Source of the DNA: Thermoprotei archaeon
Lineage (GTDB): Archaea; Thermoproteota; Thermoprotei; QMSL01; B3-G16
Reading direction: 5' to 3'
DNA: 64,000 nucleotides
NCBI GenBank assembly: GCA_021162845.1
Contig: JAGGXX010000054.1
Span: forward strand, 4,537 to 68,536
This document shows, piece by piece, positions 1-64,000 of the stretch. Every line of letters starts with the position of its first letter. Position 1 is the stretch's first letter. A program made the position numbers and the translations under genes. Under the pieces are notes generated by a model, which was not told the DNA's origin, made no database searches, and worked only from the letters and a program-made list of their open reading frames with translations.

Positions 1-659
1 TCATTTAGCTCGAGGGGGGTTCCATTTATGGTGAGCTCTACGAGGGAGGCTCTAAGGAACCGACAGCTCTCGACGTTTCGTTCACCCCTGACTATCAATT
101 CAGCTAAGGTACTACAGTCATAGCCGCACTTACCGCAGTTAAGACCGGGGAGCAGGAATGCTCTTTCCTTTATTATCGAGGCAAGTACTTCTGGTTCAGT
201 TAGTGAATCCACGACCTTAAGTCCATATCTGGCTTCCACTTCCCTCCGTAGGGTGTCTTGCGTTGCTATTGGGCCTGTTATGGCTATCTCAAGTCCGCTC
301 AGGAGGGACGGAATTTCCTCTAAACGCTTGACACATAAGACGCGAGGGCATACACGCTCCTTCTTAAAACCCTCTATTAGGACGAAGTCGGCCTTAGGTA
401 TCATCCGTAAAACGTCTGTTAATGAGTCGGGGTTATCCACGATGAGTGTTGTATGCCGTTTCCCTACTGCTATTACATAATGCGCTACGCTTTTCTGCTT
501 ATATGTGTCAGTACCCTTGAAGTCTAAATCGTGTTCAGGCATATGCTTAACTGTCGCGATGACATAACCTTGTTCCCTCAAAACCTTAGCTACGTTAACT
601 ATGGCGCTCGTCTTACCGCTTCCCTTAAAGCCGACAAAGCTTACGGCTCGTAACATCAT
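1..659 (-). CDS. mobB: MobB-like molybdopterin-guanine dinucleotide biosynthesis protein B (P-loop) with Cys-rich C-terminal extension; 3' end runs off the window start
   Basis: Reverse-strand translation from ATGATG at 659..654 gives MMLRAVSFVGFKGSGKTSAIVNVAKVLREQGYVIATVKHMPEH..., with a Walker A GFKGSGKTS typical of MobB. Downstream it reads ...NCGKCGYDCSTLAELIVRGERNVESCRF (CxxCxxxC...C). There is no in-frame stop before position 1, so the CDS is partial. It is absent from the ORF track because it is incomplete. Confidence 0.6.
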   Translation of the reverse strand, partial: MMLRAVSFVGFKGSGKTSAIVNVAKVLREQGYVIATVKHMPEHDLDFKGTDTYKQKSVAHYVIAVGKRHTTLIVDNPDSLTDVLRMIPKADFVLIEGFKKERVCPRVLCVKRLEEIPSLLSGLEIAITGPIATQDTLRREVEARYGLKVVDSLTEPEVLASIIKERAFLLPGLNCGKCGYDCSTLAELIVRGERNVESCRFLRASLVELTINGTPLELN

Positions 660-752
660 ATGCACCAAGCGTTTTGTTTAGACTCTTGCTTTTTAATTAA
701 AAATAAGACAATGCACATAAATATTGGAGGCTTAGAATCGGGGAGGATAGCC

Positions 753-1661
753 ATGTTTCTCCCTGCTAAGGAACAGAAGATCTTCAATATAGGGAACGTT
801 AAGGTTGGAGGAAGGCCAGGCGAATTACCCACTGTGTTGTGTGGGAGTATATTCTACCACAAGCACAAAATAGTCGAGGATCCCGTGAGGGGCATATTCG
901 ACAAAAGGGAGGCTGAAAGACTGATAAACCAACAGGATGAGTGGAGCGATAGAACGGGTAATCCCTGTATGGTCGATGTGGTAGGTGAGACGCATCGGGC
1001 GCTCATTAGGTATCTGGATTTCGTCTCTGGGGTAACAGATGCACCTATGCTTTTGAATGGGCCTACGCCTGAGGTTAGAATGCGTGCGGCTGAGTTTGTA
1101 GTTGAAGTCGGGCTGCTCGAGAGAGTAGTGTATACCTCGATAAACTATACCGTGAGGCCTGAGGAGCTAGAGTTCATAAAGGAAAAGGGCATAAGGGCCG
1201 TTATAATCCAGACGTTCAATCCCAGGAATCCCATGCCCTCTGGCTCCCTTTCCATATTACGGGAAGGAAAGCTGTTGGAGCTGACATTGAAACATGGAGT
1301 CACGAAGCCCCTACTTCTGCCCCCAGTACTGGATGTGCCCAGCATAGGGCTGGCATCGGAGGCCATACGCCTTCTAAAGGATGGGCTTGGATTGCCTGTA
1401 GGCGTAGCTCCATGTGGTGTCATAGGACAGTGGGCGAAGGGAAGGGGTAAGACCTTAAGGGATATCTGCACGGCAGGCGTTCTTGGGCTCGTACAATCAG
1501 CTGGAGCGGATTTCATAATCTATGGCGCTATAAGGAAGGCCCCTTCGGTATTCCCCGTATGTGCTGTAATGGATGCCATAATAACATATACCTCTAGGAT
1601 GCACGGCGTTAAGCCCTTAGTGAAGGATCATCCGCTCTACAAATATCTCAGCCGCCATTAG
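753..1661 (+). CDS. mtrH: MtrH-family (tetrahydromethanopterin S-methyltransferase subunit H-like) pterin-binding methyltransferase
   Basis: From the ATG at 753 the N-terminus reads MFLPAKEQKIFNIGNVKVGGRPGELPTVLCGSIFYHKHKIVEDPVRGIFDKREAE. This closely matches the canonical MtrH N-terminus (MFKFDKxQxVFExAGVKxGGQPGEYPTVL...IFYxxHKIV). A GGGGAGG SD-like motif sits just upstream. The longer track ORF (660) would overlap the mobB start. Confidence 0.65.
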   Translation: MFLPAKEQKIFNIGNVKVGGRPGELPTVLCGSIFYHKHKIVEDPVRGIFDKREAERLINQQDEWSDRTGNPCMVDVVGETHRALIRYLDFVSGVTDAPMLLNGPTPEVRMRAAEFVVEVGLLERVVYTSINYTVRPEELEFIKEKGIRAVIIQTFNPRNPMPSGSLSILREGKLLELTLKHGVTKPLLLPPVLDVPSIGLASEAIRLLKDGLGLPVGVAPCGVIGQWAKGRGKTLRDICTAGVLGLVQSAGADFIIYGAIRKAPSVFPVCAVMDAIITYTSRMHGVKPLVKDHPLYKYLSRH

Positions 1662-2047
1662 CCCTGTGAGGCGATGCGCTTGCGCGCCTGTTCATAATAG
1701 GCTATGGGCAAATGCACATAAACCCATTTCACGGGTTTCATGAACTCACTTATGCGTATGCCACCGCTTCCGGTAAGCGACTGTTTTATCTCGATACGTG
1801 CATCACGGTATTCCAGGCCTACCCTACCTCCGGATCCTTTCTCCATGAAGAGGGCTCTGAGGGTTTCCTGGACTTTAGGATCGTCAGGCGATATGCCTAT
1901 CCTCTTCAGAACGTCTGTTATGGTTATAGTTACTATGACTGATGGATGTTGTACTATGAACTTAGATGCGTTAAAGGAGTTTACATAATCGAGGGCCATT
2001 CTATAGGCCATTTCGAGGAAGGAATCTAAGAGCGATGGCATACACAT
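1658..2047 (-). CDS. hypothetical protein, stop overlaps the mtrH-like stop (convergent)
   Basis: 129-aa ORF with no motif I can recognise. It shares a 4-nt overlap with the end of the MtrH-like gene. Confidence 0.3.
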   Translation of the reverse strand: MCMPSLLDSFLEMAYRMALDYVNSFNASKFIVQHPSVIVTITITDVLKRIGISPDDPKVQETLRALFMEKGSGGRVGLEYRDARIEIKQSLTGSGGIRISEFMKPVKWVYVHLPIAYYEQARKRIASQG

Positions 2048-2110
2048 CGCACCGAGCTTGATTTTACTAGCGGGATGACTTAAGCTTATGTTTATTCTAG
2101 ACCAAAGCGG

Positions 2111-3310
2111 TCATGTCATTTTACCATTCTTGTTCCTTACTTGGAACATAGCCAATATTGCATCTTCGGCCTCCGAGTAGCAACGTATGAGGAGCGTATC
2201 GCCTCGGAGTAACATCATCCTCTGACTGGGGCGTATTATCCACTTTTCACCCCGCTTAACGGCTAATACGGACGCGCCCAGCTTCTTAAGACCAAGATCC
2301 TCTATCGTTTTCCCATCTAAGCTTTCGGTGACATCGATATCAAGCAAGCGTTCATTGGATTCCCTCATGACCATGGATAGCACGGGATGTGGTCTTATAT
2401 CCCTAAGTATTATTTCGGCCATCTCATTAGCCGCATCGGCTATGTTCTCGGTAGCCACTGCTATTCTGATGAGCTTGAGCATATCATCAAGGCTAAGCTC
2501 CTTGGTTGATATCACCTCACGCTCATAGTTGATATAAAGCTCATCGACATAGTTCTCTAGGCTCACTATCCTCTCGGCGATTCTCCTGCTATTCGTAATT
2601 AACGCTGAACATGCTAGATCCACCATGAGATCCGAGACATCCCTCAGCTCTCGAAGGCCCTTTACGATCCTCTCGTATTTGGAAGGCAGTTCTGCAGGCT
2701 GTGCTTCTTTAAGCATATCTAGGGCTTGTCGTCTCAACGAGGTAATAGCCTCTAAGCTTCCGCGGACAAGGAGGACGTCATCTACCCCGAGCCGAAAGCC
2801 CAGATCGGGTTCTAGTATCCACCTCTCCCCTCTTCTTATAGCAAAGACATCGAAGATATAGCCTAGCAGGTCATAGACTTCCTCCAAGGTATGATTAGCT
2901 AGCGGGGAACCTTCTCTCACCTTAACCCTGCTTATCAATTCCTCGGATTTAGTCAACATTCGTCCGACTAAAAGTAACGGTTTGGAGGTCACGACTACCG
3001 ATGCTATGTCCGCGGCTGCATCAGATATCTTATCTATCGCTGAGGCCATCCTGAATACGCTTAACATGCTTTCAGCGTCTTCAGCGGTTCGTGTCGCGAG
3101 GGAGGCGTGCATCACGAGTTGGAGGTTTAGGTAATCGACCCTTTCCTCTAGCCTCATTACCTCCTTCGCTAACTTTACGTCTCCGTAAATGACGGAACAG
3201 TACGCCGAATAAACCATTAACTCGGATAGATTTTTCATCTCAATTAGGATGTTCCTTACCTGTAATGGCTCGTATTTAACCTTAAACTTATGCATTACAT
3301 ACCTCCCCAA
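2111..3310 (-). CDS. cytosolic regulatory protein with two TrkA-C (RCK_C)-like domains, probable partner of the adjacent MgtE-type transporter
   Basis: Two repeated segments each end in a TrkA-C-like motif (...RGERWILEPDLGFRLGVDDVLLVRGSLEAI and ...KRGEKWIIRPSQRMMLLRGDTLLIRCYSEAEDAI). The gene sits immediately downstream of, and on the same strand as, the membrane transporter gene. Confidence 0.45.
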   Translation of the reverse strand: MGRYVMHKFKVKYEPLQVRNILIEMKNLSELMVYSAYCSVIYGDVKLAKEVMRLEERVDYLNLQLVMHASLATRTAEDAESMLSVFRMASAIDKISDAAADIASVVVTSKPLLLVGRMLTKSEELISRVKVREGSPLANHTLEEVYDLLGYIFDVFAIRRGERWILEPDLGFRLGVDDVLLVRGSLEAITSLRRQALDMLKEAQPAELPSKYERIVKGLRELRDVSDLMVDLACSALITNSRRIAERIVSLENYVDELYINYEREVISTKELSLDDMLKLIRIAVATENIADAANEMAEIILRDIRPHPVLSMVMRESNERLLDIDVTESLDGKTIEDLGLKKLGASVLAVKRGEKWIIRPSQRMMLLRGDTLLIRCYSEAEDAILAMFQVRNKNGKMT

Positions 3311-3375
3311 GAGGGAGAGGAGGAAACTAGCAACTGCGCCTTTCAGCCAAGGATTAGCGATCCTAATTATTAAAC

Positions 3376-4617
3376 TTAACTACCGAAGGTAAAGACTAAA
3401 AGGGCTAACACGCTGGTCATCATTACGTCCGCCGTACAAGCTTCAAGTGGGTTCACGAAGTTATCGGGGTTTAGACCCCGCTTGAAGGCGAGTATGGCAA
3501 TTACAAAGGCAAAGCATATTATTAGGGGAACGACCGTGAGGCCTGAGAGCAAGGGTGACAATATCAATGTCCTGTTGAAGCTTGCCGAGTATATTGCTGC
3601 TATAAAGCTTAATGCGAGGTAAAAGGGTAACGTGGAGAGCACTATTAAGGAGAACTCCTTAACAAGGGACCTAATTGAGCTTATCGTGGGTAGGAGGCTA
3701 CCTAGGGCTAGCTTAGTGGTAGTCCTTGAACCAGCGATGGAACCCATATCGCCAGCTGAATCTATGAGGGCAGGATATATCACCATTAACCCCGGGTAGA
3801 CCTCCAGCCTATATCTGATGCTGTTCAGTGCGAACCCCGCGATGCCCTCTATCGGCATTAAGATCAAAAGGGAGAGCCAGAGCTCCTTTATGATATCCCT
3901 GAAGGAGGAAGAATTCCTATAAAGCCTGAGAAAGAGAAAGAAGGAGATGGATAAGAGGAAGAGGAATAGGGCCATGAGTAGGATTTCACCGACATGAGGT
4001 ATGCCCAGGAAGGATAAGCTCAACACATAGCAAGCTGTAACCAGTATGTCGGCAAGTGTGGACATGACGGGATATAGTATGATATCGGGATCTAAACCCC
4101 GTTTAAAGGCCTGCACGGCTATAGATGACGTGATGAATATAGACATCATCGAGGAAAAACCCATCGTAACGATCACAGTAGGTATAGAAGCCACGGAAAG
4201 GGGTATAGGTATCCCCGATAAGAGGGAAAGGGAGAACGTGAGGAGGCCTAAGATTAAACCCATGAGAGTGGAGAGGACGAAGGCCGATGAGAGGAGTTCG
4301 TAAAAGTATGCTGTATTTCGCCTTATCCGCGGGAGGACGGAACCTACATGAAGGGAAGTACTCAGCCTACCACACAGCATACCATTGATGGCACCTCTGA
4401 CGCTGAGTATGGCTGGGTAGGCCAATAAGCTCCACGGGGCTAACCTAGTGAATAAGGTGAGGTTCGAAGCGATAGCACCTGCGATAAGGCCGAACATGTC
4501 CAGAAATAGTGCTAGGAGGACCTGCTTGACCATAAAGAAGTTAGATCTGTCTACAATAGATGTTGCCCCATAGGCGATCACGTCTTTTAGGTGGTTTCCA
4601 TGACACCCAATAAGCAT
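3376..4617 (-). CDS. MgtE-family divalent cation transporter, membrane domain only, internally duplicated
   Basis: Polytopic membrane protein. Two copies of the MgtE TM-domain signature are present (FKRGLDPDIILYPVMSTLADILVTACYVLSL and FKRGLNPDNFVNPLEACTADVMMTSVLALLVF). No N-terminal MgtE_N/CBS region. Confidence 0.5.
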   Translation of the reverse strand: MLIGCHGNHLKDVIAYGATSIVDRSNFFMVKQVLLALFLDMFGLIAGAIASNLTLFTRLAPWSLLAYPAILSVRGAINGMLCGRLSTSLHVGSVLPRIRRNTAYFYELLSSAFVLSTLMGLILGLLTFSLSLLSGIPIPLSVASIPTVIVTMGFSSMMSIFITSSIAVQAFKRGLDPDIILYPVMSTLADILVTACYVLSLSFLGIPHVGEILLMALFLFLLSISFFLFLRLYRNSSSFRDIIKELWLSLLILMPIEGIAGFALNSIRYRLEVYPGLMVIYPALIDSAGDMGSIAGSRTTTKLALGSLLPTISSIRSLVKEFSLIVLSTLPFYLALSFIAAIYSASFNRTLILSPLLSGLTVVPLIICFAFVIAILAFKRGLNPDNFVNPLEACTADVMMTSVLALLVFTFGS

Positions 4618-4799
4618 CTTTGACGTATTTAAAAATTCTCTTAAGGCAGAAGCGTAAGATTTTTCAAGTCATGAAGCCCAGATCTAAACGTACCGACGAG
4701 ATGAGGGGAAGAGGGTCTCCTGAGACGTTAGGTGATGAGACCCGGCAAGACCTCAGTTCTTAAGGTTAGACGAGAAGGCAAGGACCAGCATATGACGAC

Positions 4800-6635
4800 T
4801 TAATCATCTTGCTTCACCCTTACCCGAAGGCTAGGCGTTATTAGGGCCTCGCCCATCTGGGTCATGTATAGTTTGTAGTATGTTCCTTTTCTCGCCATTA
4901 GTTCCTCATGAGTACCCTCCTCAACAACCCTACCACCCTCCAAAACAACAATCCTATCCGCGATGCGGGCCATGGATAACCTATGGGCTATGATTATCGT
5001 GGTCCGTCCAGCCATGAGCTGAGAAAGGGCTCGCTCGATCAGGATCTCAGTATAGGGATCGACGCTGTACATCGCCTCATCAAGTATCAGTATCGGCGGA
5101 TCACGGATCATGCAGCGGGCGATGGATATAAGCTGTTTCTGACCTGTGGAAAGGCCGATGCCTTGCTCGCCTACTTGCGTCTCGTAACCATTAGGTAGGC
5201 GGGATATGAACTCGTGTATTCCGAGCTTCCTGCATACCTCTTCGACTTCTTCGTCTGTTGCATCAGGCCTTCCGATCCTTATATTCTCCCTCACAGTTCC
5301 CGGGAACAGGAATGTTTCTTGGGGGACGAAGCCTATCTGCCTACGGAGGGATCTCTGGGTTATCTTACGTATATCAAGCCCATCTAGGAGTATCCTGCCC
5401 CTAGTGACGTCATAGAAACGCGCTATGAGGCTTACTAGTGTGGTCTTACCAGCTCCTGTAGGGCCTACTATCGCTATCCGCTCACCTGGCCTTATGTGAA
5501 GGCATACATCCCTTAGTACCGGTTGACCTGGTTCGTACTCGAAGTACACGTGATCGAGCACTATCTCACCGCGTGCTCTAGATACCTCTATAGCTCCTGG
5601 CGCGTCCTTTATCTCAGGCTCAACATCTAGTAGGTAGAATACCCTGCTAGCAGCGGCTAAGGCCCCCTGTAGTGAATCATAAAAGCCCATTAAGGTCATT
5701 ATGGGCCTGAAGAAGAAGTTCACGTAGGAAGTGAATGCGACTAATACACCTATCGTAACTCCACCTACGGAGGCTAGATATCCACCGTACCATAGGACTA
5801 TGGTGGATCCCAGGGAGAAGACTATGGGTAATAGGAAGAAGAATATCGTGACCACTTTAACAGCCCGCATGCTGGCTTCAAACGTCTCATGGCTTACCTT
5901 TTGAAAAGCCCTGACGGCGTCTTCTTCCCTTGTATATGCTTGTATCACCCTGACACCAGACACTATCTCCTGAACCCTAGTACTTACATCGGAGATCTTT
6001 TGCCTTACCTGAAGATAGGCCCTCTTAAGGGGACCCCCGAATATGTACGCGATGAGAACTAATAGCGGGATCACAGAGAGAGTGACCAGGGTTAACTGGA
6101 CGCTCATGGCAAACATGGCTGCTATCACTCCTACGAGCGTAAGCGTATCACCTAATAGGGAGAGAAAGCCCCAGACGAACGTGTCTCGAAGGGTGCTAAC
6201 GTCGTTCACTATCCTGGAGATTATGTCGCCAGCTCTCGTCTTACTGAAGAAGGACGTGGATAGATCCTGTATGTGGTTAAATACCTTTTCCCTTAACTTG
6301 TAGACGAATTTATTGCCTATTAGGCCTACTAGATAAGACCTACCCACCATCGTAGCCCATCCTATGACGACTAGCCCCAGATATAGGGCGAATATCCCTA
6401 AGAGTCCATGTAGGTTCCCTTTGACGACGTAATCGTCTATGGCGCTTTTGAGCACTATCGGGCTAGCTAAGTTGGTGAGAGTATTCACTATTACTAGGAC
6501 TACCAGCACCAACATATGTAGCTTAAAAGGTGCTAAAAAGCCGAAGAGCCTCTTTACAACTAGGCGCGTGGGTATCTTAAGCTCAGATGCTTTGCCTTCA
6601 AGAGGTGAGGGGGATGGATGATGATGGGGCCTCAT
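4800..6635 (-). CDS. ABC exporter, fused permease/ATPase subunit (type I exporter, MsbA-like); consensus-like NBD
   Basis: Six-TM N-terminal region, then an NBD with Walker A GPTGAGKTT, signature LSTGQKQ, Walker B ILILDEA and H-loop IIIAHRLS. Confidence 0.8.
   Translation of the reverse strand: MRPHHHPSPSPLEGKASELKIPTRLVVKRLFGFLAPFKLHMLVLVVLVIVNTLTNLASPIVLKSAIDDYVVKGNLHGLLGIFALYLGLVVIGWATMVGRSYLVGLIGNKFVYKLREKVFNHIQDLSTSFFSKTRAGDIISRIVNDVSTLRDTFVWGFLSLLGDTLTLVGVIAAMFAMSVQLTLVTLSVIPLLVLIAYIFGGPLKRAYLQVRQKISDVSTRVQEIVSGVRVIQAYTREEDAVRAFQKVSHETFEASMRAVKVVTIFFFLLPIVFSLGSTIVLWYGGYLASVGGVTIGVLVAFTSYVNFFFRPIMTLMGFYDSLQGALAAASRVFYLLDVEPEIKDAPGAIEVSRARGEIVLDHVYFEYEPGQPVLRDVCLHIRPGERIAIVGPTGAGKTTLVSLIARFYDVTRGRILLDGLDIRKITQRSLRRQIGFVPQETFLFPGTVRENIRIGRPDATDEEVEEVCRKLGIHEFISRLPNGYETQVGEQGIGLSTGQKQLISIARCMIRDPPILILDEAMYSVDPYTEILIERALSQLMAGRTTIIIAHRLSMARIADRIVVLEGGRVVEEGTHEELMARKGTYYKLYMTQMGEALITPSLRVRVKQDD
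4865..4958. repeat. 94-bp segment identical to 6692..6785 (3' coding ends of the two ABC paralogs)
   Basis: Base-by-base comparison by eye: tgtatagtttgtagtatgttccttttctcgccattagttcctcatgagtaccctcctcaacaaccctaccaccctccaaaacaacaatcctatc is identical in both copies. It encodes the same 31-32 aa (DRIVVLEGGRVVEEGTHEELMARKGTYYKLY) in both proteins. Confidence 0.85.
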
Positions 6636-6641
6636 TTCTCA

Positions 6642-8444
6642 TCACTCCCGAGCTATAGCCATAAGTGCCTCTTGTGGCTCGAACAAGCTCTTGTATAGTT
6701 TGTAGTATGTTCCTTTTCTCGCCATTAGTTCCTCATGAGTACCCTCCTCAACAACCCTACCACCCTCCAAAACAACAATCCTATCTGCTGTCTTGATGAG
6801 AGGAAGTCTCTGTGTTATTATTATCGTGGTCCTGCCCTCCATCAATTTCTTAAGATCCTCCACGATCTCTCTTTCCGTTTCCGCGTCTAAATTCGAGGTA
6901 GGGTCATCAAGTATCAGTATCTTGGGGTCAGCAAGCACGGCCCTAGCTATGTCCACCCTTTGTCTCTGTCCCCCAGAGAGGGTTACGCCTCGTTCTCCTA
7001 CGAGCGTGTCATAGCCCTTAGGTAAAGATACTATGAAGTCGTGAAGTCGCGCCATCTTAGCAGCGCGTATTATTTCCTCCATGGAGGCATCAGGCTTGCT
7101 GAGGGCTATGTTCTCCTTTATCGTTCCAGCGAAGATGAACGGCTCCTGCGATACTATCGCTATCTGCCTCCTAAGGGATTTCAGTTTTACGTCGCGTACA
7201 TCGTATCCGTCTATTAGTATCCTCCCCTTGGTGACATCATAGAAGCGTGGTATCAGGCGTATAAGCGTGCTTTTGCCTGAACCGGTTAGTCCTACGATAG
7301 CTACTCGCTCGCCGGGCTTTATCTCTAAGTTTATATCCTTCAGTACGAGGTGCTCCTTATCATAGCCAAAGGACACGTCTTCGAATTTTATGTAGCCCTT
7401 GATGGGGGGTAGTTCTATAGCATCGGGCTTCTCCTTTACTTCAGGGACTGCAGTGAGTATTTCAAATATGCGTTGTGCAGCAGTCATGGCCCTTTGGAAT
7501 GTAGTTATGAACATCGCTAGGCCTCGAGTCGGCCACATTAACATGCCTAAGTAGCTTATGAATGCCATTAACCCGCCTATGGTAAAGGATCCAGCTATCA
7601 CGTATATGGCTCCGACGTATAATACGACTGCCGTACTAGCGCCTATGATGAGCATGCTAAGGGGACCGTAAATCGCATCAACCCTAACGGCTTTAAGCGC
7701 TAGACTCAGGAATTCATCATTCGCCTTCTTGAATTTCTTGCGTTCATAATCTTCTATTCCAAGGGCTTTGACAGTCCTTATCCCCGTTACGTTCTGTTCG
7801 ATGACCGAGGTCAACACGCCTATTTGATGCCTTAACATGAGATATAGTGGGCGTATGACCGAGCCATATCTATAATAAGTAAGGAATATGAGCGGTAGGG
7901 CGGGAAGCGCTACTAGCGAAAGTTTAACGTTCATTCTCAACATCATGTTCAATGCGAGGACTATCAGCATTATGGATCTTACGGTATTAGTGAAGGGTCT
8001 TAGGAGGAAGCGCGCAAGGACTTCCGTATCATTCGAAATCCTGGATATGAGCTGACCTGTGGACATTCGATCGAAGAAGGCGAAGGATTGCCGTTGTAGT
8101 GCCTTAAAGCTATCCACCTGAAGATTATAGACCAGTTTTCGGGAAAAGTAGCCCCCAGCATACCTCTGGAGCGCCATGAAAACCCCTGAAGCCAGCGAAA
8201 TGCCTAGGAGTAACAATGAGAGAGGGGTTATCAGTTCGTAGTGACGCCCTATGATGGCACGATCTATAATGTCCTTCCCTATGGCGGGTGTTAACACTTG
8301 AAGCTGTGATGAGATTATTACACACACTAACATTAAAGCCAAGCTCATCCAATTACGAGCGACATATGGCATGAGCTTTAGGAATATCCTGAGGCTTTCC
8401 CTCAGAGGAAGGATCTTAACGGGTTTCTCATTCACACTTAGCAC
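6642..8444 (-). CDS. ABC exporter, fused permease/ATPase subunit, partner with degenerate NBD (heterodimeric exporter)
   Basis: Walker A GLTGSGKST, signature LSGGQRQ. Walker B reads ILILDDP, so the catalytic Glu is replaced by Asp. The H-loop reads IIITQRL, so His is replaced by Gln. The start is 7 nt downstream of the first ABC gene. Confidence 0.8.
   Translation of the reverse strand: MLSVNEKPVKILPLRESLRIFLKLMPYVARNWMSLALMLVCVIISSQLQVLTPAIGKDIIDRAIIGRHYELITPLSLLLLGISLASGVFMALQRYAGGYFSRKLVYNLQVDSFKALQRQSFAFFDRMSTGQLISRISNDTEVLARFLLRPFTNTVRSIMLIVLALNMMLRMNVKLSLVALPALPLIFLTYYRYGSVIRPLYLMLRHQIGVLTSVIEQNVTGIRTVKALGIEDYERKKFKKANDEFLSLALKAVRVDAIYGPLSMLIIGASTAVVLYVGAIYVIAGSFTIGGLMAFISYLGMLMWPTRGLAMFITTFQRAMTAAQRIFEILTAVPEVKEKPDAIELPPIKGYIKFEDVSFGYDKEHLVLKDINLEIKPGERVAIVGLTGSGKSTLIRLIPRFYDVTKGRILIDGYDVRDVKLKSLRRQIAIVSQEPFIFAGTIKENIALSKPDASMEEIIRAAKMARLHDFIVSLPKGYDTLVGERGVTLSGGQRQRVDIARAVLADPKILILDDPTSNLDAETEREIVEDLKKLMEGRTTIIITQRLPLIKTADRIVVLEGGRVVEEGTHEELMARKGTYYKLYKSLFEPQEALMAIARE
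6692..6785. repeat. second copy of the 94-bp identical segment (see 4865..4958)
   Basis: Same as above. Confidence 0.85.
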
Positions 8445-8550
8445 CTTTTAATGAACGATTCAGAGAAGAAGTAGTGATAGAAGAGCTATATTAATGTTAC
8501 GCATATATCAAAAATACCTAAAAAACAAAGATACCTATTTCCAGGAATTC

Positions 8551-9687
8551 TCATCTCGTCACTTCAACAAACTCATCAACAGACTTAATTAGTTCAGGCT
8601 TGGCTCCACCTGTTATGGACGTTACACGCTCTATGAAGCCCTTAATCTCATCTTTTCCGACCAGCACTCCTACCTCGATATGGAACTCTCGTGACTCCTG
8701 AGGCTTTAAGAACTGTAAGGTCCCCCAGGCCCGCTCCTTATCCCTTCCCATTACAAGACAGTTAGCAGGCTCCATGCCGACTACGTAGGTTCCTTCGCCG
8801 TTCATCTTCCATTCTATGAAGCGATGTAAGGTATCCTTTTTATACTTTAAGTATACGCCTATGCCTTCGCCCCTGAACCTCTCGTTTATCAGACCTGCGT
8901 AGACGAAACCATTCTTATCTGGTAGCATATCATGGAAGTAAACGCGCTCTCTAAAGCCTTCAGTTGGTGCTTGAAATACATCAAATTCCTCGACGCCCTC
9001 CCATGCCTCTTCGTCTCGAGGAACGTATCTAATCGAGGTCGTGACGAGCCGAGAGCCTGCGTCCACTATAGGGAAACCTATGTTGAAGTGGTATAGGATC
9101 ATGAATGGTTGGGTTTCCCAGCCCTCATTGGTCACAATGTCATGTATGAATATGCGTCGTTCTCCCAACTTGGCCTCTATTCTTCTATGTAATACCATAT
9201 TAGGCCCAAAGACCTTAGCCTCGCGTACTTCGCCTTCGACGAATATCACGTAATCGTCTCCTTCCCACGATCCACCTGCGCGTACTCCCTTGGCCGGCGT
9301 ATAGGATATCCTTCCATGAAGGCCTAACTCCTCGCCCTCATCTACTGTAGGGGCACCTGCGTATGTTAGACCACAGGTGGTCAATAAGCCGCCGAAGAAG
9401 CCCCTGAGCCAACCGAACTTCTCCGGTTCAAAGAAGGCTGGGCCTACGATGCCCGTCTGGCTGATCCATCCTAACGGGACGCCTTTATACTCGGCATTAG
9501 CGATATCCATACCTCTATCCATTAGAACGAGAAAGCTGAGCTCACCTGTCCTTACGAGGGCTGCTCGGACTCCACGCTCGCTTCCCTCTACCAGTTCCAG
9601 TAGCTTTACCCCGCCCACTTGCTCTATGCTCCCAATGCGCTTGAGAAGTTCTTCACGGCTGTACTCAACTCCATATAAGAGCACCAT
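8551..9687 (-). CDS. hypothetical protein, possibly galactose-mutarotase-like (aldose 1-epimerase superfamily) fold
   Basis: 378-aa soluble protein with no diagnostic catalytic motif I recognise. It sits beside a sugar phosphate isomerase/epimerase gene. Confidence 0.3.
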   Translation of the reverse strand: MVLLYGVEYSREELLKRIGSIEQVGGVKLLELVEGSERGVRAALVRTGELSFLVLMDRGMDIANAEYKGVPLGWISQTGIVGPAFFEPEKFGWLRGFFGGLLTTCGLTYAGAPTVDEGEELGLHGRISYTPAKGVRAGGSWEGDDYVIFVEGEVREAKVFGPNMVLHRRIEAKLGERRIFIHDIVTNEGWETQPFMILYHFNIGFPIVDAGSRLVTTSIRYVPRDEEAWEGVEEFDVFQAPTEGFRERVYFHDMLPDKNGFVYAGLINERFRGEGIGVYLKYKKDTLHRFIEWKMNGEGTYVVGMEPANCLVMGRDKERAWGTLQFLKPQESREFHIEVGVLVGKDEIKGFIERVTSITGGAKPELIKSVDEFVEVTR

Positions 9688-9741
9688 GTCGTCGCCCCAG
9701 CGAATTCTTATGTTAACACAAGGACTATATAATTAACCACG

Positions 9742-10533
9742 TCATGCTGGGAGTAAACGCCTTAAATAGGCGAGGCTCTCCCTTACAACTAAATCCTCGT
9801 CTCCCTCATTGAGATATACGCTTATGAACACTGGTCCCTTAAAGCCCATCCCAAGGAGCTTCTTTATGATGCTCGGGACATCCAATGTTCCCCTTCCAAG
9901 CGCTACATCGATAGGCTTGGAGTTCACTATTCTATAGTCGCGTAGCTTGACCAGTACTATGTAGTCTGAGAGGAAGTTTAACGATGATATGGGATCCTCA
10001 CCTAACCACATGGGGTTAGCTGTGTCAAACGCTATCTTAAGGCGTTCATGAGCACAGCTGTTCAACACCTCTAGTAATTCCCTTGAGGTGAGGTCCCCGT
10101 GATTCTCGATGGCGAGTACAACATCGTGTTCATCAGCATAAGGTATTATCTTTCGTAGGTTCTCGACTATTAGGTTTATTTGAGGCCGTTTAGGAAGGCC
10201 TGGGATAGCCCCACCTACGATCTTAACTAAGGAGGCATCTAGGGTCTCTGCCATCTCGATAGCCCTCATGGTCATCTTAACCGCTCTATCAGCCGACGAG
10301 CCTTTCCTGACATAGCCTATGGAACACGAAATCGCAGGCTCAAGTCCATAGCGTTCAAGGAGCTCCTTAGTGTGTCTTAGGTCTGAGGCCTTGAGGAATA
10401 TGTCCTCTATGAGCACGGCTTGAACCCCTAAGTTATGGAGTCTTATCAATAGTCTGTTAAGGTCCAGCATCCTCTTGCTTAAGATGCTCAGGTGATAGCT
10501 ATAGGAGTCGACGCCGATTTTCATGCATGGCAT
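9742..10533 (-). CDS. sugar phosphate isomerase/epimerase (xylose isomerase-like TIM barrel)
   Basis: Sequence MKIGVDSYSYHLS..., with a layout typical of the AP endonuclease 2 / xylose isomerase-like TIM-barrel family. Confidence 0.55.
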   Translation of the reverse strand: MPCMKIGVDSYSYHLSILSKRMLDLNRLLIRLHNLGVQAVLIEDIFLKASDLRHTKELLERYGLEPAISCSIGYVRKGSSADRAVKMTMRAIEMAETLDASLVKIVGGAIPGLPKRPQINLIVENLRKIIPYADEHDVVLAIENHGDLTSRELLEVLNSCAHERLKIAFDTANPMWLGEDPISSLNFLSDYIVLVKLRDYRIVNSKPIDVALGRGTLDVPSIIKKLLGMGFKGPVFISVYLNEGDEDLVVRESLAYLRRLLPA

Positions 10534-10647
10534 CCTCCTTCAACTACCCTCCGCTAATGTCTTCATCGCCTTTAGGTCCCTTATATTTAATCAGCTCCAT
10601 GATATGAGCCTTGGTTGAGGTTCTGCCCGGGCACGATAGAAAGACAT

Positions 10648-10669
10648 AATTTACGACTATTCGTAAATT
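10648..10669. promoter_or_regulatory. perfect 9-4-9 inverted repeat AATTTACGA-CTAT-TCGTAAATT overlapping the TATA-like region 11 bp upstream of the DtxR-family gene ATG
   Basis: Seen directly in the sequence. The arms are exact reverse complements. It lies in the divergent intergenic region between 10533 and 10680. Confidence 0.5.
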
Positions 10670-10679
10670 GTTAGATGGA

Positions 10680-11333
10680 ATGCTCTATAAGCATGGGGTT
10701 AGTAGGGTCATCGAAGACTATTTGGTGACTATAATTAGGTTGGAAGAGGAATACGGCGTAGCTAAGACGGGGGACATAGCTTTATCGCTAAATGTCTCAC
10801 CGGGAACCGTCACAAATACTTTAGTTAGATTGAAGAAGATGGGACTCATAGAGCGAACACCTTATAAGGGCGTAAGGCTGACCGAGAGGGGGAGACAGCT
10901 CGCACTCGATATCTTAAAGAGGCATCGGCTCGTCGAACGGCTATTAACCGACGTGTTGGGCGTGGAATGGTATAAGGTTCACGAAATAGCTCACAAACTT
11001 GAACATGGTGTTAATGGCATAGAGAGGTATTTAGAGAACGTGTTGGGCCCTGTGAGCACGTGCCCCCATGGCAATCCGATACTGATGGAGAAGAAGCGTC
11101 AGCATGAAGTGCCCATGGCCCAGATAAGAAAGAGAGGTGCCTATGTGGTTGTTAGGATCGTGATGGAGGATGAGGATACGCTTAAGTATCTTGAGGAACG
11201 AGGGATCAAACCAGGTACCATCTTTATATTTGAAGAACGGGATGTCGATAAGGTTAAGATCAAGATAGGCGAAGAGATCATCATCTTAGATGGGAAGTTC
11301 CCACGGGCTATAATTGTCCGAGAGGCGAAGTAG
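10680..11333 (+). CDS. DtxR/MntR-family metal-dependent transcriptional repressor with C-terminal SH3-like (FeoA-like) domain
   Basis: N-terminus MLYKHGVSRVIEDYLVTIIRLEEEYGVAKTGDIALSLNVSPGTVTNTL is a DtxR-type HTH. The C-terminal ~70 aa resemble an SH3-like domain. The track ORF starts at an upstream in-frame TTG (10668); I prefer the ATG at 10680. It is immediately followed by feoA with an adjacent stop/start. Confidence 0.75.
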   Translation: MLYKHGVSRVIEDYLVTIIRLEEEYGVAKTGDIALSLNVSPGTVTNTLVRLKKMGLIERTPYKGVRLTERGRQLALDILKRHRLVERLLTDVLGVEWYKVHEIAHKLEHGVNGIERYLENVLGPVSTCPHGNPILMEKKRQHEVPMAQIRKRGAYVVVRIVMEDEDTLKYLEERGIKPGTIFIFEERDVDKVKIKIGEEIIILDGKFPRAIIVREAK

Positions 11334-11579
11334 ATGAGCTGGACCGTAATACCGCTATTGATGTTGAATCCTGGAGAGGAGGGGGAAGTAATTCAGATAG
11401 ATGGGGGATGGGGCATTGTTAGACGATTAGCTGAACTAGGCATCTACCCAGGGGCCATAGTTAGGATGATGAATAAGAGCTGGGGACCTGTAGTGATCCT
11501 GGTATCGGGGGTTCGGATAGCGATAGGGAGAGGGATGGCTAGGAGGATATTAGTAAGGCCAATAAGGCGATCCTTATGA
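11334..11579 (+). CDS. feoA: ferrous iron transport protein A (FeoA, SH3-like)
   Basis: 81 aa: ...GEEGEVIQIDGGWGIVRRLAELGIYPGAIVRMMNKSWGPVVILVSGVRIAIGRGMA. It overlaps the feoB start by 4 nt. Confidence 0.7.
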   Translation: MSWTVIPLLMLNPGEEGEVIQIDGGWGIVRRLAELGIYPGAIVRMMNKSWGPVVILVSGVRIAIGRGMARRILVRPIRRSL

Positions 11580-13624
11580 AGAAAATAGTGGTGGCCTTAG
11601 CGGGTAACCCTAACGTCGGAAAATCAACTCTATTCAATGCGCTCACCGGACTACGACAGTATACCGCGAACTGGCCCGGTAAGACCGTGGAGAGGAAGGA
11701 GGGTATACTGGAGTACATGGGCTATGAGATCAGGGTCGTGGACCTACCAGGAACATATAGCCTCACAGCCTACTCGCTCGAGGAGGTCCTGGCTAGGCGC
11801 TTTATAGTTGAGGAGAAACCCGATGTGGTTGTACATGTAGCTAACTCTACCACTTTAGAGAAGGACCTCTACCTGACCATACAGCTCCTCGAGTTGACGG
11901 ACAAGGTAATATTGGCGCTTAATATGATAGACGTGGCGGAATCGAGGGGCATTAAGATAGACGTCCGCAGGCTCTCTAAGGAATTAGGCATTCCAGTCAT
12001 AGCTATGAGCGCAACTAAGAAGATAGGAATAGGGGAGTTGCTTAGGACTATAATAGGGGTAAGCGAGGGGAAGGTGAGGACCAAACCTTTGAGGATAAGC
12101 TATGGCGCGGAACTCGAGGAGATCATAGGGAAGCTCACGGCTAAGCTCAGGGGATACGACCTTACCGGCTATCATCCTAGGTGGGTAGCGTTAAAGATAC
12201 TTGAAGGAGATCCCGAGGCACTGGAGATAGTGAGAAAACTGCCTGAGGGAGATGCGATACTGAGCTCCCTGTCTTCGTTAGGTCTACCGGTGACGTGCCC
12301 GTTATTAGCCGATGAGAAGGACGAGAGGAAGAGGCCTCCATGCTCCTATTGCGTTAGGATCGGTAACAGCCTTACATGCGTTCTGATAGCGACTAAGAGA
12401 CGCATACTAGCTAAGAACCTAGTTAAGCTTACCGTGAGGGGACCCCGTTTGAGGACAAGGAGCGAGATGGTGGATAAGATCGTACTTCATAAATTATTAG
12501 GACCCATGGTACTGTTATGCGTATTCGCTAGCGCATTCATCTTAGTCTTCACAGCAGGAAAGTGGATCTCAGATCTCCTGACCATGGGAGTAGAGGAGGC
12601 GTTCTCCCTCATAGAGGCATATCTCGCAGGGTTATTGCCTCCTCTAATTTACGATATCATAACGGGGGCCGTGTTCTCCGCGATAGTCACAGTAGTTTCT
12701 TTTATACCGTTGATAATTATGTTCTTCTTAGTCTACTCAGTAATGGAGGACAGCGGGTACTTAGCTAGGGTAGCGGTGATAATGGATAGGTTCATGCATG
12801 CACTGGGGCTTCACGGTAAGGCCTTCTTAAGTGTGATAATGGCCTTTGGATGTAACGTCCCCGGCGTAATGGCAACACGAGCTCTCGAGAGTGAGAGGGA
12901 TAGGCTGATAGCCATATTGATCAACCCGTTAGTCCCATGTGCGGCTAGAATAGGGGTAATGGCGTTCATAGTCAGCCTTTTCTTCAGTGGCTTTAAGGCC
13001 ACTTTAGTCATGTTGAGCTTGATAATGATAAGCCTCTTATTAGTAGCCTTAACAGGCATAATACTCAATAGGCTTTTCAGAGGAGAACGGGGGCGAGAGC
13101 TGATAATAGAGCTCCCCGAGTATAGGATGCCCTCCCTTAGGAATGTATTATTGCTGACTTGGCCCAGAGTGAAGGAGTTCCTAAGGAGGGCAGGTACCCT
13201 CATAATGCTGGGTACAGTCATCATATGGGTGCTTTACACGTTCCCTACTGGTGAAATGGAAACCAGCTATGGAGGGCAGCTGGGGAAGGCCCTAGAGCCA
13301 ATAGGGGGAATCATGGGGCTTGACTGGAGAGCGATAACCTCGTTGATATTCGGCCTCTTGGCTAAGGAGCAGGTATTGGCCGCGATGAGCGTTATCTATG
13401 GATCGGAGCTAACGAGGATATTGAGGATGAGCTGGACGCCCTTACAGGCATTTACGTTCCTCGTGGTATTCATGATCTATGAACCGTGCATAGCCACCAT
13501 AGCTACCATAAGGAGGGAGACGAATAGTTGGTTATGGACATCGATATCGCTTACATATACGATCGCTTTAGCGATATTAATGGGTGCCTTAACGTTTAAC
13601 ATAGGGCGGTTGATTTCCTCGTGA
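11576..13624 (+). CDS. feoB: ferrous iron transporter B (FeoB; N-terminal G-domain plus polytopic membrane domain)
   Basis: The G1 motif GNPNVGKSTLFNALTG and DLPGTYSL are typical of the FeoB G-domain. A large membrane region follows with duplicated gate motifs. Confidence 0.9.
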   Translation: MKKIVVALAGNPNVGKSTLFNALTGLRQYTANWPGKTVERKEGILEYMGYEIRVVDLPGTYSLTAYSLEEVLARRFIVEEKPDVVVHVANSTTLEKDLYLTIQLLELTDKVILALNMIDVAESRGIKIDVRRLSKELGIPVIAMSATKKIGIGELLRTIIGVSEGKVRTKPLRISYGAELEEIIGKLTAKLRGYDLTGYHPRWVALKILEGDPEALEIVRKLPEGDAILSSLSSLGLPVTCPLLADEKDERKRPPCSYCVRIGNSLTCVLIATKRRILAKNLVKLTVRGPRLRTRSEMVDKIVLHKLLGPMVLLCVFASAFILVFTAGKWISDLLTMGVEEAFSLIEAYLAGLLPPLIYDIITGAVFSAIVTVVSFIPLIIMFFLVYSVMEDSGYLARVAVIMDRFMHALGLHGKAFLSVIMAFGCNVPGVMATRALESERDRLIAILINPLVPCAARIGVMAFIVSLFFSGFKATLVMLSLIMISLLLVALTGIILNRLFRGERGRELIIELPEYRMPSLRNVLLLTWPRVKEFLRRAGTLIMLGTVIIWVLYTFPTGEMETSYGGQLGKALEPIGGIMGLDWRAITSLIFGLLAKEQVLAAMSVIYGSELTRILRMSWTPLQAFTFLVVFMIYEPCIATIATIRRETNSWLWTSISLTYTIALAILMGALTFNIGRLISS

Positions 13625-13631
13625 TGAGGCC

Positions 13632-14744
13632 TTATATCCTCACTAATCGGTATTCCGATGATCCTAGGCGCAGTTGTTCGGCATATTTTACTTGTAGGTA
13701 AGGATCTATGCCGTAGATCCTCATGAACTTATTCTCGCCTTTGTTCATTACCCTTATCCTGCCTCCAGGGCCCGCTTGTCCAGGTATTCCCTGTGCCTCA
13801 TTTATTAGATCAAGTGAGGCCTTTTCTATAGCCACGATATCCCTGGAGGCAAGGATGCCTTGATCGGGCACTATCGGTATCGTGGACCAAGGCGTGCAAT
13901 CGCATGCAAACGTGACATCCATCACGAAGTTCAAATAACCTATCTTGCCTTTTTCAAAGGTGCTTATCACGGCCGCCGCTGCGTCCACAAGGGCCATGAG
14001 GAACTTATCTATACCTCTCTTAGGCCAAGATAACGCCCTAGTAGGGCAGGTCCATACACAACGATAGCACCTAACGCACTTGTCCTCATCTATAATTACT
14101 CTACCTTCCTCGATTCTTACCGCACCATGATCACAGCTTGAGACGCAGTTACCACAGAGCTCGCACCTTTCGGGATGCCACTCCGGGATCCCGCCGCCTA
14201 ATACGGAGTGTATGAGCTTCTTCTCGGAGGAACATACACAACCCATCCCCAAATTCTTGAGCGCACCACCATAGGACGCCATTCTATGGCCCTTAGCATG
14301 GGTGACTACTATCATAGCATCGGCGTCAGCTATGGCAGATGCTACTTTTACCTCTTTCAGTACAAGTCCGTTCACCTTAATGAGGCGATAATCTTCTCCC
14401 TTTATGCCGTCGGCTATGATGACCGGGGCTCCTACGGATAAGTAGTTTATACCCTGCATGTTCGCTATCTCGAGATAGTCAAGCGATGGTGGCCTGCAGG
14501 TATCCGTTACGAACGGCTTTCCTCCTACCTCTTTTACCGCCTCGACCACCTTCCTTATGAAAGGAGGCCTAACTATGCGGAACCCGCCTTTGGAGCCCAG
14601 ATGCATTTTAATGGCGACCATATCACCTTTTTCGACTATTTCGTCTATCCCGATTCTCTTAAGCAACTCATCTACCTTAGTCAGAGGGCTCTCCTTAATA
14701 CTCAGCTCCTTTAATATCGCATCAGCCATGAATACCTCACTCAT
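13632..14744 (-). CDS. DUF362-family protein with inserted 2x[4Fe-4S] ferredoxin domain
   Basis: Two clusters CELCGNCVSSCDHGAV and CVRCYRCVWTCPTRA (CxxCxxCxxxCP x2) are embedded in a DUF362-like scaffold. Confidence 0.55.
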   Translation of the reverse strand: MSEVFMADAILKELSIKESPLTKVDELLKRIGIDEIVEKGDMVAIKMHLGSKGGFRIVRPPFIRKVVEAVKEVGGKPFVTDTCRPPSLDYLEIANMQGINYLSVGAPVIIADGIKGEDYRLIKVNGLVLKEVKVASAIADADAMIVVTHAKGHRMASYGGALKNLGMGCVCSSEKKLIHSVLGGGIPEWHPERCELCGNCVSSCDHGAVRIEEGRVIIDEDKCVRCYRCVWTCPTRALSWPKRGIDKFLMALVDAAAAVISTFEKGKIGYLNFVMDVTFACDCTPWSTIPIVPDQGILASRDIVAIEKASLDLINEAQGIPGQAGPGGRIRVMNKGENKFMRIYGIDPYLQVKYAEQLRLGSSEYRLVRI

Positions 14745-14870
14745 TGATTGACCCCCTCTATATGTTAGTACAGGATTTAAATGATAAGCATACGAAATAG
14801 GCTCGCCGCCTGAGGGAAACGCTTTAAAATAGGTGTGCCTGAATCTTCTGAAAAAGAAGACTGATCACCT

Positions 14871-15983
14871 ATGTCCGGGTACTTTATATCTAAACTTAAA
14901 CAGGCTGAGTACGCATTTACCTTTGAGGATTTCATACTCCTCCCAGGAAGGACGAGCGTTGATCCTAAGGAAGTTGATATCTCGAGTAAGTTCAGCGTCA
15001 ATATAAAGTTGAAATTGCCTTTCGTCTCCTCACCGATGGACACGGTTACCGAAGCTGAAATGGCGATAGCCATGGCCGAAAATGGAGGCATAGGAGTGCT
15101 TCATAGGAACTGTACCGTCGAGGAACAAGTCAAAATGGCCATTGAAGTCAGAAGGTATATGGCCGATTGCGTAGGAGCCACCTTAAATAGGGATGGCGAG
15201 CTTGCCTGTGCTGCGGCGATATCGCCCTTTGACGTCAATAGGGCTTTAAAATTGAGCAGGTATGTAGATGCATTAGTCATAGATGTGGCTCATTTCCATA
15301 ACGAGAAAGTAATCAAGGCCACCAAGAAATTATTGAAGTTAGTGAATGTAGACGTAATAGTCGGTAATTTAGGTACATATGAGGCCGCGGAAGAAGTAAT
15401 CACTACTCTAGATACGGTAGCGGGCCTCAGGGTCGGTATAGGCTCTGGGTCCATATGCATTACAAGCCATTACATGCGTGTAGGAGCTCCCACGCTATTT
15501 GCAACAGCTCAGGTAGCGGACGCCTTAAAGGACTATGGCGCGGATATACCGATCATAGCGGATGGCGGAATTAAAGGGCCTGGAGACATAGCGCTAGCCT
15601 TCGCCGTAGGAGCCTCTACAGCGATGTTAGGAAACCTACTGGCACGATGTGAGGAATCAGCTGGGGAAATGGTAATAGTTGATGGGAGGCGTTACAAGAG
15701 GTACCGCGGTATGGCTAGCCCAGGGGCGATGGCACGAAGGTACGCTCTTGATAGGTATAGCCATCCATCTAAGGACATAGCGGAGGGCGTAGAGGGATTA
15801 GTACCCTGTGAGGGAAAGGTTAGGGACGTATTACTGAAGCTCGCCTCTGGCCTAAAGGTATCTATGGGATACGTGGGAGCTAGCAATATAAGGGAGATGT
15901 GGACTAAGGCTAGGCTTCTAAGGGTGAGTAATGTAGGACTACGTGAGCTAGGGCCCCATGACATAATCAGGATTAACTTATAG
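14871..15983 (+). CDS. IMP dehydrogenase/GMP reductase-family protein lacking the CBS subdomain
   Basis: Catalytic-loop signature GIGSGSICITSHYMRVGAPTLFA (GxGxGSICxT) and a nucleotide-binding region IIADGGIKGPGDIALAFAVGAS. At 370 aa there is no CBS pair insert. Confidence 0.6.
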   Translation: MSGYFISKLKQAEYAFTFEDFILLPGRTSVDPKEVDISSKFSVNIKLKLPFVSSPMDTVTEAEMAIAMAENGGIGVLHRNCTVEEQVKMAIEVRRYMADCVGATLNRDGELACAAAISPFDVNRALKLSRYVDALVIDVAHFHNEKVIKATKKLLKLVNVDVIVGNLGTYEAAEEVITTLDTVAGLRVGIGSGSICITSHYMRVGAPTLFATAQVADALKDYGADIPIIADGGIKGPGDIALAFAVGASTAMLGNLLARCEESAGEMVIVDGRRYKRYRGMASPGAMARRYALDRYSHPSKDIAEGVEGLVPCEGKVRDVLLKLASGLKVSMGYVGASNIREMWTKARLLRVSNVGLRELGPHDIIRINL

Positions 15984-16499
15984 CCCGAGGAGCTCAATAA
16001 AGAATACCCAAGCGTAATTCCACTTAGATCTCATATAGGGAAAGTTAAGCACCTGAATTAAGCGATAAGTGTCTTCTCACTCATGCTACAGTCCTTTTAT
16101 GAAGGAGGCCCCATTGGCAAGGCGCCCACGGATACTGACGCATATGCGTCACTTATTAACCACGGTGATCTATCGCTGTTTAATACCCAGGTCGACGATG
16201 AAGTATGGTATTTATATTAAAAAGAGGGTATCCTTCGTGGTACCTGTTCATGCGCCACCCCTAAGGATTATGGGAATCATAACGATATCCTCTTATAGGA
16301 TGGTTTTTTCTTTCGCATCCTTACGTAATCCCCCAAGGATGTGAATTCGTACCTGATCTCACTCGGCTTTATCGATTTCAGACGTGAAATTCAGATTCTA
16401 TATGTATATTGTCTCCCTTAGCGAGGGCACGTCTTCATGACCGGAAAGAGAGATAATAGCCGCGATGAGTTCAAGAGTAATCATAAATGAACATAAGAG

Positions 16500-18323
16500 A
16501 TGAGCAATAACTACTCTTGGGGTGAGCGGTACTTGCCGAGTAGGCTGTGGGATGTCTTAGGGAGCCTCATAGATGTCGCCTTGGGCCGGGAGAAGGCCGA
16601 TTTGGTGATAAAGGGGGGCATCCTTGTAGACGTATACTCAGGCGAGATACTGGAGGATATAGACGTAGCCATAAAGGGCGATAGGATAGCATACGTGGGG
16701 GATGACGCTGAGCATACCATAGGTAAGGATACCTTAGTGATGAAGGCTAGGGGGAGGTATCTAGCTCCCGGTCTTATCGACGCCCATGTACATGTGGAAA
16801 GTAGCATGCTCACGCTTACGGAGTTCTCTAAGGCCGTGATACCCAGGGGCACTACCAGCATCTTCGCTGATCCACATGAGATATGTAACGTACTTGGAGA
16901 GTACGGATTCAAACTTATGATTGAGGAAGCGAGTAAGGTACCCTTAAGAGTATATCTGCAGGTACCTTCGTGCGTTCCAGCTGCTTCATTGGAGTTCGAG
17001 ACTCCGGGGGCTGTCATGGACTCCGATATAGTGTGCAGATTAATGAAGGAACACGATGTCCTGGCCTTAGGAGAAATGATGAACTATCCGGGTGTCATAA
17101 GCAAGGATCAGGAGGTTATGAACAAGATAACATGTTCCCTAAAGTTAGGAAGGGTCGTTACCGGCCATGCACCGCTTCTGAGGGATAAGGAGCTCTCGGC
17201 GTACATAGCGGCTGGTGTAAGCTCATGTCATGAAAGCACCATGCAGGAGGAGGCATTGGAAAAACTAAGGCTTGGGATGTACGTTATGGTAAGGGAAGGG
17301 TCGGCTTGGAAAGACGTAAAGGAGGTCATTAAAATAATCACGGAGCGTAAGGTGGATTCCCGTCACGTATTGCTCGCAACCGACGATCGGCATCCGGAGG
17401 ACATACTCCGCGAAGGACATATGGACTTCGTCGTTAAGAGGGCAATAGAGGAAGGCGTAGAGCCCGTAAAAGCGATACAAATGGCGACGTTGAACACGGC
17501 ACAGTACTATAATGTTGAACAGGATATAGGCGGAATAGCGCCTGGCAGATATGCGGATATCATCGTGTTAAGGGATTTGCCTAGGATGTCCGTAGAAGCG
17601 GTCGTGCTCGGGGGTGAAATCGCCGCAAAAGAAGGGAGGCTGTTAGCTAGAATAGGCGACTTCAGATATCCTTCGGACGTTAGAAAGACCATCAGGCTTA
17701 CCAGGGAGATAGTGCCCTCTGATCTGAAGATATTAAGCAGGAGGAAAGAGGGGAGCGTAAAGGCACATGTCATTAAGATAATCGAGGGAAAGACGATTAC
17801 GGTACATGAGATATGCGAGTTATCGGTAGTTGATCATGTAGTCCAGCCTGATTTAGATAACGATATAGTTCTCGCATCGGTGGTTGAGAGACATAAGGGG
17901 ACGAATAGAGTGGGAAAGGGATTCGTTAAGGGCCTTGGCCTGAAAATAGGCGCCTTTGCGTCCTCGGTGGCCCACGATAGCCACAACATAGTGGTCGTGG
18001 GAACTAATTGGAACGACATGGCGTATGCCGTTAACGAGTTGAGGAAAAGTGGGGGAGGAATGGTAGCCGTTATGAATGGAAGTGTAGGGGCTATCGTCAG
18101 TTTACCGATAGCTGGACTTATAACGGATCGCCCCATAGAGGAAGTAGCAGACGACGTAAGAAAGCTAAGGAATGTATTAATGAATATGGGGTGTACCATA
18201 AAGTCTCCTTTCATGACCATTTCGTTACTAGCGCTTACGGTGATACCTGAGATCAGGCTCTCAGATAAGGGAGTGGTCGATGTCAATAAAGGACGTATCA
18301 TCCCGCCTATTGAGGAGGATTAG
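16500..18323 (+). CDS. ade: adenine deaminase
   Basis: Amidohydrolase metal site ...APGLIDAHVHVESSM..., and the length and layout of adenine deaminase (~600 aa). Confidence 0.8.
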   Translation: MSNNYSWGERYLPSRLWDVLGSLIDVALGREKADLVIKGGILVDVYSGEILEDIDVAIKGDRIAYVGDDAEHTIGKDTLVMKARGRYLAPGLIDAHVHVESSMLTLTEFSKAVIPRGTTSIFADPHEICNVLGEYGFKLMIEEASKVPLRVYLQVPSCVPAASLEFETPGAVMDSDIVCRLMKEHDVLALGEMMNYPGVISKDQEVMNKITCSLKLGRVVTGHAPLLRDKELSAYIAAGVSSCHESTMQEEALEKLRLGMYVMVREGSAWKDVKEVIKIITERKVDSRHVLLATDDRHPEDILREGHMDFVVKRAIEEGVEPVKAIQMATLNTAQYYNVEQDIGGIAPGRYADIIVLRDLPRMSVEAVVLGGEIAAKEGRLLARIGDFRYPSDVRKTIRLTREIVPSDLKILSRRKEGSVKAHVIKIIEGKTITVHEICELSVVDHVVQPDLDNDIVLASVVERHKGTNRVGKGFVKGLGLKIGAFASSVAHDSHNIVVVGTNWNDMAYAVNELRKSGGGMVAVMNGSVGAIVSLPIAGLITDRPIEEVADDVRKLRNVLMNMGCTIKSPFMTISLLALTVIPEIRLSDKGVVDVNKGRIIPPIEED

Positions 18324-19603
18324 CACATCCGTAATACGGTGGGGAGAAGCTCCCAGCCATGATCTATCACGCCAAGGCTGCCTCTCTCGATGCACTCCCT
18401 CTCCGAAATCCTCGTAACCGAGTCAGGCTCTGTGTTGGGAGAGACGAATATCACTGGGACAGGATCATCGGTGTGCGTGCGTAAGCGCCATGGCGTGGCG
18501 TGATCCGAGGTTATAAGTAAACAGTATTCGCTTAGATCAATTCTCTCCAGAAGGGGACCGATGAAGTGCTTGTCTATCATCTCTATCGCCTTCACCTTAC
18601 GTTTGAAATCACCATCATGGCCCGGTTCATCGGGTCCCTTCAGATGCACGTAGACGGCATCGTTACGTCTTAATAAACGCAATGCGACATCAAGCCTCAG
18701 CTCGTAGTCTTTCTTCTTATCGGCAGAAGGTGGGGGAACCTCGCCTATGTCCATACCTAGAAGCCTAGCTATACCCTTTTCAACAGGCATTTCCGTTATC
18801 GCGGCGAAGCGCCTATTGAAGACCTCACTAATCGGCACCACCTTAGGCAATCTGCCCCCGCAATCCCTTAAGAGTATGGCATTAGCCTTAAGCCTGCCTT
18901 CTGCTTCCCGTCTCTTATTAATTGGGTGATCTTTAAGTAATTCCATAGCCTTTCGTGAGAATACGTTTACGAGCTCTGCGGCTCTTCTGGCCTCATCCGT
19001 TTCCTCCAGCGGACGACATTCCTTTATATAGGGACGAAATTCCTTAGCCGCAACGGATATATCGCCGACCCTTACATATGCTGGATCGGTATTGGTGACT
19101 TTATCCGAAAGGTTATACTTCTCGCTTCCTATTATGACCACGGCACGATGCCCTATTGTAGCTAGTACCCTTACATAGCCCTCATGAAGACCTAGTTCCA
19201 TACCATCGAGGGATTTCGCGAGTTCTCGTGCTTCTTCGCTCGCTATATCACGGCCACAGCGCCTATCGATAAGCCTCCCCGTATTCTCGTCTATGGTGGC
19301 AAAGTTAGCTCGAAAAGCTATCTCACGGCCTTCCTTGATGCGGATGCCTAGACCTAAGGCCTCTAGGGGACCTCGACCGGTATAATATCTATGGGGATCA
19401 TAGCCCAAGATGGAGAGGACTGCGGTATCGCTCTCTGGGGCTATCCCTTTGCCTATGGTATATACGGCGCCGCATATGCCCCTTCGAGCTAACTCATCTA
19501 GGTTAGGGGTCTCGGCCGCTTCATAAGAAGTAGGAGAGTCCTGAGGTCTATCTGCAGCGCCATCAAGCACTACGTAAATCAGTTTTAGGCCCAAATTGAT
19601 CAC
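18320..19603 (-). CDS. apgM: 2,3-bisphosphoglycerate-independent phosphoglycerate mutase, archaeal type
   Basis: N-terminus MINLGLKLIYVVLDGAADRP... and ...DHATP... are characteristic of the ApgM family. ~427 aa. Confidence 0.8.
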   Translation of the reverse strand: MINLGLKLIYVVLDGAADRPQDSPTSYEAAETPNLDELARRGICGAVYTIGKGIAPESDTAVLSILGYDPHRYYTGRGPLEALGLGIRIKEGREIAFRANFATIDENTGRLIDRRCGRDIASEEARELAKSLDGMELGLHEGYVRVLATIGHRAVVIIGSEKYNLSDKVTNTDPAYVRVGDISVAAKEFRPYIKECRPLEETDEARRAAELVNVFSRKAMELLKDHPINKRREAEGRLKANAILLRDCGGRLPKVVPISEVFNRRFAAITEMPVEKGIARLLGMDIGEVPPPSADKKKDYELRLDVALRLLRRNDAVYVHLKGPDEPGHDGDFKRKVKAIEMIDKHFIGPLLERIDLSEYCLLITSDHATPWRLRTHTDDPVPVIFVSPNTEPDSVTRISERECIERGSLGVIDHGWELLPTVLRMC

Positions 19604-19679
19604 CGCATTATGCCATGAGAATCCAAGCTATTTAGCTGTTTTCGAGCTCTCTGTGACCTAAGTGAAAGGCTGATGAAGC

Positions 19680-21068
19680 TTAGACATCGAGGTAGAGTAG
19701 GTACTCTATAGGCGATGGTCTTAAGTTGACCTCCCTAGCCTCCTTAAGCTTATGTTCTATGTATTTCTCCAATACTTCACGCGGTATGAAGGGATGTAGG
19801 AAGTCGTTATCACTCTCCAATTCCTCAAGAGCCTCTATGAGGGAAGCGGGTAGGGATCGTATGCTTCTCCTCTTGCTTGGCGGCATGTGATATATGTTCT
19901 CATCAACTGGATCCCCAGGATCTATTTTCTTATTAATGCCATCTAGGCCAGCAGCTAGCATAGCTATGAAGGCCATGTAGGGATTGCATGAGGGATCGGG
20001 CGGTCTGAATTCTATGCGCTTAATCATAGGGTTCTTAACGTTATAGGCGGGTATCCTGACAGCTGCTGAGCGGTTCGCACGACTCCATACCAGGTAAACA
20101 GGAGCCTCATAGCCTGGAACCAGTCGCTTATAGGAATTGACGGTAGGAGCGACTATAGCTGCTAGAGCCCTGCTATGCTCCAATAAACCACCGATGTAGT
20201 AGCGTGCCAGTTGGCTTAACATGGCGTAATCGTCGTCCGGATCATGGAATAGATTCTCATCCCCTCTAAATAAGCTCTGATGGGTATGCATTCCTGAGCC
20301 GTTGTCCCCATATATGGGCTTCGGCATAAACGTAGCGAAAAGGCCCATTTTCACGGCAAGGGACTTCGCTAAGTACTTTAGTATCATTATCGAGTCACAC
20401 ATTTTCCTGAGAGTGTTGCACCTCATGTTCACCTCTATTTGACCAGCAGTGGCTACCTCATGGTGATGACAATCAACGGTTATTCCCCATTGCTCTAGGG
20501 ATTCGACCAACTTATTTCGGTACTCCATTAGCCTATCGCTCGGAGGAACCCTATAGTAAGCTTGCTTCGGAAGCAGGAGACCGCCGCACCATGGCGCCTC
20601 CTCGGACTTTATCTCCACATGCTGAAACCAAGGCTCTTTGACGTCTATTTTTACCTCATTGAAAACGAAGAATTCCGGTTCAGGACCCCAGTAAGAGGTC
20701 AGACCTTGCTCTCTCAACTTCTCCTCGGCGAGTTCAGCTAGATATCTAGAATCTGAGGTATGGAATTCCCCATTCGGCTTTAGGACGTAACAGAATACGT
20801 AAGCTATGTTCCCATCCAGTATCATGGAGGATACATCGGGTGCTAGATTTAGATCTGATTCCTCTATTTCAGAAAAGCCCTTAATGCTTGAGCCATCTAA
20901 CTTTGTTAAGAAACCCTCCCTAAGGCCTTCGAGGAATGGGGGCTTAGTAACTGTGACGTGTCTTAAAGATCCGAAGAGATCCACGAACCAGAGATCCACG
21001 AATTTTACGTTACTGAGCCTTTCCTCCACCTTTTTGAGCTTAGTTTCCTCCAGCCCCCGGACTCCCAT
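19680..21068 (-). CDS. glnA: glutamine synthetase (type I)
   Basis: The beta-grasp N-domain (VKFVDLWFVDLFGSLRHVTV) and catalytic-domain motifs (NGSGMHTHQSLF; ...RIPAYNVKNPMIKRIEFRPPDPSCNPY) are present. Confidence 0.9.
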   Translation of the reverse strand: MGVRGLEETKLKKVEERLSNVKFVDLWFVDLFGSLRHVTVTKPPFLEGLREGFLTKLDGSSIKGFSEIEESDLNLAPDVSSMILDGNIAYVFCYVLKPNGEFHTSDSRYLAELAEEKLREQGLTSYWGPEPEFFVFNEVKIDVKEPWFQHVEIKSEEAPWCGGLLLPKQAYYRVPPSDRLMEYRNKLVESLEQWGITVDCHHHEVATAGQIEVNMRCNTLRKMCDSIMILKYLAKSLAVKMGLFATFMPKPIYGDNGSGMHTHQSLFRGDENLFHDPDDDYAMLSQLARYYIGGLLEHSRALAAIVAPTVNSYKRLVPGYEAPVYLVWSRANRSAAVRIPAYNVKNPMIKRIEFRPPDPSCNPYMAFIAMLAAGLDGINKKIDPGDPVDENIYHMPPSKRRSIRSLPASLIEALEELESDNDFLHPFIPREVLEKYIEHKLKEAREVNLRPSPIEYLLYLDV

Positions 21069-21221
21069 ATGACCTCACGTCTTGAGGTATACCTATCGCA
21101 TAACGAGGTATCCGTTATTTAACATACATATATAAATGTTTCACATAATATAGCATCATGATATTTCATCAAATTATTAAAAAAGAGGTGAACGCATGCC
21201 TTCAAGTTCACATGAATATGC

Positions 21222-21782
21222 TCAGAGGCCCAAGCGCTCATGAATCTCCTGTAAAGCCCTAAGGCCTATCTCCAGGAACTCAGTTAGGCTTAATCCAAGC
21301 TGTTCGCAAAGGAGGATCTTGGCCCTATCAACGCTACGTGCGAAGTCCTTTTGCTTCATTTTCCTCTTAAGACTCTTGACCTTAACTTCCTCTAGCTTCT
21401 TATGAGGCATCACCAAGGCTGTGGCTACTATTAGTCCTGAGAGCTGATCCGCAGCTTTAAGCGCTAGGGCTAGAGGTGAATCATCCTTGAAGCCTGTGAG
21501 ATCATTATGAGCCTTGATAGCGTTAAGTGCCTCTTCCGGGAGTAGGCCTTTAAGCATCTCGGCGCTTTCGAGGCCATGTTTGCTCATGTCCTTTCCGACA
21601 CGTTCGTAATCTACGTCGTGGAGTAGACCTACTAGGCCCCAGAGCTCCTCATCCTCATTGATCCTCTTAGCTATGGAGCGCATTATAGCCTCTACGGCGA
21701 GCATATGTTTCAATAGCTTGTCGTTACGCACGTTCTCCCTTAGTAGCCTTAAGGCCTCGTCACGCGTTATCATAGCTAGCAC
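21222..21782 (-). CDS. HD-domain phosphohydrolase
   Basis: Motifs H...HD (LLHDVDYE) plus a downstream His/Asp. 186 aa. It overlaps the upstream gene by 23 nt. Confidence 0.55.
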   Translation of the reverse strand: MLAMITRDEALRLLRENVRNDKLLKHMLAVEAIMRSIAKRINEDEELWGLVGLLHDVDYERVGKDMSKHGLESAEMLKGLLPEEALNAIKAHNDLTGFKDDSPLALALKAADQLSGLIVATALVMPHKKLEEVKVKSLKRKMKQKDFARSVDRAKILLCEQLGLSLTEFLEIGLRALQEIHERLGL

Positions 21783-22617
21783 CGGTTAGCCTTTTAGCGC
21801 CCACGCTTATTATAAGCATTAATTCAAGTATCTTATAGACGTCAAGTACGTCCTCAGTGTTATATTCCACAACGAGCCCATCCCTTCGTTTAACGCCAGG
21901 TATTAGCTCCACGAAGTCCGCTATGAGGCTATCAGTGAACTCCACGGATACTTCATAGGGGCCCTTAGGGGCAAAGACTGGGATCTCGTTCCTCTTGACC
22001 TTCTCCAGTGCCCGCCTGACCGCAGACTTTATAGTCTCGTAAACCGCTAGGGGATGCCTCATTAAAGCAGCGGATCGGGAGAGTCCTTTCTTGGTCTCAA
22101 CGACTTCTATTTGAGGTATGAGCTCCTTAGCATGAGCCACGAGTTTATCATCGCCTGTCACTAGGGCTACTGGAATCCCAAATCGCCCGGCTACAGCTGC
22201 GTTAAGCCAAAACTCGCTGACCTCCTCATCATTAATTCTGATCCTCTGGATCATCACTCCGCTCAGCGTATGATCCCATATGGAGTAAGGGATGCCCTTC
22301 CTAGAGTGGTAACCTATAAAGAAGGCTGCATCGAATCCCTCATCCATCAAACTTACCATAGAAAGGGGTTTAGGAAAGCCGTAGATTACATTGACGTAAT
22401 CAGGTAATTCCTCCAATAAGAGATTCGTCATACTACCATGTGCATCATTAACTACGATCATATCAACGCCAAAGTCCTTCGCGCCTTCAATCGCGGCTTT
22501 GACCTCAAGGGTCATTAACTTCCTACCGCGTTCATACTCCCTCTTACCTGGTCCTAGCTGATGAATGGAGGCTATGCCAGATATGCCCTCCATGTCGACG
22601 GATATATAAAGACGCAT
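21760..22617 (-). CDS. dppA: peptidase M55 family (D-aminopeptidase DppA-like)
   Basis: N-terminus MRLYISVDMEGISGIASIHQ matches the DppA/M55 family start (MKLYISxDMEGISG). Confidence 0.65.
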   Translation of the reverse strand: MRLYISVDMEGISGIASIHQLGPGKREYERGRKLMTLEVKAAIEGAKDFGVDMIVVNDAHGSMTNLLLEELPDYVNVIYGFPKPLSMVSLMDEGFDAAFFIGYHSRKGIPYSIWDHTLSGVMIQRIRINDEEVSEFWLNAAVAGRFGIPVALVTGDDKLVAHAKELIPQIEVVETKKGLSRSAALMRHPLAVYETIKSAVRRALEKVKRNEIPVFAPKGPYEVSVEFTDSLIADFVELIPGVKRRDGLVVEYNTEDVLDVYKILELMLIISVGAKRLTGASYDNA

Positions 22618-22679
22618 GATCGGTCACCGGATATCAGCCTTTATGGGATGAATATTTAGCTTTATTTAGGCTCAAGGCG

Positions 22680-23249
22680 TTGAATGAGCATGAGCACGAT
22701 ACCGTTATGGGGGTATATTCAGGTGGAGGTTCAATGAGCTATCAGGACTTCATTGTGGCACTGAGAATAATGGATAGATTGAGGGAAGCGCCCTTTTTAC
22801 CCACCCCGTTGCACGTGATAAGGGAGATGCTAAATCTAGCGCGTCCTAAGCCAGGGGAAGTGCTAGTCGATTTAGGTAGTGGAGATGGTAGAGTGTTAAT
22901 ATTGGCGGCTAAGGAGTATAGATGTAGGTGTGTTGGTTATGAGGTAGATCCGCGACTAGTTAAGATCTCTGAGGAGATGATAAGAAGAGAGGGGCTTACA
23001 GACCTCGTGGGGGTGGTGAGGGGTGACCTTTTTAGGGCTAATATATCTTGTGCAGACGTCATTACGATATATTTATCACCGGATGCTATGAGACGCTTGG
23101 AGCCCAAGTTAAGGAACGAGACTAAAGGGGGTGCGAGAATGGTAAGCCATGATTATCCAATACCGGGGTGGCAACCGGTAAGAGTTAAGAGGATAGATAC
23201 AGGAGGTATACATGTTCATAGGATATACCTTTACATCAAGGAGGGATGA
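22680..23249 (+). CDS. class I SAM-dependent methyltransferase
   Basis: Motif I VLVDLGSGDGRVLILAA, followed by an acidic residue at the end of beta-2 (GYEVD). Confidence 0.55.
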   Translation: MNEHEHDTVMGVYSGGGSMSYQDFIVALRIMDRLREAPFLPTPLHVIREMLNLARPKPGEVLVDLGSGDGRVLILAAKEYRCRCVGYEVDPRLVKISEEMIRREGLTDLVGVVRGDLFRANISCADVITIYLSPDAMRRLEPKLRNETKGGARMVSHDYPIPGWQPVRVKRIDTGGIHVHRIYLYIKEG

Positions 23250-23352
23250 GCCCACCTGGAGATGATGAGCGCGTTGATGCCTGACATATGATGAGAGGAG
23301 CGGGTCTGATCTGAAAATGATATTTAGGATCATCCACTAATTCTCATAGGCT

Positions 23353-23661
23353 ATGGAGGGAACGCTTCGTAAGAGGATAACGGCCATTCTTGAGGAGAAC
23401 GAGGAACCGCTTACCGTAGACGATATAATAACTAGGTTAGGGCTGAGGCCTTATCACAAGAGGTTAGTCTATGGGAGCCTATCGCATATAGCGAAGAGCA
23501 TCAGGAGGAGCGGAGGAATACTGATGATGCGCGCTCCCTACTGCCTCAATTGTGGATACGTGTTCACCGACCTTAAGAGGATAAGGAAACCTAGTAGGTG
23601 CCCACGCTGCAAGAGCGAGAGGATAGCACCTCCGACCTTCATGATAAAGAGACGAGGATGA
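23353..23661 (+). CDS. small wHTH protein with C-terminal zinc ribbon (CxxC...CxxC), putative transcriptional regulator
   Basis: N-terminal helix-turn-helix-like LTVDDIITRLGLRPYHKRLVYGSLSHIAKSI. C-terminal CLNCGYVF...CPRCKSERIAP. Confidence 0.3.
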   Translation: MEGTLRKRITAILEENEEPLTVDDIITRLGLRPYHKRLVYGSLSHIAKSIRRSGGILMMRAPYCLNCGYVFTDLKRIRKPSRCPRCKSERIAPPTFMIKRRG

Positions 23662-23727
23662 TATCTGGGTATTGAAGTGCGTTCCACTTATAAAAGCCCC
23701 TTTAGACCTTAAAGATGATGAACCGCC

Positions 23728-25266
23728 ATGAGGCCTAGTGATATCATAGTAGTGGTAGATTACGGGGGACAGTACACACACCTCATAGCTAGGAGGGTGC
23801 GACAGCTGAGGGTATACTCGGAGATCGTTCCATACCATGCTTCCATAGAGCGTATAATCAGGCTGAGACCAAGGGGACTGATACTATCGGGTGGACCGAG
23901 AAGCGTTTATGATACAAATGCCCCCAAGCTGGATAAGAGGCTACTAGAACTGGGCATACCGGTTTTAGGCATATGTTATGGCCATCAGCTAATAGCTCAC
24001 ACGCTAGGGGGAAAGGTGGATAGAGGAGTGGGGGAGTATGGAAAAGCGATGCTCAGAATACTCAAAAAGGATCCCCTCTTTGAGGGATTAGACGCTGAGG
24101 AAACCGTATGGATGAGTCATAGGGATCAAGTGGTGAAGTTACCTGAGTCGCTTGAAGCATTGGCCTGCACCGAGAATACGCCGATAGCCGCTTTTAAGCA
24201 TAAGAAGCTACCAATCTATGGGGTTCAGTTTCACATAGAGGTCTCACATACCCCTAAGGGAATGAAGCTCTTGGAGAATTTCCTCTATAAGATATGCGAA
24301 TGTAGCCCATCATGGAACCCGACTAACATGATAGAGAGGATAGTAAGGGAGATAAGGAGAAGCGTAAGGGCTAACGAGAAGGTCCTATGCGCCGTAAGCG
24401 GCGGTATAGATTCCACCACCACTGCGGTTCTAGTTCATAGGGCTATAGGGGATAGGCTAGTAACGGTTTTCGTGAACCACGGCCTCATGAGAAAGGGCGA
24501 ACCAGAATACGTGTTAAAGGTGCTTAGGGAGTTAGGGCTTAATCCCATATACGTCGATGCCAAGGATAGGTTCTTGGGAAGGCTAAAAGGGATAGCGGAC
24601 CCTGAGGAAAAGAGGAAGGTCATAGGCGAAGAGTTCATAAGGGTCTTCGAAGAAGTAGCCAAGAATATACAGGGGATTAAATGGCTCGCCCAGGGAACAA
24701 TATACCCGGACGTGATAGAAAGCGGTAGTAGCAGTGCAGGAGCAGCGAGGATAAAGAGCCATCATAATGTTGGCGCTCTTCCTGAGAAAATGGGACTTAA
24801 GCTCCTCGAACCTCTAAGGTACTTCTACAAGGATGAGGTACGCATGATAGCTAGGGAGTTGGGAATACCTGAGAAGCTTATAAGGCGTCACCCCTTCCCA
24901 GGCCCTGGACTTGCCGTCAGGATTATAGGCGAGGTTACCCCCGAGAAGCTGAGGATAGTAAGGGAGGCCTCGGCCATAGTGGAGGAGGAGCTAAGGAGAG
25001 CGGGGCTATATGACGACGTCTGGCAAGCCTTCGCCGTTGTAGGCAATGACACGTGGGTGGGGGTCCTCGGTGATGAACGCAGACTAGGTCATATAGTTAT
25101 AATTAGGATAGTCGAGAGCGTAGAGGCTATGACCGCGGATTGGGCTCGTATACCGTATGAAGTCCTGGATAGAATTAGCCGTAGGATCACAGGCGAAGTA
25201 GAAGGCGTTACCATGGTCGCATATGCCATCTCATCTAAACCGCCGAGCACCATAGAACCTTGTTAA
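23728..25266 (+). CDS. guaA: GMP synthase (glutamine-hydrolysing), bifunctional GATase + ATP pyrophosphatase
   Basis: GATase catalytic Cys in GICYGHQL. PP-loop SGGIDSTT. The C-terminal dimerisation domain ends ...VEGVTMVAYAISSKPPSTIEPC. Confidence 0.9.
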   Translation: MRPSDIIVVVDYGGQYTHLIARRVRQLRVYSEIVPYHASIERIIRLRPRGLILSGGPRSVYDTNAPKLDKRLLELGIPVLGICYGHQLIAHTLGGKVDRGVGEYGKAMLRILKKDPLFEGLDAEETVWMSHRDQVVKLPESLEALACTENTPIAAFKHKKLPIYGVQFHIEVSHTPKGMKLLENFLYKICECSPSWNPTNMIERIVREIRRSVRANEKVLCAVSGGIDSTTTAVLVHRAIGDRLVTVFVNHGLMRKGEPEYVLKVLRELGLNPIYVDAKDRFLGRLKGIADPEEKRKVIGEEFIRVFEEVAKNIQGIKWLAQGTIYPDVIESGSSSAGAARIKSHHNVGALPEKMGLKLLEPLRYFYKDEVRMIARELGIPEKLIRRHPFPGPGLAVRIIGEVTPEKLRIVREASAIVEEELRRAGLYDDVWQAFAVVGNDTWVGVLGDERRLGHIVIIRIVESVEAMTADWARIPYEVLDRISRRITGEVEGVTMVAYAISSKPPSTIEPC

Positions 25267-25471
25267 AGGCCAAGCTAAGGCATGGGAAAGACCAGCTTGA
25301 ATACCTCATGGTAATGAGAAGCTTAGGGAACCTCGATGATGAACGATGAGAAGCTATCTTCAGAATAATACCTAAAAATATTATCATAGATTAACACACG
25401 TAAATAAGAGAGTACATGAAGGAAAATCCAGTAATGAATGACATATTAAGATAATAGTAAAGAGAAAAATA

Positions 25472-25837
25472 TCATTCAACGTTTATCTTCTTGCCAGCTA
25501 TCTTCTTCGGTAAGATAACGGTCAAAAGGCCATTTTCGTATTTAGCAATGACGTTGTCTGGATTTACCTCTGAGGGTAGGACTAGGTATCTGTGATATAC
25601 TGGCGATATGTAAAATCTGCGAGCCTCTTCGGGTATCTTAGCCTTAACGCGGACTGCACGTCCATCAACGTAGAGCTCTATATCCTCCTTTCTAAGGCCG
25701 GGCATTACGAACCTTAGCACTATTTTATCTACCTGATCCTCTAGGTCCACTCCTTCCAATAGTGCTAATCCCTTCTTCAAACGCCCGATGAGTGCACTAA
25801 GAGGTGGCATGGTTAAGGAGAACACATATACGCCCAT
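25472..25837 (-). CDS. hsp20: Hsp20/alpha-crystallin family small heat shock protein
   Basis: Alpha-crystallin domain with ...ENGLLTVILPKK... 121 aa. Confidence 0.85.
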   Translation of the reverse strand: MGVYVFSLTMPPLSALIGRLKKGLALLEGVDLEDQVDKIVLRFVMPGLRKEDIELYVDGRAVRVKAKIPEEARRFYISPVYHRYLVLPSEVNPDNVIAKYENGLLTVILPKKIAGKKINVE

Positions 25838-25847
25838 TTACCACACC

Positions 25848-26273
25848 TCATTCGATCGGTACCCGCCTCCACCCTCTGCCCCTTTCTCTTCGCATAAGAC
25901 CCTCCATTATCAGTAATGACGTTAAGAGCAGGCGTTCTCCCTTGGGAGATAACTGGTATGCGCCGTTCCGTTTGTCCACGAGACCGCAACGAGTCATGAG
26001 TTTTAGATTAAAAGACACGATCCTAGGATTCATGCTCAGGCTGGAGACGAAGTCCTGAAATCTCATTCTTTTACGTCTTAACATCTCGAGCATCATCAAT
26101 AACCGCTTCGCATTGGAAAGAGCCTTATGCACTTCAGTGAATTCCCTTACCTCGTTAAGCGTCTGATCTACATCTCCCAATAATCTGGTCATTATATCCC
26201 TGAGTTCTTCCTGCGGTAGACTGAAATCAATTAGCTTCTCATCGTCCTTCATTATTATTATCCTTAACTTCAA
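25848..26273 (-). CDS. winged-HTH (ArsR-like) transcriptional regulator, co-directional with and 10 nt upstream of hsp20
   Basis: HTH-like segment ...RFQDFVSSLSMNPRIVSFNLKLMTRCGLVDKRNGAYQLSPKGERLL. The track start is TTG (26273); an in-frame ATG lies at 26252. Confidence 0.5.
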   Translation of the reverse strand: MKLRIIIMKDDEKLIDFSLPQEELRDIMTRLLGDVDQTLNEVREFTEVHKALSNAKRLLMMLEMLRRKRMRFQDFVSSLSMNPRIVSFNLKLMTRCGLVDKRNGAYQLSPKGERLLLTSLLIMEGLMRRERGRGWRRVPIE

Positions 26274-26293
26274 GGGGCTCTCCTCGGGGAGGT

Positions 26294-26321
26294 TACATTA
26301 ATGTAATTACATTAATGTAAT
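26294..26321. promoter_or_regulatory. two tandem copies of the perfect 14-bp palindrome TTACATTAATGTAA in the promoter of the regulator-hsp20 operon
   Basis: Seen directly: ggTTACATTAATGTAATTACATTAATGTAAtttaagc. It lies 21-48 bp upstream of the TTG start and overlaps AT-rich TATA-like sequence. Confidence 0.55.
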
Positions 26322-26390
26322 TTAAGCTTTCCTCTAAAGCGGCATAGACCATGGGGAGTTCCTGGGACGTAAGTAGCAACGTCAAACACA

Positions 26391-26807
26391 TCAAGGGACT
26401 AGGGGTTCGCTAGTCCTCAACCTCCTCTCCTCCTTGAGCCTCCAGAGGCCCTTAGCTGGATCCTCGATCACTATCTCCAGTCTGCTTATCAATTGATCAT
26501 TGATTAGAACTTCATCACTATACTCGGAGATGACTAAGAAAGAGGCCATGGGGTGCGCCTTAATGCCTTCTGCAATTAGGGATACCTCAGCCCCCTTAAT
26601 CCTATAGACCCTGACTAAGCCCGATGTGGACCCATAGGTTTCAACCAACGTTCCCTCAAGCAGGCTTGGTCACACTCCCAGCCGTTCAGCGATGAGGATA
26701 GGGATCAATATCTCTGGGACATCTCCTTCGAAACCCGTGCTAACTAACGCAGTGACGCCGACGTTTTTACCTCTATATTTCACCTCTATCCTCACCCTTA
26801 CGCCCAT
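26391..26807 (-). pseudogene. retropepsin-like (clan AA) aspartic-protease-like reading frame interrupted by an in-frame TGA; catalytic DTG reads STG
   Basis: A minus-strand frame from ATG 26807 gives MGVRVRIEVKYRGKNVGVTALVSTGFEGDVPEILIPILIAERLGV, then TGA (26672..26670). The same frame continues as PSLLEGT + LVETYGSTSGLVRVYRIKG... (track ORF 26391..26648, TTG start). Both pieces share the reading frame (coordinates congruent mod 3). Confidence 0.3.
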
Positions 26808-27058
26808 GTGTAACCATCAGCCTGTGGGGTTTAAGATAGCCTATTCTTTTCCTCGCAAGTAATCTTAAGGGCTTAAGATAGCTTATCCTCTTTAAGGTTG
26901 ATGTGACCTCCTATTGATCATGCGGCGAAAACGTATTAAAGTCTATTTCCCACGATGTCTAAGTCTTTAAACTCCTTTATTCTTTAAAGTACCGGGATCT
27001 ATTCAATCATCAATGTTGACGAATTATTAATGATCGTATACTTAATGAGAAGTTAGAC

Positions 27059-27778
27059 TTAAACGTTGATTCCTAATAGTTTAGCTGCTTCACGTATGAT
27101 TCTAACTAAGTCGTCTAGTGCCGCATCCAGCCAGCTTTTGCCTTTTTCAGGACTAGCCTTAGTAGCGCTTCCGCTTAAAGCATCGGGATAGATTAGCCTT
27201 TCCACCTTTTTGGAGTAGATCTTCATCGAGGGATAAGACACCACGTGATCCATCGCCCTGCTCATTTTAACCGTATCAGGCGCTATGGCTAGCATCACAC
27301 TTGTCTCATCTTCACCAGCATGGCCTGGAGCCTCGAAGAGCTCTTTTTGAGCTTGAATCCCCAGATCGCTCCACCAGTTAAGCAGGATAACGTGCATTTC
27401 GGTCCTGAAAGCGGCTTCTCTAGCAGCTACTCCTAGGATCTCCGTATTGCCACCATGTCCATTCAATGTTACAAGCATGTGTATTCCGTTTCTCGCGGCT
27501 TCGACCATCACGTTAAGGACATAATTATACAGCACATTGGGCTCTATGTCAAATGTCCCAGGGAAGTCCTTAAGTCCTCGACAAGAACCATACCAAATAG
27601 GTGGAAGCACAAGTACATCAAGACGTTCCCTCAGGCGTTCTGCGAGGTACATGACCACCATAGTATCCGTCCCAAGTGGTAAATGATTTCCATGACGCTC
27701 TATGCTGCCCACGGGTAAGATAGCCACTGCTTTAGGGTGTTTTTCAAAGGCAGGCCCGCTTACTTCCCAAAGCTTCAT
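27059..27778 (-). CDS. creatininase-family amidohydrolase (possibly ArfB-like formamide hydrolase)
   Basis: N-terminal motif AVAILPVGSIERHGNHLPLGTDT and a later ...GHGGN... are hallmarks of the creatinine amidohydrolase family. Confidence 0.65.
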   Translation of the reverse strand: MKLWEVSGPAFEKHPKAVAILPVGSIERHGNHLPLGTDTMVVMYLAERLRERLDVLVLPPIWYGSCRGLKDFPGTFDIEPNVLYNYVLNVMVEAARNGIHMLVTLNGHGGNTEILGVAAREAAFRTEMHVILLNWWSDLGIQAQKELFEAPGHAGEDETSVMLAIAPDTVKMSRAMDHVVSYPSMKIYSKKVERLIYPDALSGSATKASPEKGKSWLDAALDDLVRIIREAAKLLGINV

Positions 27779-28048
27779 GATCTCATGCCTAGCTTTATTT
27801 TTAAGCGAATGACGCTATAAGCCTTGAGAGGGAGCGATAAAGATAAATAACCATATCAAGAGCCAATCCTTACTTATCTCATATCTCCCCAGACAAGGAT
27901 GTACCTCGGCCTTACTCATCAGGTATTATCATCACGTTAGCATCCGGAAGTGCTGTACGGTACTTTTTTACTAAGTTTAAGGCCGTCACTCCTCATCGCT
28001 CGTCCCATAGGCGCATGAGGGACCTGATGAAACGCTCTGAGATTACCA

Positions 28049-28261
28049 TTACCTCAGGGAACTAATGGTACGGAAGAGCCATTTGCTTAGGATCGCTAGC
28101 CCAGCTCCGTAGATCCCGAGACCTAAGATGAGGCGCCATAAATCAGCCCCAAGGCTTAACATCCTAATGACATATGATGAGGTCTCGTATATTAGGGATA
28201 GGAGCATAGTGCCTATTAAGACACAGGGCAATAGCTGGCCATACCTCATGGAGGCCACCAT
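28049..28261 (-). CDS. small hydrophobic protein (2 predicted TM helices), hypothetical
   Basis: 70-aa ORF made of two hydrophobic stretches. Weak support. Confidence 0.2.
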   Translation of the reverse strand: MVASMRYGQLLPCVLIGTMLLSLIYETSSYVIRMLSLGADLWRLILGLGIYGAGLAILSKWLFRTISSLR

Positions 28262-28515
28262 TATTGGTTAGTAGCTTTACACTATAAATCTCAATTCCTT
28301 AAAAATGAGGCAATTATAAGGGACGAATTCTGGATCCTGAGTGGAGTTCTATGGGGAAAGCGGTGGATGTCAGCACTTAAAGGATCGGCCATAAAGTAGC
28401 CTCCACCTCCTATTCATCATCCGAGACTTATGGTTAAGCCTTGAGGATATAAGCGTTAATGCTACTTCTCCGACAAGGATATAGGTTAAACTCAACCTAA
28501 AAGAGAGCGAGGGTT

Positions 28516-29505
28516 ATGCTGAACGAATTAAGGGCGTATATAAGCCGTGAAGGGGCCATTGTGATAGAGGATGAGGTCGTCTGTGATGCTTATGAAGGCG
28601 TAGGGAGGTACATGATTGTCACGCATGCACATTATGATCATGTAAGGGGAATACATAGGGCTAGAAGGAGGGGGGTGAGACTGATTAGCACAAATGCTAC
28701 AAAGGACATTCTGGTTGCTCTAGGCAAGGTAAGGGGATATGAAGTAATGGGCATAGAATACGACAAGGATTATGATGTGGGAAAGGGACATGTAAGGCTG
28801 ATAAGGGCGAACCATATACTGGGATCAGCACAGGTAGTCTATGAGGATCAGGAGGGCTTTCGCATAGCATATACAGGGGATTTCCGTCAGCCCGGAACGC
28901 CTATAGTGGATGAACCAGATGTATTAATAATGGAGGCTACGTATGGTAGAAGGGATATGATAAGGCCGCCCCTTGAGAAGGTATATGAGGCCTTTATAGA
29001 CTTAGTCAGAAGGACCTTTGACCGGGAACCCATCAACATATTCGCGTATCATGGGAAGATACAGGAAGCCATGGAGGTCTTGAGGAGCGCATTTCCAGAT
29101 GTTCCTTTTTTAGCCCCCATGAGGATCCTGTGGCTATGTGAAATAGCAAGAAGACATGGAATGAAGATAGGAAAGGTGATACCCTTAGAAAGCGAGGAAG
29201 GATACGAAGTAAGGAGGGGAGGGCGCTACATAGCCTTCTACCATTCAACTTATTTGGGCAGGATCAACAGAGGAATTAGCATTTCCCTCTCCGGATGGAA
29301 TATAGGGAAGGTCGTGAGGAAAATAGGAGCTCGAAGGTACATCGTATCCATTAGCGGACATGCGGATTTCAGACAATTGATGGAGTATGCTGAGGCTGCA
29401 CGACCTAGGCTTCTTCTAGTTGACGGAAGCAGGAGCACGTATGCTGAGGCCTTTGCTAAGGAGGTGAAACGCAGATTAGGCTTACGCGCTATTGTCATGC
29501 CCTAA
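28516..29505 (+). CDS. short beta-CASP-type metallo-beta-lactamase-fold nuclease-like protein
   Basis: MBL motif 2 VTHAHYDHV. Later EATYG and a beta-CASP motif C-like SISGHADFRQLMEY. Confidence 0.45.
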   Translation: MLNELRAYISREGAIVIEDEVVCDAYEGVGRYMIVTHAHYDHVRGIHRARRRGVRLISTNATKDILVALGKVRGYEVMGIEYDKDYDVGKGHVRLIRANHILGSAQVVYEDQEGFRIAYTGDFRQPGTPIVDEPDVLIMEATYGRRDMIRPPLEKVYEAFIDLVRRTFDREPINIFAYHGKIQEAMEVLRSAFPDVPFLAPMRILWLCEIARRHGMKIGKVIPLESEEGYEVRRGGRYIAFYHSTYLGRINRGISISLSGWNIGKVVRKIGARRYIVSISGHADFRQLMEYAEAARPRLLLVDGSRSTYAEAFAKEVKRRLGLRAIVMP

Positions 29506-29514
29506 GGTGAGAGC

Positions 29515-30270
29515 ATGAGCTCGGGAGAATATATAGTCGTAGAGTTATACGAGAGCCCTGTGGATAAACTGAAGAAGGCGGTTTGGAGGATAGTGGGAGC
29601 TGTATATAATCCATTCGTTACCTTTAGTGAAATAGCTGAGGATCCAGACGTATTAGGTCCTATAATTCTGGTAGTTATCTACTTAGCAATCTCATTACTG
29701 AGCAAGGAGCTATATTACGGAAAGGTAATAGTGAACTTCGTAAACCCTAAGACGGGGAGTATAGTTAGATCATCCCAGCTCACGTTTAAGAGCGCTGAGG
29801 AGGCATTGCTCTTCTTAGGTACCACGTTTATGCGCATGATGATCGGATGGGTCCTCACTACATTAGTATTCTGGGCGGTAAGCAATATGCTGGGAGGGGA
29901 GGCCAGAGGTAAGGCTACGTTCATAGCCGTAGGATATCTCTTAGTCCTCGGGATACTGGATATCGCCTTAAGAGGAGTGAACTTCCTAATAGTTACGCAC
30001 GATATGGACGTTATAAAAGTTGAAGTACCCTCTAACATAGATCCCAAGGATCTTCTGCCCAGTATAACCCAAGAGTTGGGGAAGCAATTAGAGGGAAGAG
30101 CTTGGCCATATTCTACGATAGAGAAGTTCATATGGGTTTTATTCAGAGCTTGGCTACTGGGAGCGGGGGTGGCGTTGTGTAACTCGGTATCACGCTTGTC
30201 ATTAAAGAGGGCCATTATAGTAGCTATTGTGGGCTTCTTAGCCATGCTCTTCAGCCAATGGCCTGCTTAG
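29515..30270 (+). CDS. polytopic membrane protein (Yip1-like topology)
   Basis: Soluble N-terminal ~35 aa, then 5 hydrophobic helices. The start lies 9 nt after the upstream gene. Confidence 0.35.
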   Translation: MSSGEYIVVELYESPVDKLKKAVWRIVGAVYNPFVTFSEIAEDPDVLGPIILVVIYLAISLLSKELYYGKVIVNFVNPKTGSIVRSSQLTFKSAEEALLFLGTTFMRMMIGWVLTTLVFWAVSNMLGGEARGKATFIAVGYLLVLGILDIALRGVNFLIVTHDMDVIKVEVPSNIDPKDLLPSITQELGKQLEGRAWPYSTIEKFIWVLFRAWLLGAGVALCNSVSRLSLKRAIIVAIVGFLAMLFSQWPA

Positions 30271-30279
30271 GGGATCAAC

Positions 30280-30993
30280 GTGTCCTTTATGGCTCATATT
30301 AGAATATTGAAGAGGCTCCTAGAGGTATATGGGAGGGGAAGGATAGCGATTTCAATCGATGAGATCAAAGAGAGAGTGAGGGTACCTAGAGATGTCCTCT
30401 TACATTATTTAAAAGAACTAGAGAGAAGGGGGATCGTACAGGTAAATGATGATGAGCTCTTCATACTTGTACCTAGCGTGGAATTGGCGTACCACGCTAT
30501 AAGCATGGGAGCGGATATAGAAGAAGTGGCCTTATATCTAAATTGGAGGGACTTCGAACGTTTCACAGCAATGTGTCTCATGGAGAATGGCTACGAAGTG
30601 ATAGAACACCTGATATTTAAATCGGAGAGGCGAAGGTATGAGGTGGACGTCATAGGCCTTAGGAGGCCATGGGCTATAGTGGTGGACTGTAAGCACTGGA
30701 CGATGATGAGGGGGTCTAGGAGCTCAAAGCTTAAAAGGGCTATAGTAGACCATAGGAGGCGTACTGAGGCGCTGGCCCGTTGCCTTCCTAGGTTGAGGAA
30801 GAGGCTGGGCATCACGCGATGGCATGAAGTGATACTAATCCCAGTCCTCGTGACCTTATATCAGGAGGGAGTGATGCTTTTCGAAGGAGTGCCTCTAGTG
30901 CCTATCTGTGGATTAAACGAATTCCTACAAGAGTTCCAAGGCATAGCCGAGAGCATATTCCTTAAAAAGGTCCCCCTTAACACGCTGATCTGA
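30280..30993 (+). CDS. wHTH domain fused to a PD-(D/E)xK-like (restriction endonuclease/Mrr-like) domain
   Basis: N-terminal HTH-like DVLLHYLKELERRGIVQV. The C-terminal core ...RRRYEVDVIGLRRPWAIVVDCKHW resembles an E-x-D...D-x-K nuclease motif. Confidence 0.35.
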   Translation: MSFMAHIRILKRLLEVYGRGRIAISIDEIKERVRVPRDVLLHYLKELERRGIVQVNDDELFILVPSVELAYHAISMGADIEEVALYLNWRDFERFTAMCLMENGYEVIEHLIFKSERRRYEVDVIGLRRPWAIVVDCKHWTMMRGSRSSKLKRAIVDHRRRTEALARCLPRLRKRLGITRWHEVILIPVLVTLYQEGVMLFEGVPLVPICGLNEFLQEFQGIAESIFLKKVPLNTLI

Positions 30994-31033
30994 GAAACTT
31001 TATCTAAGGGAGTTCCTTAGTAAGGAAAGGAAA

Positions 31034-33451
31034 ATGAACGCGGGTATAGATGTTAGGGAATGGAATTTGGGTCGTATGCTTGACGTGTTATTAAGCTCAC
31101 TTAGAGGTGCTATTAGAAGCAATCATAGGAGAATGGTTGTCCTTACGGGTAAGGATGAGAAGAAGATAGGACTAACTCTAGGCTTGATACTTCGGGAAAG
31201 CCTCAGGCTAATTAGGGATAAGAAGGGATTAGCCGATGTCAGCGTTATTTACGCGTATAAGCCAGCATACGAAGACGCTAAGATTAGGTTGGAGATAGTC
31301 AAGGGCATGCTCAAGGAAAGCGCATGGATACGATTTGAGGCGATAAATTACGCGGAGTCCGAGAAAGTATTAGGCATGACCTACGATGCGGCCGTACTAG
31401 ATCTCATTAATGACCTAAGGCCTAACGATGTGGGAAGGTTAGTGGGCATAGTGAGGGGCGGCGGACTTATAGTCCTCATGACACCATCCTTCGAGGACTG
31501 GGTGAAGAGGATAACGGAGTTCCAGGAGTTACTATCCACGCCACAGCATCCTAAGGAGGAGGTCAGGCATATCTTCATCAAGAGGTTCATAAAGAAGTTA
31601 AAGGAACATGAAGGCATAATGATCTATGATGTTGACAGAGATGAAGCATTAAAGATGCCGGGTAAGATGAAGAAATATGAGGTGAAGAAGAGGGAACTGA
31701 AGCTCCCGGAAAAGGGACGTTTTCAATTAAGGGTGTATAAGCTAGCGCTCACACAGGACCAAGTAGAGGTCCTAAAGCTTATGGAGAAACTCTTCAAGAA
31801 GCCGAAGAAGGGCAAAAAGCTGGTATTGGTGATAACAGCGGATAGGGGTAGGGGTAAGTCATGTGCTGTAGGCATAGGGCTGGCATCACTAGCCCATAGG
31901 ATCAAGAGGATAAAGGGCTTAGCTAAGATAGCGGTCACAGCACCTAGTGTAACGAACGTACAATCATTAATGATGTTAGCGAAGCGAGCTCTAGAAGTAA
32001 TGGGCTACGAAGTCGAGATTGAGGGAAGCGAAGCGGCGATCAAAGGCCTTAAGGCTAAAGGGATTAGAATCAGGTATCTGAATCCCATAGACCTACTTAG
32101 CTCCAACCCAGACATAATTGCAGTTGACGAAGCTGCTGGTCTTCAGGTACCCATGTTGCATAAGATATGGAGGAGGTTTAGCAGAGCCGTATTCTCGTCT
32201 ACTATACATGGGTATGAGGGGGCTGGTAGGGGATTCTCGATAAGATTCCTGAAGAGAATAAGGGACGATCCCAATACCAAGCTCTTGGAATACGAGATGC
32301 ATGAGCCGATAAGGTACGCTGAAGATGATCCGATAGAAAAATGGCTCTTCGATTCGTTATTATTAGACGCGGAACCCGTTAAACTGAGTGAGAAGGACTA
32401 TGAGCTGATAGATGCCAAGCGTGTAAGGTATATAGCTCCGAACCTTGAGGACTGGTTTGCAGGATCAGACGAAGGAAAGCTAAGAGAGTTCGTTGGCATC
32501 TATATACTAGCCCATTACAGAAATAGGCCTAATGACCTAGCCATGATGGCTGATGCACCCCATCATACGATAAGGGCCTTAATGCTCCCTAACGGGAAGA
32601 TAGTGACCTCGATAGAATTAGCTGAGGAAGGGCCTATACCTGAGGACATGATAGAATACCTCAAGTATGGCGGGTGGATCCATGGCAACGTCATCCCCGA
32701 TAGGTTCCTGAAGCATGCGCGTGATGAGAGATTCGCTAAGTACGCGGGATGGAGGATAGTACGCATAGCCACGCATCCTGATGCAATGGATCGTGGGCTT
32801 GGGACATTAGCGATTAAGGAGATATGTGAGGAGGCCCTAGAGAGAGGATATGGATGGGTCGGTGCTGGGTTCGGAGTTAACTACAGATTATTAAGGTTCT
32901 GGATACGCAATGGCTTCATACCGATCCACATAAGCCCTGAGAGAAACCCCGTAAGCGGGGAGTATACCGTAATAGTCGTAAAGCCATTAGAAGATGACGT
33001 TAAGGAGATCATCCTTCGGGCTAATAAGGAGTTTAGGCTTAGATTGCTTAATTCGCTCGTTGATCCTTACGATGATTTAGAGCCAAGGGTCGCGAGGCTC
33101 CTACTTAGAACTTGGGGGGAGCCTGTCTTTGAGGGCTATAAGCCGAAGCTTACTGAGGTACAGCTAGAGAGAGCGGAGAATTACGCCTGGAGCGCTATGA
33201 CCTTAGAAAGCGCCAGTGATTGCATGCGGGAGTTGACCCTCGCCTACTTTTACAATGATGAGACAAGTAGACCTCAGCTCAGCGAGCTACAGGAACTCAT
33301 GCTCATAACGAAGGTGTTACAGGCCAGGAGCTGGAAGAATGCCTGTGATGAGCTAGGGTTAGCCCCTCCAGTCTTAATGAATGGGCTTAAGGACATTGCT
33401 AAGGCCTTGTTAAAATACTACTTTGGCATCGGGAAGAAGGACGTCACATGA
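31034..33451 (+). CDS. tmcA: tRNA(Met) cytidine acetyltransferase TmcA (ac4C synthase, helicase-like ATPase + GNAT)
   Basis: Walker A LVITADRGRGKSCAVGI, then a DUF1726-like N-terminal region. The C-terminal GNAT-like region carries the acetyl-CoA motif (HPDAMDRGLGTLAI). ~800 aa, typical of archaeal TmcA. Confidence 0.8.
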   Translation: MNAGIDVREWNLGRMLDVLLSSLRGAIRSNHRRMVVLTGKDEKKIGLTLGLILRESLRLIRDKKGLADVSVIYAYKPAYEDAKIRLEIVKGMLKESAWIRFEAINYAESEKVLGMTYDAAVLDLINDLRPNDVGRLVGIVRGGGLIVLMTPSFEDWVKRITEFQELLSTPQHPKEEVRHIFIKRFIKKLKEHEGIMIYDVDRDEALKMPGKMKKYEVKKRELKLPEKGRFQLRVYKLALTQDQVEVLKLMEKLFKKPKKGKKLVLVITADRGRGKSCAVGIGLASLAHRIKRIKGLAKIAVTAPSVTNVQSLMMLAKRALEVMGYEVEIEGSEAAIKGLKAKGIRIRYLNPIDLLSSNPDIIAVDEAAGLQVPMLHKIWRRFSRAVFSSTIHGYEGAGRGFSIRFLKRIRDDPNTKLLEYEMHEPIRYAEDDPIEKWLFDSLLLDAEPVKLSEKDYELIDAKRVRYIAPNLEDWFAGSDEGKLREFVGIYILAHYRNRPNDLAMMADAPHHTIRALMLPNGKIVTSIELAEEGPIPEDMIEYLKYGGWIHGNVIPDRFLKHARDERFAKYAGWRIVRIATHPDAMDRGLGTLAIKEICEEALERGYGWVGAGFGVNYRLLRFWIRNGFIPIHISPERNPVSGEYTVIVVKPLEDDVKEIILRANKEFRLRLLNSLVDPYDDLEPRVARLLLRTWGEPVFEGYKPKLTEVQLERAENYAWSAMTLESASDCMRELTLAYFYNDETSRPQLSELQELMLITKVLQARSWKNACDELGLAPPVLMNGLKDIAKALLKYYFGIGKKDVT

Positions 33452-33797
33452 GAGAAGGTCTTTTTACACGCAAAGGCTTTACTTCAGACACTTCTATGAA
33501 GCTCCACTTAAGGCCTCTGACTCCCTTCCACCTCACGGCTATGTAGGCTTTAAAGCCAAAGGCCTTCGCAAAACTCAAGAGTTTCTCGACCTGTTTCTCG
33601 TTAAGGTATATTCGACTTCCCTTGGTTTCCTTGACCTGATATACCCTTCTATCGTCACCTCTAGCAGCCATTATATCACATGGTATGTTCTTACTACCAC
33701 TTATGGGTATGCGTACAGCGAAGAAGCCTTTCTGCCTCAGAAGTTCAATGAGTTCAATCTCCGCCCTATATCCTTTACGGAAGGCCATCGGGTACAC
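33444..33797 (-). CDS. hjc: Holliday junction resolvase Hjc (archaeal PD-(D/E)xK resolvase)
   Basis: MAFRKGYRAEIELIELLRQKGFFAVRIPISGSKNIPCDIMAARGDDRRVYQVKETKGSRIY...FGFKAYIAVRWKGVRGLKWSFIEV matches the Hjc consensus (RKG..E.ELI.LL...GF.AVR...SG....D..A......Y..E.K....YL.......FG..........W.FIEV). Confidence 0.8.
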   Translation of the reverse strand: MYPMAFRKGYRAEIELIELLRQKGFFAVRIPISGSKNIPCDIMAARGDDRRVYQVKETKGSRIYLNEKQVEKLLSFAKAFGFKAYIAVRWKGVRGLKWSFIEVSEVKPLRVKRPSLM

Positions 33798-33859
33798 CTC
33801 GTGCCATCTTCATATATACCTAAATCTTCATCCATAATATTGTATGGAGGTGGTGATAT

Positions 33860-34513
33860 ATGGTCAAGGTCAGGTGGTTGGGACATGCATGCTTCGCAGT
33901 ACAGGGGGAGAACGTCATCGTAGTTACTGATCCGCATAACGGTGTGGATGTAGGTCTTAGACCTCCAGATGTAAAGGCCGATATAGTGTTAATATCCCAT
34001 GGCCATTACGATCACGCCGATGGACTCGAGATAGTCTCCAAGCCGGATACTAAGGTCTTCGATAGCTTCGAGGGTGAAGCATCTCATAAAGGAGTTAAAA
34101 TAATCGGCATTAAGGCGTTCCACGATAAATCTCACGGAGAGATCAGGGGAGAGAACTACATATACCTTTTCGATGTCGATGGTATTAGGTTCTGTCACCT
34201 AGGCGACTTAGGGCATATCCTAGAGGACGAACAGCTTAGGAAAATGAGCGATGTAGACGTATTGTTCATTCCAGTTGGGGGAGTATTCACCATAGATGCT
34301 GAGGAGGCTAAAGAGGTTGTAAGGCTAGTGAGGCCGAAGATAGCGATACCAATGCATTATAAGATACCGAAACTAAGGTTACCCATAGGCAGGGTGAAGG
34401 AGTTCCTCAAAGGGCTGAAGGATGTAGAGCTCAGAAATAATGATACCTTAGAAGTCACTAGGGAGAACCTACCCCTCGAAACGAGGATAGTCGTGCTTAA
34501 GTATCGAGGATGA
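33860..34513 (+). CDS. UPF0173-family MBL-fold metal-dependent hydrolase
   Basis: MVKVRWLGHACFAVQG... and VLISHGHYDHADG. ~217 aa, typical of this archaeal family. Confidence 0.6.
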   Translation: MVKVRWLGHACFAVQGENVIVVTDPHNGVDVGLRPPDVKADIVLISHGHYDHADGLEIVSKPDTKVFDSFEGEASHKGVKIIGIKAFHDKSHGEIRGENYIYLFDVDGIRFCHLGDLGHILEDEQLRKMSDVDVLFIPVGGVFTIDAEEAKEVVRLVRPKIAIPMHYKIPKLRLPIGRVKEFLKGLKDVELRNNDTLEVTRENLPLETRIVVLKYRG

Positions 34514-34627
34514 AGTAAGGCTAAGATATGTAAGGGACCTCCTACTTTTTACGCTATGAATAAATAGGCATTTAGCTCCCATTATTGTTGGAATACATTC
34601 GGTCTACTCTCTCGGGGTTGAGAGTTC

Positions 34628-34984
34628 GTGAGGCATCGAGATGAGCCAGGAGAGGCATGGTCACTCGTTCTCTCGGACTACTTAGTCGTTGCCATAAAGA
34701 CCGATGAAGGAGTTAGGATAATGTACGATGAGGAGGCCGAGGAGTTTGCCATAAGGAGATTAGTTGACGTATTCAAAAGGGATTATAAAATCTACTGCAA
34801 GGATTGTGGGGCCATACTTACTCCGGAAAACGTCGGTCAGATAACTAAGGACGAAGAAGGCAATATAACAGGTCGATGCATATATTGTTTAGATGATGAA
34901 ATACTACACATGATAAGGTGCAGGAAGAAGGCCTTGTTAATTAAGACCCGGCCTGAGATAAGCCGGACCGGGGATAAAATGTGA
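34628..34984 (+). CDS. small protein with C-terminal zinc ribbon (CxxC-x24-CxxC); first gene of an overlapping 5-gene operon
   Basis: YCKDCGAIL...GRCIYCLDDE. GTG start. Its stop overlaps the next GTG start. Confidence 0.3.
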   Translation: MRHRDEPGEAWSLVLSDYLVVAIKTDEGVRIMYDEEAEEFAIRRLVDVFKRDYKIYCKDCGAILTPENVGQITKDEEGNITGRCIYCLDDEILHMIRCRKKALLIKTRPEISRTGDKM

Positions 34985-35253
34985 GGTACCTTATAGTTAA
35001 ATGCCCATATTGTAAGAACTACCTTACGATGCCTGAAGGTGTACGTACTAGGACATGCCCCTATTGTGGGAAAAAACTTAAGGCAAGCGGCCTCATAATA
35101 ATGGCGAGAGCTAAAGACGGGCGGGAAGCAGCCCTTCTAGTGAGGATGTTGAAAGCAAGGGAAGCAGGAATAGCGGAGGTCATCTATGGCAAGGGAAAGC
35201 ATAAACACAGTAAAGGAGGAGCTGAAAGCCAGTCTAATATTACCTTATATTAA
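34981..35253 (+). CDS. zinc-ribbon protein (CPYC...CPYC)
   Basis: MRYLIVKCPYCKNYLTMPEGVRTRTCPYCGKKL. GTG start. Confidence 0.35.
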   Translation: MRYLIVKCPYCKNYLTMPEGVRTRTCPYCGKKLKASGLIIMARAKDGREAALLVRMLKAREAGIAEVIYGKGKHKHSKGGAESQSNITLY

Positions 35254-36685
35254 ACTATACTTCAGGATATCACCTACGGAGGAAGAGCTCTTTTCCGTGA
35301 CGTTAGCTGAGGACAGGAGCACATGTGAGGTAAGGCTTAGCCTAGAAGAGGTAATAGAGGACATAGAGGGAGGAATCGCTTACGGCCTCATAGCGGATCA
35401 CATATTACCAGCTAAGGGGGACGTGGCACATATCAAGGAGCTAATACTCCAGAGCTGGATCAAGGAGGAGCTCAAGATCCTTCATGAAGAGTACGAGGAT
35501 CTGTTCTATGAGCTATTCATAGACCCTAGCTACTTCATCATGAGCCATTACCTCCGTAAGGGTAAGGTACTCTTCATGTTTAAACAACATTATAGGCATC
35601 TAGCCTCAACCGCCTTAGAGCAGCTCGAGAGAGAACAGGTTATGTGGAGAGTTCTCAGGAAAATGGAGAGAGACGGTTACGTAATCATAAAGGATTCCAA
35701 GGTTAGGCCTTTAAGGGACATTACTCGGGAATTGGGTGAAATTAAGAAGCGGAGTATGATCCCTATTAAGGGCTTTTTAAAGGCTCCAATGGGCCTCTCT
35801 ATTTTCTCGTTATTAATTCGCCTAATTAAGGTACCAACCATAGGTGAGGAAAACGGTATATGGAGTTACCCGGTATGGGTGGAGACTGATGCAGGGCTCA
35901 AGCCACTTAAAGCTGAGGAAGAGGTTAAAACAGGCGTAATAAGGGATGGGGCAAGGCTGAGAAGACTTGGAGGGATGATAAATACTGCGTACTTAGCAAC
36001 ATGGGAGAATGGGGAAAAGAGGGTCATCAAGGTATTTAAGGAGTGGACTGATCTTAAATGGCTACCATTGGCCTTCTGGGCCCTAGGTGCGTATACATTT
36101 GATCCAACGGGCAAGGGACGCCTTATAAATGAATTCACCATGAATAGGAAATTCAAGAGAGCCGGTATCAGAGTTCCTGAGATCTACCACATAGATTTAA
36201 GTAAGAAGATCATCGTAGAGCAGTTCGTTCCAGGCCTCACGTTGAAGGACGTCATAGTTAATATACTCAAAGGTAAGCACCATGTAGAGGACGTCGAGCA
36301 CATAAGATCCGCTTTACATGAGCTGAGCATAGTACATGAAAAGGGCTTCGTAATAGGCGATGCTAATCCCACCAATGTGATAATTAATGATAAGAACGTG
36401 TTTTTCGTGGATTTAGAACAGGCGAGAGAAGGGGATAAGTTCTCCTGGGATCTAGCCACCATGATGTTCTTCTTAGCGCATTACGTCCAGGGATCAGCGA
36501 GGAACCTAGACATGATAATCAAAGCCATGGTAGAGGGCTATACCGAAAGAGGCGATGTAGAGGTAATCAAGAAGGCCTTAAAGATACCTTATCTGAGGGT
36601 CTACGCTTTCTTCGCGTATCCCCATGCCATCTATAAGGTGTATAAGTTGGTCTCCAAATACGCAGGAGGAATTGAGATAAGGTGA
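35186..36685 (+). CDS. atypical protein kinase-like protein (Bud32/RIO/Kdo-kinase superfamily C-terminal domain) with ~240-aa N-terminal region of unknown function
   Basis: The C-terminal half has a G-rich loop region, conserved Lys (KRVIKVFKE), catalytic-loop-like VIGDANPTNVII and metal-binding VDLEQA (a DFG equivalent). It overlaps the next gene by 4 nt. Confidence 0.5.
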   Translation: MARESINTVKEELKASLILPYIKLYFRISPTEEELFSVTLAEDRSTCEVRLSLEEVIEDIEGGIAYGLIADHILPAKGDVAHIKELILQSWIKEELKILHEEYEDLFYELFIDPSYFIMSHYLRKGKVLFMFKQHYRHLASTALEQLEREQVMWRVLRKMERDGYVIIKDSKVRPLRDITRELGEIKKRSMIPIKGFLKAPMGLSIFSLLIRLIKVPTIGEENGIWSYPVWVETDAGLKPLKAEEEVKTGVIRDGARLRRLGGMINTAYLATWENGEKRVIKVFKEWTDLKWLPLAFWALGAYTFDPTGKGRLINEFTMNRKFKRAGIRVPEIYHIDLSKKIIVEQFVPGLTLKDVIVNILKGKHHVEDVEHIRSALHELSIVHEKGFVIGDANPTNVIINDKNVFFVDLEQAREGDKFSWDLATMMFFLAHYVQGSARNLDMIIKAMVEGYTERGDVEVIKKALKIPYLRVYAFFAYPHAIYKVYKLVSKYAGGIEIR

Positions 36686-37389
36686 TGAGCCTAAGGGTAA
36701 AGGAGATAGGAGACGTATTTAACAGAATAGCTAAATCCTTTGATAAGACCCGTAGAAAGCCTTGGAGGTGCGCGATAGAGGCTATAGAGGGGTTAACGGA
36801 GGGTAGGATACTGGACGCTGGATGCGGAAACGGGAGGCACCTCCTTCTGTTATCCAGCATGGGCTTTAGGGTAGTAGGCGTAGACCTCTCCAAGGAGCTC
36901 ATTAGAATAGCGAAAAGGCGAATTAAGGAATTCTCGCTAACTAACGAGGCTGAGCTCATAGTGGGCGATATACGCTTTCTGCCGTTCAAAGATGAGGTAT
37001 TCGACGGCGTACTGGCTATTGCGGTGATACATCACATACCCGGCGTAGTGGAAAGGGTTAGGACCTTAAAGGATATGAAAAGGGTCATGAAGCCCCATGC
37101 CAAGGCAGTATTAACGGCATGGAGCATATGGAGTTTAAAGAGGCTCTGGAGAGCAGTAATGTATAAGTTTAAGAGGCCTTTCTCATCGGAGTTCGGCGAT
37201 GCGTTCATACCATGGCGCTTGGGCTCGGATACCGTATGGAGGTTCTATCACCTCTTCACAGCTAGGGAGTTCAGGAAAATAATCGAAAATGCGGGACTAA
37301 AGGCTATTAAGAGCTACGGGGAAAGGAAGAAGTATGGGCTTTTCCCAGAAAACTTAGTAGTAGTGGCGGTGAAAATTGACACTCACTAA
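36682..37389 (+). CDS. class I SAM-dependent methyltransferase, Trm9-like (Methyltransf_11) candidate tRNA wobble-uridine methyltransferase
   Basis: Motif I ILDAGCGNGRHL closely resembles the Trm9/ALKBH8 VLDxGCGNGKYL motif. It overlaps the start of elp3. Confidence 0.5.
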   Translation: MMSLRVKEIGDVFNRIAKSFDKTRRKPWRCAIEAIEGLTEGRILDAGCGNGRHLLLLSSMGFRVVGVDLSKELIRIAKRRIKEFSLTNEAELIVGDIRFLPFKDEVFDGVLAIAVIHHIPGVVERVRTLKDMKRVMKPHAKAVLTAWSIWSLKRLWRAVMYKFKRPFSSEFGDAFIPWRLGSDTVWRFYHLFTAREFRKIIENAGLKAIKSYGERKKYGLFPENLVVVAVKIDTH

Positions 37390-38821
37390 AGCTCGAGTTA
37401 GGCCTAAGAAGCCGGTGAGAATGGCATCTGGCGTTACGGTAGTAGCCATAATGACCAAGCCCTTCCCTTGTCCACATGGCAAATGCATATACTGTCCCGG
37501 AGGACCGGAAATAGGCACACCACAAAGCTATTTAGAGGATTCGCCAGCTGTCGCCAGGGCATTAAGGCATGGTTTTGATCCATATGAACAGGTGAGAGCT
37601 AGGCTGATGCAATACGTGGTCATGGGGCACGAGCCCTCAAAAGTCGAGCTTATAATCATGGGTGGGACGTTCACAGCACTCCCACTAGACTACCAAGAGT
37701 GGTTCGTAGCTATGGCCTTAGAGGCGATGAACAGATTCCCAAAGCCCAAAGCTAAGAGCTGGATTAGCCTGGAGAAAGCTCAACAAAGGAATGAAAAAGC
37801 CAGAGTGAGGTGCATAGGCATTACCTTTGAGACTAGGCCCGACTGGGCTAAGGAGAAACAAATAGACAGGATGCTAAGAATGGGAGGTACGAGGGTGGAG
37901 ATAGGTGTACAGTCGATATACGATGATGTCCTGAAGAGGATAGAGAGAGGACATACGGTAAGGGATACCATAGAGGCTACGCGGCTACTCAAGGACGCAG
38001 GATTTAAGGTATGTTATCACATAATGCCAGGGCTACCCGGATCTGATATAGATAGGGACTTCGATATGTTTAAGACGATATTTGAAAACCCGGATTTCCG
38101 GCCAGATATGCTGAAGATATACCCGACGCTGGTCATACCTGGGACTAAGCTCTACGAGATGTGGAAGAGGGGCGAATATAATCCTATGACAACTCAGGAT
38201 GCCTTGGAACTTCTCATTAAGATAGCGCCTCACATACCTAAGTGGGTCAGGATAATGAGAATACAGCGGGATATACCGCTTCACCATGTAGCTGCTGGCG
38301 TTAATATAGGCAACCTAAGACAGGTCTTCGAGGATTTAGTGAGGAGGAGGGGTATCAGATACCGCGAGATACGGTTCAGGGAAGTCGGTATCAGAATGAT
38401 AAAGTATGGAGAGGTACCAAGTGAGGAGAACATAAAGCTGCTCAAAGAGGAATATGAGGCAAGTCATGGGACTGAGGTCTTTTTATCCTTTGAAGATGTG
38501 AAAAAGGACATCCTCATAGGATTCCTTAGGCTTAGGATACCGTCTTCTGAGGCCCAGAGATGGGAGGTTAAACCCAGGACTGCTATAGTTAGGGAGTTAC
38601 ACGTATACGGACCTCAGGTTCCCATAGGCGATAGAGAGGAAATGGCATGGCAGCATAAGGGGTATGGCAGACGCTTGCTCATGGAGGCCGAGAGGATAGC
38701 CCTCGAGGAATATGATGCCAGGAGGATGTTGATAATCTCGGGTATAGGGGTTAGAGACTACTATAGAAGGCTGGGCTATCGTAGACATCCTCATTCCACG
38801 TATATGTTAAAGAAGCTTTAA
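37376..38821 (+). CDS. elp3: Elongator complex protein 3 homolog (radical SAM + GNAT; tRNA uridine34 carboxymethyl-transferase)
   Basis: Radical SAM cluster CPHGKCIYCPGG. Conserved KPVRMASGVTVVAIMTKP upstream of it. C-terminal GNAT region with HKGYGRRLLMEAERIA. The track start is TTG (37376); the first ATG is at 37421. Confidence 0.8.
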   Translation: MTLTKARVRPKKPVRMASGVTVVAIMTKPFPCPHGKCIYCPGGPEIGTPQSYLEDSPAVARALRHGFDPYEQVRARLMQYVVMGHEPSKVELIIMGGTFTALPLDYQEWFVAMALEAMNRFPKPKAKSWISLEKAQQRNEKARVRCIGITFETRPDWAKEKQIDRMLRMGGTRVEIGVQSIYDDVLKRIERGHTVRDTIEATRLLKDAGFKVCYHIMPGLPGSDIDRDFDMFKTIFENPDFRPDMLKIYPTLVIPGTKLYEMWKRGEYNPMTTQDALELLIKIAPHIPKWVRIMRIQRDIPLHHVAAGVNIGNLRQVFEDLVRRRGIRYREIRFREVGIRMIKYGEVPSEENIKLLKEEYEASHGTEVFLSFEDVKKDILIGFLRLRIPSSEAQRWEVKPRTAIVRELHVYGPQVPIGDREEMAWQHKGYGRRLLMEAERIALEEYDARRMLIISGIGVRDYYRRLGYRRHPHSTYMLKKL

Positions 38822-40393
38822 TCAGCCGCTGAAAAGCAGTAATATCACCAAGGGGGAGCTCACATCGGACGAAAGATATTCCTCAACGGTGGATATGATC
38901 TTATTCTTATCCCATATCGGAACCCTTAACATACCATATCTTTTCTTCACGTAGCCTAGGATGAGCCTGGCACTAATAGGCGCGCTGTCGTCTAGGACTA
39001 GGACGATAGATTTACCGAGCTTATCTAGGAGTACGTGATTTCGAGCTAGATCTCCGATAGTGGTCACAACTACTATCCTACCTCTAAAGCCAGCCATAAT
39101 CTCCCCTAAGCCTAAGCCTAAGGGGCTCAGAAGGCGGTAAGCTATGTCTATCACGTCAACGGGGAGCTTAATCGCATATCGTCTGCTCTTCACATCATAG
39201 TCGGCCTTAGCTTTACTTATGAGGACTTCATTCAGCAAGCAACGTAAACGTGGGCATGAGATCGCGTTAACTATGATAAGGCCCTTTGTTCTGGCCAGCA
39301 GTGTCTTTAGGATTTCTACAAGGTGGTTTACAGACGAAGAAAGTGGAGGTAATTGTGGTGGAATGAGGCCTTCGACCCTTACCAGGTATTCGATCGTTGG
39401 ATCACGTAGCTTTAGAAAATCTGAGACGATGTGCCTTACAAGAACGTAGGATGTAAGGTGTCGCTTTAAATCAGCCTTGCCCTTTATTTGAATTCTCCCG
39501 AAAAGCTGGGTTCGCATGTAATTTTCCAGAATAGGTTCGCCTAGCTCTACTACGAGGAGTTCCTTTACATGATCGCTTAATGACTTAAACCAAGACGGAG
39601 GGGAGGAGAGCATATGAAGGGGGGCAAATATCGATATGCCTAATACGCTTATCTCGGTATCCTTGCCTAGGCCTTGGAGGTAAGAGGTTACATAGGAGTA
39701 CGAGTAACCAGCGCATAATATGGATCGCTCACTGAGGTCCTCTGGAATCACGTTAAACTCGAACTCAGAGAACAGACGTTCATATATCTTGGATAACGTG
39801 ATCCTTCTCTCCACGTTACGAACGAATGACTCGTGCATCCATCTATGAGGGAACTCCCAGTGCTTCGAGAATACGGGTTCAGCTCTTACGCTAGAGACTT
39901 CTATGTCGACAAGACCTAGGAAATCGAATTCGGGTAAGCCTAGTACAATTGGTACCTCAATGGCCTCTGAAAGTTCGGAAGCTATCTCCATGAAACGGGA
40001 CAAGTCATTCACGTTAAGGGGTTCGAGGTAAAGCACAGAAGAGCAAGAAGCGGCTAAACGCGGATCAAAACCTAAGCTTGGTGATGTTAATATTAATAAT
40101 GAACCTCGAATCCCTGAGAGGACTACCTCATGAAGAGAGGAGGATATCTCAAATAATTCCTGGGAAGAAAGGGCTAAAGCCGCCCTACAGCCAGTGACAG
40201 AAGCACCTAAACATATACTTAAGGCGGTTATGGGATCTTCCACTGTCATGAAGTTGAGGTTCCTTCTAGTGAGAGACATCCTACCTAACGAATCCGAGGT
40301 ACATATGAGAAGATCATAAGATAGCTTATCCAGTGTATGAAGGATCGTCTGTGACAAGCTCAAGAGCTCACGTCTAGGGATGTCAGGGGACAT
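38822..40393 (-). CDS. hypothetical protein with a 2-oxoacid:ferredoxin oxidoreductase alpha (POR_N, Pyr-domain)-like N-terminal region, apparently degenerate
   Basis: VEDPITALSICLGASVTGCRAALALSSQEL resembles the POR_N core (E-D-E...GAS.AG.RA.TATS). I see no Fe-S Cys cluster and no clear GDG...NN TPP motif. Confidence 0.3.
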   Translation of the reverse strand: MSPDIPRRELLSLSQTILHTLDKLSYDLLICTSDSLGRMSLTRRNLNFMTVEDPITALSICLGASVTGCRAALALSSQELFEISSSLHEVVLSGIRGSLLILTSPSLGFDPRLAASCSSVLYLEPLNVNDLSRFMEIASELSEAIEVPIVLGLPEFDFLGLVDIEVSSVRAEPVFSKHWEFPHRWMHESFVRNVERRITLSKIYERLFSEFEFNVIPEDLSERSILCAGYSYSYVTSYLQGLGKDTEISVLGISIFAPLHMLSSPPSWFKSLSDHVKELLVVELGEPILENYMRTQLFGRIQIKGKADLKRHLTSYVLVRHIVSDFLKLRDPTIEYLVRVEGLIPPQLPPLSSSVNHLVEILKTLLARTKGLIIVNAISCPRLRCLLNEVLISKAKADYDVKSRRYAIKLPVDVIDIAYRLLSPLGLGLGEIMAGFRGRIVVVTTIGDLARNHVLLDKLGKSIVLVLDDSAPISARLILGYVKKRYGMLRVPIWDKNKIISTVEEYLSSDVSSPLVILLLFSG

Positions 40394-40535
40394 ATCTCAT
40401 CACGATACGTGTAAGAGACATCATTGCTCATAATAATTATGGTAGCGCGATAATGAAGTGAAAAGGTATATGAAGGTGTGAACGGGCAATTACTTATAAA
40501 GCACATAGACTCAAGTATATCCTACGAATGAACTA

Positions 40536-40635
40536 GCCGGGGTGCCCGAGTGGACCAAGGGGCTGGCCTGGAGAAGGCCTAGAAAGCCAGTTCCCCATAC
40601 GGGGAGCGCGGGTTCGAATCCCGCCCCCGGCGCCA
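40536..40635 (+). tRNA. tRNA-Ser (class II, long variable arm, G73 discriminator, encoded CCA) with a short (~11 nt) intron in the anticodon loop; anticodon most likely GGA
   Basis: Hand-folded. Acceptor GCCGGGG/CCCCGGC. D arm CCC-GAGTGGACCAA-GGG. Anticodon stem CTGGC/GCCAG enclosing 18 nt (CTGGAG + intron + A). Variable arm hairpin CCCC-ATAC-GGGG. T arm GCGGG-TTCGAAT-CCCGC. Discriminator G, then CCA. A TATA-like ttataaag lies ~45 bp upstream. Confidence 0.75.
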
Positions 40636-41032
40636 TAATGGGATGTGGTTTAACCAATTTATTTTTACCTTCTATCTTCGTTCAATTGAAGGAAAGATTC
40701 AGCGTAAACGCCTTGAGAGAAGAGAGATAGGCCTCAACTATTATATACAGGTAGATAGTCAGCAGATAGTTCCGTAAAGAGGACTAATCCTAGGAGGACA
40801 TCTAAGTCTTCACCGTTAGGTGGTAGGCTAGTACTCATCAACTACAAGCGAGCTAAGCTACCTAACGAGCATGCCAAGGAATAACCAAGAACAGCCCGCT
40901 GCAAGTTTCCATAATTTCCAAGGAATAACTAAAGAATAAAACACGGGCAACCACCCTCTTTTACTTGCAATATTTAGAAGCATTTAGGAATAAAAAGAAA
41001 TAATACAAAAAGAGAGATATAGCTTCAGTATA

Positions 41033-42400
41033 ATGATTAGGGGTTGTCTAAAAATGAGACCTAACGTGCTTATTTTCCATACCGATCAACAGAGCCTCTG
41101 GACGATTAGCCTTTATGCGCGCTTAGTATACGGCGATAAACCCTTAGTAGAGACACCGAACATCGATAGGATCGGAAAGGAAGGAGCTGTATTCACTAAC
41201 TTTTTCGCTAATAGCGCGGTATGTACCCCATCACGTGGCTGCTTCCTCACAGGGAGATATCCCCATTATCATGGAGCCTACAAGAATAATGTGCCGCTCA
41301 ATAGGTCCGAGATAACCTTCGCTGAAATCCTAAGGAGACACGGCTATGAAACTGGCTATGCGGGTAAGTGGCATCTAGATGGGACACCGCGCCCTGGTTG
41401 GGTTCATCCGGAGCGTTCGATGGGATTTGAGCACTCCGAGTACATGTTTAATCGAGGGCACTGGAAGAAGGTAGAAGAGTATAAGGGAATGCAGCCCATA
41501 GTCTATCCATACCATGAGATTGGCGACGAAAGAACGTACATGACCGATTGGCTCAAGGATAAGACGATAGAGTTCATCCAGCGTCCACATACCCGTCCCT
41601 TCTGTTTCATGGTTAGCTTCCCAGATCCACATCCTCCCTACGTAGTCCGTACGCCCTATAGCGATATGTACGATCCGGATGATATGCCTATCCCGGATAC
41701 TTTTCGGCAAAAGAATCTTCCACGATGGGCGGATGAACGTCAAATTTATAAGCGAAATCCCCGTTGTCAGGAAGATTGGCTGCGTCATGTTAAAGCTCAA
41801 TATTGCGGTATGGTTAAGCTAATTGATGATTGTGTAGGTCAGATTTTACGTTGTCTTGAAGAGCAGGGTATCCTAGATGAAACGATAATCGTTTTTACGA
41901 CGGATCATGGGGACTACATGGGAGAGCACGGCCTAATGGGCAAGAATATGCTATACGAAACAGTTTACCATATTCCTCTACTGATACGCTGGCCGGAGAA
42001 GATAAGGAAGGGAACTGTGATCGAAGAGATCGTCAGCACCGTCGATTTTCAGCAAACGCTTCTTGGACTCATCGGGATTAAACCATGTGGTCGAGAACAG
42101 GGCAATGATGCCTCACCTCTTCTGCGGGGAGAGAAGATCGATTGGGAGAATAGGGTCTTCATCTATCACTCCAGTCACAATTTTGCGGGGATTATTACTC
42201 CTGATTTCGAATTGGTCTATGCAAGATATGGAGAGTCCATACTCTTTGATCGAAAGAATGATCCCGATCAGGTGAACAATCTATTCAATGATCCAGGGTA
42301 TCGAAAGGTAATCGATGAGCTCACTAAGCAACTCATTGAGCATCACCGAAAATTAAATTCCCCGGAGATCACTTGGCTTAACGCATACAATAGGTCTTAA
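41033..42400 (+). CDS. sulfatase (arylsulfatase family, Cys-type formylglycine site)
   Basis: Signature CTPSRGCFLTGRYP (C-x-P-x-R) near the N-terminus. ...TDHGDYMGEHG... in the C-terminal half. No signal peptide is obvious. Confidence 0.8.
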   Translation: MIRGCLKMRPNVLIFHTDQQSLWTISLYARLVYGDKPLVETPNIDRIGKEGAVFTNFFANSAVCTPSRGCFLTGRYPHYHGAYKNNVPLNRSEITFAEILRRHGYETGYAGKWHLDGTPRPGWVHPERSMGFEHSEYMFNRGHWKKVEEYKGMQPIVYPYHEIGDERTYMTDWLKDKTIEFIQRPHTRPFCFMVSFPDPHPPYVVRTPYSDMYDPDDMPIPDTFRQKNLPRWADERQIYKRNPRCQEDWLRHVKAQYCGMVKLIDDCVGQILRCLEEQGILDETIIVFTTDHGDYMGEHGLMGKNMLYETVYHIPLLIRWPEKIRKGTVIEEIVSTVDFQQTLLGLIGIKPCGREQGNDASPLLRGEKIDWENRVFIYHSSHNFAGIITPDFELVYARYGESILFDRKNDPDQVNNLFNDPGYRKVIDELTKQLIEHHRKLNSPEITWLNAYNRS

Positions 42401-42691
42401 TTATTCATCCTCAAACACCAAAAGTCCAAGATACTTAATAATGAAAAACTTAAGAGATCATAAAACCTATGATAAACAGAATGGTGCTAAGGAGAAAGCA
42501 TGAGAGAAACATTAACAGAAGATTCCTGGTTTTCCCTATTTCTAATAAAGAATGTCTAGTAGATGAATATTTTAGGATTCAGGAATTATAGCGAGGAGTA
42601 AAAAGCTCAATTTAATCTCTTACTTCAAAAAGAAAAATTAGAAAAGTTAAAGACCTTCAGCTAATTAAGATAGAATACAGGCGAATGATTA

Positions 42692-43816
42692 ATGAGGAAG
42701 GGTGGTAATTTAAGCGGGGTAACGAAATACGACCCGGATAAGGCCTATGAGGGGTATACGCTGTTCTGCCATACTTACGATCCACCAAACGTTGCCCAAG
42801 GCGAGCTTGCACACATGTACCTTATCGATATGAATGGAAACATAGTTCATGAATGGACCGCCAAGACTGCAGTTCAACTACTGGAGCTCTTGCCTAATGG
42901 TAATCTGTATTACACGACAAGGGATAGATCAGACATTAACTACGCCGGGTTGAGGGAGATAGATCCGAAGAGTAATGTGGTCTGGTCCTTTCATTGTAGG
43001 ATAGACCACGATTTTCATGTAATGGATAATGGCCACCTGATGATACATTGCATCATAGATAAAATGGCTCCCGAAATAGGGCCGGAATTAAAACGCTGCC
43101 CATATATCATTGAGATAACCCGAGAGAAGGAGCTTATCTGGGAGTGGTTCGGAGACGAGCACATAAAGGAGCTAGAGGAACTTTGTGGGATAAAATTCCC
43201 TCTTAAGGCCTCTCAGTTCAAGGGTTACCCGGAACATATGAAGAGGCATCTCCTCTTCGATTGGGCCCATAACAATACCTGTGAGGTATTGCCAGATAAT
43301 CCGTCTGGACGAAAGGATTCGAGGTTTAAGGCTGGCAATATCCTCTTCAGTTATAGGAGCTTGGATGTCATAGGGGTAATTGATCGAGAGACCGGAGAGA
43401 TCGTTTGGGCATGGGGCCCAGGCATCTTAGATGGACAGCATCAGCCAACCATGCTTCCTAACGGGAACATACTCATATTCGATAATGGGACGCGCCGCGG
43501 TTGGTCTCGCGTAATAGAGGTAAACCCCCTGGAGGAGGAGATAGTCTGGGAGTATACGGCTACGCCTAAGGAGAGCTTCTTTAGTCCTTACATATCAGGC
43601 GCTCAGCTATTGCCTAATGGGAACATATTCATCTGTGAAGGAGGGCCTTGCCGACTTTTCGAGATTACACGAGATGGGGAAATAGTCTGGGAGTACCATA
43701 GCCCTTATAAGGGGACAAAGGGAACTCATGGGATCTATCGCGCGACGCGGTATTCCCCAGAGTACGTTAAGCCATTACTCGAAAGAATAAAGGAATCTTC
43801 TGAACAAGAGGGCTAA
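42692..43816 (+). CDS. arylsulfotransferase (ASST)-like beta-propeller protein
   Basis: Repeated blades with LPNGN(L/I) and D/EIVWEW/Y motifs (LLPNGNLYYT, MLPNGNILIFDNG, LLPNGNIFICEGG, GEIVWEYHS). Fold-level resemblance only. Confidence 0.4.
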   Translation: MRKGGNLSGVTKYDPDKAYEGYTLFCHTYDPPNVAQGELAHMYLIDMNGNIVHEWTAKTAVQLLELLPNGNLYYTTRDRSDINYAGLREIDPKSNVVWSFHCRIDHDFHVMDNGHLMIHCIIDKMAPEIGPELKRCPYIIEITREKELIWEWFGDEHIKELEELCGIKFPLKASQFKGYPEHMKRHLLFDWAHNNTCEVLPDNPSGRKDSRFKAGNILFSYRSLDVIGVIDRETGEIVWAWGPGILDGQHQPTMLPNGNILIFDNGTRRGWSRVIEVNPLEEEIVWEYTATPKESFFSPYISGAQLLPNGNIFICEGGPCRLFEITRDGEIVWEYHSPYKGTKGTHGIYRATRYSPEYVKPLLERIKESSEQEG

Positions 43817-43975
43817 ATGTAAAAGGCCGGCTTTAGCTTTTTACATATTTATATTCGCTGTGATTCCTATGTCACACTCCTAGGGTAAATGTAAGCTGTA
43901 TGAGGAGATATGTTATATACCATATCCTCCTTGACGAATACTTCATTGAAGATATTATATATGTGTCCCTTAGCC

Positions 43976-44015
43976 ATACCCTTTCGACGAAATGAGCAAT
44001 AACTGTGATGTGCCT
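43976..44015. repeat. ~40-bp element ATACCCTTTCGACGAAATGAGCAATAACTGTGATGTGCCT; an interrupted copy lies at 46110..46210
   Basis: Both copies share ATACC(C)TT(T)CGA...CGACGAAAT(A)GAGCAATA...TG...TGTGCCT. The second copy carries three insertions. They flank the hypothetical/MscS/hypothetical gene trio. Confidence 0.35.
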
Positions 44016-44101
44016 GAAAGAGAAATTGGAAATCTCTAATTCATGCTTATCGAAAGCGATATAAATAAAACGTGTAAAAACAGGATCACGGGATAAGAGA
44101 T

Positions 44102-44455
44102 ATGTCGTTATCTTACGTTAAGGGAAGTTTGAAGAACGTAGATAAGGACGGAGACGGAATCGCAGATCATCTTCAGTTTAAAATGATTAACTACATAGGG
44201 AGCGGCTCAGCTTACGTTTCCGACTTTAAGGTTCTAGTAGACGGAGAAGACATGACTGATAAAGCCACTTTGAAGATAGCTGGTCAAGCCCCTAAACCTG
44301 TTAAATCATTAACTTACGTAACAGCGTATTACGGTGATGAGATATTGGTTGAAATTAAGCATGACGGTAAGATTAAGCCCGGCTTACATAGAGTTGAATT
44401 AAGCGCTAGGATCGAATGGTATCCCATCAGCGTTAAGTTCGAAGATACGGTATAA
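44102..44455 (+). CDS. hypothetical protein
   Basis: 117-aa ORF with no recognisable motif. AT-rich surroundings. Confidence 0.3.
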   Translation: MSLSYVKGSLKNVDKDGDGIADHLQFKMINYIGSGSAYVSDFKVLVDGEDMTDKATLKIAGQAPKPVKSLTYVTAYYGDEILVEIKHDGKIKPGLHRVELSARIEWYPISVKFEDTV

Positions 44456-44634
44456 TTAAATTAGTTTATAATGAATATAATGGGTCGATCTCTTTTTTCT
44501 ATGTGTTAAAAATTTATTAAGAAAGTCATCGATTTGACTACTATCACATGAAGTAGTGTTTCTTTTAAGCACTATTCCTTACTGCATGATAACCTAAGAA
44601 ATGCTTATTAAGTACATCCTTAAGAGACAGTGAT

Positions 44635-45270
44635 ATGACAAAGATAGAGGAAAAACTATCGAGGAGTGAATATAAGCGTAGAGGGGGTAAAGGTTTCGCT
44701 AAAATGATCGCTCTCCTGGTGTTATGTGCTTCAGCGCTAATGATTAATGATGCCTTTTTCGTATATGCCGTGTCACCGTTTATGCCTGCGTTTTCCAATT
44801 ATAAGGTCTACATAGATGCCATCATAGTATTAGGTCTTGGTTACATGGTGGTGAACTCCTTCGCTAGCAGTATCTACTGGTTAATGAGGATGGAGGTAGA
44901 TTATGCAACTGCTTCGTTGATGAGGACCATAGTGAGGATAATGGGCATAGCCATTTTATTAGCGATACTGACCTCGGTGTTTAACGTAAACCCTTCAGCG
45001 GCCCTCACGGTGGGCTCATTTGTAGGGATGGTGGTGGGCTTTGCTACTCAAAACGTCCTGAACCAGGCTGTTGCAGGAATCTTCCTAGCGCTGACGAGAC
45101 CCTTCAAACCTGGTGATAGTATAAAGGTAGCCGGACAAGAGGGCATAGTGAAGGAAATAGGCGTCATGCGCACCATTATAGTCAGTGAGGATGGATCAAG
45201 GGAAATACTGATACCTAGTAGTAGCATAGTTAACGCCACGATAATCAGGATGCAGAGGCAACAAAACTGA
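44635..45270 (+). CDS. mscS: small-conductance mechanosensitive channel (MscS family)
   Basis: Pore helix and beta-domain signature VGSFVGMVVGFATQNVLNQAVAGIFLALTRPFKPGDSIKVAGQEGIVKEIGVMRTII. Confidence 0.65.
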   Translation: MTKIEEKLSRSEYKRRGGKGFAKMIALLVLCASALMINDAFFVYAVSPFMPAFSNYKVYIDAIIVLGLGYMVVNSFASSIYWLMRMEVDYATASLMRTIVRIMGIAILLAILTSVFNVNPSAALTVGSFVGMVVGFATQNVLNQAVAGIFLALTRPFKPGDSIKVAGQEGIVKEIGVMRTIIVSEDGSREILIPSSSIVNATIIRMQRQQN

Positions 45271-45284
45271 TATCTAATGTAAGC

Positions 45285-46085
45285 TTAGATAAAGCCCATC
45301 ACGTTTTCAAGCTTAGATAGTACAACCTCTATATCTACTTCCCTTAGGTTCGGCGTGTAGATCAATAGCCCTCCTCGACTATCCAGCTTACAGGTTATCC
45401 TCTTACCTATCTCCGGCAGTAGTGGAGTCACAAAGGTGATAGAGGATATCTCATGAGCTGATGACTTCACCTTGGAGTAGATATCGGTAATATCCAAGCC
45501 TTCTCTTTTGATGGAGACCTCATCCAGGACAGTATCACCTATCTGAGCCCTCTTAAACGTCGCCCTTATTATGTTGCCTGAGACCTCATGCTCCTTTGCG
45601 GTAACCCACTTCTCAAGGGCATTGATGTGACTACGCTCTAGATGTAAGGGGGATGCTGAGGTCGTGTCGCCGTAAAGCCTTAATGAGGCTAGCTGTGCGA
45701 TGGCCCTAGCAATACGTTTATTCGGAGCATCAAATATGATGAGAAGACCTGAGATGACCCTAATCCAGACATCGTGCTCCATATAGATCTCGTATTCCTC
45801 TATCCTGCGTTCCCCTCCACGTACATATGAGAACTTCCCACGAAACGTATACGAGAAACGTAATCTAGCATCCTTAGTGGTACCCCTTATGCTGGATAAA
45901 CGCCCATTTAGTCCCACTACGATCTTGGAGAGATTTTCAAGTCTTCGTAATGATGCCTTATCGCCGGCTTCCTCGAAATAAGCCTTAAGCTCTTTAAGCG
46001 AAGCCCCATTTAAAGTTGATAAGATATCCTCAGGGGCCTGGGTTCTCCCTCTCGGAAGTAGAAATAAAGAGAGAGCCCTAGGCAT
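45285..46085 (-). CDS. hypothetical protein
   Basis: 266-aa ORF with no motif recognised. Confidence 0.3.
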   Translation of the reverse strand: MPRALSLFLLPRGRTQAPEDILSTLNGASLKELKAYFEEAGDKASLRRLENLSKIVVGLNGRLSSIRGTTKDARLRFSYTFRGKFSYVRGGERRIEEYEIYMEHDVWIRVISGLLIIFDAPNKRIARAIAQLASLRLYGDTTSASPLHLERSHINALEKWVTAKEHEVSGNIIRATFKRAQIGDTVLDEVSIKREGLDITDIYSKVKSSAHEISSITFVTPLLPEIGKRITCKLDSRGGLLIYTPNLREVDIEVVLSKLENVMGFI

Positions 46086-46109
46086 GCATCAACCCTTGTA
46101 ATGGTCTTT

Positions 46110-46210
46110 ATACCTTCGAATATATTAAGCTATTCATTACGACGAAATAGAGCAATACGACATGATGATGGGATTCTCTTGTACTAAAAGAGCTCGCCCC
46201 TAATGTGCCT
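46110..46210. repeat. interrupted second copy of the 43976..44015 element
   Basis: See above. Confidence 0.35.
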
Positions 46211-46212
46211 TC

Positions 46213-48966
46213 TCAATCAGTGCTTAGCTCTAGAATGGAGTCTTCCTTCCTCAGACCAGCACACGAGGGGCACAGCACGCGCTTTCTGAAGAACGTCCTC
46301 TTAATTATCGCGCACTCTGGACATATAGGCCTGCCACAGGATGAACACGTAAGGGCATGTGAAGGGCATAGTTCTCTACCACACGATGAACAACGGATAA
46401 TATGGGATGGACAAACTGGCGCGTTACATATGGAACAGAGATGGACATGATCGGAACAGAGGGGTTTGCCACATACGACGCAGAGGCTTACATGCTTTAC
46501 ACAGAGAGGTGATGCACAATATGAGCACTTTATGATGTGAGATGTACACAGGGGAGCGCCACAGTGCTTACATAATGGTACCTCCACGAGTGATGTAATG
46601 GTTGATAGTGATTTCTCGACTAGCTTACCGCAGACGATGCATCTACCGAAGGAAGCCTTAAGCGAGTACGGATCGATAAGCATACTCACTGAGGAGGTCC
46701 CATATGCTAACTTAAGGCGATATCTCAATATGAACACGCGCCCTTCCTCAACGATCCTTAGGTCTGGACGGACTTCTATTTCCTGAACGGCCGCCTTCAG
46801 GAAAGCCTCATATTTCCTAACAAGGGCTTCTCGCTTTTCCTCATAAGACCTTTCGATAGTATCTAATTCATCGATTAAGCTTTTTATGGCCTTCTTAAGC
46901 TTTAATACGTTCTTCTCAGCGAGTCTAAGCTCGCGCTTAAGCTTCCTGAGCTCCTTCGTTACGTCTCGCGTGTTCAGGCGCCTTTTCCTCAGCTCTTCAC
47001 GGATTTCCTCTAGCCTCTGAACCCTATGCTTTAAGGACTTATAATCGCTCTCATGAAGCTTCAACTCGGCTTCGAGCACAGGCTTTGTGTTAAGCAATTC
47101 TCTCTTCTTTAGCTCAAAGCGAAGCCTTAACTCCTCCTCTTCCCTCTCAAGTTCGCCCTTTACCTTTTCTTCCAGACGCTTCATTAAAGGCGTTAGCTCG
47201 CTTTTATCGAATGTAGCCACCTCTAAGGGTGCTACGTAATAGACTTTGGTCTTCAACAGCTGGCGTAACATGGAGATTACTTCATCTCGAGGGGGAGAAG
47301 AAGTTGATGTGCTTTGCGCCTGGAAATCATAGAGGTCATACACAAGAGGCAGATCCCTGACCTCACCCAAGTGCTCCATAAGCTGTAACTTTTTACCCTT
47401 CATCACCACTAAGACGTGTTCTCCTCGGGATAACTGGAGCTTCTTCAGCCTGAGCCTGAGGGCCGAGCGCAGTAGGTAATAGGGTAGTGCTTCCGCCTCT
47501 ATATCAAAACCCACGATCTTCAATCCTAGGGCTTTGAACTTCCGAAGAACTTCTTCCTTCGAGAGTTTAGGCCTTAAAATGGGTAGGCTTTCCGATGGGG
47601 CCTTGATGTCCTTTAAGGCCCTTTTAGGTTTAACTATGGGTCTCTTCCCGACAAGCATACGTATCTCGGATGGCTGCAGTGGGCCTCTATGGTAAGTTAT
47701 CAGCCAGCGTGGCTCAACTATCACGGTCCTTCCGGATTCGTAATTATGATATAGGAAGGTGCGTGGCCTTAGCCTAGGGATTATCTCGGTTAAATCCTCG
47801 TCTATATTAAGGCCTTTCTTGACCTTTGCTATGTCCTGTCTGGTGGCTAACCTCCCCACAAATCTATGAGCCGCATTGGACAATACCTTGTAGTCTATAT
47901 CCGCTGGATTCTGAGTGGCCAACAGACAACCTAGACCGAAGGCTCTGCCCTGTTTTATCAATAACATGAGGCCAGCTTTAGATGGAGGCTTTCCAACGGG
48001 AGGTATGAATCCCACGAGTTCATCGAAGTAAAGGAGAAGGCGTAGGCTTGAGGTACCGCCTTGTCTTAGTAGCCACCTATATAGCTCTTGAAGAAAAGCG
48101 CCTATGAAGAACTGCTTCTCTTCCATAGTCGTCATGAACCTTAAGTCAATGACCGATATCGTGCCGCGCTGACTGAACTTCCCAAAATTAATCATCTCGC
48201 CATCGAGCCAGCTCTTGTAAGTCGGGTGAGAGAGGAGGACGTTTAGGCTACGGGCTAACTTGAGCCTAGCCCTCTGTGGTATAAAATCCTCAACGGCGAG
48301 GGAGCCTATTTGATCGAATGGAGGGTTGATGACTTCCTGAACTAAATCCTCAAGTGATATGGATTCCCCATCTAGCCAGTGGGTTTCTATTATTTGGGAG
48401 AGAAGAGCGTGTTCTTGGGTGTTCCTCTCGCCATATCCAGCCAATCTCAATAAAAGGGACACCGTATTGTCTATGGCATCGTAAAGGACCGTCTTGTCCT
48501 CGGCCACTATTTCCCTTATGTTTGGAATAGGATCCAGCGATGGTCTAATGGAAAGAGGGACGCCTGTTGAGCTACGAGGGGTGTATATTACGACACGGAC
48601 GTTCTCTACATAGTCACATATCTTCTCGCGGGATACCCCCCACTTGGATAGTTCCCGTAAATACAATCCCCTTAGCCTTTCCGCATACTCCCCAGGGTCG
48701 ATACCCCGCTCCTTAGCTTCAAGGTCCGACCAAGGACGGAAATCTAGATCAGGCGAGGCTATAGCGAGCGCGCCTATATCGCCCTTGGGGTCTATTGCTA
48801 TAATGGAATAACCCTTAAGGGCTAGCTCCTCCACTATGGCCTTACATAAGGTAGTCTTCCCCGACCCTGTTGCTCCCAGAACCACCGTATGCTTCAGAAG
48901 GGTATCCGTGTTAATACCGAAGGTCTCGCCACTAGACGTGCGCCCTATCACGATGACATCGCTCAT
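46213..48966 (-). CDS. HerA/FtsK-superfamily (DUF853/DUF87-like) P-loop ATPase fused to a long coiled coil and a C-terminal array of ~7 tandem 15-aa Cys3His zinc-knuckle repeats
   Basis: Walker A VVLGATGSGKTT, then IAIDPKGDIGAL (a DxKGD motif of DUF853/HerA-like ATPases). Walker B LLLYFDELVG. Residues ~560-720 are a heptad-rich, charged coiled coil (ELEREEEELRLRFELKKRELL...). C-terminus: CKHCGAPLCTSHIIK CSYCASPLCVKHVSL CVVCGKPLCSDHVHL CSICNAPVCPSHIIR CSSCGRELCPSHALT CSSCGRPICPECAII. Confidence 0.6.
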   Translation of the reverse strand: MSDVIVIGRTSSGETFGINTDTLLKHTVVLGATGSGKTTLCKAIVEELALKGYSIIAIDPKGDIGALAIASPDLDFRPWSDLEAKERGIDPGEYAERLRGLYLRELSKWGVSREKICDYVENVRVVIYTPRSSTGVPLSIRPSLDPIPNIREIVAEDKTVLYDAIDNTVSLLLRLAGYGERNTQEHALLSQIIETHWLDGESISLEDLVQEVINPPFDQIGSLAVEDFIPQRARLKLARSLNVLLSHPTYKSWLDGEMINFGKFSQRGTISVIDLRFMTTMEEKQFFIGAFLQELYRWLLRQGGTSSLRLLLYFDELVGFIPPVGKPPSKAGLMLLIKQGRAFGLGCLLATQNPADIDYKVLSNAAHRFVGRLATRQDIAKVKKGLNIDEDLTEIIPRLRPRTFLYHNYESGRTVIVEPRWLITYHRGPLQPSEIRMLVGKRPIVKPKRALKDIKAPSESLPILRPKLSKEEVLRKFKALGLKIVGFDIEAEALPYYLLRSALRLRLKKLQLSRGEHVLVVMKGKKLQLMEHLGEVRDLPLVYDLYDFQAQSTSTSSPPRDEVISMLRQLLKTKVYYVAPLEVATFDKSELTPLMKRLEEKVKGELEREEEELRLRFELKKRELLNTKPVLEAELKLHESDYKSLKHRVQRLEEIREELRKRRLNTRDVTKELRKLKRELRLAEKNVLKLKKAIKSLIDELDTIERSYEEKREALVRKYEAFLKAAVQEIEVRPDLRIVEEGRVFILRYRLKLAYGTSSVSMLIDPYSLKASFGRCIVCGKLVEKSLSTITSLVEVPLCKHCGAPLCTSHIIKCSYCASPLCVKHVSLCVVCGKPLCSDHVHLCSICNAPVCPSHIIRCSSCGRELCPSHALTCSSCGRPICPECAIIKRTFFRKRVLCPSCAGLRKEDSILELSTD

Positions 48967-48985
48967 GATCGACTATCCCCATATA

Positions 48986-51862
48986 CTACGGGTTTATAAC
49001 GATATATTCGCCTTTCCGCTTACCATAGGCATAGCCTAAGGCAGTGCCACAGGCTACCCCTAATACGGCTATAACCGATGATATTACAGGCCATGTCCTC
49101 TTCGCTCCCTCATATCTCTCCTTCACTTTCGATAGCTCCTCGTACTTCGCGGTAAGTGTTTGATTCCAAGCCCTTAACGAGTCATATTTTCCGAGAAGTG
49201 TATGATAGTCCTCCAGTAATTGTACATACGTGACATTAAGCTGGAGCAGCTTAGATCTCAATTGCTCGTAATCCCGAGTTAGGTTTCCTAAGTTCATTAG
49301 CGCCAGTGTGTAATTTGTGCTTAACTGGTTGAAGTTAGCGTTGAGACGAAGGTATTTATTCCTTAGCTCCAAGTAATCCTTCTCTAGTCTCTGGAATTCC
49401 TCAAGCAGTGAGCTATACGTCTCATTAAGCTCGGCATAGGTGTCCTTTAACGAGTTGTATTTTGTGTTAAGGGAGTTATACTTAGACAGAAGCGAGTTAT
49501 AGTTCCGCTTAAGTGAGAGGTACTTCTCCACCTCCCTCTCATAAAGGGATTTATACTTGATGTCCGTAAAAGCTGGAACGTCGATTATAAGGGATGTGAG
49601 ACCGTAAACCGTGATATCGCTCTTCCCGACGAGGAGGTCATCATCATATACCTCTATGGTAAGTGAGGTGACGTTGACTAAGTTTAGCTTAACTAGACCC
49701 TCGTCGTTTGCCTTACCGGCGAATAACAAGCGTCCATCTCCGTAGACCTTAATATTAGCGAAGGGAACGACATCGCCCTTTACGGGATCGATAATTCGTA
49801 TATAAACCCCGCTTATGAGCTTCTTAAGATGCACCTCAAGATATGTGATCCCATCCAGTTCCACGGATGGATTTAGATATTCCGTGTAATTCTCGGCACT
49901 CACCTTCACCTGATATATCCCTGCAGGGAGGTTGAAGCTTACACATCCGTTTACGTCAGTGTATGAGGATGAGAGGACAGTACCCCGATTGTCCATGACA
50001 ATGACTTGGGCGTTGGGTACGGGATCCCCTGTAAGCAGATCTACCACATGTGCTCTTAGTTGTATCGGTTCCATGATCATCTTCACGGACTCAGGGGAAA
50101 CAGTTAAGTCCAAGGACGTAACGGTAGGGGCATAACCTTCGTGTTCAGCTATTAAGGTGTAACGCCCACCGCTCAACGTTAGGTTTAGCCAACCCTTAGC
50201 ATTAGTAAGGCCATTAATTATCGTGGTATTACCTTCTATGAGAACCCTAATGTTCACCCCGGAAACGGGCTTTGAGTCTATATCCAGCACCTGGATAAAG
50301 AGCTGTCTACGCTTCGTCATTAAGGCCAGCAGATAACCTACAGTTGCCTTGACGCTCTCAGGGGTGCTCTGGTCTAGAACGGAAAACGCGAAAATTCCTT
50401 TTCCACACATGACCGCAGCAACGGCTTGGTATCTTTCATCTCCCACTGTCACGAACGTATCATAGAGCGAGAAGAGGCAGGGTGCGGAGGCCTTAAGGCT
50501 ATTGGGAGCCATCACGGCAGCCCATACATTCCATGGAGATATGTTCAGCTCATTAACGAGCTTTAGGCCTATATCCGTTAGGACAGCCGCTAATGGTCTA
50601 TCCGTCATCCCATTCCAACAAAAGCCACCCACCGTAAAGTTACTAGCCGCGGATAGGAACGCAGCTAATCCCCCTTCTTCCAGGAGTGACCAGTAGTGCG
50701 CGTGACCATTAGCTACGATGGAGAAAGGATAGCCCGCGATGTTCACTAAGATCCAGCCCTTATCCCTTACACATAGAGCTAGATCCGATATGTATGCATA
50801 TGTAGGAGCAGTGCCATCTGTGATTAAGTACTCATCAGGGATTGGCATGACCGCGCCGTGAAGGTTTATCAGGGTAATGCCGCGAACATCCGATGATATT
50901 AGCCTGTACAGATCAACACTTGAGTTGACTACGTGGTAACTTAAGTTCATGGAGCTTAACTGATCCTCGATATAGGCTAAAGTAGAGGGCATATCGAGCC
51001 CGTACCAGGCGGTGTCATTTATGGCTAATAGGTATACATCCGGTTCCGAGTTAAGTAATACGTGAAGGTATATCAGTGAAGTAAGGGCTATATCCGCCTT
51101 AACGAAATCAGGCTCATGCCATACGCCTACATGCACATAGTAACCCTTACCTAAGGAATAGGCGGCAACGGTCTTGAACGCCCCAAGGTACCCTATGGCC
51201 TCGGTGGAATATAGCGTAAAGAAGGGGTCCACGTTAGTCGAGATGCTGTACGTTGCCGAGACCTTAGTAGGCAATGAGGTACCAGCGATCTTAGAGGCAT
51301 TAGCACCCTCAAAGGTCAACATCGCGTAGTCTAAGGAGCCTGCCCTCTCGATATAACCATTGACTTTAACGCTAAAGTTGAGGGCGTTGAAGAACGTGGA
51401 GACACCAGTTTCCCCTAACTCTACTGATAAATGTTCCTCATCATTAAACGCGTAACTGAACGGTAGGCCCGCTAGGTTAATGAACGTGAATCCTCGCTTA
51501 CTCATATTGACCGCAAGGTCCCTCAAAAAGTTAAGAGCGCCTTCTTCCCCTGAGAGAGCATAGGGCATGGGTACCGGTATCGCGGAACCATGGAGGTTTA
51601 TTATCAGATCCCCTGTAGATGCATTCGCAAGTATGCTCCTAAACGAGGTAAAGTTCCTTATTACCGATATCTCCATCCCATTATCCGTGAGATAGGAAGA
51701 CAGGGGTTGTAGTAGAGAGGGCGATACGTCCCTAAAAGCCCCTGAGGGAATGAATATGAGATATGCACGTCCCTCATATCCATTTCTCGATGAGGTGACG
51801 AGGAAGGGGGTCGCAAGTGAAATTAGCATAAGGGTTAATAAGGTGAGACAATGAATTCTCAT
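48986..51862 (-). CDS. secreted surface (S-layer-associated) glycoprotein with N-terminal signal peptide, beta-rich ectodomain including carboxypeptidase-regulatory-like domain, C-terminal coiled-coil stalk and single C-terminal transmembrane anchor (tetrabrachion-like architecture)
   Basis: Signal-peptide-like MRIHCLTLLTLMLISLATPFLVTSS. More than 20 N-x-S/T sequons. GVNIRVLIEGNTTIINGLTNAKGWLNLTL is a prealbumin-like fold. A ~150-aa coiled coil with YNSL/KYNSL repeats follows. C-terminal TM WPVISSVIAVLGVACGTALGYAYGKRKG. Confidence 0.6.
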   Translation of the reverse strand: MRIHCLTLLTLMLISLATPFLVTSSRNGYEGRAYLIFIPSGAFRDVSPSLLQPLSSYLTDNGMEISVIRNFTSFRSILANASTGDLIINLHGSAIPVPMPYALSGEEGALNFLRDLAVNMSKRGFTFINLAGLPFSYAFNDEEHLSVELGETGVSTFFNALNFSVKVNGYIERAGSLDYAMLTFEGANASKIAGTSLPTKVSATYSISTNVDPFFTLYSTEAIGYLGAFKTVAAYSLGKGYYVHVGVWHEPDFVKADIALTSLIYLHVLLNSEPDVYLLAINDTAWYGLDMPSTLAYIEDQLSSMNLSYHVVNSSVDLYRLISSDVRGITLINLHGAVMPIPDEYLITDGTAPTYAYISDLALCVRDKGWILVNIAGYPFSIVANGHAHYWSLLEEGGLAAFLSAASNFTVGGFCWNGMTDRPLAAVLTDIGLKLVNELNISPWNVWAAVMAPNSLKASAPCLFSLYDTFVTVGDERYQAVAAVMCGKGIFAFSVLDQSTPESVKATVGYLLALMTKRRQLFIQVLDIDSKPVSGVNIRVLIEGNTTIINGLTNAKGWLNLTLSGGRYTLIAEHEGYAPTVTSLDLTVSPESVKMIMEPIQLRAHVVDLLTGDPVPNAQVIVMDNRGTVLSSSYTDVNGCVSFNLPAGIYQVKVSAENYTEYLNPSVELDGITYLEVHLKKLISGVYIRIIDPVKGDVVPFANIKVYGDGRLLFAGKANDEGLVKLNLVNVTSLTIEVYDDDLLVGKSDITVYGLTSLIIDVPAFTDIKYKSLYEREVEKYLSLKRNYNSLLSKYNSLNTKYNSLKDTYAELNETYSSLLEEFQRLEKDYLELRNKYLRLNANFNQLSTNYTLALMNLGNLTRDYEQLRSKLLQLNVTYVQLLEDYHTLLGKYDSLRAWNQTLTAKYEELSKVKERYEGAKRTWPVISSVIAVLGVACGTALGYAYGKRKGEYIVINP

Positions 51863-52067
51863 CCCTGCCCCCTTCGTCTTGGTTTAGACGTTTTTAAGAA
51901 AATAAGGGGAGCCTTGAGGAAATAGGGATAATTCCCATGTATTACTCGGGATGATATCTAAGGATTATCTCATGATGGGCTATATTACATTAGTTAAAGA
52001 AACATAATGACTGTATAAATAATCATAACACTTAAATATATTGATATATCATTGAGATTCATGACCC

Positions 52068-52826
52068 TTGGTGATGAGGGTAATGAAGCAGCCTAATAGG
52101 ATGGAAAAGGTTAAGATGCAATTAATGGTAGTAGAGCGCCTTAGGGCGTTGAAGAAGCTCTACTCATATAGAGAGCTATCTCGAAAGCTAAACATGTCCG
52201 AGACCGTACTCTGTAGGTATGTTAGGGGGAGTCTCCTTCCTGGGTACGTCCTAGCTAAGAAATTATTGCTCTCCATGAGGGAAATGCACGACCTCTCCCT
52301 CCTTATAAGGAGTAGGGTGAGGATTGATGAGGGAGGATACCTAGATCTTACTAACCTGATAGGCGATCCATATATGCTTAAGATCGCAGCAGAGGAAGCT
52401 TACATAAGCTACAGTAATGATGAGGTCACCAAGGTACTTACAGCAGCCGCTAATGGTATACCTCTAGCTACCATGGTAGCATACGTGTTTGGCGTACCTC
52501 TAGTGATAGCTAAGAGGACTAAGGACGTTGGCGTCAAGGAGTTCATAGAGGAGGCCTACATACCAAGAGGATCCCCAATACAGGAGACTTATTACGTACC
52601 CAAACGGGCCCTCACTAAGGATGACAGGGTACTGATAGTGGATGACCTAGCTAGAAGCGGATATACGTTAAGGGCCTTAGTGAACATAATCAGGAAGGCT
52701 GGTAGTGAGCTCGTAGGGATATTCATACTACTAGCGATAGGGAATAGATGGTATAGGACCTTAAAAGACGTTAAGCCAGGTAAAATAAAGGTCCTAGCAG
52801 TCCTTAATGATCAAAGTAAGGGATAA
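52068..52826 (+). CDS. HTH domain fused to a phosphoribosyltransferase (PRTase) domain; PurR/GfcR-like putative regulator
   Basis: N-terminal HTH-like YRELSRKLNMSETVLCRYVRG. C-terminal PRPP-binding motif VLIVDDLARSGYTL. Confidence 0.5.
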   Translation: MVMRVMKQPNRMEKVKMQLMVVERLRALKKLYSYRELSRKLNMSETVLCRYVRGSLLPGYVLAKKLLLSMREMHDLSLLIRSRVRIDEGGYLDLTNLIGDPYMLKIAAEEAYISYSNDEVTKVLTAAANGIPLATMVAYVFGVPLVIAKRTKDVGVKEFIEEAYIPRGSPIQETYYVPKRALTKDDRVLIVDDLARSGYTLRALVNIIRKAGSELVGIFILLAIGNRWYRTLKDVKPGKIKVLAVLNDQSKG

Positions 52827-52936
52827 CGTTATTAACCCCCTGATCCGTGTAGATCATTGGAGGGCAGAGAGTGACGACCTATACGGGATAACTAATTAGG
52901 GAGGCCTCAAGTGAAGAGGACCTGAGAAAAGTAAGT

Positions 52937-53455
52937 GTGATAATAAGAGAGGTTTTCGATCCTTATAATCAGCTCTGCGCAATAGAGGGCCTTTCCTTTA
53001 CTAGGGTATTCATCGCTGAGGATCGAGGAGGTGCGCTAGGGTTCGTAGAAACCTATGTTACATGGATAGCTGGGCATAAGTGCGGAGTTATTTATTACAT
53101 AGGAGTGAGGCCAAGAGCCCAGGGAAGAGGTATCGGGCGGGGGCTAGTCAAACACGTAGAAGAGTACATGAAGAAGCTCGGAGTGAGCTTCGTCCTAGCA
53201 TCCACAGTCATGACGAATAGGAGATCCCGATGTTTCTTCAATAAAATGGGATACTATGAGTATAGCACCAAGGAGTTAGAGGGACTGCTCGGGCGCAGGG
53301 CTTTAAGCGTGATAATACGCCGTCTTTACATAACTAAGGATGATGACGTGATACTGATCAAGCCACTACGTTATGGTAAGCCCACGCCAAAGGCACAAAT
53401 AGTGAAAATGCTCGTTAGCAGTAGCTTTGGTAAACGGCTTTTCCTTAAACATTAA
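52937..53455 (+). CDS. GNAT-family N-acetyltransferase
   Basis: Acetyl-CoA binding motif IGVRPRAQGRGIGRGLV. Confidence 0.6.
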   Translation: MIIREVFDPYNQLCAIEGLSFTRVFIAEDRGGALGFVETYVTWIAGHKCGVIYYIGVRPRAQGRGIGRGLVKHVEEYMKKLGVSFVLASTVMTNRRSRCFFNKMGYYEYSTKELEGLLGRRALSVIIRRLYITKDDDVILIKPLRYGKPTPKAQIVKMLVSSSFGKRLFLKH

Positions 53456-53489
53456 GATAAGGTAGTCCTCTCTTCTATTTTCTTCTTTT

Positions 53490-54500
53490 TCACTCTAATT
53501 GTGAACTCACGTAATACATGCTCTGCCTAGCGTCTCTCAAATTAGGCGTCTTGATCACAAGGCCCTTCTTAAGTAGGAGGGAGAGGGCGTATCTGACGGT
53601 TCTAGGTGGGAGCAATGTCCTACGGGCGATGTCCTTTTGCGTTAGAGGACCTTCATATTCTAGTACTTTAAGGACCAGTTTAGCGCTAGGCGGCATCTTG
53701 ATCAGCTCTTTAGCCAGCTCTACCTTCTTATAGAGTCTATCATGTACATGAGAACTCCTCTTTAGGCGTATCAATTTAATGTACTTCCCCATGCCTGTAA
53801 GACATATCCCCTTATGTACCTTACAGCGCAATATACCGTCGGCTATAGCTTCAATATCGCAAGAGCTTTCTATCTCGTTCAGGATCACTGTGGAGTCGCT
53901 TGGGACTACCAGGGGCCTCCTGGTTAAATCCATTGAGTTGACCGGAGTTACGACGAAAGCCTTAGTACCGATGAGCATTAAGGGGCCTCCAGCGGACATG
54001 GAATATGCGGTCGAGCCTATCGGCGTGGCCGCTATGACTCCATCGGCCATATCGCGCCATATGTACTCCCCGTTAACCCAAAGGCCGTATTTCATAAGCG
54101 TAGCGCTCTTTGAAGGGAATATGCATATCTCGTTCACGGCCCATAGCTCCACCTCGGAGTCGACGAGACCTCTTATCAGCTCGCTCTTCTCCAGCTTATA
54201 ATCCTCCGAGAATAACCTTTCAGCGACCCACCCTAAGTCTTTGAAAGTGATATCGGTTAAGAAGCCTATGCTATTCGCATAGTTCACGCCCAATACAGGT
54301 CTCTCGAAGATTCTCAGTTCGTGATATGCCCTCAAGACCGTCTTATCGTCACCTATCACTAAGGCGATATCGTAGTCACAGGACATTTCCTTCGGGAATA
54401 GTACTTCCATCCCTAGGGAGGTAAGGCGGCGTATTATGTGATCTGCTTTACTTTTTAATGAGTTATCCAGATATACCAGGGCCTTCATATGAATTCGCAC
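53490..54500 (-). CDS. nadK: NAD kinase fused to a C-terminal winged-HTH (MarR/TrmB-like) domain
   Basis: NAD kinase motifs are present: NYANSIGFLTD (NxGxLGFL) and DGVIAATPIGSTAYSMSAGGP. The GGDG region reads IGDDKT. The last ~80 aa, KLVLKVLEYEGPLTQKDIARRTLLPPRTVRYALSLLLKKGLVIK, are a clear HTH. Confidence 0.7.
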   Translation of the reverse strand: MRIHMKALVYLDNSLKSKADHIIRRLTSLGMEVLFPKEMSCDYDIALVIGDDKTVLRAYHELRIFERPVLGVNYANSIGFLTDITFKDLGWVAERLFSEDYKLEKSELIRGLVDSEVELWAVNEICIFPSKSATLMKYGLWVNGEYIWRDMADGVIAATPIGSTAYSMSAGGPLMLIGTKAFVVTPVNSMDLTRRPLVVPSDSTVILNEIESSCDIEAIADGILRCKVHKGICLTGMGKYIKLIRLKRSSHVHDRLYKKVELAKELIKMPPSAKLVLKVLEYEGPLTQKDIARRTLLPPRTVRYALSLLLKKGLVIKTPNLRDARQSMYYVSSQLE

Positions 54501-54724
54501 CTCGCATGATTTGATGCCGGTGATGAATCCTGGCTTACGTGTCTAAGTAATATCTTCAATAAGTCTATTAAAATCAAATCACATCATGAGGATCTTAAGC
54601 AAGATGCCTTTAATGATTTGATCTGGCCTAAAGGAAGGGTGAGGAGGTAAAATGTTCATTGTAAAGTAATATTCATGAGAAGTTTGATCTTGTTAACAAG
54701 CGGGGTGAGGTCAGTTTCCGTTGC

Positions 54725-54982
54725 TTAACATTTATTGCTAGGAAGTTTCATTTGGCGCCTTAGTTTTTTAATCCCTTCTTCAAATACCCTGTCTTCGTCG
54801 ATTTCGCCGAGTCTGGAAGAGTATAGCTCTATGGGGTCTATTAGTTTACGGGGTACTAGTATTATTCTATTGTCCTTAATCGTTACTATGAGTTCATCTC
54901 CTTCTTTGATCTCTGCTTTGTGCCTGATACTTGCCGGAAGTTTTAATATTCCGCCTTTATACACCTTAATGATCTCGTACAT
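54725..54982 (-). CDS. AbrB/SpoVT (swapped-hairpin) domain protein, VapB/MazE-type antitoxin-like
   Basis: N-terminus MYEIIKVYKGGILKLPASIRHKAEIKEGDELIV is typical of SpoVT/AbrB antitoxins. 85 aa. Confidence 0.55.
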   Translation of the reverse strand: MYEIIKVYKGGILKLPASIRHKAEIKEGDELIVTIKDNRIILVPRKLIDPIELYSSRLGEIDEDRVFEEGIKKLRRQMKLPSNKC

Positions 54983-54986
54983 GGTA

Positions 54987-55029
54987 GTAACCTTTATTAC
55001 TATTAGTAACTTAAGGTAATAAAGGTTAC
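54987..55029. promoter_or_regulatory. 14-bp perfect inverted repeat GTAACCTTTATTAC ... GTAATAAAGGTTAC (15-bp spacer) filling the 48-bp gap between the divergent AbrB-like and PIN genes
   Basis: Seen directly: catGGTAGTAACCTTTATTACtattagtaacttaagGTAATAAAGGTTACCatg. The arms run up to both start codons. Confidence 0.45.
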
Positions 55030-55030
55030 C

Positions 55031-55480
55031 ATGAGAGGATCATTGCTTTGTGATACCATATGTGTCTGGGCTCTCTATTTTCGAGATTCAGCTTATCGTA
55101 AGCACGTACTTAAGTTGAGGTCGAGTAATCTACTGACAATACCTGATATATGCCTTATAGAGGCGTCCTACCCGATATATGAGGCTAAAGGTCTTGATGA
55201 GCTAAAGAGGTATTCTAGGTTTGTTGAGAACATAATCCTAGCACATAACATTAAGGTGTTGACCGTATCTTTAGAGGATCTAGCTAAAGCCTTAAATTTA
55301 GCTGTAGTCAACCCTGAGGTCTTTATAGATGAGGAGGGCAACCTATGCTTATTTGACGCATTGATAACCTCGATATGGATGAGGACTAATGTCCCTCTTG
55401 TTACGTCGGATAAGAGGCTCATAGAGTTCGGTGAGAGAAGGGGATTAAGTGTAATAAGGTTACGAAAGGCTAAAGTATAG
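55031..55480 (+). CDS. PIN-domain (VapC-like) ribonuclease
   Basis: Acidic residues in PIN positions: LLCDTICVWALYF (Asp near the N-terminus), ...LFDALITSIW... and ...VTSDKRL.... 149 aa. Confidence 0.55.
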   Translation: MRGSLLCDTICVWALYFRDSAYRKHVLKLRSSNLLTIPDICLIEASYPIYEAKGLDELKRYSRFVENIILAHNIKVLTVSLEDLAKALNLAVVNPEVFIDEEGNLCLFDALITSIWMRTNVPLVTSDKRLIEFGERRGLSVIRLRKAKV

Positions 55481-55709
55481 GAGTTACAATTCTTAAAATG
55501 ACTTTTAGACAAAATTGATTAGCTTTAAAGGCAAATTATGTGATAGCGTTTTAAGTTCTCTTTTTAAATCACTAGATAATGCGATATTCTGCGCTTAGTA
55601 ATAGGGAGAGGAACTTGTTTATAAGAGATGGTTACTATCGAATGGTCAGTAAAGCCATGCTATTTCATCTACTCAATTGAAACCTCCTTCATCATCCCCT
55701 AAGGATGAT

Positions 55710-56792
55710 TTAATCGCGTTTCCGTCTTTTAGGCATAACGGGCAGGGCTTTAGCTTGTTCAAGCGCAGAGATCAGAGCTATTAAGACTGAAGATGCCGCA
55801 TGATCTGTAGGTAAAGTAATGCCCGGAGCCACGTCTAGCACTAGCTTAGCGAAGCGGAAGATGCCTGTGGGTATGCCTTCCCTAGCCCCGATTAGCACGA
55901 ATACACGGTCATCCTTGAATATCTCTACTAAGACATCCGATACCTGGGATAGGGGAACGCCCCGTGTAGACGTTACTATTATATTTTCATGAGCCTTCTC
56001 CCTTACGAATTGATACAGGTCCTGCACGAATACTGGTACCTTATGGACAGCTCGTCCGTAACTCCTCTTCTGTATGTCATAACGGGAGTTAATGCCCTCG
56101 AATATGCCTTTAAGGAATTCCTTTAACTCGAAAGCCGGAATACGTTCCTTAGGAGCTATTATAAGCTCCTTTACCTCGAATGTTTGAACTGCACGACCTA
56201 TACGGATCCCCATGGCCCTAACAGCGTCAAGGGGCCCTAAGTAGGGCATTTGGACTATGGAGATCTTCCTTAATAGGGGGAGTACATATGACTTGCCAGG
56301 CCGCACCTTCTTCCATTCTAGACCACCATCAGTAAGGCTTATGTAAGCTACATCATGCATTATCTCGACCCAAATGACTTTATCAGGGGTCGTGAGGTCT
56401 ACATCGGCTCCCGTTACCCTCTGAACCTCAGAACCCACACGTACGTTAACGTCTATACTTGTGAAGGAATGAATTCCCCTACGGACGGTTCTAACAGCGA
56501 AAGAGGTATCCTTCGATATAAAATGTCGAGCTATATCCGCGCTCACCTTGGCTATTTCATTCGGATCTGCCTTAGCCATTCCATGAATAGGTAGGACCTT
56601 CTCGGCCTCTGGAACCTCATTCAATATCCTCCTTACAGCTTCGTCCTTGTCTATTCCCTCGCATCTGACTAGGACCACCCCGAGGAAACCATAAGGCTTA
56701 GGGAGCGCTCTGAGCCCACATATCTCCTCTATGCGGGAAGCCGCTATGTCCTCTAGTCTCCTAGGGGTCTTAACCAGTATGTCGGCCTTCAC
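55710..56792 (-). CDS. THUMP-like N-terminal domain fused to a SPOUT-class methyltransferase-like domain; putative tRNA methyltransferase
   Basis: N-terminal FAVRTVRRGIHSFTSIDVN...VDLTTPDKVIWVEI is a THUMP-like ending. C-terminal VFVLIGAREGIPTGIFRFAKLVLDVAPGITLPTDHAASSVLIALISAL resembles the Trm56/TrmD-type SPOUT knot region. Confidence 0.4.
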   Translation of the reverse strand: MKADILVKTPRRLEDIAASRIEEICGLRALPKPYGFLGVVLVRCEGIDKDEAVRRILNEVPEAEKVLPIHGMAKADPNEIAKVSADIARHFISKDTSFAVRTVRRGIHSFTSIDVNVRVGSEVQRVTGADVDLTTPDKVIWVEIMHDVAYISLTDGGLEWKKVRPGKSYVLPLLRKISIVQMPYLGPLDAVRAMGIRIGRAVQTFEVKELIIAPKERIPAFELKEFLKGIFEGINSRYDIQKRSYGRAVHKVPVFVQDLYQFVREKAHENIIVTSTRGVPLSQVSDVLVEIFKDDRVFVLIGAREGIPTGIFRFAKLVLDVAPGITLPTDHAASSVLIALISALEQAKALPVMPKRRKRD

Positions 56793-56848
56793 CTGTAACC
56801 CTAGGATTTAAGAGATGGAGTTCAATATTTGGTTAGCGGTCGAGGGAT

Positions 56849-57376
56849 ATGAGGCAACTATGGGCCCCATGGCGTATTAGGTATATACTAATGGAGAAGC
56901 CCAAGGGATGTATCTTCTGCATGAAGCAGAAAGAGAAGAACGACGAGGAGAACCTGATATTGTATAGGGGTGAGAGGTGCTTCATCATGCTGAACCTATA
57001 CCCATATAACAATGGCCATCTGATGATAGTGCCCTATAGACACGTCCCAAGCGTAGAAGACCTAAAGGTCACGGAAATACTGGAAATGGGGATGTTGACT
57101 AAGGCCTCCTTAAAGCTATTGAGACGTGTTTTAAGACCAGACGGCTTTAACGTGGGTTTCAACATAGGTAGGGTAGCGGGAGCTGGCATTGAGGAGCATG
57201 TACACATGCACATAGTGCCCAGATGGAATGGCGATACGAACTTCATGCCAGTAATAGGCGATACTAAGGTCATCTCAGAGGGCCTGAGGGAGACTTATAG
57301 CAAGCTGAAAAAAGAGATAAGCATTATAGAAGAAGTTATGAAGGAGTTAGAGGGCGAAGCGCATAAGAGAGCGTGA
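56849..57376 (+). CDS. HIT-family (histidine triad) hydrolase
   Basis: Histidine triad HVHMHIVPR. Confidence 0.8.
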   Translation: MRQLWAPWRIRYILMEKPKGCIFCMKQKEKNDEENLILYRGERCFIMLNLYPYNNGHLMIVPYRHVPSVEDLKVTEILEMGMLTKASLKLLRRVLRPDGFNVGFNIGRVAGAGIEEHVHMHIVPRWNGDTNFMPVIGDTKVISEGLRETYSKLKKEISIIEEVMKELEGEAHKRA

Positions 57377-57567
57377 TGGAATTCTTAGAGGAGGTGTACA
57401 TTACGAGCGAATAAGGAGGCATCCCCCTAATGATCGACGTTATCTTATGCACTGTAGTATATCTCATGAAAACTGATGCGAGTACTCTTATTAATGTCAT
57501 GACATAGTTTCCCTATTAGGGTCATGAAGAGGGGGCATGCTGGCTGAGTTTGTGATGTGACCTCCTC

Positions 57568-58407
57568 TCAGCTGAACCTCCTCAGTAACCCCTTGAGGAG
57601 GACTATATCCTCTTTGAAGACTCGCTTACAAGACTCCTTATCTCGAGGACTGATGGACTCATCCTCTAATGTTAGATCGCCATCATAACCAGCCTTATGC
57701 AGTATATCCAATATCCTATTGAAATCCAAGTCGCCTTTGCCTATAGGCGTCATCCTTACTTCCCTAGGCCGTCTTAGCTCTAATTTTCGCTCAGTAGTAG
57801 CATCCTTTATGTGAGTATGCTTAACCCTTGGCGCTAGCTCCTCATAGATCTCATAAATGATACTAACTGGATACCCGTACCAGTAATAATTGCCTGTATC
57901 TAGCGTTACCCCGAAACGCTGATCAGTAATCTCCTTTAACAGGTTACGGACGTAATTTAAGTTATTACCTATCACCCCGTGATTCTCTATAGCTAGGTGA
58001 ACGTCCTTGGATGCCCTAAGGACTTCGAGTACCCCTGAAACCGTTAACGATATATAATCCCTTATGGTATAGCCGGGTACTTCGCGCATTGGCGGGTTTA
58101 TTCTAATGATATGAACGTCCAGTGCTTCAGCGATCTTAACGACTTTCAGCAAATACTTAACTTCACCCGATAAACTCGGTCGCGAGAAGTCGTTTTTCGC
58201 TAAAATCGCACAAATAGAGATTTCATTTGATTCGAGGAACCTCCTGAGAGCACTAATTCCATCTGACGAAGATAGAGAGAAGCCTATGGGTGTACTGAGA
58301 TCCCTATCCACGCAAAGCTCGAAGCTATTTAGCTCTAAATCTCGAAGGGCCGATAATATATCGCCGTAAACAGCGACTACCGGAACATCTCTTACCGCTA
58401 CGAACAT
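57568..58407 (-). CDS. sugar phosphate isomerase/epimerase (xylose isomerase-like TIM barrel)
   Basis: Layout and motifs match the AP endonuclease 2/xylose isomerase-like TIM barrel (...AIENHG..., ...HIKDA...). Confidence 0.55.
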   Translation of the reverse strand: MFVAVRDVPVVAVYGDILSALRDLELNSFELCVDRDLSTPIGFSLSSSDGISALRRFLESNEISICAILAKNDFSRPSLSGEVKYLLKVVKIAEALDVHIIRINPPMREVPGYTIRDYISLTVSGVLEVLRASKDVHLAIENHGVIGNNLNYVRNLLKEITDQRFGVTLDTGNYYWYGYPVSIIYEIYEELAPRVKHTHIKDATTERKLELRRPREVRMTPIGKGDLDFNRILDILHKAGYDGDLTLEDESISPRDKESCKRVFKEDIVLLKGLLRRFS

Positions 58408-58423
58408 TGCGCGCGACCCCAGC

Positions 58424-58870
58424 TCATTCTATTTTTATGGAGACCTTCTTCGGTACTTCAGCCTTTGGAAGTTCGACCACTAGGATTCCATCCTGGTAGC
58501 GTGCTTTAGTTTCCTCGGGCTTTATCTTGTCAGGCAAGCGGATCGTCCTATTGTAAGCCCTATGGATTATCTCCTTAGATATGAGGCGAGCTCCTTTTAC
58601 GTCGACGGGCCTGACCTCACCTCGTATCTCAAGCATATCTTCACTTGCGTTTAGGATCAGCTTATCCTTGGGGACACCTGGTATTTCTACTATGACTAAG
58701 TATTTATCCTCAGCCTCATATACGTCAACTAAGGGTTCTTTAATTGATCTCTCCCTTCCTCGGATTACAGGACGAACCCAGGGTTCGAAGGATTCTAAGA
58801 ATCGTTCCATATCACTAGCTAGGCGGGAGATCTCCCTCTGAATACGCCTAAAGTCCTCAGAAAAACTCAT
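58424..58870 (-). CDS. hsp20: Hsp20/alpha-crystallin family small heat shock protein
   Basis: Alpha-crystallin domain with ...YQDGILVVELPK.... It lies 35 bp downstream of reverse gyrase on the same strand. Confidence 0.8.
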   Translation of the reverse strand: MSFSEDFRRIQREISRLASDMERFLESFEPWVRPVIRGRERSIKEPLVDVYEAEDKYLVIVEIPGVPKDKLILNASEDMLEIRGEVRPVDVKGARLISKEIIHRAYNRTIRLPDKIKPEETKARYQDGILVVELPKAEVPKKVSIKIE

Positions 58871-58905
58871 CAGGCTATCACCCCTTTAAAAGGTTAGGCA
58901 TTCAG

Positions 58906-61900
58906 CTAAATATCTTTTCCCACTTCACGAATGAGCTTGACCCTATCCTTTACCTCGCGATATAATTCCTTGATCACTTCTTGATAATCAGCCTTGCCTA
59001 GCTCTATTACGTCCATGAGTTTTTCTAACTTACGGGTGCGCTCTTCAGAGACGAGATCTTTGTAATTAGTTGATAGATATTTATAGACCTCTATGCCTAA
59101 TTTCGTCGGTATAAGCCTGCGTCTTTTCTGCGATTCAATTACGTACTTGCGCTCGATGAGCGTACGTATTATCTTGGCATAAGTAGATGGTCTACCTATG
59201 CCCCTTCTCTTCATAAGATCAACGACATCGCCTTGGCTAAATAACATCACACTTGGGAGCTTCGCGTGTGTGGCTTCTACTATCCGTAGCCTATCGCCTT
59301 TCTTCATCTCAGGGATGAAGAGGGACTCCTCTATAGGATAAACCCTCGAGAACCCATCGTATATCACCTTGGTTATACCTGTGACCTCCTTCTGTATATC
59401 GCCTATCTTGAGAAGGGTCTTGAGCCGTAAGACCTTAGCTGACTTCATTTGACTAGCCAGGAAGCGACGGAATATCATATCATAGAGCCTATAGTGAAGC
59501 CAGGTAAGCGGGCGGGGTGTTCTAATTATGCCATCGCGTATTAGCTGGGCTAGCTTATCTACATCAAGGGGACGAGTAGGGCGAATGCATTCATGTGCTC
59601 CACCGGTACCCCAGTCTCTACCTTGATAGTACTCCTCACCTAAGGATTCCCTGATGTACTCCTTCGCTATCATCATGCCTACCGCTGAGACCCTCGTGCT
59701 GTCAGTCCTATGATATGTGATTAAACCGAACTCGAATAGGTCTTGAGCGAGTGACATAGTCCTCGCTACATCCATTCCCAATCTAGATGACGCCTCTCTT
59801 AGTAAAGCATCTGTCGTAAAGGGCGGTGGAGGGTTTATCGTGGCTTCATGGATCTCAGCATCGACTACCACGCACTCGGATCCCTGAAGCTCCTTTACGA
59901 ACTCCTTAAGAGGTTTTTCCACGTATACGTCTTTAAGCATAAGCCTAAGGCCGTTTTCCAGCGTTATGTATATGTGATCCGCTATGCTATCCCTATGTTC
60001 ATTATAACGTTGGATTATCCAACCTAGGACAGGCGTCTGAACTCTACCAGCGGATAATCGCCTACTTTTGAACTGCTCCCATAATTCCTCGCTGAGGGCG
60101 AAGCCTATCCACCTATCCTCAAGCCTACGGACTATTTGCGCCTCTACTAAACGTTCATCTATATCCCTAGGGTTCTTAAGGGCTTCGAGGATGGCACGCT
60201 TTGTGATCTCATGGAATTCGATGCGCCTTATGTAGCTAGTATAGGGCTTTATCACAGTGGCTATATCCCAGCCTATCTTCTCGCCCTCTGTATCAGGATC
60301 CGTTCCTATCAGAATTATGTCGACCTCACGGGCTAGGTCCCTAAGCGTGTAAACGACTTCAGCCTTATCGGTGAATTCGGTGGACTTACATAGGGGGCAT
60401 GCGTCCAGACCCACGAATTGTTCACCACAGTTCGCACATCGCCTTATGGTCGAGTATACTGGTACGAAGCGCTTGTCTATGATCCTAGTGCCATAAAAGT
60501 CCTCTGGAGTTAACACTAAGTCGAACACGTGACCGCCACTAGCTATTATCGAGAGCATGTAAGTGCCAGTACTAGTCTCGTATACCACATAACGACCGAT
60601 CCTCCTAAGGGAGGGCCTGCCGAAGAAGCTAGCAATAGTTCTGGCCTTACTAGGCGACTCTACGATCATCAACGCGCTTTTCACGGGATCCTTGAATTCC
60701 ACCTTGATCTTTCCGGCCAGTAGGTCGCTAATTATGCGTCTATCGCGGTCTATCTCATTTATAAGAGATCTAACATCAACTTCCTCTAGAGATCTCCATG
60801 AAATATCTTCTATGAACCAACGGGTCTTCCTAACTAAGCCTTGAAAGACCTTATCGTTATCAATTATGACTATGGAGGCTCCCTTTGATATACCTCCTGC
60901 GAACATCCTAGAGGTACGTCCGCTGGCCTGTATGTACGTCATGGTATCTGGGACTATGACCCGCAAGGTGCCCTCCACTTCCTCTAATAAGATGTAGGGA
61001 CTTTCCTGGATCTTCTTCTTTACATCCTCACGTGCTAATAACTCACATACCTTATGATAGCCGAGTAGAAATAGCTCTTGGGCTTTGCCTAATGTACCCT
61101 TTAATTTAGTACCTTCTTCTATCGCCTTTCTGATCTCGGCTACTCTATTAGGCGGAAGTTCTCTTAGATACCGCATTATGCGCACGAAGAGTTTATCCAC
61201 TTCATCACGCTCCTTGCCCTCAAGATAATCCCTTAAGTCGAATAACAGCGAGGCAATCCTGAAGGGATGCACTTCCTTAGCCTCTAGGCTGAAACGTAAC
61301 TTAGGAACACCTACGAATACCGCGTAACGTATCCTCTGTGGAAGATCAAGCCCTCTAACTAATAACCCATAGTACGTAGCAACTCCGACCAGCACATCGA
61401 CTTCGCCCCTGAGAAACCTCTCTATCTGGTCACCCTTCTTTGATGAGACCACTACCTCAGCCCTGACACCATGTTGGTTTAAGAACTCAGAGAGCTCCTC
61501 TGCATAACTTGCTCCCTTATCTATTGGTACGAATACTAGCCCACCATCACCGAATAGCCTTATGATCCTTAAGACCTCCTTCTCAATATCCTCCTTAGGC
61601 TTATGGTAAATGTCCTCGATGTTCCTGATGAGCTCGGATCTACTGCCTGCTTCGAAGCCTAACAGTTCTCGAAATAGCCTAACCCTAAGACCCCTAGCCC
61701 TACCGGTAGCGCTGGATACGACCAATACGCCTAGATCCCGCTTACTTAAGGACTCCTTAATCTCCCTCTCAAGTTTTCGTATATTTGAAACTGCTTCCTC
61801 TAGCTTTACCTTATAGGACTCGTCCTGTCTAGCGAACGTGATTAAGAAGGGAATGCTTCTCCTCAACCTTATGAGCTCAAGCCCTAGTTCTATTAAATTC

Positions 61901-62634
61901 TCATCCGCACCTAACAATATTAGAACTCTATCTATATTCCTAGATGACTTAAGAAGCGCATCTACGTCATCAACAAATATGAAGTCGAATCGTACGTTCC
62001 TTAGCTTATCGAAGTTCCTTGCAAGGAACTGCGATGTGGTGATAAGCACTTGGAAGTCGCCTGCCCTCATTTTCTCAATGAAATTGGCCCTTCCATTCTT
62101 TAGGAGGGCAGGGTGGTACGCTAATATCTCCACATTAATCTCGGCCTTGGAGGCTAAATCGCGCATCCTCTCGAAAACCTGTCGGACGAGCACTGTTGTT
62201 GGAAGTAACATGTAGCACCTTTTCCCTTTAGATGCTAAGTACAACGAAATCAGCATTCCAAACATAGTCTTGCCGACCCCGGTAGGCGCTATTATGGCAA
62301 AGCTTCTGCCCTTTAGGACCCTCTTAGCCCATGTCCGTTGTGCACTCCATAGGCGGCTGCCCGTCACCTTATTGAATAGCTTGTCTAATTCGGAGAGTTC
62401 TAAATCCAGTTTAATGGTGTCCTCATAGTCCTTAAGAGATCCTAACTCCTTCAGGGCATCTCTAACCTTGAGCTTGAAAGCCAAAGGAGTTAATTCAGCA
62501 TAAGCCTTCAGCAGCTCCCTAGCCTTATCCTCGGGTAAGCACCTTCGACAAGGAAGGGAATGCAGGAGCCTATCATCAGCTATCTCGCCTCCGCAGTTAG
62601 GACACGCGTTAAGGAATATCGCGCGTATCATCAT
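58906..62634 (-). CDS. rgy: reverse gyrase (N-terminal SF2 helicase-like domain with zinc finger fused to type IA topoisomerase)
   Basis: N-terminal Zn finger CPNCGGEI...CRRC. Helicase motif I IIAPTGVGKT. DEAD-like DFIFVDDVD. C-terminal topo IA module with TOPRIM (ESPSKA), a second Zn finger CANCGEQF...CPLC, and the active-site Tyr region. 1242 aa. Confidence 0.95.
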   Translation of the reverse strand: MMIRAIFLNACPNCGGEIADDRLLHSLPCRRCLPEDKARELLKAYAELTPLAFKLKVRDALKELGSLKDYEDTIKLDLELSELDKLFNKVTGSRLWSAQRTWAKRVLKGRSFAIIAPTGVGKTMFGMLISLYLASKGKRCYMLLPTTVLVRQVFERMRDLASKAEINVEILAYHPALLKNGRANFIEKMRAGDFQVLITTSQFLARNFDKLRNVRFDFIFVDDVDALLKSSRNIDRVLILLGADENLIELGLELIRLRRSIPFLITFARQDESYKVKLEEAVSNIRKLEREIKESLSKRDLGVLVVSSATGRARGLRVRLFRELLGFEAGSRSELIRNIEDIYHKPKEDIEKEVLRIIRLFGDGGLVFVPIDKGASYAEELSEFLNQHGVRAEVVVSSKKGDQIERFLRGEVDVLVGVATYYGLLVRGLDLPQRIRYAVFVGVPKLRFSLEAKEVHPFRIASLLFDLRDYLEGKERDEVDKLFVRIMRYLRELPPNRVAEIRKAIEEGTKLKGTLGKAQELFLLGYHKVCELLAREDVKKKIQESPYILLEEVEGTLRVIVPDTMTYIQASGRTSRMFAGGISKGASIVIIDNDKVFQGLVRKTRWFIEDISWRSLEEVDVRSLINEIDRDRRIISDLLAGKIKVEFKDPVKSALMIVESPSKARTIASFFGRPSLRRIGRYVVYETSTGTYMLSIIASGGHVFDLVLTPEDFYGTRIIDKRFVPVYSTIRRCANCGEQFVGLDACPLCKSTEFTDKAEVVYTLRDLAREVDIILIGTDPDTEGEKIGWDIATVIKPYTSYIRRIEFHEITKRAILEALKNPRDIDERLVEAQIVRRLEDRWIGFALSEELWEQFKSRRLSAGRVQTPVLGWIIQRYNEHRDSIADHIYITLENGLRLMLKDVYVEKPLKEFVKELQGSECVVVDAEIHEATINPPPPFTTDALLREASSRLGMDVARTMSLAQDLFEFGLITYHRTDSTRVSAVGMMIAKEYIRESLGEEYYQGRDWGTGGAHECIRPTRPLDVDKLAQLIRDGIIRTPRPLTWLHYRLYDMIFRRFLASQMKSAKVLRLKTLLKIGDIQKEVTGITKVIYDGFSRVYPIEESLFIPEMKKGDRLRIVEATHAKLPSVMLFSQGDVVDLMKRRGIGRPSTYAKIIRTLIERKYVIESQKRRRLIPTKLGIEVYKYLSTNYKDLVSEERTRKLEKLMDVIELGKADYQEVIKELYREVKDRVKLIREVGKDI

Positions 62635-62750
62635 ATACTACCTCGGATAGACCAGCTCGTTTGGATTACGCGAGGGGAACTATATTAAGCTGATCCCTCA
62701 GAACTATGACAAAATATAAATGATGTAGGAGGCAAAACACGTGAGTCACG

Positions 62751-64000
62751 TTAAATATGTCCGGAGTATCTAGCCCAGCGGTATACAGCGGCTAAGGCTG
62801 ATACAGCCCTCTCAGGTGTCGGATAGGTTGGAATGCCCTCACGCTCAAGCTTTCTCATGGCTTTGTCGCTAGCTTCCCCGCCTACGAAATTCACGACTAC
62901 AGGCTTCTTCTCCTTAGCATTATGATAGGCATCTATTATCACGTCAGCTAGAAGTACGGGATCCGTGATTATAGTTTCGCAGTAAAGCAATATCACGCTA
63001 TGTACCCTTGGATCCCTCAGCGCTTCCTCGAAAGCCCCTCTATAGGCCTCCTCACTAGCCTGCCCTGTGAGATCTACTGGATTCTTGGGGCTTCCGAAAG
63101 GCGGCATGTACTTTCTAAAGGCTTCCATGAGATCCTCTGGCATATCTAGGAGCTTTACATCGTACTCTTCACATGCATCCGTAGCAAGTACACCGACGCC
63201 CCCACCATTAGTAAGTATAATGGCATTTTCTCCCTTAGGTGGAGGTAGCTTGGATAGAGCTCTAGCCCAATCGAACGCCTCCTCGAAGCTTATAGCACGA
63301 AGTACACCCGATTGACGAAAAGCTACCGAATATATAACATCACTTCCTGCTAAAGAGCCCGTGTGAGAAGCAACTGCTTTAGCTCCCTTTTCGCTTCTAC
63401 CAGCCTTTATGACTATTATCGGCTTATTCTTGGAGACCTTCTTCGCTATGTCCATAAAGCGCCTTCCATCCTTAATCCCCTCCATGTAAATTAATATCAC
63501 CCTGGTGTTGGGGTCCGCATTAAAGTATTCTAGGAGATCGGCATCGTCTATATCAGCTTTGTTGCCCAGACTGACCACAGCCGAGAGGCCTATTCCCTCT
63601 AGTATCGTCCACCCCATTAATGCGATACCAAGCGCACCGCTCTGTGATAGGAAAGCTATGTTACCAGGGAGGACATCCCTAGGCCCAAAAGAGGCGTTAA
63701 GCCTAGTTGGCGTATATACTAGGCCGAAGATATTAGGTCCTAGAAGTCGCATGCCGTACTTCCTAGCTATATCTACTATCTCCTTCTCTAATTCGACATT
63801 GCCTATTTCACCGAAGCCAGAGCTTATGACAGCAACGTTTTTCACACCTTTTTCACCGCACTCCTTTAGTACCGCTGGAACGAGTTTAGCGGGAACGGAG
63901 ATTACTGCTAAGTCAACTCTTCCAGGCACGTCGAGTATCGACTTATAGCATTTTAAACCCAGTATTTCCTCAGCCTTCGGGTTCACGGGGTAGATCTTCC
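62751..64000 (-). CDS. acdA: acetyl-CoA synthetase (ADP-forming) alpha subunit; N-terminus runs off the window end
   Basis: CoA-binding/ligase-CoA domains (...GPNIFGLVYTPTRLNASFGP..., ...SHTGSLAGSD...). The reading frame continues past 63986 to position 64000 without a start. Confidence 0.7.
   Translation of the reverse strand, partial: KIYPVNPKAEEILGLKCYKSILDVPGRVDLAVISVPAKLVPAVLKECGEKGVKNVAVISSGFGEIGNVELEKEIVDIARKYGMRLLGPNIFGLVYTPTRLNASFGPRDVLPGNIAFLSQSGALGIALMGWTILEGIGLSAVVSLGNKADIDDADLLEYFNADPNTRVILIYMEGIKDGRRFMDIAKKVSKNKPIIVIKAGRSEKGAKAVASHTGSLAGSDVIYSVAFRQSGVLRAISFEEAFDWARALSKLPPPKGENAIILTNGGGVGVLATDACEEYDVKLLDMPEDLMEAFRKYMPPFGSPKNPVDLTGQASEEAYRGAFEEALRDPRVHSVILLYCETIITDPVLLADVIIDAYHNAKEKKPVVVNFVGGEASDKAMRKLEREGIPTYPTPERAVSALAAVYRWARYSGHI

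Follow-up and report, generated by a model that had tools for sequence, protein, structure and literature searches.

Head-to-head AbrB–PIN gene pairs of heat-loving archaea, with promoter-like modules and GTWACC boxes in a compact shared gap

In a 64-kb (64,000 nucleotide) stretch of archaeal DNA, hereafter the window, a gene for an AbrB-type protein and a gene for a PIN-domain protein lie head-to-head, and the same divergent order recurs in several archaeal lineages, each time among different neighbours. With moderate confidence, we interpret the pair as a mobile VapBC-like cassette in which back-to-back genes have interdigitated promoters, joint repression acts through GTWACC boxes, and the two promoters compete. 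The gap between the start codons is almost filled by a perfect 14-bp inverted repeat. Its arms look like two inverted BRE plus TATA promoter modules with embedded operator boxes, rather than one dedicated operator.

The gene pair and its products

The open reading frames, their strands and the length of the gap agree with the description given in the earlier note on this DNA.

54725..54982, minus strand: AbrB/SpoVT/MazE-type gene, open reading frame of 85 aa; candidate VapB-like antitoxin and repressor
54983..55030, no strand: divergent intergenic gap, 48 bp between the start codons
55031..55480, plus strand: PIN-domain gene, open reading frame of 149 aa; VapC-like putative ribonuclease toxin

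The AbrB-type protein exceeds the curated cut-offs of PF04014 (MazE_antitoxin/SpoVT-AbrB; 30.7 bits versus 24.7) and TIGR01439 (AbrB; 37.1 bits versus 28.3), and a 100%-identical protein from a Thermoprotei archaeon MAG is annotated as belonging to the AbrB/MazE/SpoVT family. The DNA-binding domain is predicted to occupy the N-terminus (approximately residues 1-46); the predicted model of the monomer is poor (pLDDT 55.8). The C-terminal tail of ~40 residues carries a family-conserved motif, DPxE..SSxLG.(I/V)DED..FEEG.K.LRR, which is acidic in one stretch and ends in Arg residues (LRR), and its conserved part (approximately residues 48-78) includes R76 and R77. It is as conserved as the DNA-binding domain, and is retained in ~30 partners as well as in the partners of the more distant tier, the co-directional one included. 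The solved chains nearest to the AbrB domain, 2L66 and 5ITJ, are stand-alone Sulfolobus AbrB-family regulators of 48-54 aa and not antitoxins, and the alignment to them is limited to residues 3-44 of the 85-aa protein. We rejected assignment to the stand-alone class of archaeal AbrB regulators, which consist of the domain only (~50 aa), given the additional conserved tail.

The PIN protein scores 26.5 bits against PF01850 (curated cut-off 23.6), and no NCBIfam model covers it. All four acidic residues, D8, E44, D109 and D127, are present; among 21 homologues E44 is invariant and the other three are at least 90% conserved. When the PIN profile was compared with solved sequences the sole match was a marginal one to Rickettsia felis VapC2 (E 0.02), and the protein could be placed only by its fold. 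Its AlphaFold model (pLDDT 95.8) has VapC toxins as its best PDB fold matches (Foldseek; probability 1.00, TM 0.62-0.72), including 5ECW, 3TND and 3ZVK, at an identity to solved VapCs of only 13-23%. The family is isolated, with 26 representatives among 1.84 billion proteins. In its components the pair resembles VapBC systems, as it combines a PIN protein bearing the acidic residues with a small partner that has an N-terminal DNA-binding domain.

Conservation of the head-to-head order

In a VapBC operon the antitoxin gene comes first and usually overlaps the toxin gene or lies a few nucleotides from it. This is not the order in the window, in any of the 40 informative related loci or in three further contigs. 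The survey of orientation that the earlier note had called for thus bears out its observation. An AbrB homologue lies directly upstream of the PIN gene, on the opposite strand, in 40 of 42 fetched loci, which are all the loci with usable upstream sequence; in the other two, L023 and L036, the sequence before the PIN match is just 82 and 18 nt long, respectively. L016 and L017, which are counted among the 40, are cassettes in which a deletion has removed both 5' ends. The three contigs, where genes were called independently, and most of the more distant tier are also divergent. Among 30 distinct gaps, 28 are 36-48 nt long, and these comprise 16 of 36-39 nt and two of 41 nt. The earlier note had named an upstream cognate antitoxin elsewhere for the PIN protein as evidence against its proposal; among the window's open reading frames, no alternative co-directional antitoxin adjoins the PIN gene.

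One distant relative has the classical arrangement. In P0060 (L055/L056) the AbrB gene comes first, on the same strand, and overlaps the PIN gene by 26 nt. Its PIN protein is homologous to ours (profile E 7e-12), as is its AbrB partner, which has the same C-terminal motif (VDEDxxLEE). P0060 shows that orientation has switched, in one direction or the other, within the AbrB/PIN superfamily. This overlapping operon also supports a toxin-antitoxin reading of the divergent pairs, and it makes less likely the alternative offered in the earlier note, that the pair is not a classical toxin-antitoxin system at all.

A mobile cassette of probable cognate partners

The window cassette lies between NAD-kinase/MarR and THUMP-SPOUT genes, and none of the four genes that flank it is present at any of the 42 related loci. 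The stretch that resembles the closest relative at the DNA level (54756-55473) does not continue past the gene ends, and the neighbours differ again in the three further gene-called contigs. Lineages with the cassette include, among others, Culexmicrobium, Thermofilaceae, Bathyarchaeia, Pyrodictiaceae and Methanodesulfokora. The persistence of the divergent order across several archaeal lineages, always with different neighbours, indicates that the AbrB-PIN pair is a self-contained mobile cassette of heat-loving archaea. It is thus a mobile, patchily distributed two-gene unit, as VapBC modules are. Searches of plasmid and phage collections with tblastn gave no match.

The pairwise identities of the AbrB and PIN proteins correlate (r = 0.86; Mantel 0/5000). 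The PIN gene has decayed in several lineages, through frameshifts or replacement of D8 by N or S, with the AbrB gene mostly intact. This repeated and one-sided decay is an indirect hint of toxicity and rescue. Taken together, the co-divergence, the conserved tail, the P0060 operon and the PIN decay suggest that the two proteins are cognate partners.

Could the AbrB-type protein instead be an ordinary transcription factor that controls the PIN gene by transcription alone, without any neutralising contact? Divergent regulator/target pairs with a common operator are frequent. The stand-alone Sulfolobus regulators, as the nearest solved relatives of the AbrB domain, would fit such a role, and RacR/YdaS-YdaT provides a precedent for a repressor gene divergent from toxin genes (PMC5700373, PMC5700377). 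We nevertheless consider this explanation unlikely. A tail conserved to the same degree as the domain recalls those of VapB proteins, from which an Arg extends into the active site of VapC (PMC13488343). In P0060 the homologous genes form an overlapping operon, the AbrB and PIN sequences diverge closely in step, and the cassette is mobile and patchily distributed. The lopsided decay of the PIN gene fits an addiction module.

The inverted repeat in the gap

As the earlier note reported, the gap is nearly all inverted repeat. The perfect 14-bp arms, GTAACCTTTATTAC (54987-55000) and GTAATAAAGGTTAC (55016-55029), extend to 21-nt arms with 86% complementarity and 1 nt between them, forming an imperfect palindrome that takes in 43 of the 48 bp and is centred on 55008. 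Chance is ruled out as its origin: a perfect 14-bp inverted repeat appeared in none of 20,000 shuffles of the gap (the longest was 13 bp, seen twice), and the whole 64-kb window has only two perfect inverted repeats of at least 14 bp with a loop of at most 40. Elsewhere in the window, the 14-mer with up to two mismatches has one other match (42900), which is within chance expectation, and GGTWACC is not enriched (8 occurrences versus 6 expected). A scan of the gap for sigma-70 promoters and intrinsic terminators, using bacterial models unsuited to an archaeon, found nothing.

The gap is 90% identical (43/48) to that of the closest relative, L001, versus only 55% and 61% identity at the third codon positions of the flanking genes, a contrast that shows the gap to be, by this measure, under selection. 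L001 retains the repeat at 13 of 14 positions, and its sole central difference from the window is a T/A swap. Further afield the repeat fades. The earlier note had stated that absence of the repeat from orthologous loci would speak against its proposal, and absence is largely what we find: of 30 distinct gaps, only four, those of the window, L001, L007 and L015, show significant end-to-end dyad symmetry. In the other ~24, just the PIN-proximal arm and GTWACC boxes are retained. The perfect palindrome is, from these comparisons, lineage-specific, with significant dyad symmetry confined to the window, its closest relative and one other sub-lineage.

A palindrome may also act as RNA, in a transcript that spans the gap; for example, a PIN mRNA begun inside the AbrB gene could have its start region sequestered in a hairpin. 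Plus-strand RNA from 54976-55040 does fold at -21.6 kcal/mol (z = -4.2 versus shuffles), a value computed at 37 C for organisms from hot environments. The stem is A/U-rich, the hairpin is missing from most orthologous gaps, and a promoter inside the neighbouring gene would be required. No Rfam family reaches its gathering score, and a mir-75 match on the palindrome (20 bits versus 60) merely reflects the hairpin. We regard a role in RNA as highly improbable.

Promoter-like modules and GTWACC boxes

With divergent genes on either side, the 48-bp gap must contain both core promoters. We assigned BRE-like and TATA-like elements to it by position, as follows.

54987..55000, plus strand: left repeat arm; BRE-like AGTAAC (54986-54991), then TATA-like CTTTATTA (54992-54999), directed toward the PIN gene; putative promoter
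55006..55011, plus strand: central GTAACT box, between the TATA-like elements and 19 nt from each outer GTAAC/GTTAC box (54987 and 55025)
55016..55029, minus strand: right repeat arm; BRE-like GGTAAC (55030-55025), then TATA-like CTTTATTA (55024-55017), directed toward the AbrB gene

Across the family a BRE plus TATA-like module abuts each start codon and is aimed at the opposite gene. The PIN-proximal element, which on the minus strand reads GGWAAC followed by YTTTAWWA in 28 of 28 short-gap loci, is the best-conserved element of the family, and in gaps of 36-39 nt its centre lies 25.5-29.5 nt from the AbrB ATG. In the window the TATA-like centres are further away, at ~35.5 nt before the PIN ATG (left arm) and ~38.5 nt before the AbrB ATG (right arm), not ~26 nt. 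Leaders of 9-12 nt would therefore be required in the window; in gaps of 36-39 nt, the distances suit transcripts without leaders. A second compact divergent gap of the window (56793-56848) has TATA-like elements ~35-40 nt before each start, and elsewhere TATA-like motifs stand at varied distances and many genes have GGAGG or GGTGA leaders, which suggests that this genome mixes leadered and possibly leaderless transcripts. The right arm, read on the plus strand, is AAAGGTTACC-ATG, which may give the PIN gene a short leader resembling a Shine-Dalgarno sequence. More generally, the GGTTACC beside each ATG allows a second reading, as a weak Shine-Dalgarno sequence (AGGT) for the adjacent gene, and some relatives have AGGTGACC in its place.

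Do the arms form an operator? The earlier note proposed one shared operator from which both genes are repressed. In its pure form, the 14-bp arms would be half-sites of a single site for dimeric or tetrameric AbrB and would not be promoter elements. There is precedent for VapB proteins that bind pseudo-palindromes in the promoters of their own genes, perfect 14/14 symmetry is out of reach of the shuffles, and L001 keeps 13 of 14 positions despite diverged silent sites. Against this, end-to-end symmetry is confined to the four gaps named above although the AbrB DNA-binding domain is well conserved throughout, and a gap of 36-48 bp forces promoter elements onto the same bases. Moreover, the T/A-rich core of the arm differs among relatives by A/T swaps only (TTTATAA, TTTAATA, TTTAAATA, TTTATATATAA, TTTATTA), which is the behaviour of a TATA box and not of a sequence-specific half-site. 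The repeat does cover the region of both core promoters, as the earlier proposal implies, but a single 14-bp operator is too simple a description, and we give the pure form a low probability. Nonetheless, the 14/14 symmetry exceeds what two independent promoters need, and a dimeric binding protein may maintain it.

The GTWACC boxes are, on the strength of their distribution, a likelier AbrB recognition element than the 14-bp arms. The gaps contain 52 GT[AT]ACC boxes versus a shuffle mean of 0.8, a density of 34.9 per kb versus 0.48 per kb outside the gaps of these loci, in counts drawn from related, non-independent sequences. The left arm itself contains a GTAACC box, most relatives have a second, internal GTWACC box (the 37-nt class, L005, L012 and L002), and gaps of the distant tier carry similar GTNACC boxes. 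The central GTAACT box of the window is a candidate core operator, placed where a bound protein could block RNA polymerase recruitment at both promoters.

A different promoter arrangement would have the arms merely flank one shared TATA box, with the central TATTAGTA (~55001-55008) driving two transcripts that lack leaders and have starts separated by 49 bp. The first bases of the two start codons, at 54982 (AbrB) and 55031 (PIN), are exactly 49 bp apart, the spacing measured in Pyrococcus furiosus for a bidirectional promoter with a shared TATA box (PMC6640164), and the lone central difference between the window and L001 is the T/A swap. Yet TATTAGTA, which is interrupted by a G, is a poor TATA box, and the would-be BRE positions on either side are T-rich rather than A-rich. 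Gaps of 36-39 and 41 nt cannot place one TATA box ~26 nt from both starts, and they still keep two separate TATA-like elements. We therefore rejected the BRE-TATA-BRE class, defined by one mid-gap TATA box and starts ~49-50 bp apart: two TATA-like elements are present, the centre is poor, and most gaps are too short for the putative start sites. As an explanation of this gap, a shared TATA box seems to us improbable, more so than a pure operator.

A model of interdigitated promoters

In the model that we favour, with two promoter modules and GTWACC boxes, the AbrB-type partner and the PIN (VapC-like) nuclease would be transcribed back to back and not as an operon. As a gap of 36-48 bp is about the length of one archaeal core promoter, the two promoters would have to interdigitate. 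The proposed order on the plus strand is AbrB start, BRE(PIN), TATA(PIN), central box, TATA(AbrB), BRE(AbrB), PIN start, an order in which each BRE plus TATA module abuts the start codon of the other gene. The 14-bp repeat would then be these two modules turned into identical or near-identical inverted copies in the window and its closest relative. Transcripts would begin 0-12 nt before each ATG.

The GTWACC boxes, within both BRE-like elements and between the TATA boxes, are likely sites for AbrB dimers. The binder is probably an AbrB-PIN complex with two DNA-binding heads, and binding of AbrB, alone or with PIN, would shut both promoters simultaneously. Because TBP/TFB on one module would cover the initiation region of the other gene, the promoters should exclude each other. 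Competition between the promoters and occupancy by the repressor, rather than operon polarity or translational coupling, may then determine the toxin:antitoxin ratio. More speculatively, these cassettes may constitute an operon-less archaeal VapBC-like family, with mutually exclusive core promoters packed into 36-48 bp, an AbrB(-PIN) clamp on the GTWACC boxes, and promoter competition acting as a 'toggle' of the toxin:antitoxin ratio; this fuller version is tentative, and we hold it with distinctly less confidence than the general model.

Significance

Although conserved, the divergent AbrB-PIN order departs only modestly from a familiar type of system. Its interest lies in regulation. Models of type II toxin-antitoxin control (conditional cooperativity, translational coupling, and ratio control by gene overlap and start codon as in a haloarchaeal VapBC, PMC13488343) presume one shared mRNA. 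With separate, overlapping promoters, as we infer here, the AbrB-PIN family would be a natural test case for how antitoxin excess is achieved without an operon, and for how an archaeal repressor acts on two pre-initiation complexes at once. The gap itself appears to be a compact natural bidirectional archaeal promoter of 36-48 bp, and could serve in vitro studies of TBP/TFB orientation and promoter interference.

At least one large-scale comparison of toxin-antitoxin systems was restricted to co-directed neighbouring genes (PMC2701414), a design that would have missed divergent pairs. Should the toggle reading be correct, divergent toxin-antitoxin pairs may form a class of their own, invisible to surveys of that kind. 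In the full-text literature, of which our coverage was incomplete, we found no description of a divergent VapBC or AbrB-PIN family, and this is absence of evidence only.

Comparison with known systems

The closest counterparts are the VapBC systems with AbrB/SpoVT-type antitoxins, such as Shigella flexneri VapBC/MvpAT and R. felis VapBC2. Like the window pair, they combine a PIN protein of ~130-150 aa that has four acidic residues with a small partner whose AbrB/SpoVT domain is N-terminal and whose C-terminal tail is conserved; the promoter region likewise has repeat symmetry, and the modules are mobile and patchily distributed. In the hetero-octamer of AbrB-type VapBC, two AbrB heads bind two operator sites over the promoter (PMC3384007). 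Unlike these systems, the window pair is head-to-head, and so lacks a shared mRNA, polarity and translational coupling; its putative promoter is of the archaeal BRE/TATA kind rather than sigma-70.

NgVapBC1 of Natrinema gari is reported to be the first archaeal VapBC for which autoregulation by way of a pseudo-palindrome was demonstrated (PMC13488343). That sequence, GTGCTAC-N4-GTATTAC, adjoins the TATA box, and a block of pre-initiation complex formation was proposed (PMC13488343). The likeness to the window pair lies in the archaeal VapBC-type proteins and in the GTA..AC-like half-sites. However, the two genes of NgVapBC1 form a co-directional operon and overlap by 4 nt. The VapB:VapC ratio is governed by this overlap, by which start codon is used and by truncation of the transcript (PMC13488343), and none of the three is open to a divergent AbrB-PIN pair. 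Closer in sequence is P0060, which has the same homologous AbrB and PIN proteins and differs by its classical overlapping operon.

The bidirectional BRE-TATA-BRE promoters of P. furiosus have one TATA box and a start-to-start distance of 49 bp, and mostly yield non-functional antisense RNA (PMC6640164). They resemble the window gap as archaeal regions that fire in both directions by virtue of TBP symmetry, firing that in our case is putative. In the AbrB-PIN family, by contrast, there are two TATA-like elements, each of which would serve a conserved protein gene, and most of the gaps are too short for a shared TATA box.

Finally, RacR/YdaS-YdaT of the Escherichia coli rac prophage has a repressor gene divergent from toxin genes and control exerted in the shared intergenic region (PMC5700373, PMC5700377). 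The proteins are unrelated to those considered here, as RacR is an Xre/cI-type HTH repressor and the toxins are not PIN proteins, and the system is bacterial and prophage-borne. Neutralisation is transcriptional only, whereas the conserved tail of the AbrB-type partner suggests a role as an antitoxin at the protein level.

The two genes and their proteins

The window encodes an AbrB-type protein, a candidate VapB-like antitoxin, and a PIN protein, a VapC-like putative toxin, head to head, and both ORFs lie where an earlier note had placed them:

54725..54982, minus strand: AbrB-type gene, 85-aa ORF
55031..55480, plus strand: PIN gene, 149-aa ORF

The 85-aa protein scores above the curated thresholds of PF04014 (MazE/SpoVT-AbrB; 30.7 vs 24.7 bits) and TIGR01439 (AbrB; 37.1 vs 28.3 bits), and the 149-aa protein above that of PF01850 (PIN; 26.5 vs 23.6 bits). 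Residues 3-44 of the AbrB protein align with stand-alone Sulfolobus AbrB-family regulators of 48-54 aa, and ~40 more residues extend beyond the aligned part. A 100% identical AbrB protein is annotated in a Thermoprotei archaeon MAG, and the same AbrB-PIN locus is present in conspecific contigs.

The PIN family is isolated at the sequence level. None of the NCBIfam models matches the protein, its sole sequence match in the PDB is marginal, and only 26 proteins reached E <= 1e-3 when 1.84 billion representatives were searched exhaustively with a profile. The AlphaFold model, built with 21 homologues as input, is confident (pLDDT 95.8, pTM 0.88). The solved structures it most closely resembles are those of VapC toxins and archaeal PIN proteins (probability 1.00, TM 0.62-0.72, identity 13-23%), including Shigella VapC, F-plasmid and Rickettsia VapBC, M. 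tuberculosis VapCs, PAE0151 and PAE2754. The acidic residues D8, E44, D109 and D127 are conserved.

Orientation, mobility and decay

The divergent order is conserved among relatives, as judged by the orientation survey that the earlier note proposed. The survey covered 7 + 35 loci from a one-genome-per-species scan and metagenome contigs, each encoding a PIN relative that is 51-82% identical in its best aligned segment. An AbrB homologue lies directly upstream on the opposite strand in 40 of the 42; in the remaining two (L023 and L036), the PIN match lies just 82 and 18 nt from the upstream end of the contig. With start codons set by alignment, 28 of 30 distinct gaps measure 36-48 nt and the other two 85 and 95 nt. 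Separate gene calls on three more contigs gave the same divergent pair, with gaps of 48, 44 and 37 nt. Lineages with the cassette include Culexmicrobium, Thermofilaceae, Thermofilum, Bathyarchaeia, Pyrodictiaceae and Methanodesulfokora. One Methanodesulfokora MAG (L058) also carries a co-directional PIN pair at 5044-5663, in which a 76-aa gene overlaps a 130-aa PIN gene by 4 nt, ~600 bp from its divergent AbrB-PIN cassette, so both layouts coexist in one genome.

The four genes that flank the window pair are absent from all the related loci. DNA similarity to the closest relative (L001, ~70% amino-acid identity) is confined to 54756-55473, that is, to the two genes. The pair is therefore a mobile two-gene cassette, passed from genome to genome. 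Searches of the plasmid and phage collections gave no match to it. The spacer from the AbrB stop to the NAD-kinase start contains a 28-nt direct repeat of 71% identity, with copies 66 nt apart at 54617-54644 and 54683-54710 (TTTGATCT...GGGTGAGG); it was not seen in other loci, the flanks there being unshared.

Decay of the PIN gene is seen in several lineages. Three independent assemblies of Methanodesulfokora washburnensis (L007, L039, L040) have two frameshifts, and others are found in L035, L036 and L037. The catalytic residue D8 has become N or S in L026, L030, L035 and L041, and the start codon is lost in L030/L031 (ATG to AGG). These lineages have mostly kept an intact AbrB gene; in L040 the AbrB tail is frameshifted too. 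Such decay with AbrB retained fits an addiction module, without being proof of one. On two contigs (L016, ~800-910; L017, ~229-339), a deletion of ~250 bp fuses the C-terminal half of AbrB (from ~residue 57) to ~residue 14 of PIN, leaving a dead cassette from which both 5' ends and the entire gap are gone.

Evidence for a probable partnership of the genes

Across 20 complete pairs, the pairwise identities among PIN proteins correlate with those among their AbrB partners (r = 0.86; Mantel 0/5000). The AbrB tail is as strongly conserved as the DNA-binding domain, with the motif DPxE..SSxLG.(I/V)DED..FEEG.K.LRR. Known VapBC complexes have an Arg in the VapB C-terminus that enters the acidic pocket of VapC (PMC13488343), and we infer by analogy that the AbrB tail may make this contact here. 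The exhaustive PIN search also uncovered an additional, distant tier of PIN proteins of 160-172 aa:

P0054 (locus L047): AbrB-like partner, divergent
P0056 (locus L053): AbrB-like partner, divergent
P0053 (locus L050): opposite-strand sequence at the edge of the contig, encoding an AbrB-like N-terminus (MSIVTVYE)
P0058 (locus L054): broken AbrB remnant, in the same position as the AbrB-like N-terminus in L050
P0060 (L055 1290-1989 / L056 210-909): co-directional AbrB gene upstream with a 26-nt overlap, as in a classical vapBC operon

The AbrB partner of P0060 carries the same C-terminal VDEDxxLEE motif. P0060 provides the strongest argument available that the window genes are a VapBC-type couple with changed orientation and not unrelated neighbours. 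A plain regulator-target pair, as in RacR and YdaS/YdaT, is unlikely, since it leaves both the conserved AbrB tail and this operon-form relative unexplained. The P0060 pair adjoins two DUF433 genes.

The intergenic gap and its inverted repeat

The gap between the AbrB and PIN genes is 48 bp long (GGTAGTAACCTTTATTACTATTAGTAACTTAAGGTAATAAAGGTTACC). The 14-bp inverted repeat described in the earlier note is indeed perfect (54987-55000 / 55016-55029), and it lengthens to 21-nt arms with 86% complementarity around 55008. No perfect 14-bp inverted repeat arose in 20,000 shuffles of the gap, and the 64-kb window holds only one other, at 26293-26320. Selection acts on the gap, which is identical at 43 of 48 positions between the window and L001, as against 55% and 61% at third codon positions of the two genes. 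An RNA hairpin formed by the palindrome would fold well (-21.6 kcal/mol, z = -4.2), but it requires a transcript across both arms and the fold is not conserved, making this explanation highly improbable.

Only four of the gaps compared have end-to-end dyad symmetry beyond shuffles, those of the window and L001 at 14/15 and those of L007 and L015 at 12/15; the 36-39-nt gap classes show none. The perfect palindrome is not a family-wide feature. The proposal that the whole repeat is one operator for AbrB is weakened by the lack of symmetry in most orthologous gaps and is improbable.

Three elements are shared across the family, namely a module beside the PIN ATG, its mirror beside the AbrB ATG, and GT[AT]ACC boxes; we read the two modules as putative promoters. 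On the minus strand before the PIN ATG, GGWAAC is followed by YTTTAWWA in 28/28 short-gap loci, and the T/A part of this PIN-proximal module differs only by A/T swaps (TTTAAATA, TTATAA, TTTAATA, TTTATAA, TTTATTA, TTTATATATAA). Its centre is 25.5-29.5 nt from the AbrB ATG in 36-39-nt gaps. In archaeal promoters the BRE lies just upstream of a TATA box whose centre precedes the start by ~26-27 nt, and Thermoproteota commonly have leaderless mRNAs. The module has the sequence, order and distance expected of a BRE+TATA promoter for a leaderless AbrB mRNA. A mirror module follows the AbrB ATG on the plus strand, with a purine-WAAY hexamer and then a T/A-rich stretch 26-35 nt before the PIN ATG. Because the gap is only about one core promoter long, the two promoters would interdigitate, each BRE+TATA module adjoining the start codon of the opposite gene. 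The window's two modules would be identical inverted copies, and these constitute the 14-bp repeat. A 14/14 match exceeds the needs of two promoters, and a protein that binds as a dimer may reasonably be supposed to have added to the selection.

For the window pair, the distance from the centre of the TATA-like core to the ATG is 35.5 nt for PIN and 38.5 nt for AbrB, implying leaders of 9-12 nt. These would read AAGGTTAC(C), with a weak Shine-Dalgarno-like AGGT, and some relatives have AGGTGACC there, so the GGTTACC beside each ATG may also serve translation. Many genes of the window have GGAGG/GGTGA-type leaders. A second compact divergent gap (56793-56848, 56 nt), between genes for a THUMP-SPOUT methyltransferase and a HIT protein, has TATA-like elements ~35-40 nt before each start, so short leaders and interdigitated divergent promoters seem normal in this genome. 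This supports the promoter reading, yet makes a compact promoter layout alone less special. A GTAACC box also lies in the second gap, 4 nt away from the GTG of the THUMP-SPOUT gene.

In P. furiosus, one BRE-TATA-BRE element directs two start sites 49 bp apart (PMC6640164), and the ATG-to-ATG distance in the window is also 49 bp. However, the central sequence of the window gap is poor and 16/28 short-gap relatives, with gaps of 36-39 nt, do not match, so a shared central TATA driving both genes is quite unlikely.

Alongside the two putative promoters, the gaps carry GT[AT]ACC boxes at 34.9 per kb, vs 0.48 per kb in the remainder of the same loci (52 observed vs a shuffle mean of 0.8, in related sequences whose counts are not independent). 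Usually one box lies at a gap end, and a second lies between the TATA-like elements in 17/30 gaps. The divergent loci of the distant tier (L047, L053, L050 and L054), with gaps of 70-100 nt, have similar GTNACC boxes or GTACA. The GTWACC boxes make the best candidate sites for recognition by AbrB, since a role as BREs alone would not account for their specificity and frequent internal position. Precedents are known. The hetero-octamer of the Shigella AbrB-type VapBC has two DNA-binding heads, which sit on a pair of operator sites covering the promoter (PMC3384007). A VapB from a haloarchaeon recognises a pseudo-palindrome next to the TATA box and is proposed to prevent the pre-initiation complex from assembling (PMC13488343).

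Other features in the window

25472-25837: Hsp20 gene, following the 141-aa ORF
25848-26273, minus strand: 141-aa ORF with weak ArsR-type HTH matches
26293-26320: TTACATTAATGTAA twice in tandem, a 28-bp perfect palindrome ~20 bp upstream of the 141-aa ORF
40536-40635, plus strand: the single tRNA gene, ~100 nt (Rfam tRNA, 47 bits)
53490-54500, minus strand: NAD kinase fused to a C-terminal MarR-type winged helix domain (residues ~263-326)
55644-55699, minus strand: candidate archaeal C/D-box sRNA

The 28-bp palindrome looks like the operator of an autoregulated small heat-shock operon. The tRNA gene probably contains an intron, given its length; ARAGORN assigned it no anticodon. The NAD kinase-MarR gene shares the strand of the AbrB gene and is the next gene downstream of it, across a spacer of ~224 nt. 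The sRNA candidate lies ~14 nt past the THUMP-SPOUT stop, in the spacer downstream of the PIN gene. It comprises a C box ATGATGA (55695-55689), a 12-nt spacer, TTGA, ATGAAAT, a second 12-nt spacer and a D box CTGA (55649-55646), and reaches only 17-18 bits against Rfam sR5 and sR2 (gathering scores 40-42).

Relation to known systems

No description of a divergent VapBC or AbrB-PIN family was found in the full-text literature searched, the coverage of which is incomplete. Makarova and colleagues, in their large comparative survey, restricted the mapping to neighbours that point the same way, a design that would have missed divergent pairs (PMC2701414). As comparative genomics the divergent cassette is solid, and its functional steps are putative. 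By protein content, the AbrB-PIN pair would work like VapBC. VapC toxins are the closest structural relatives of the window PIN. The antitoxin-first operon, one of the defining features of the VapBC family, is missing, so we file the pair as a VapBC variant and not as a plain member.
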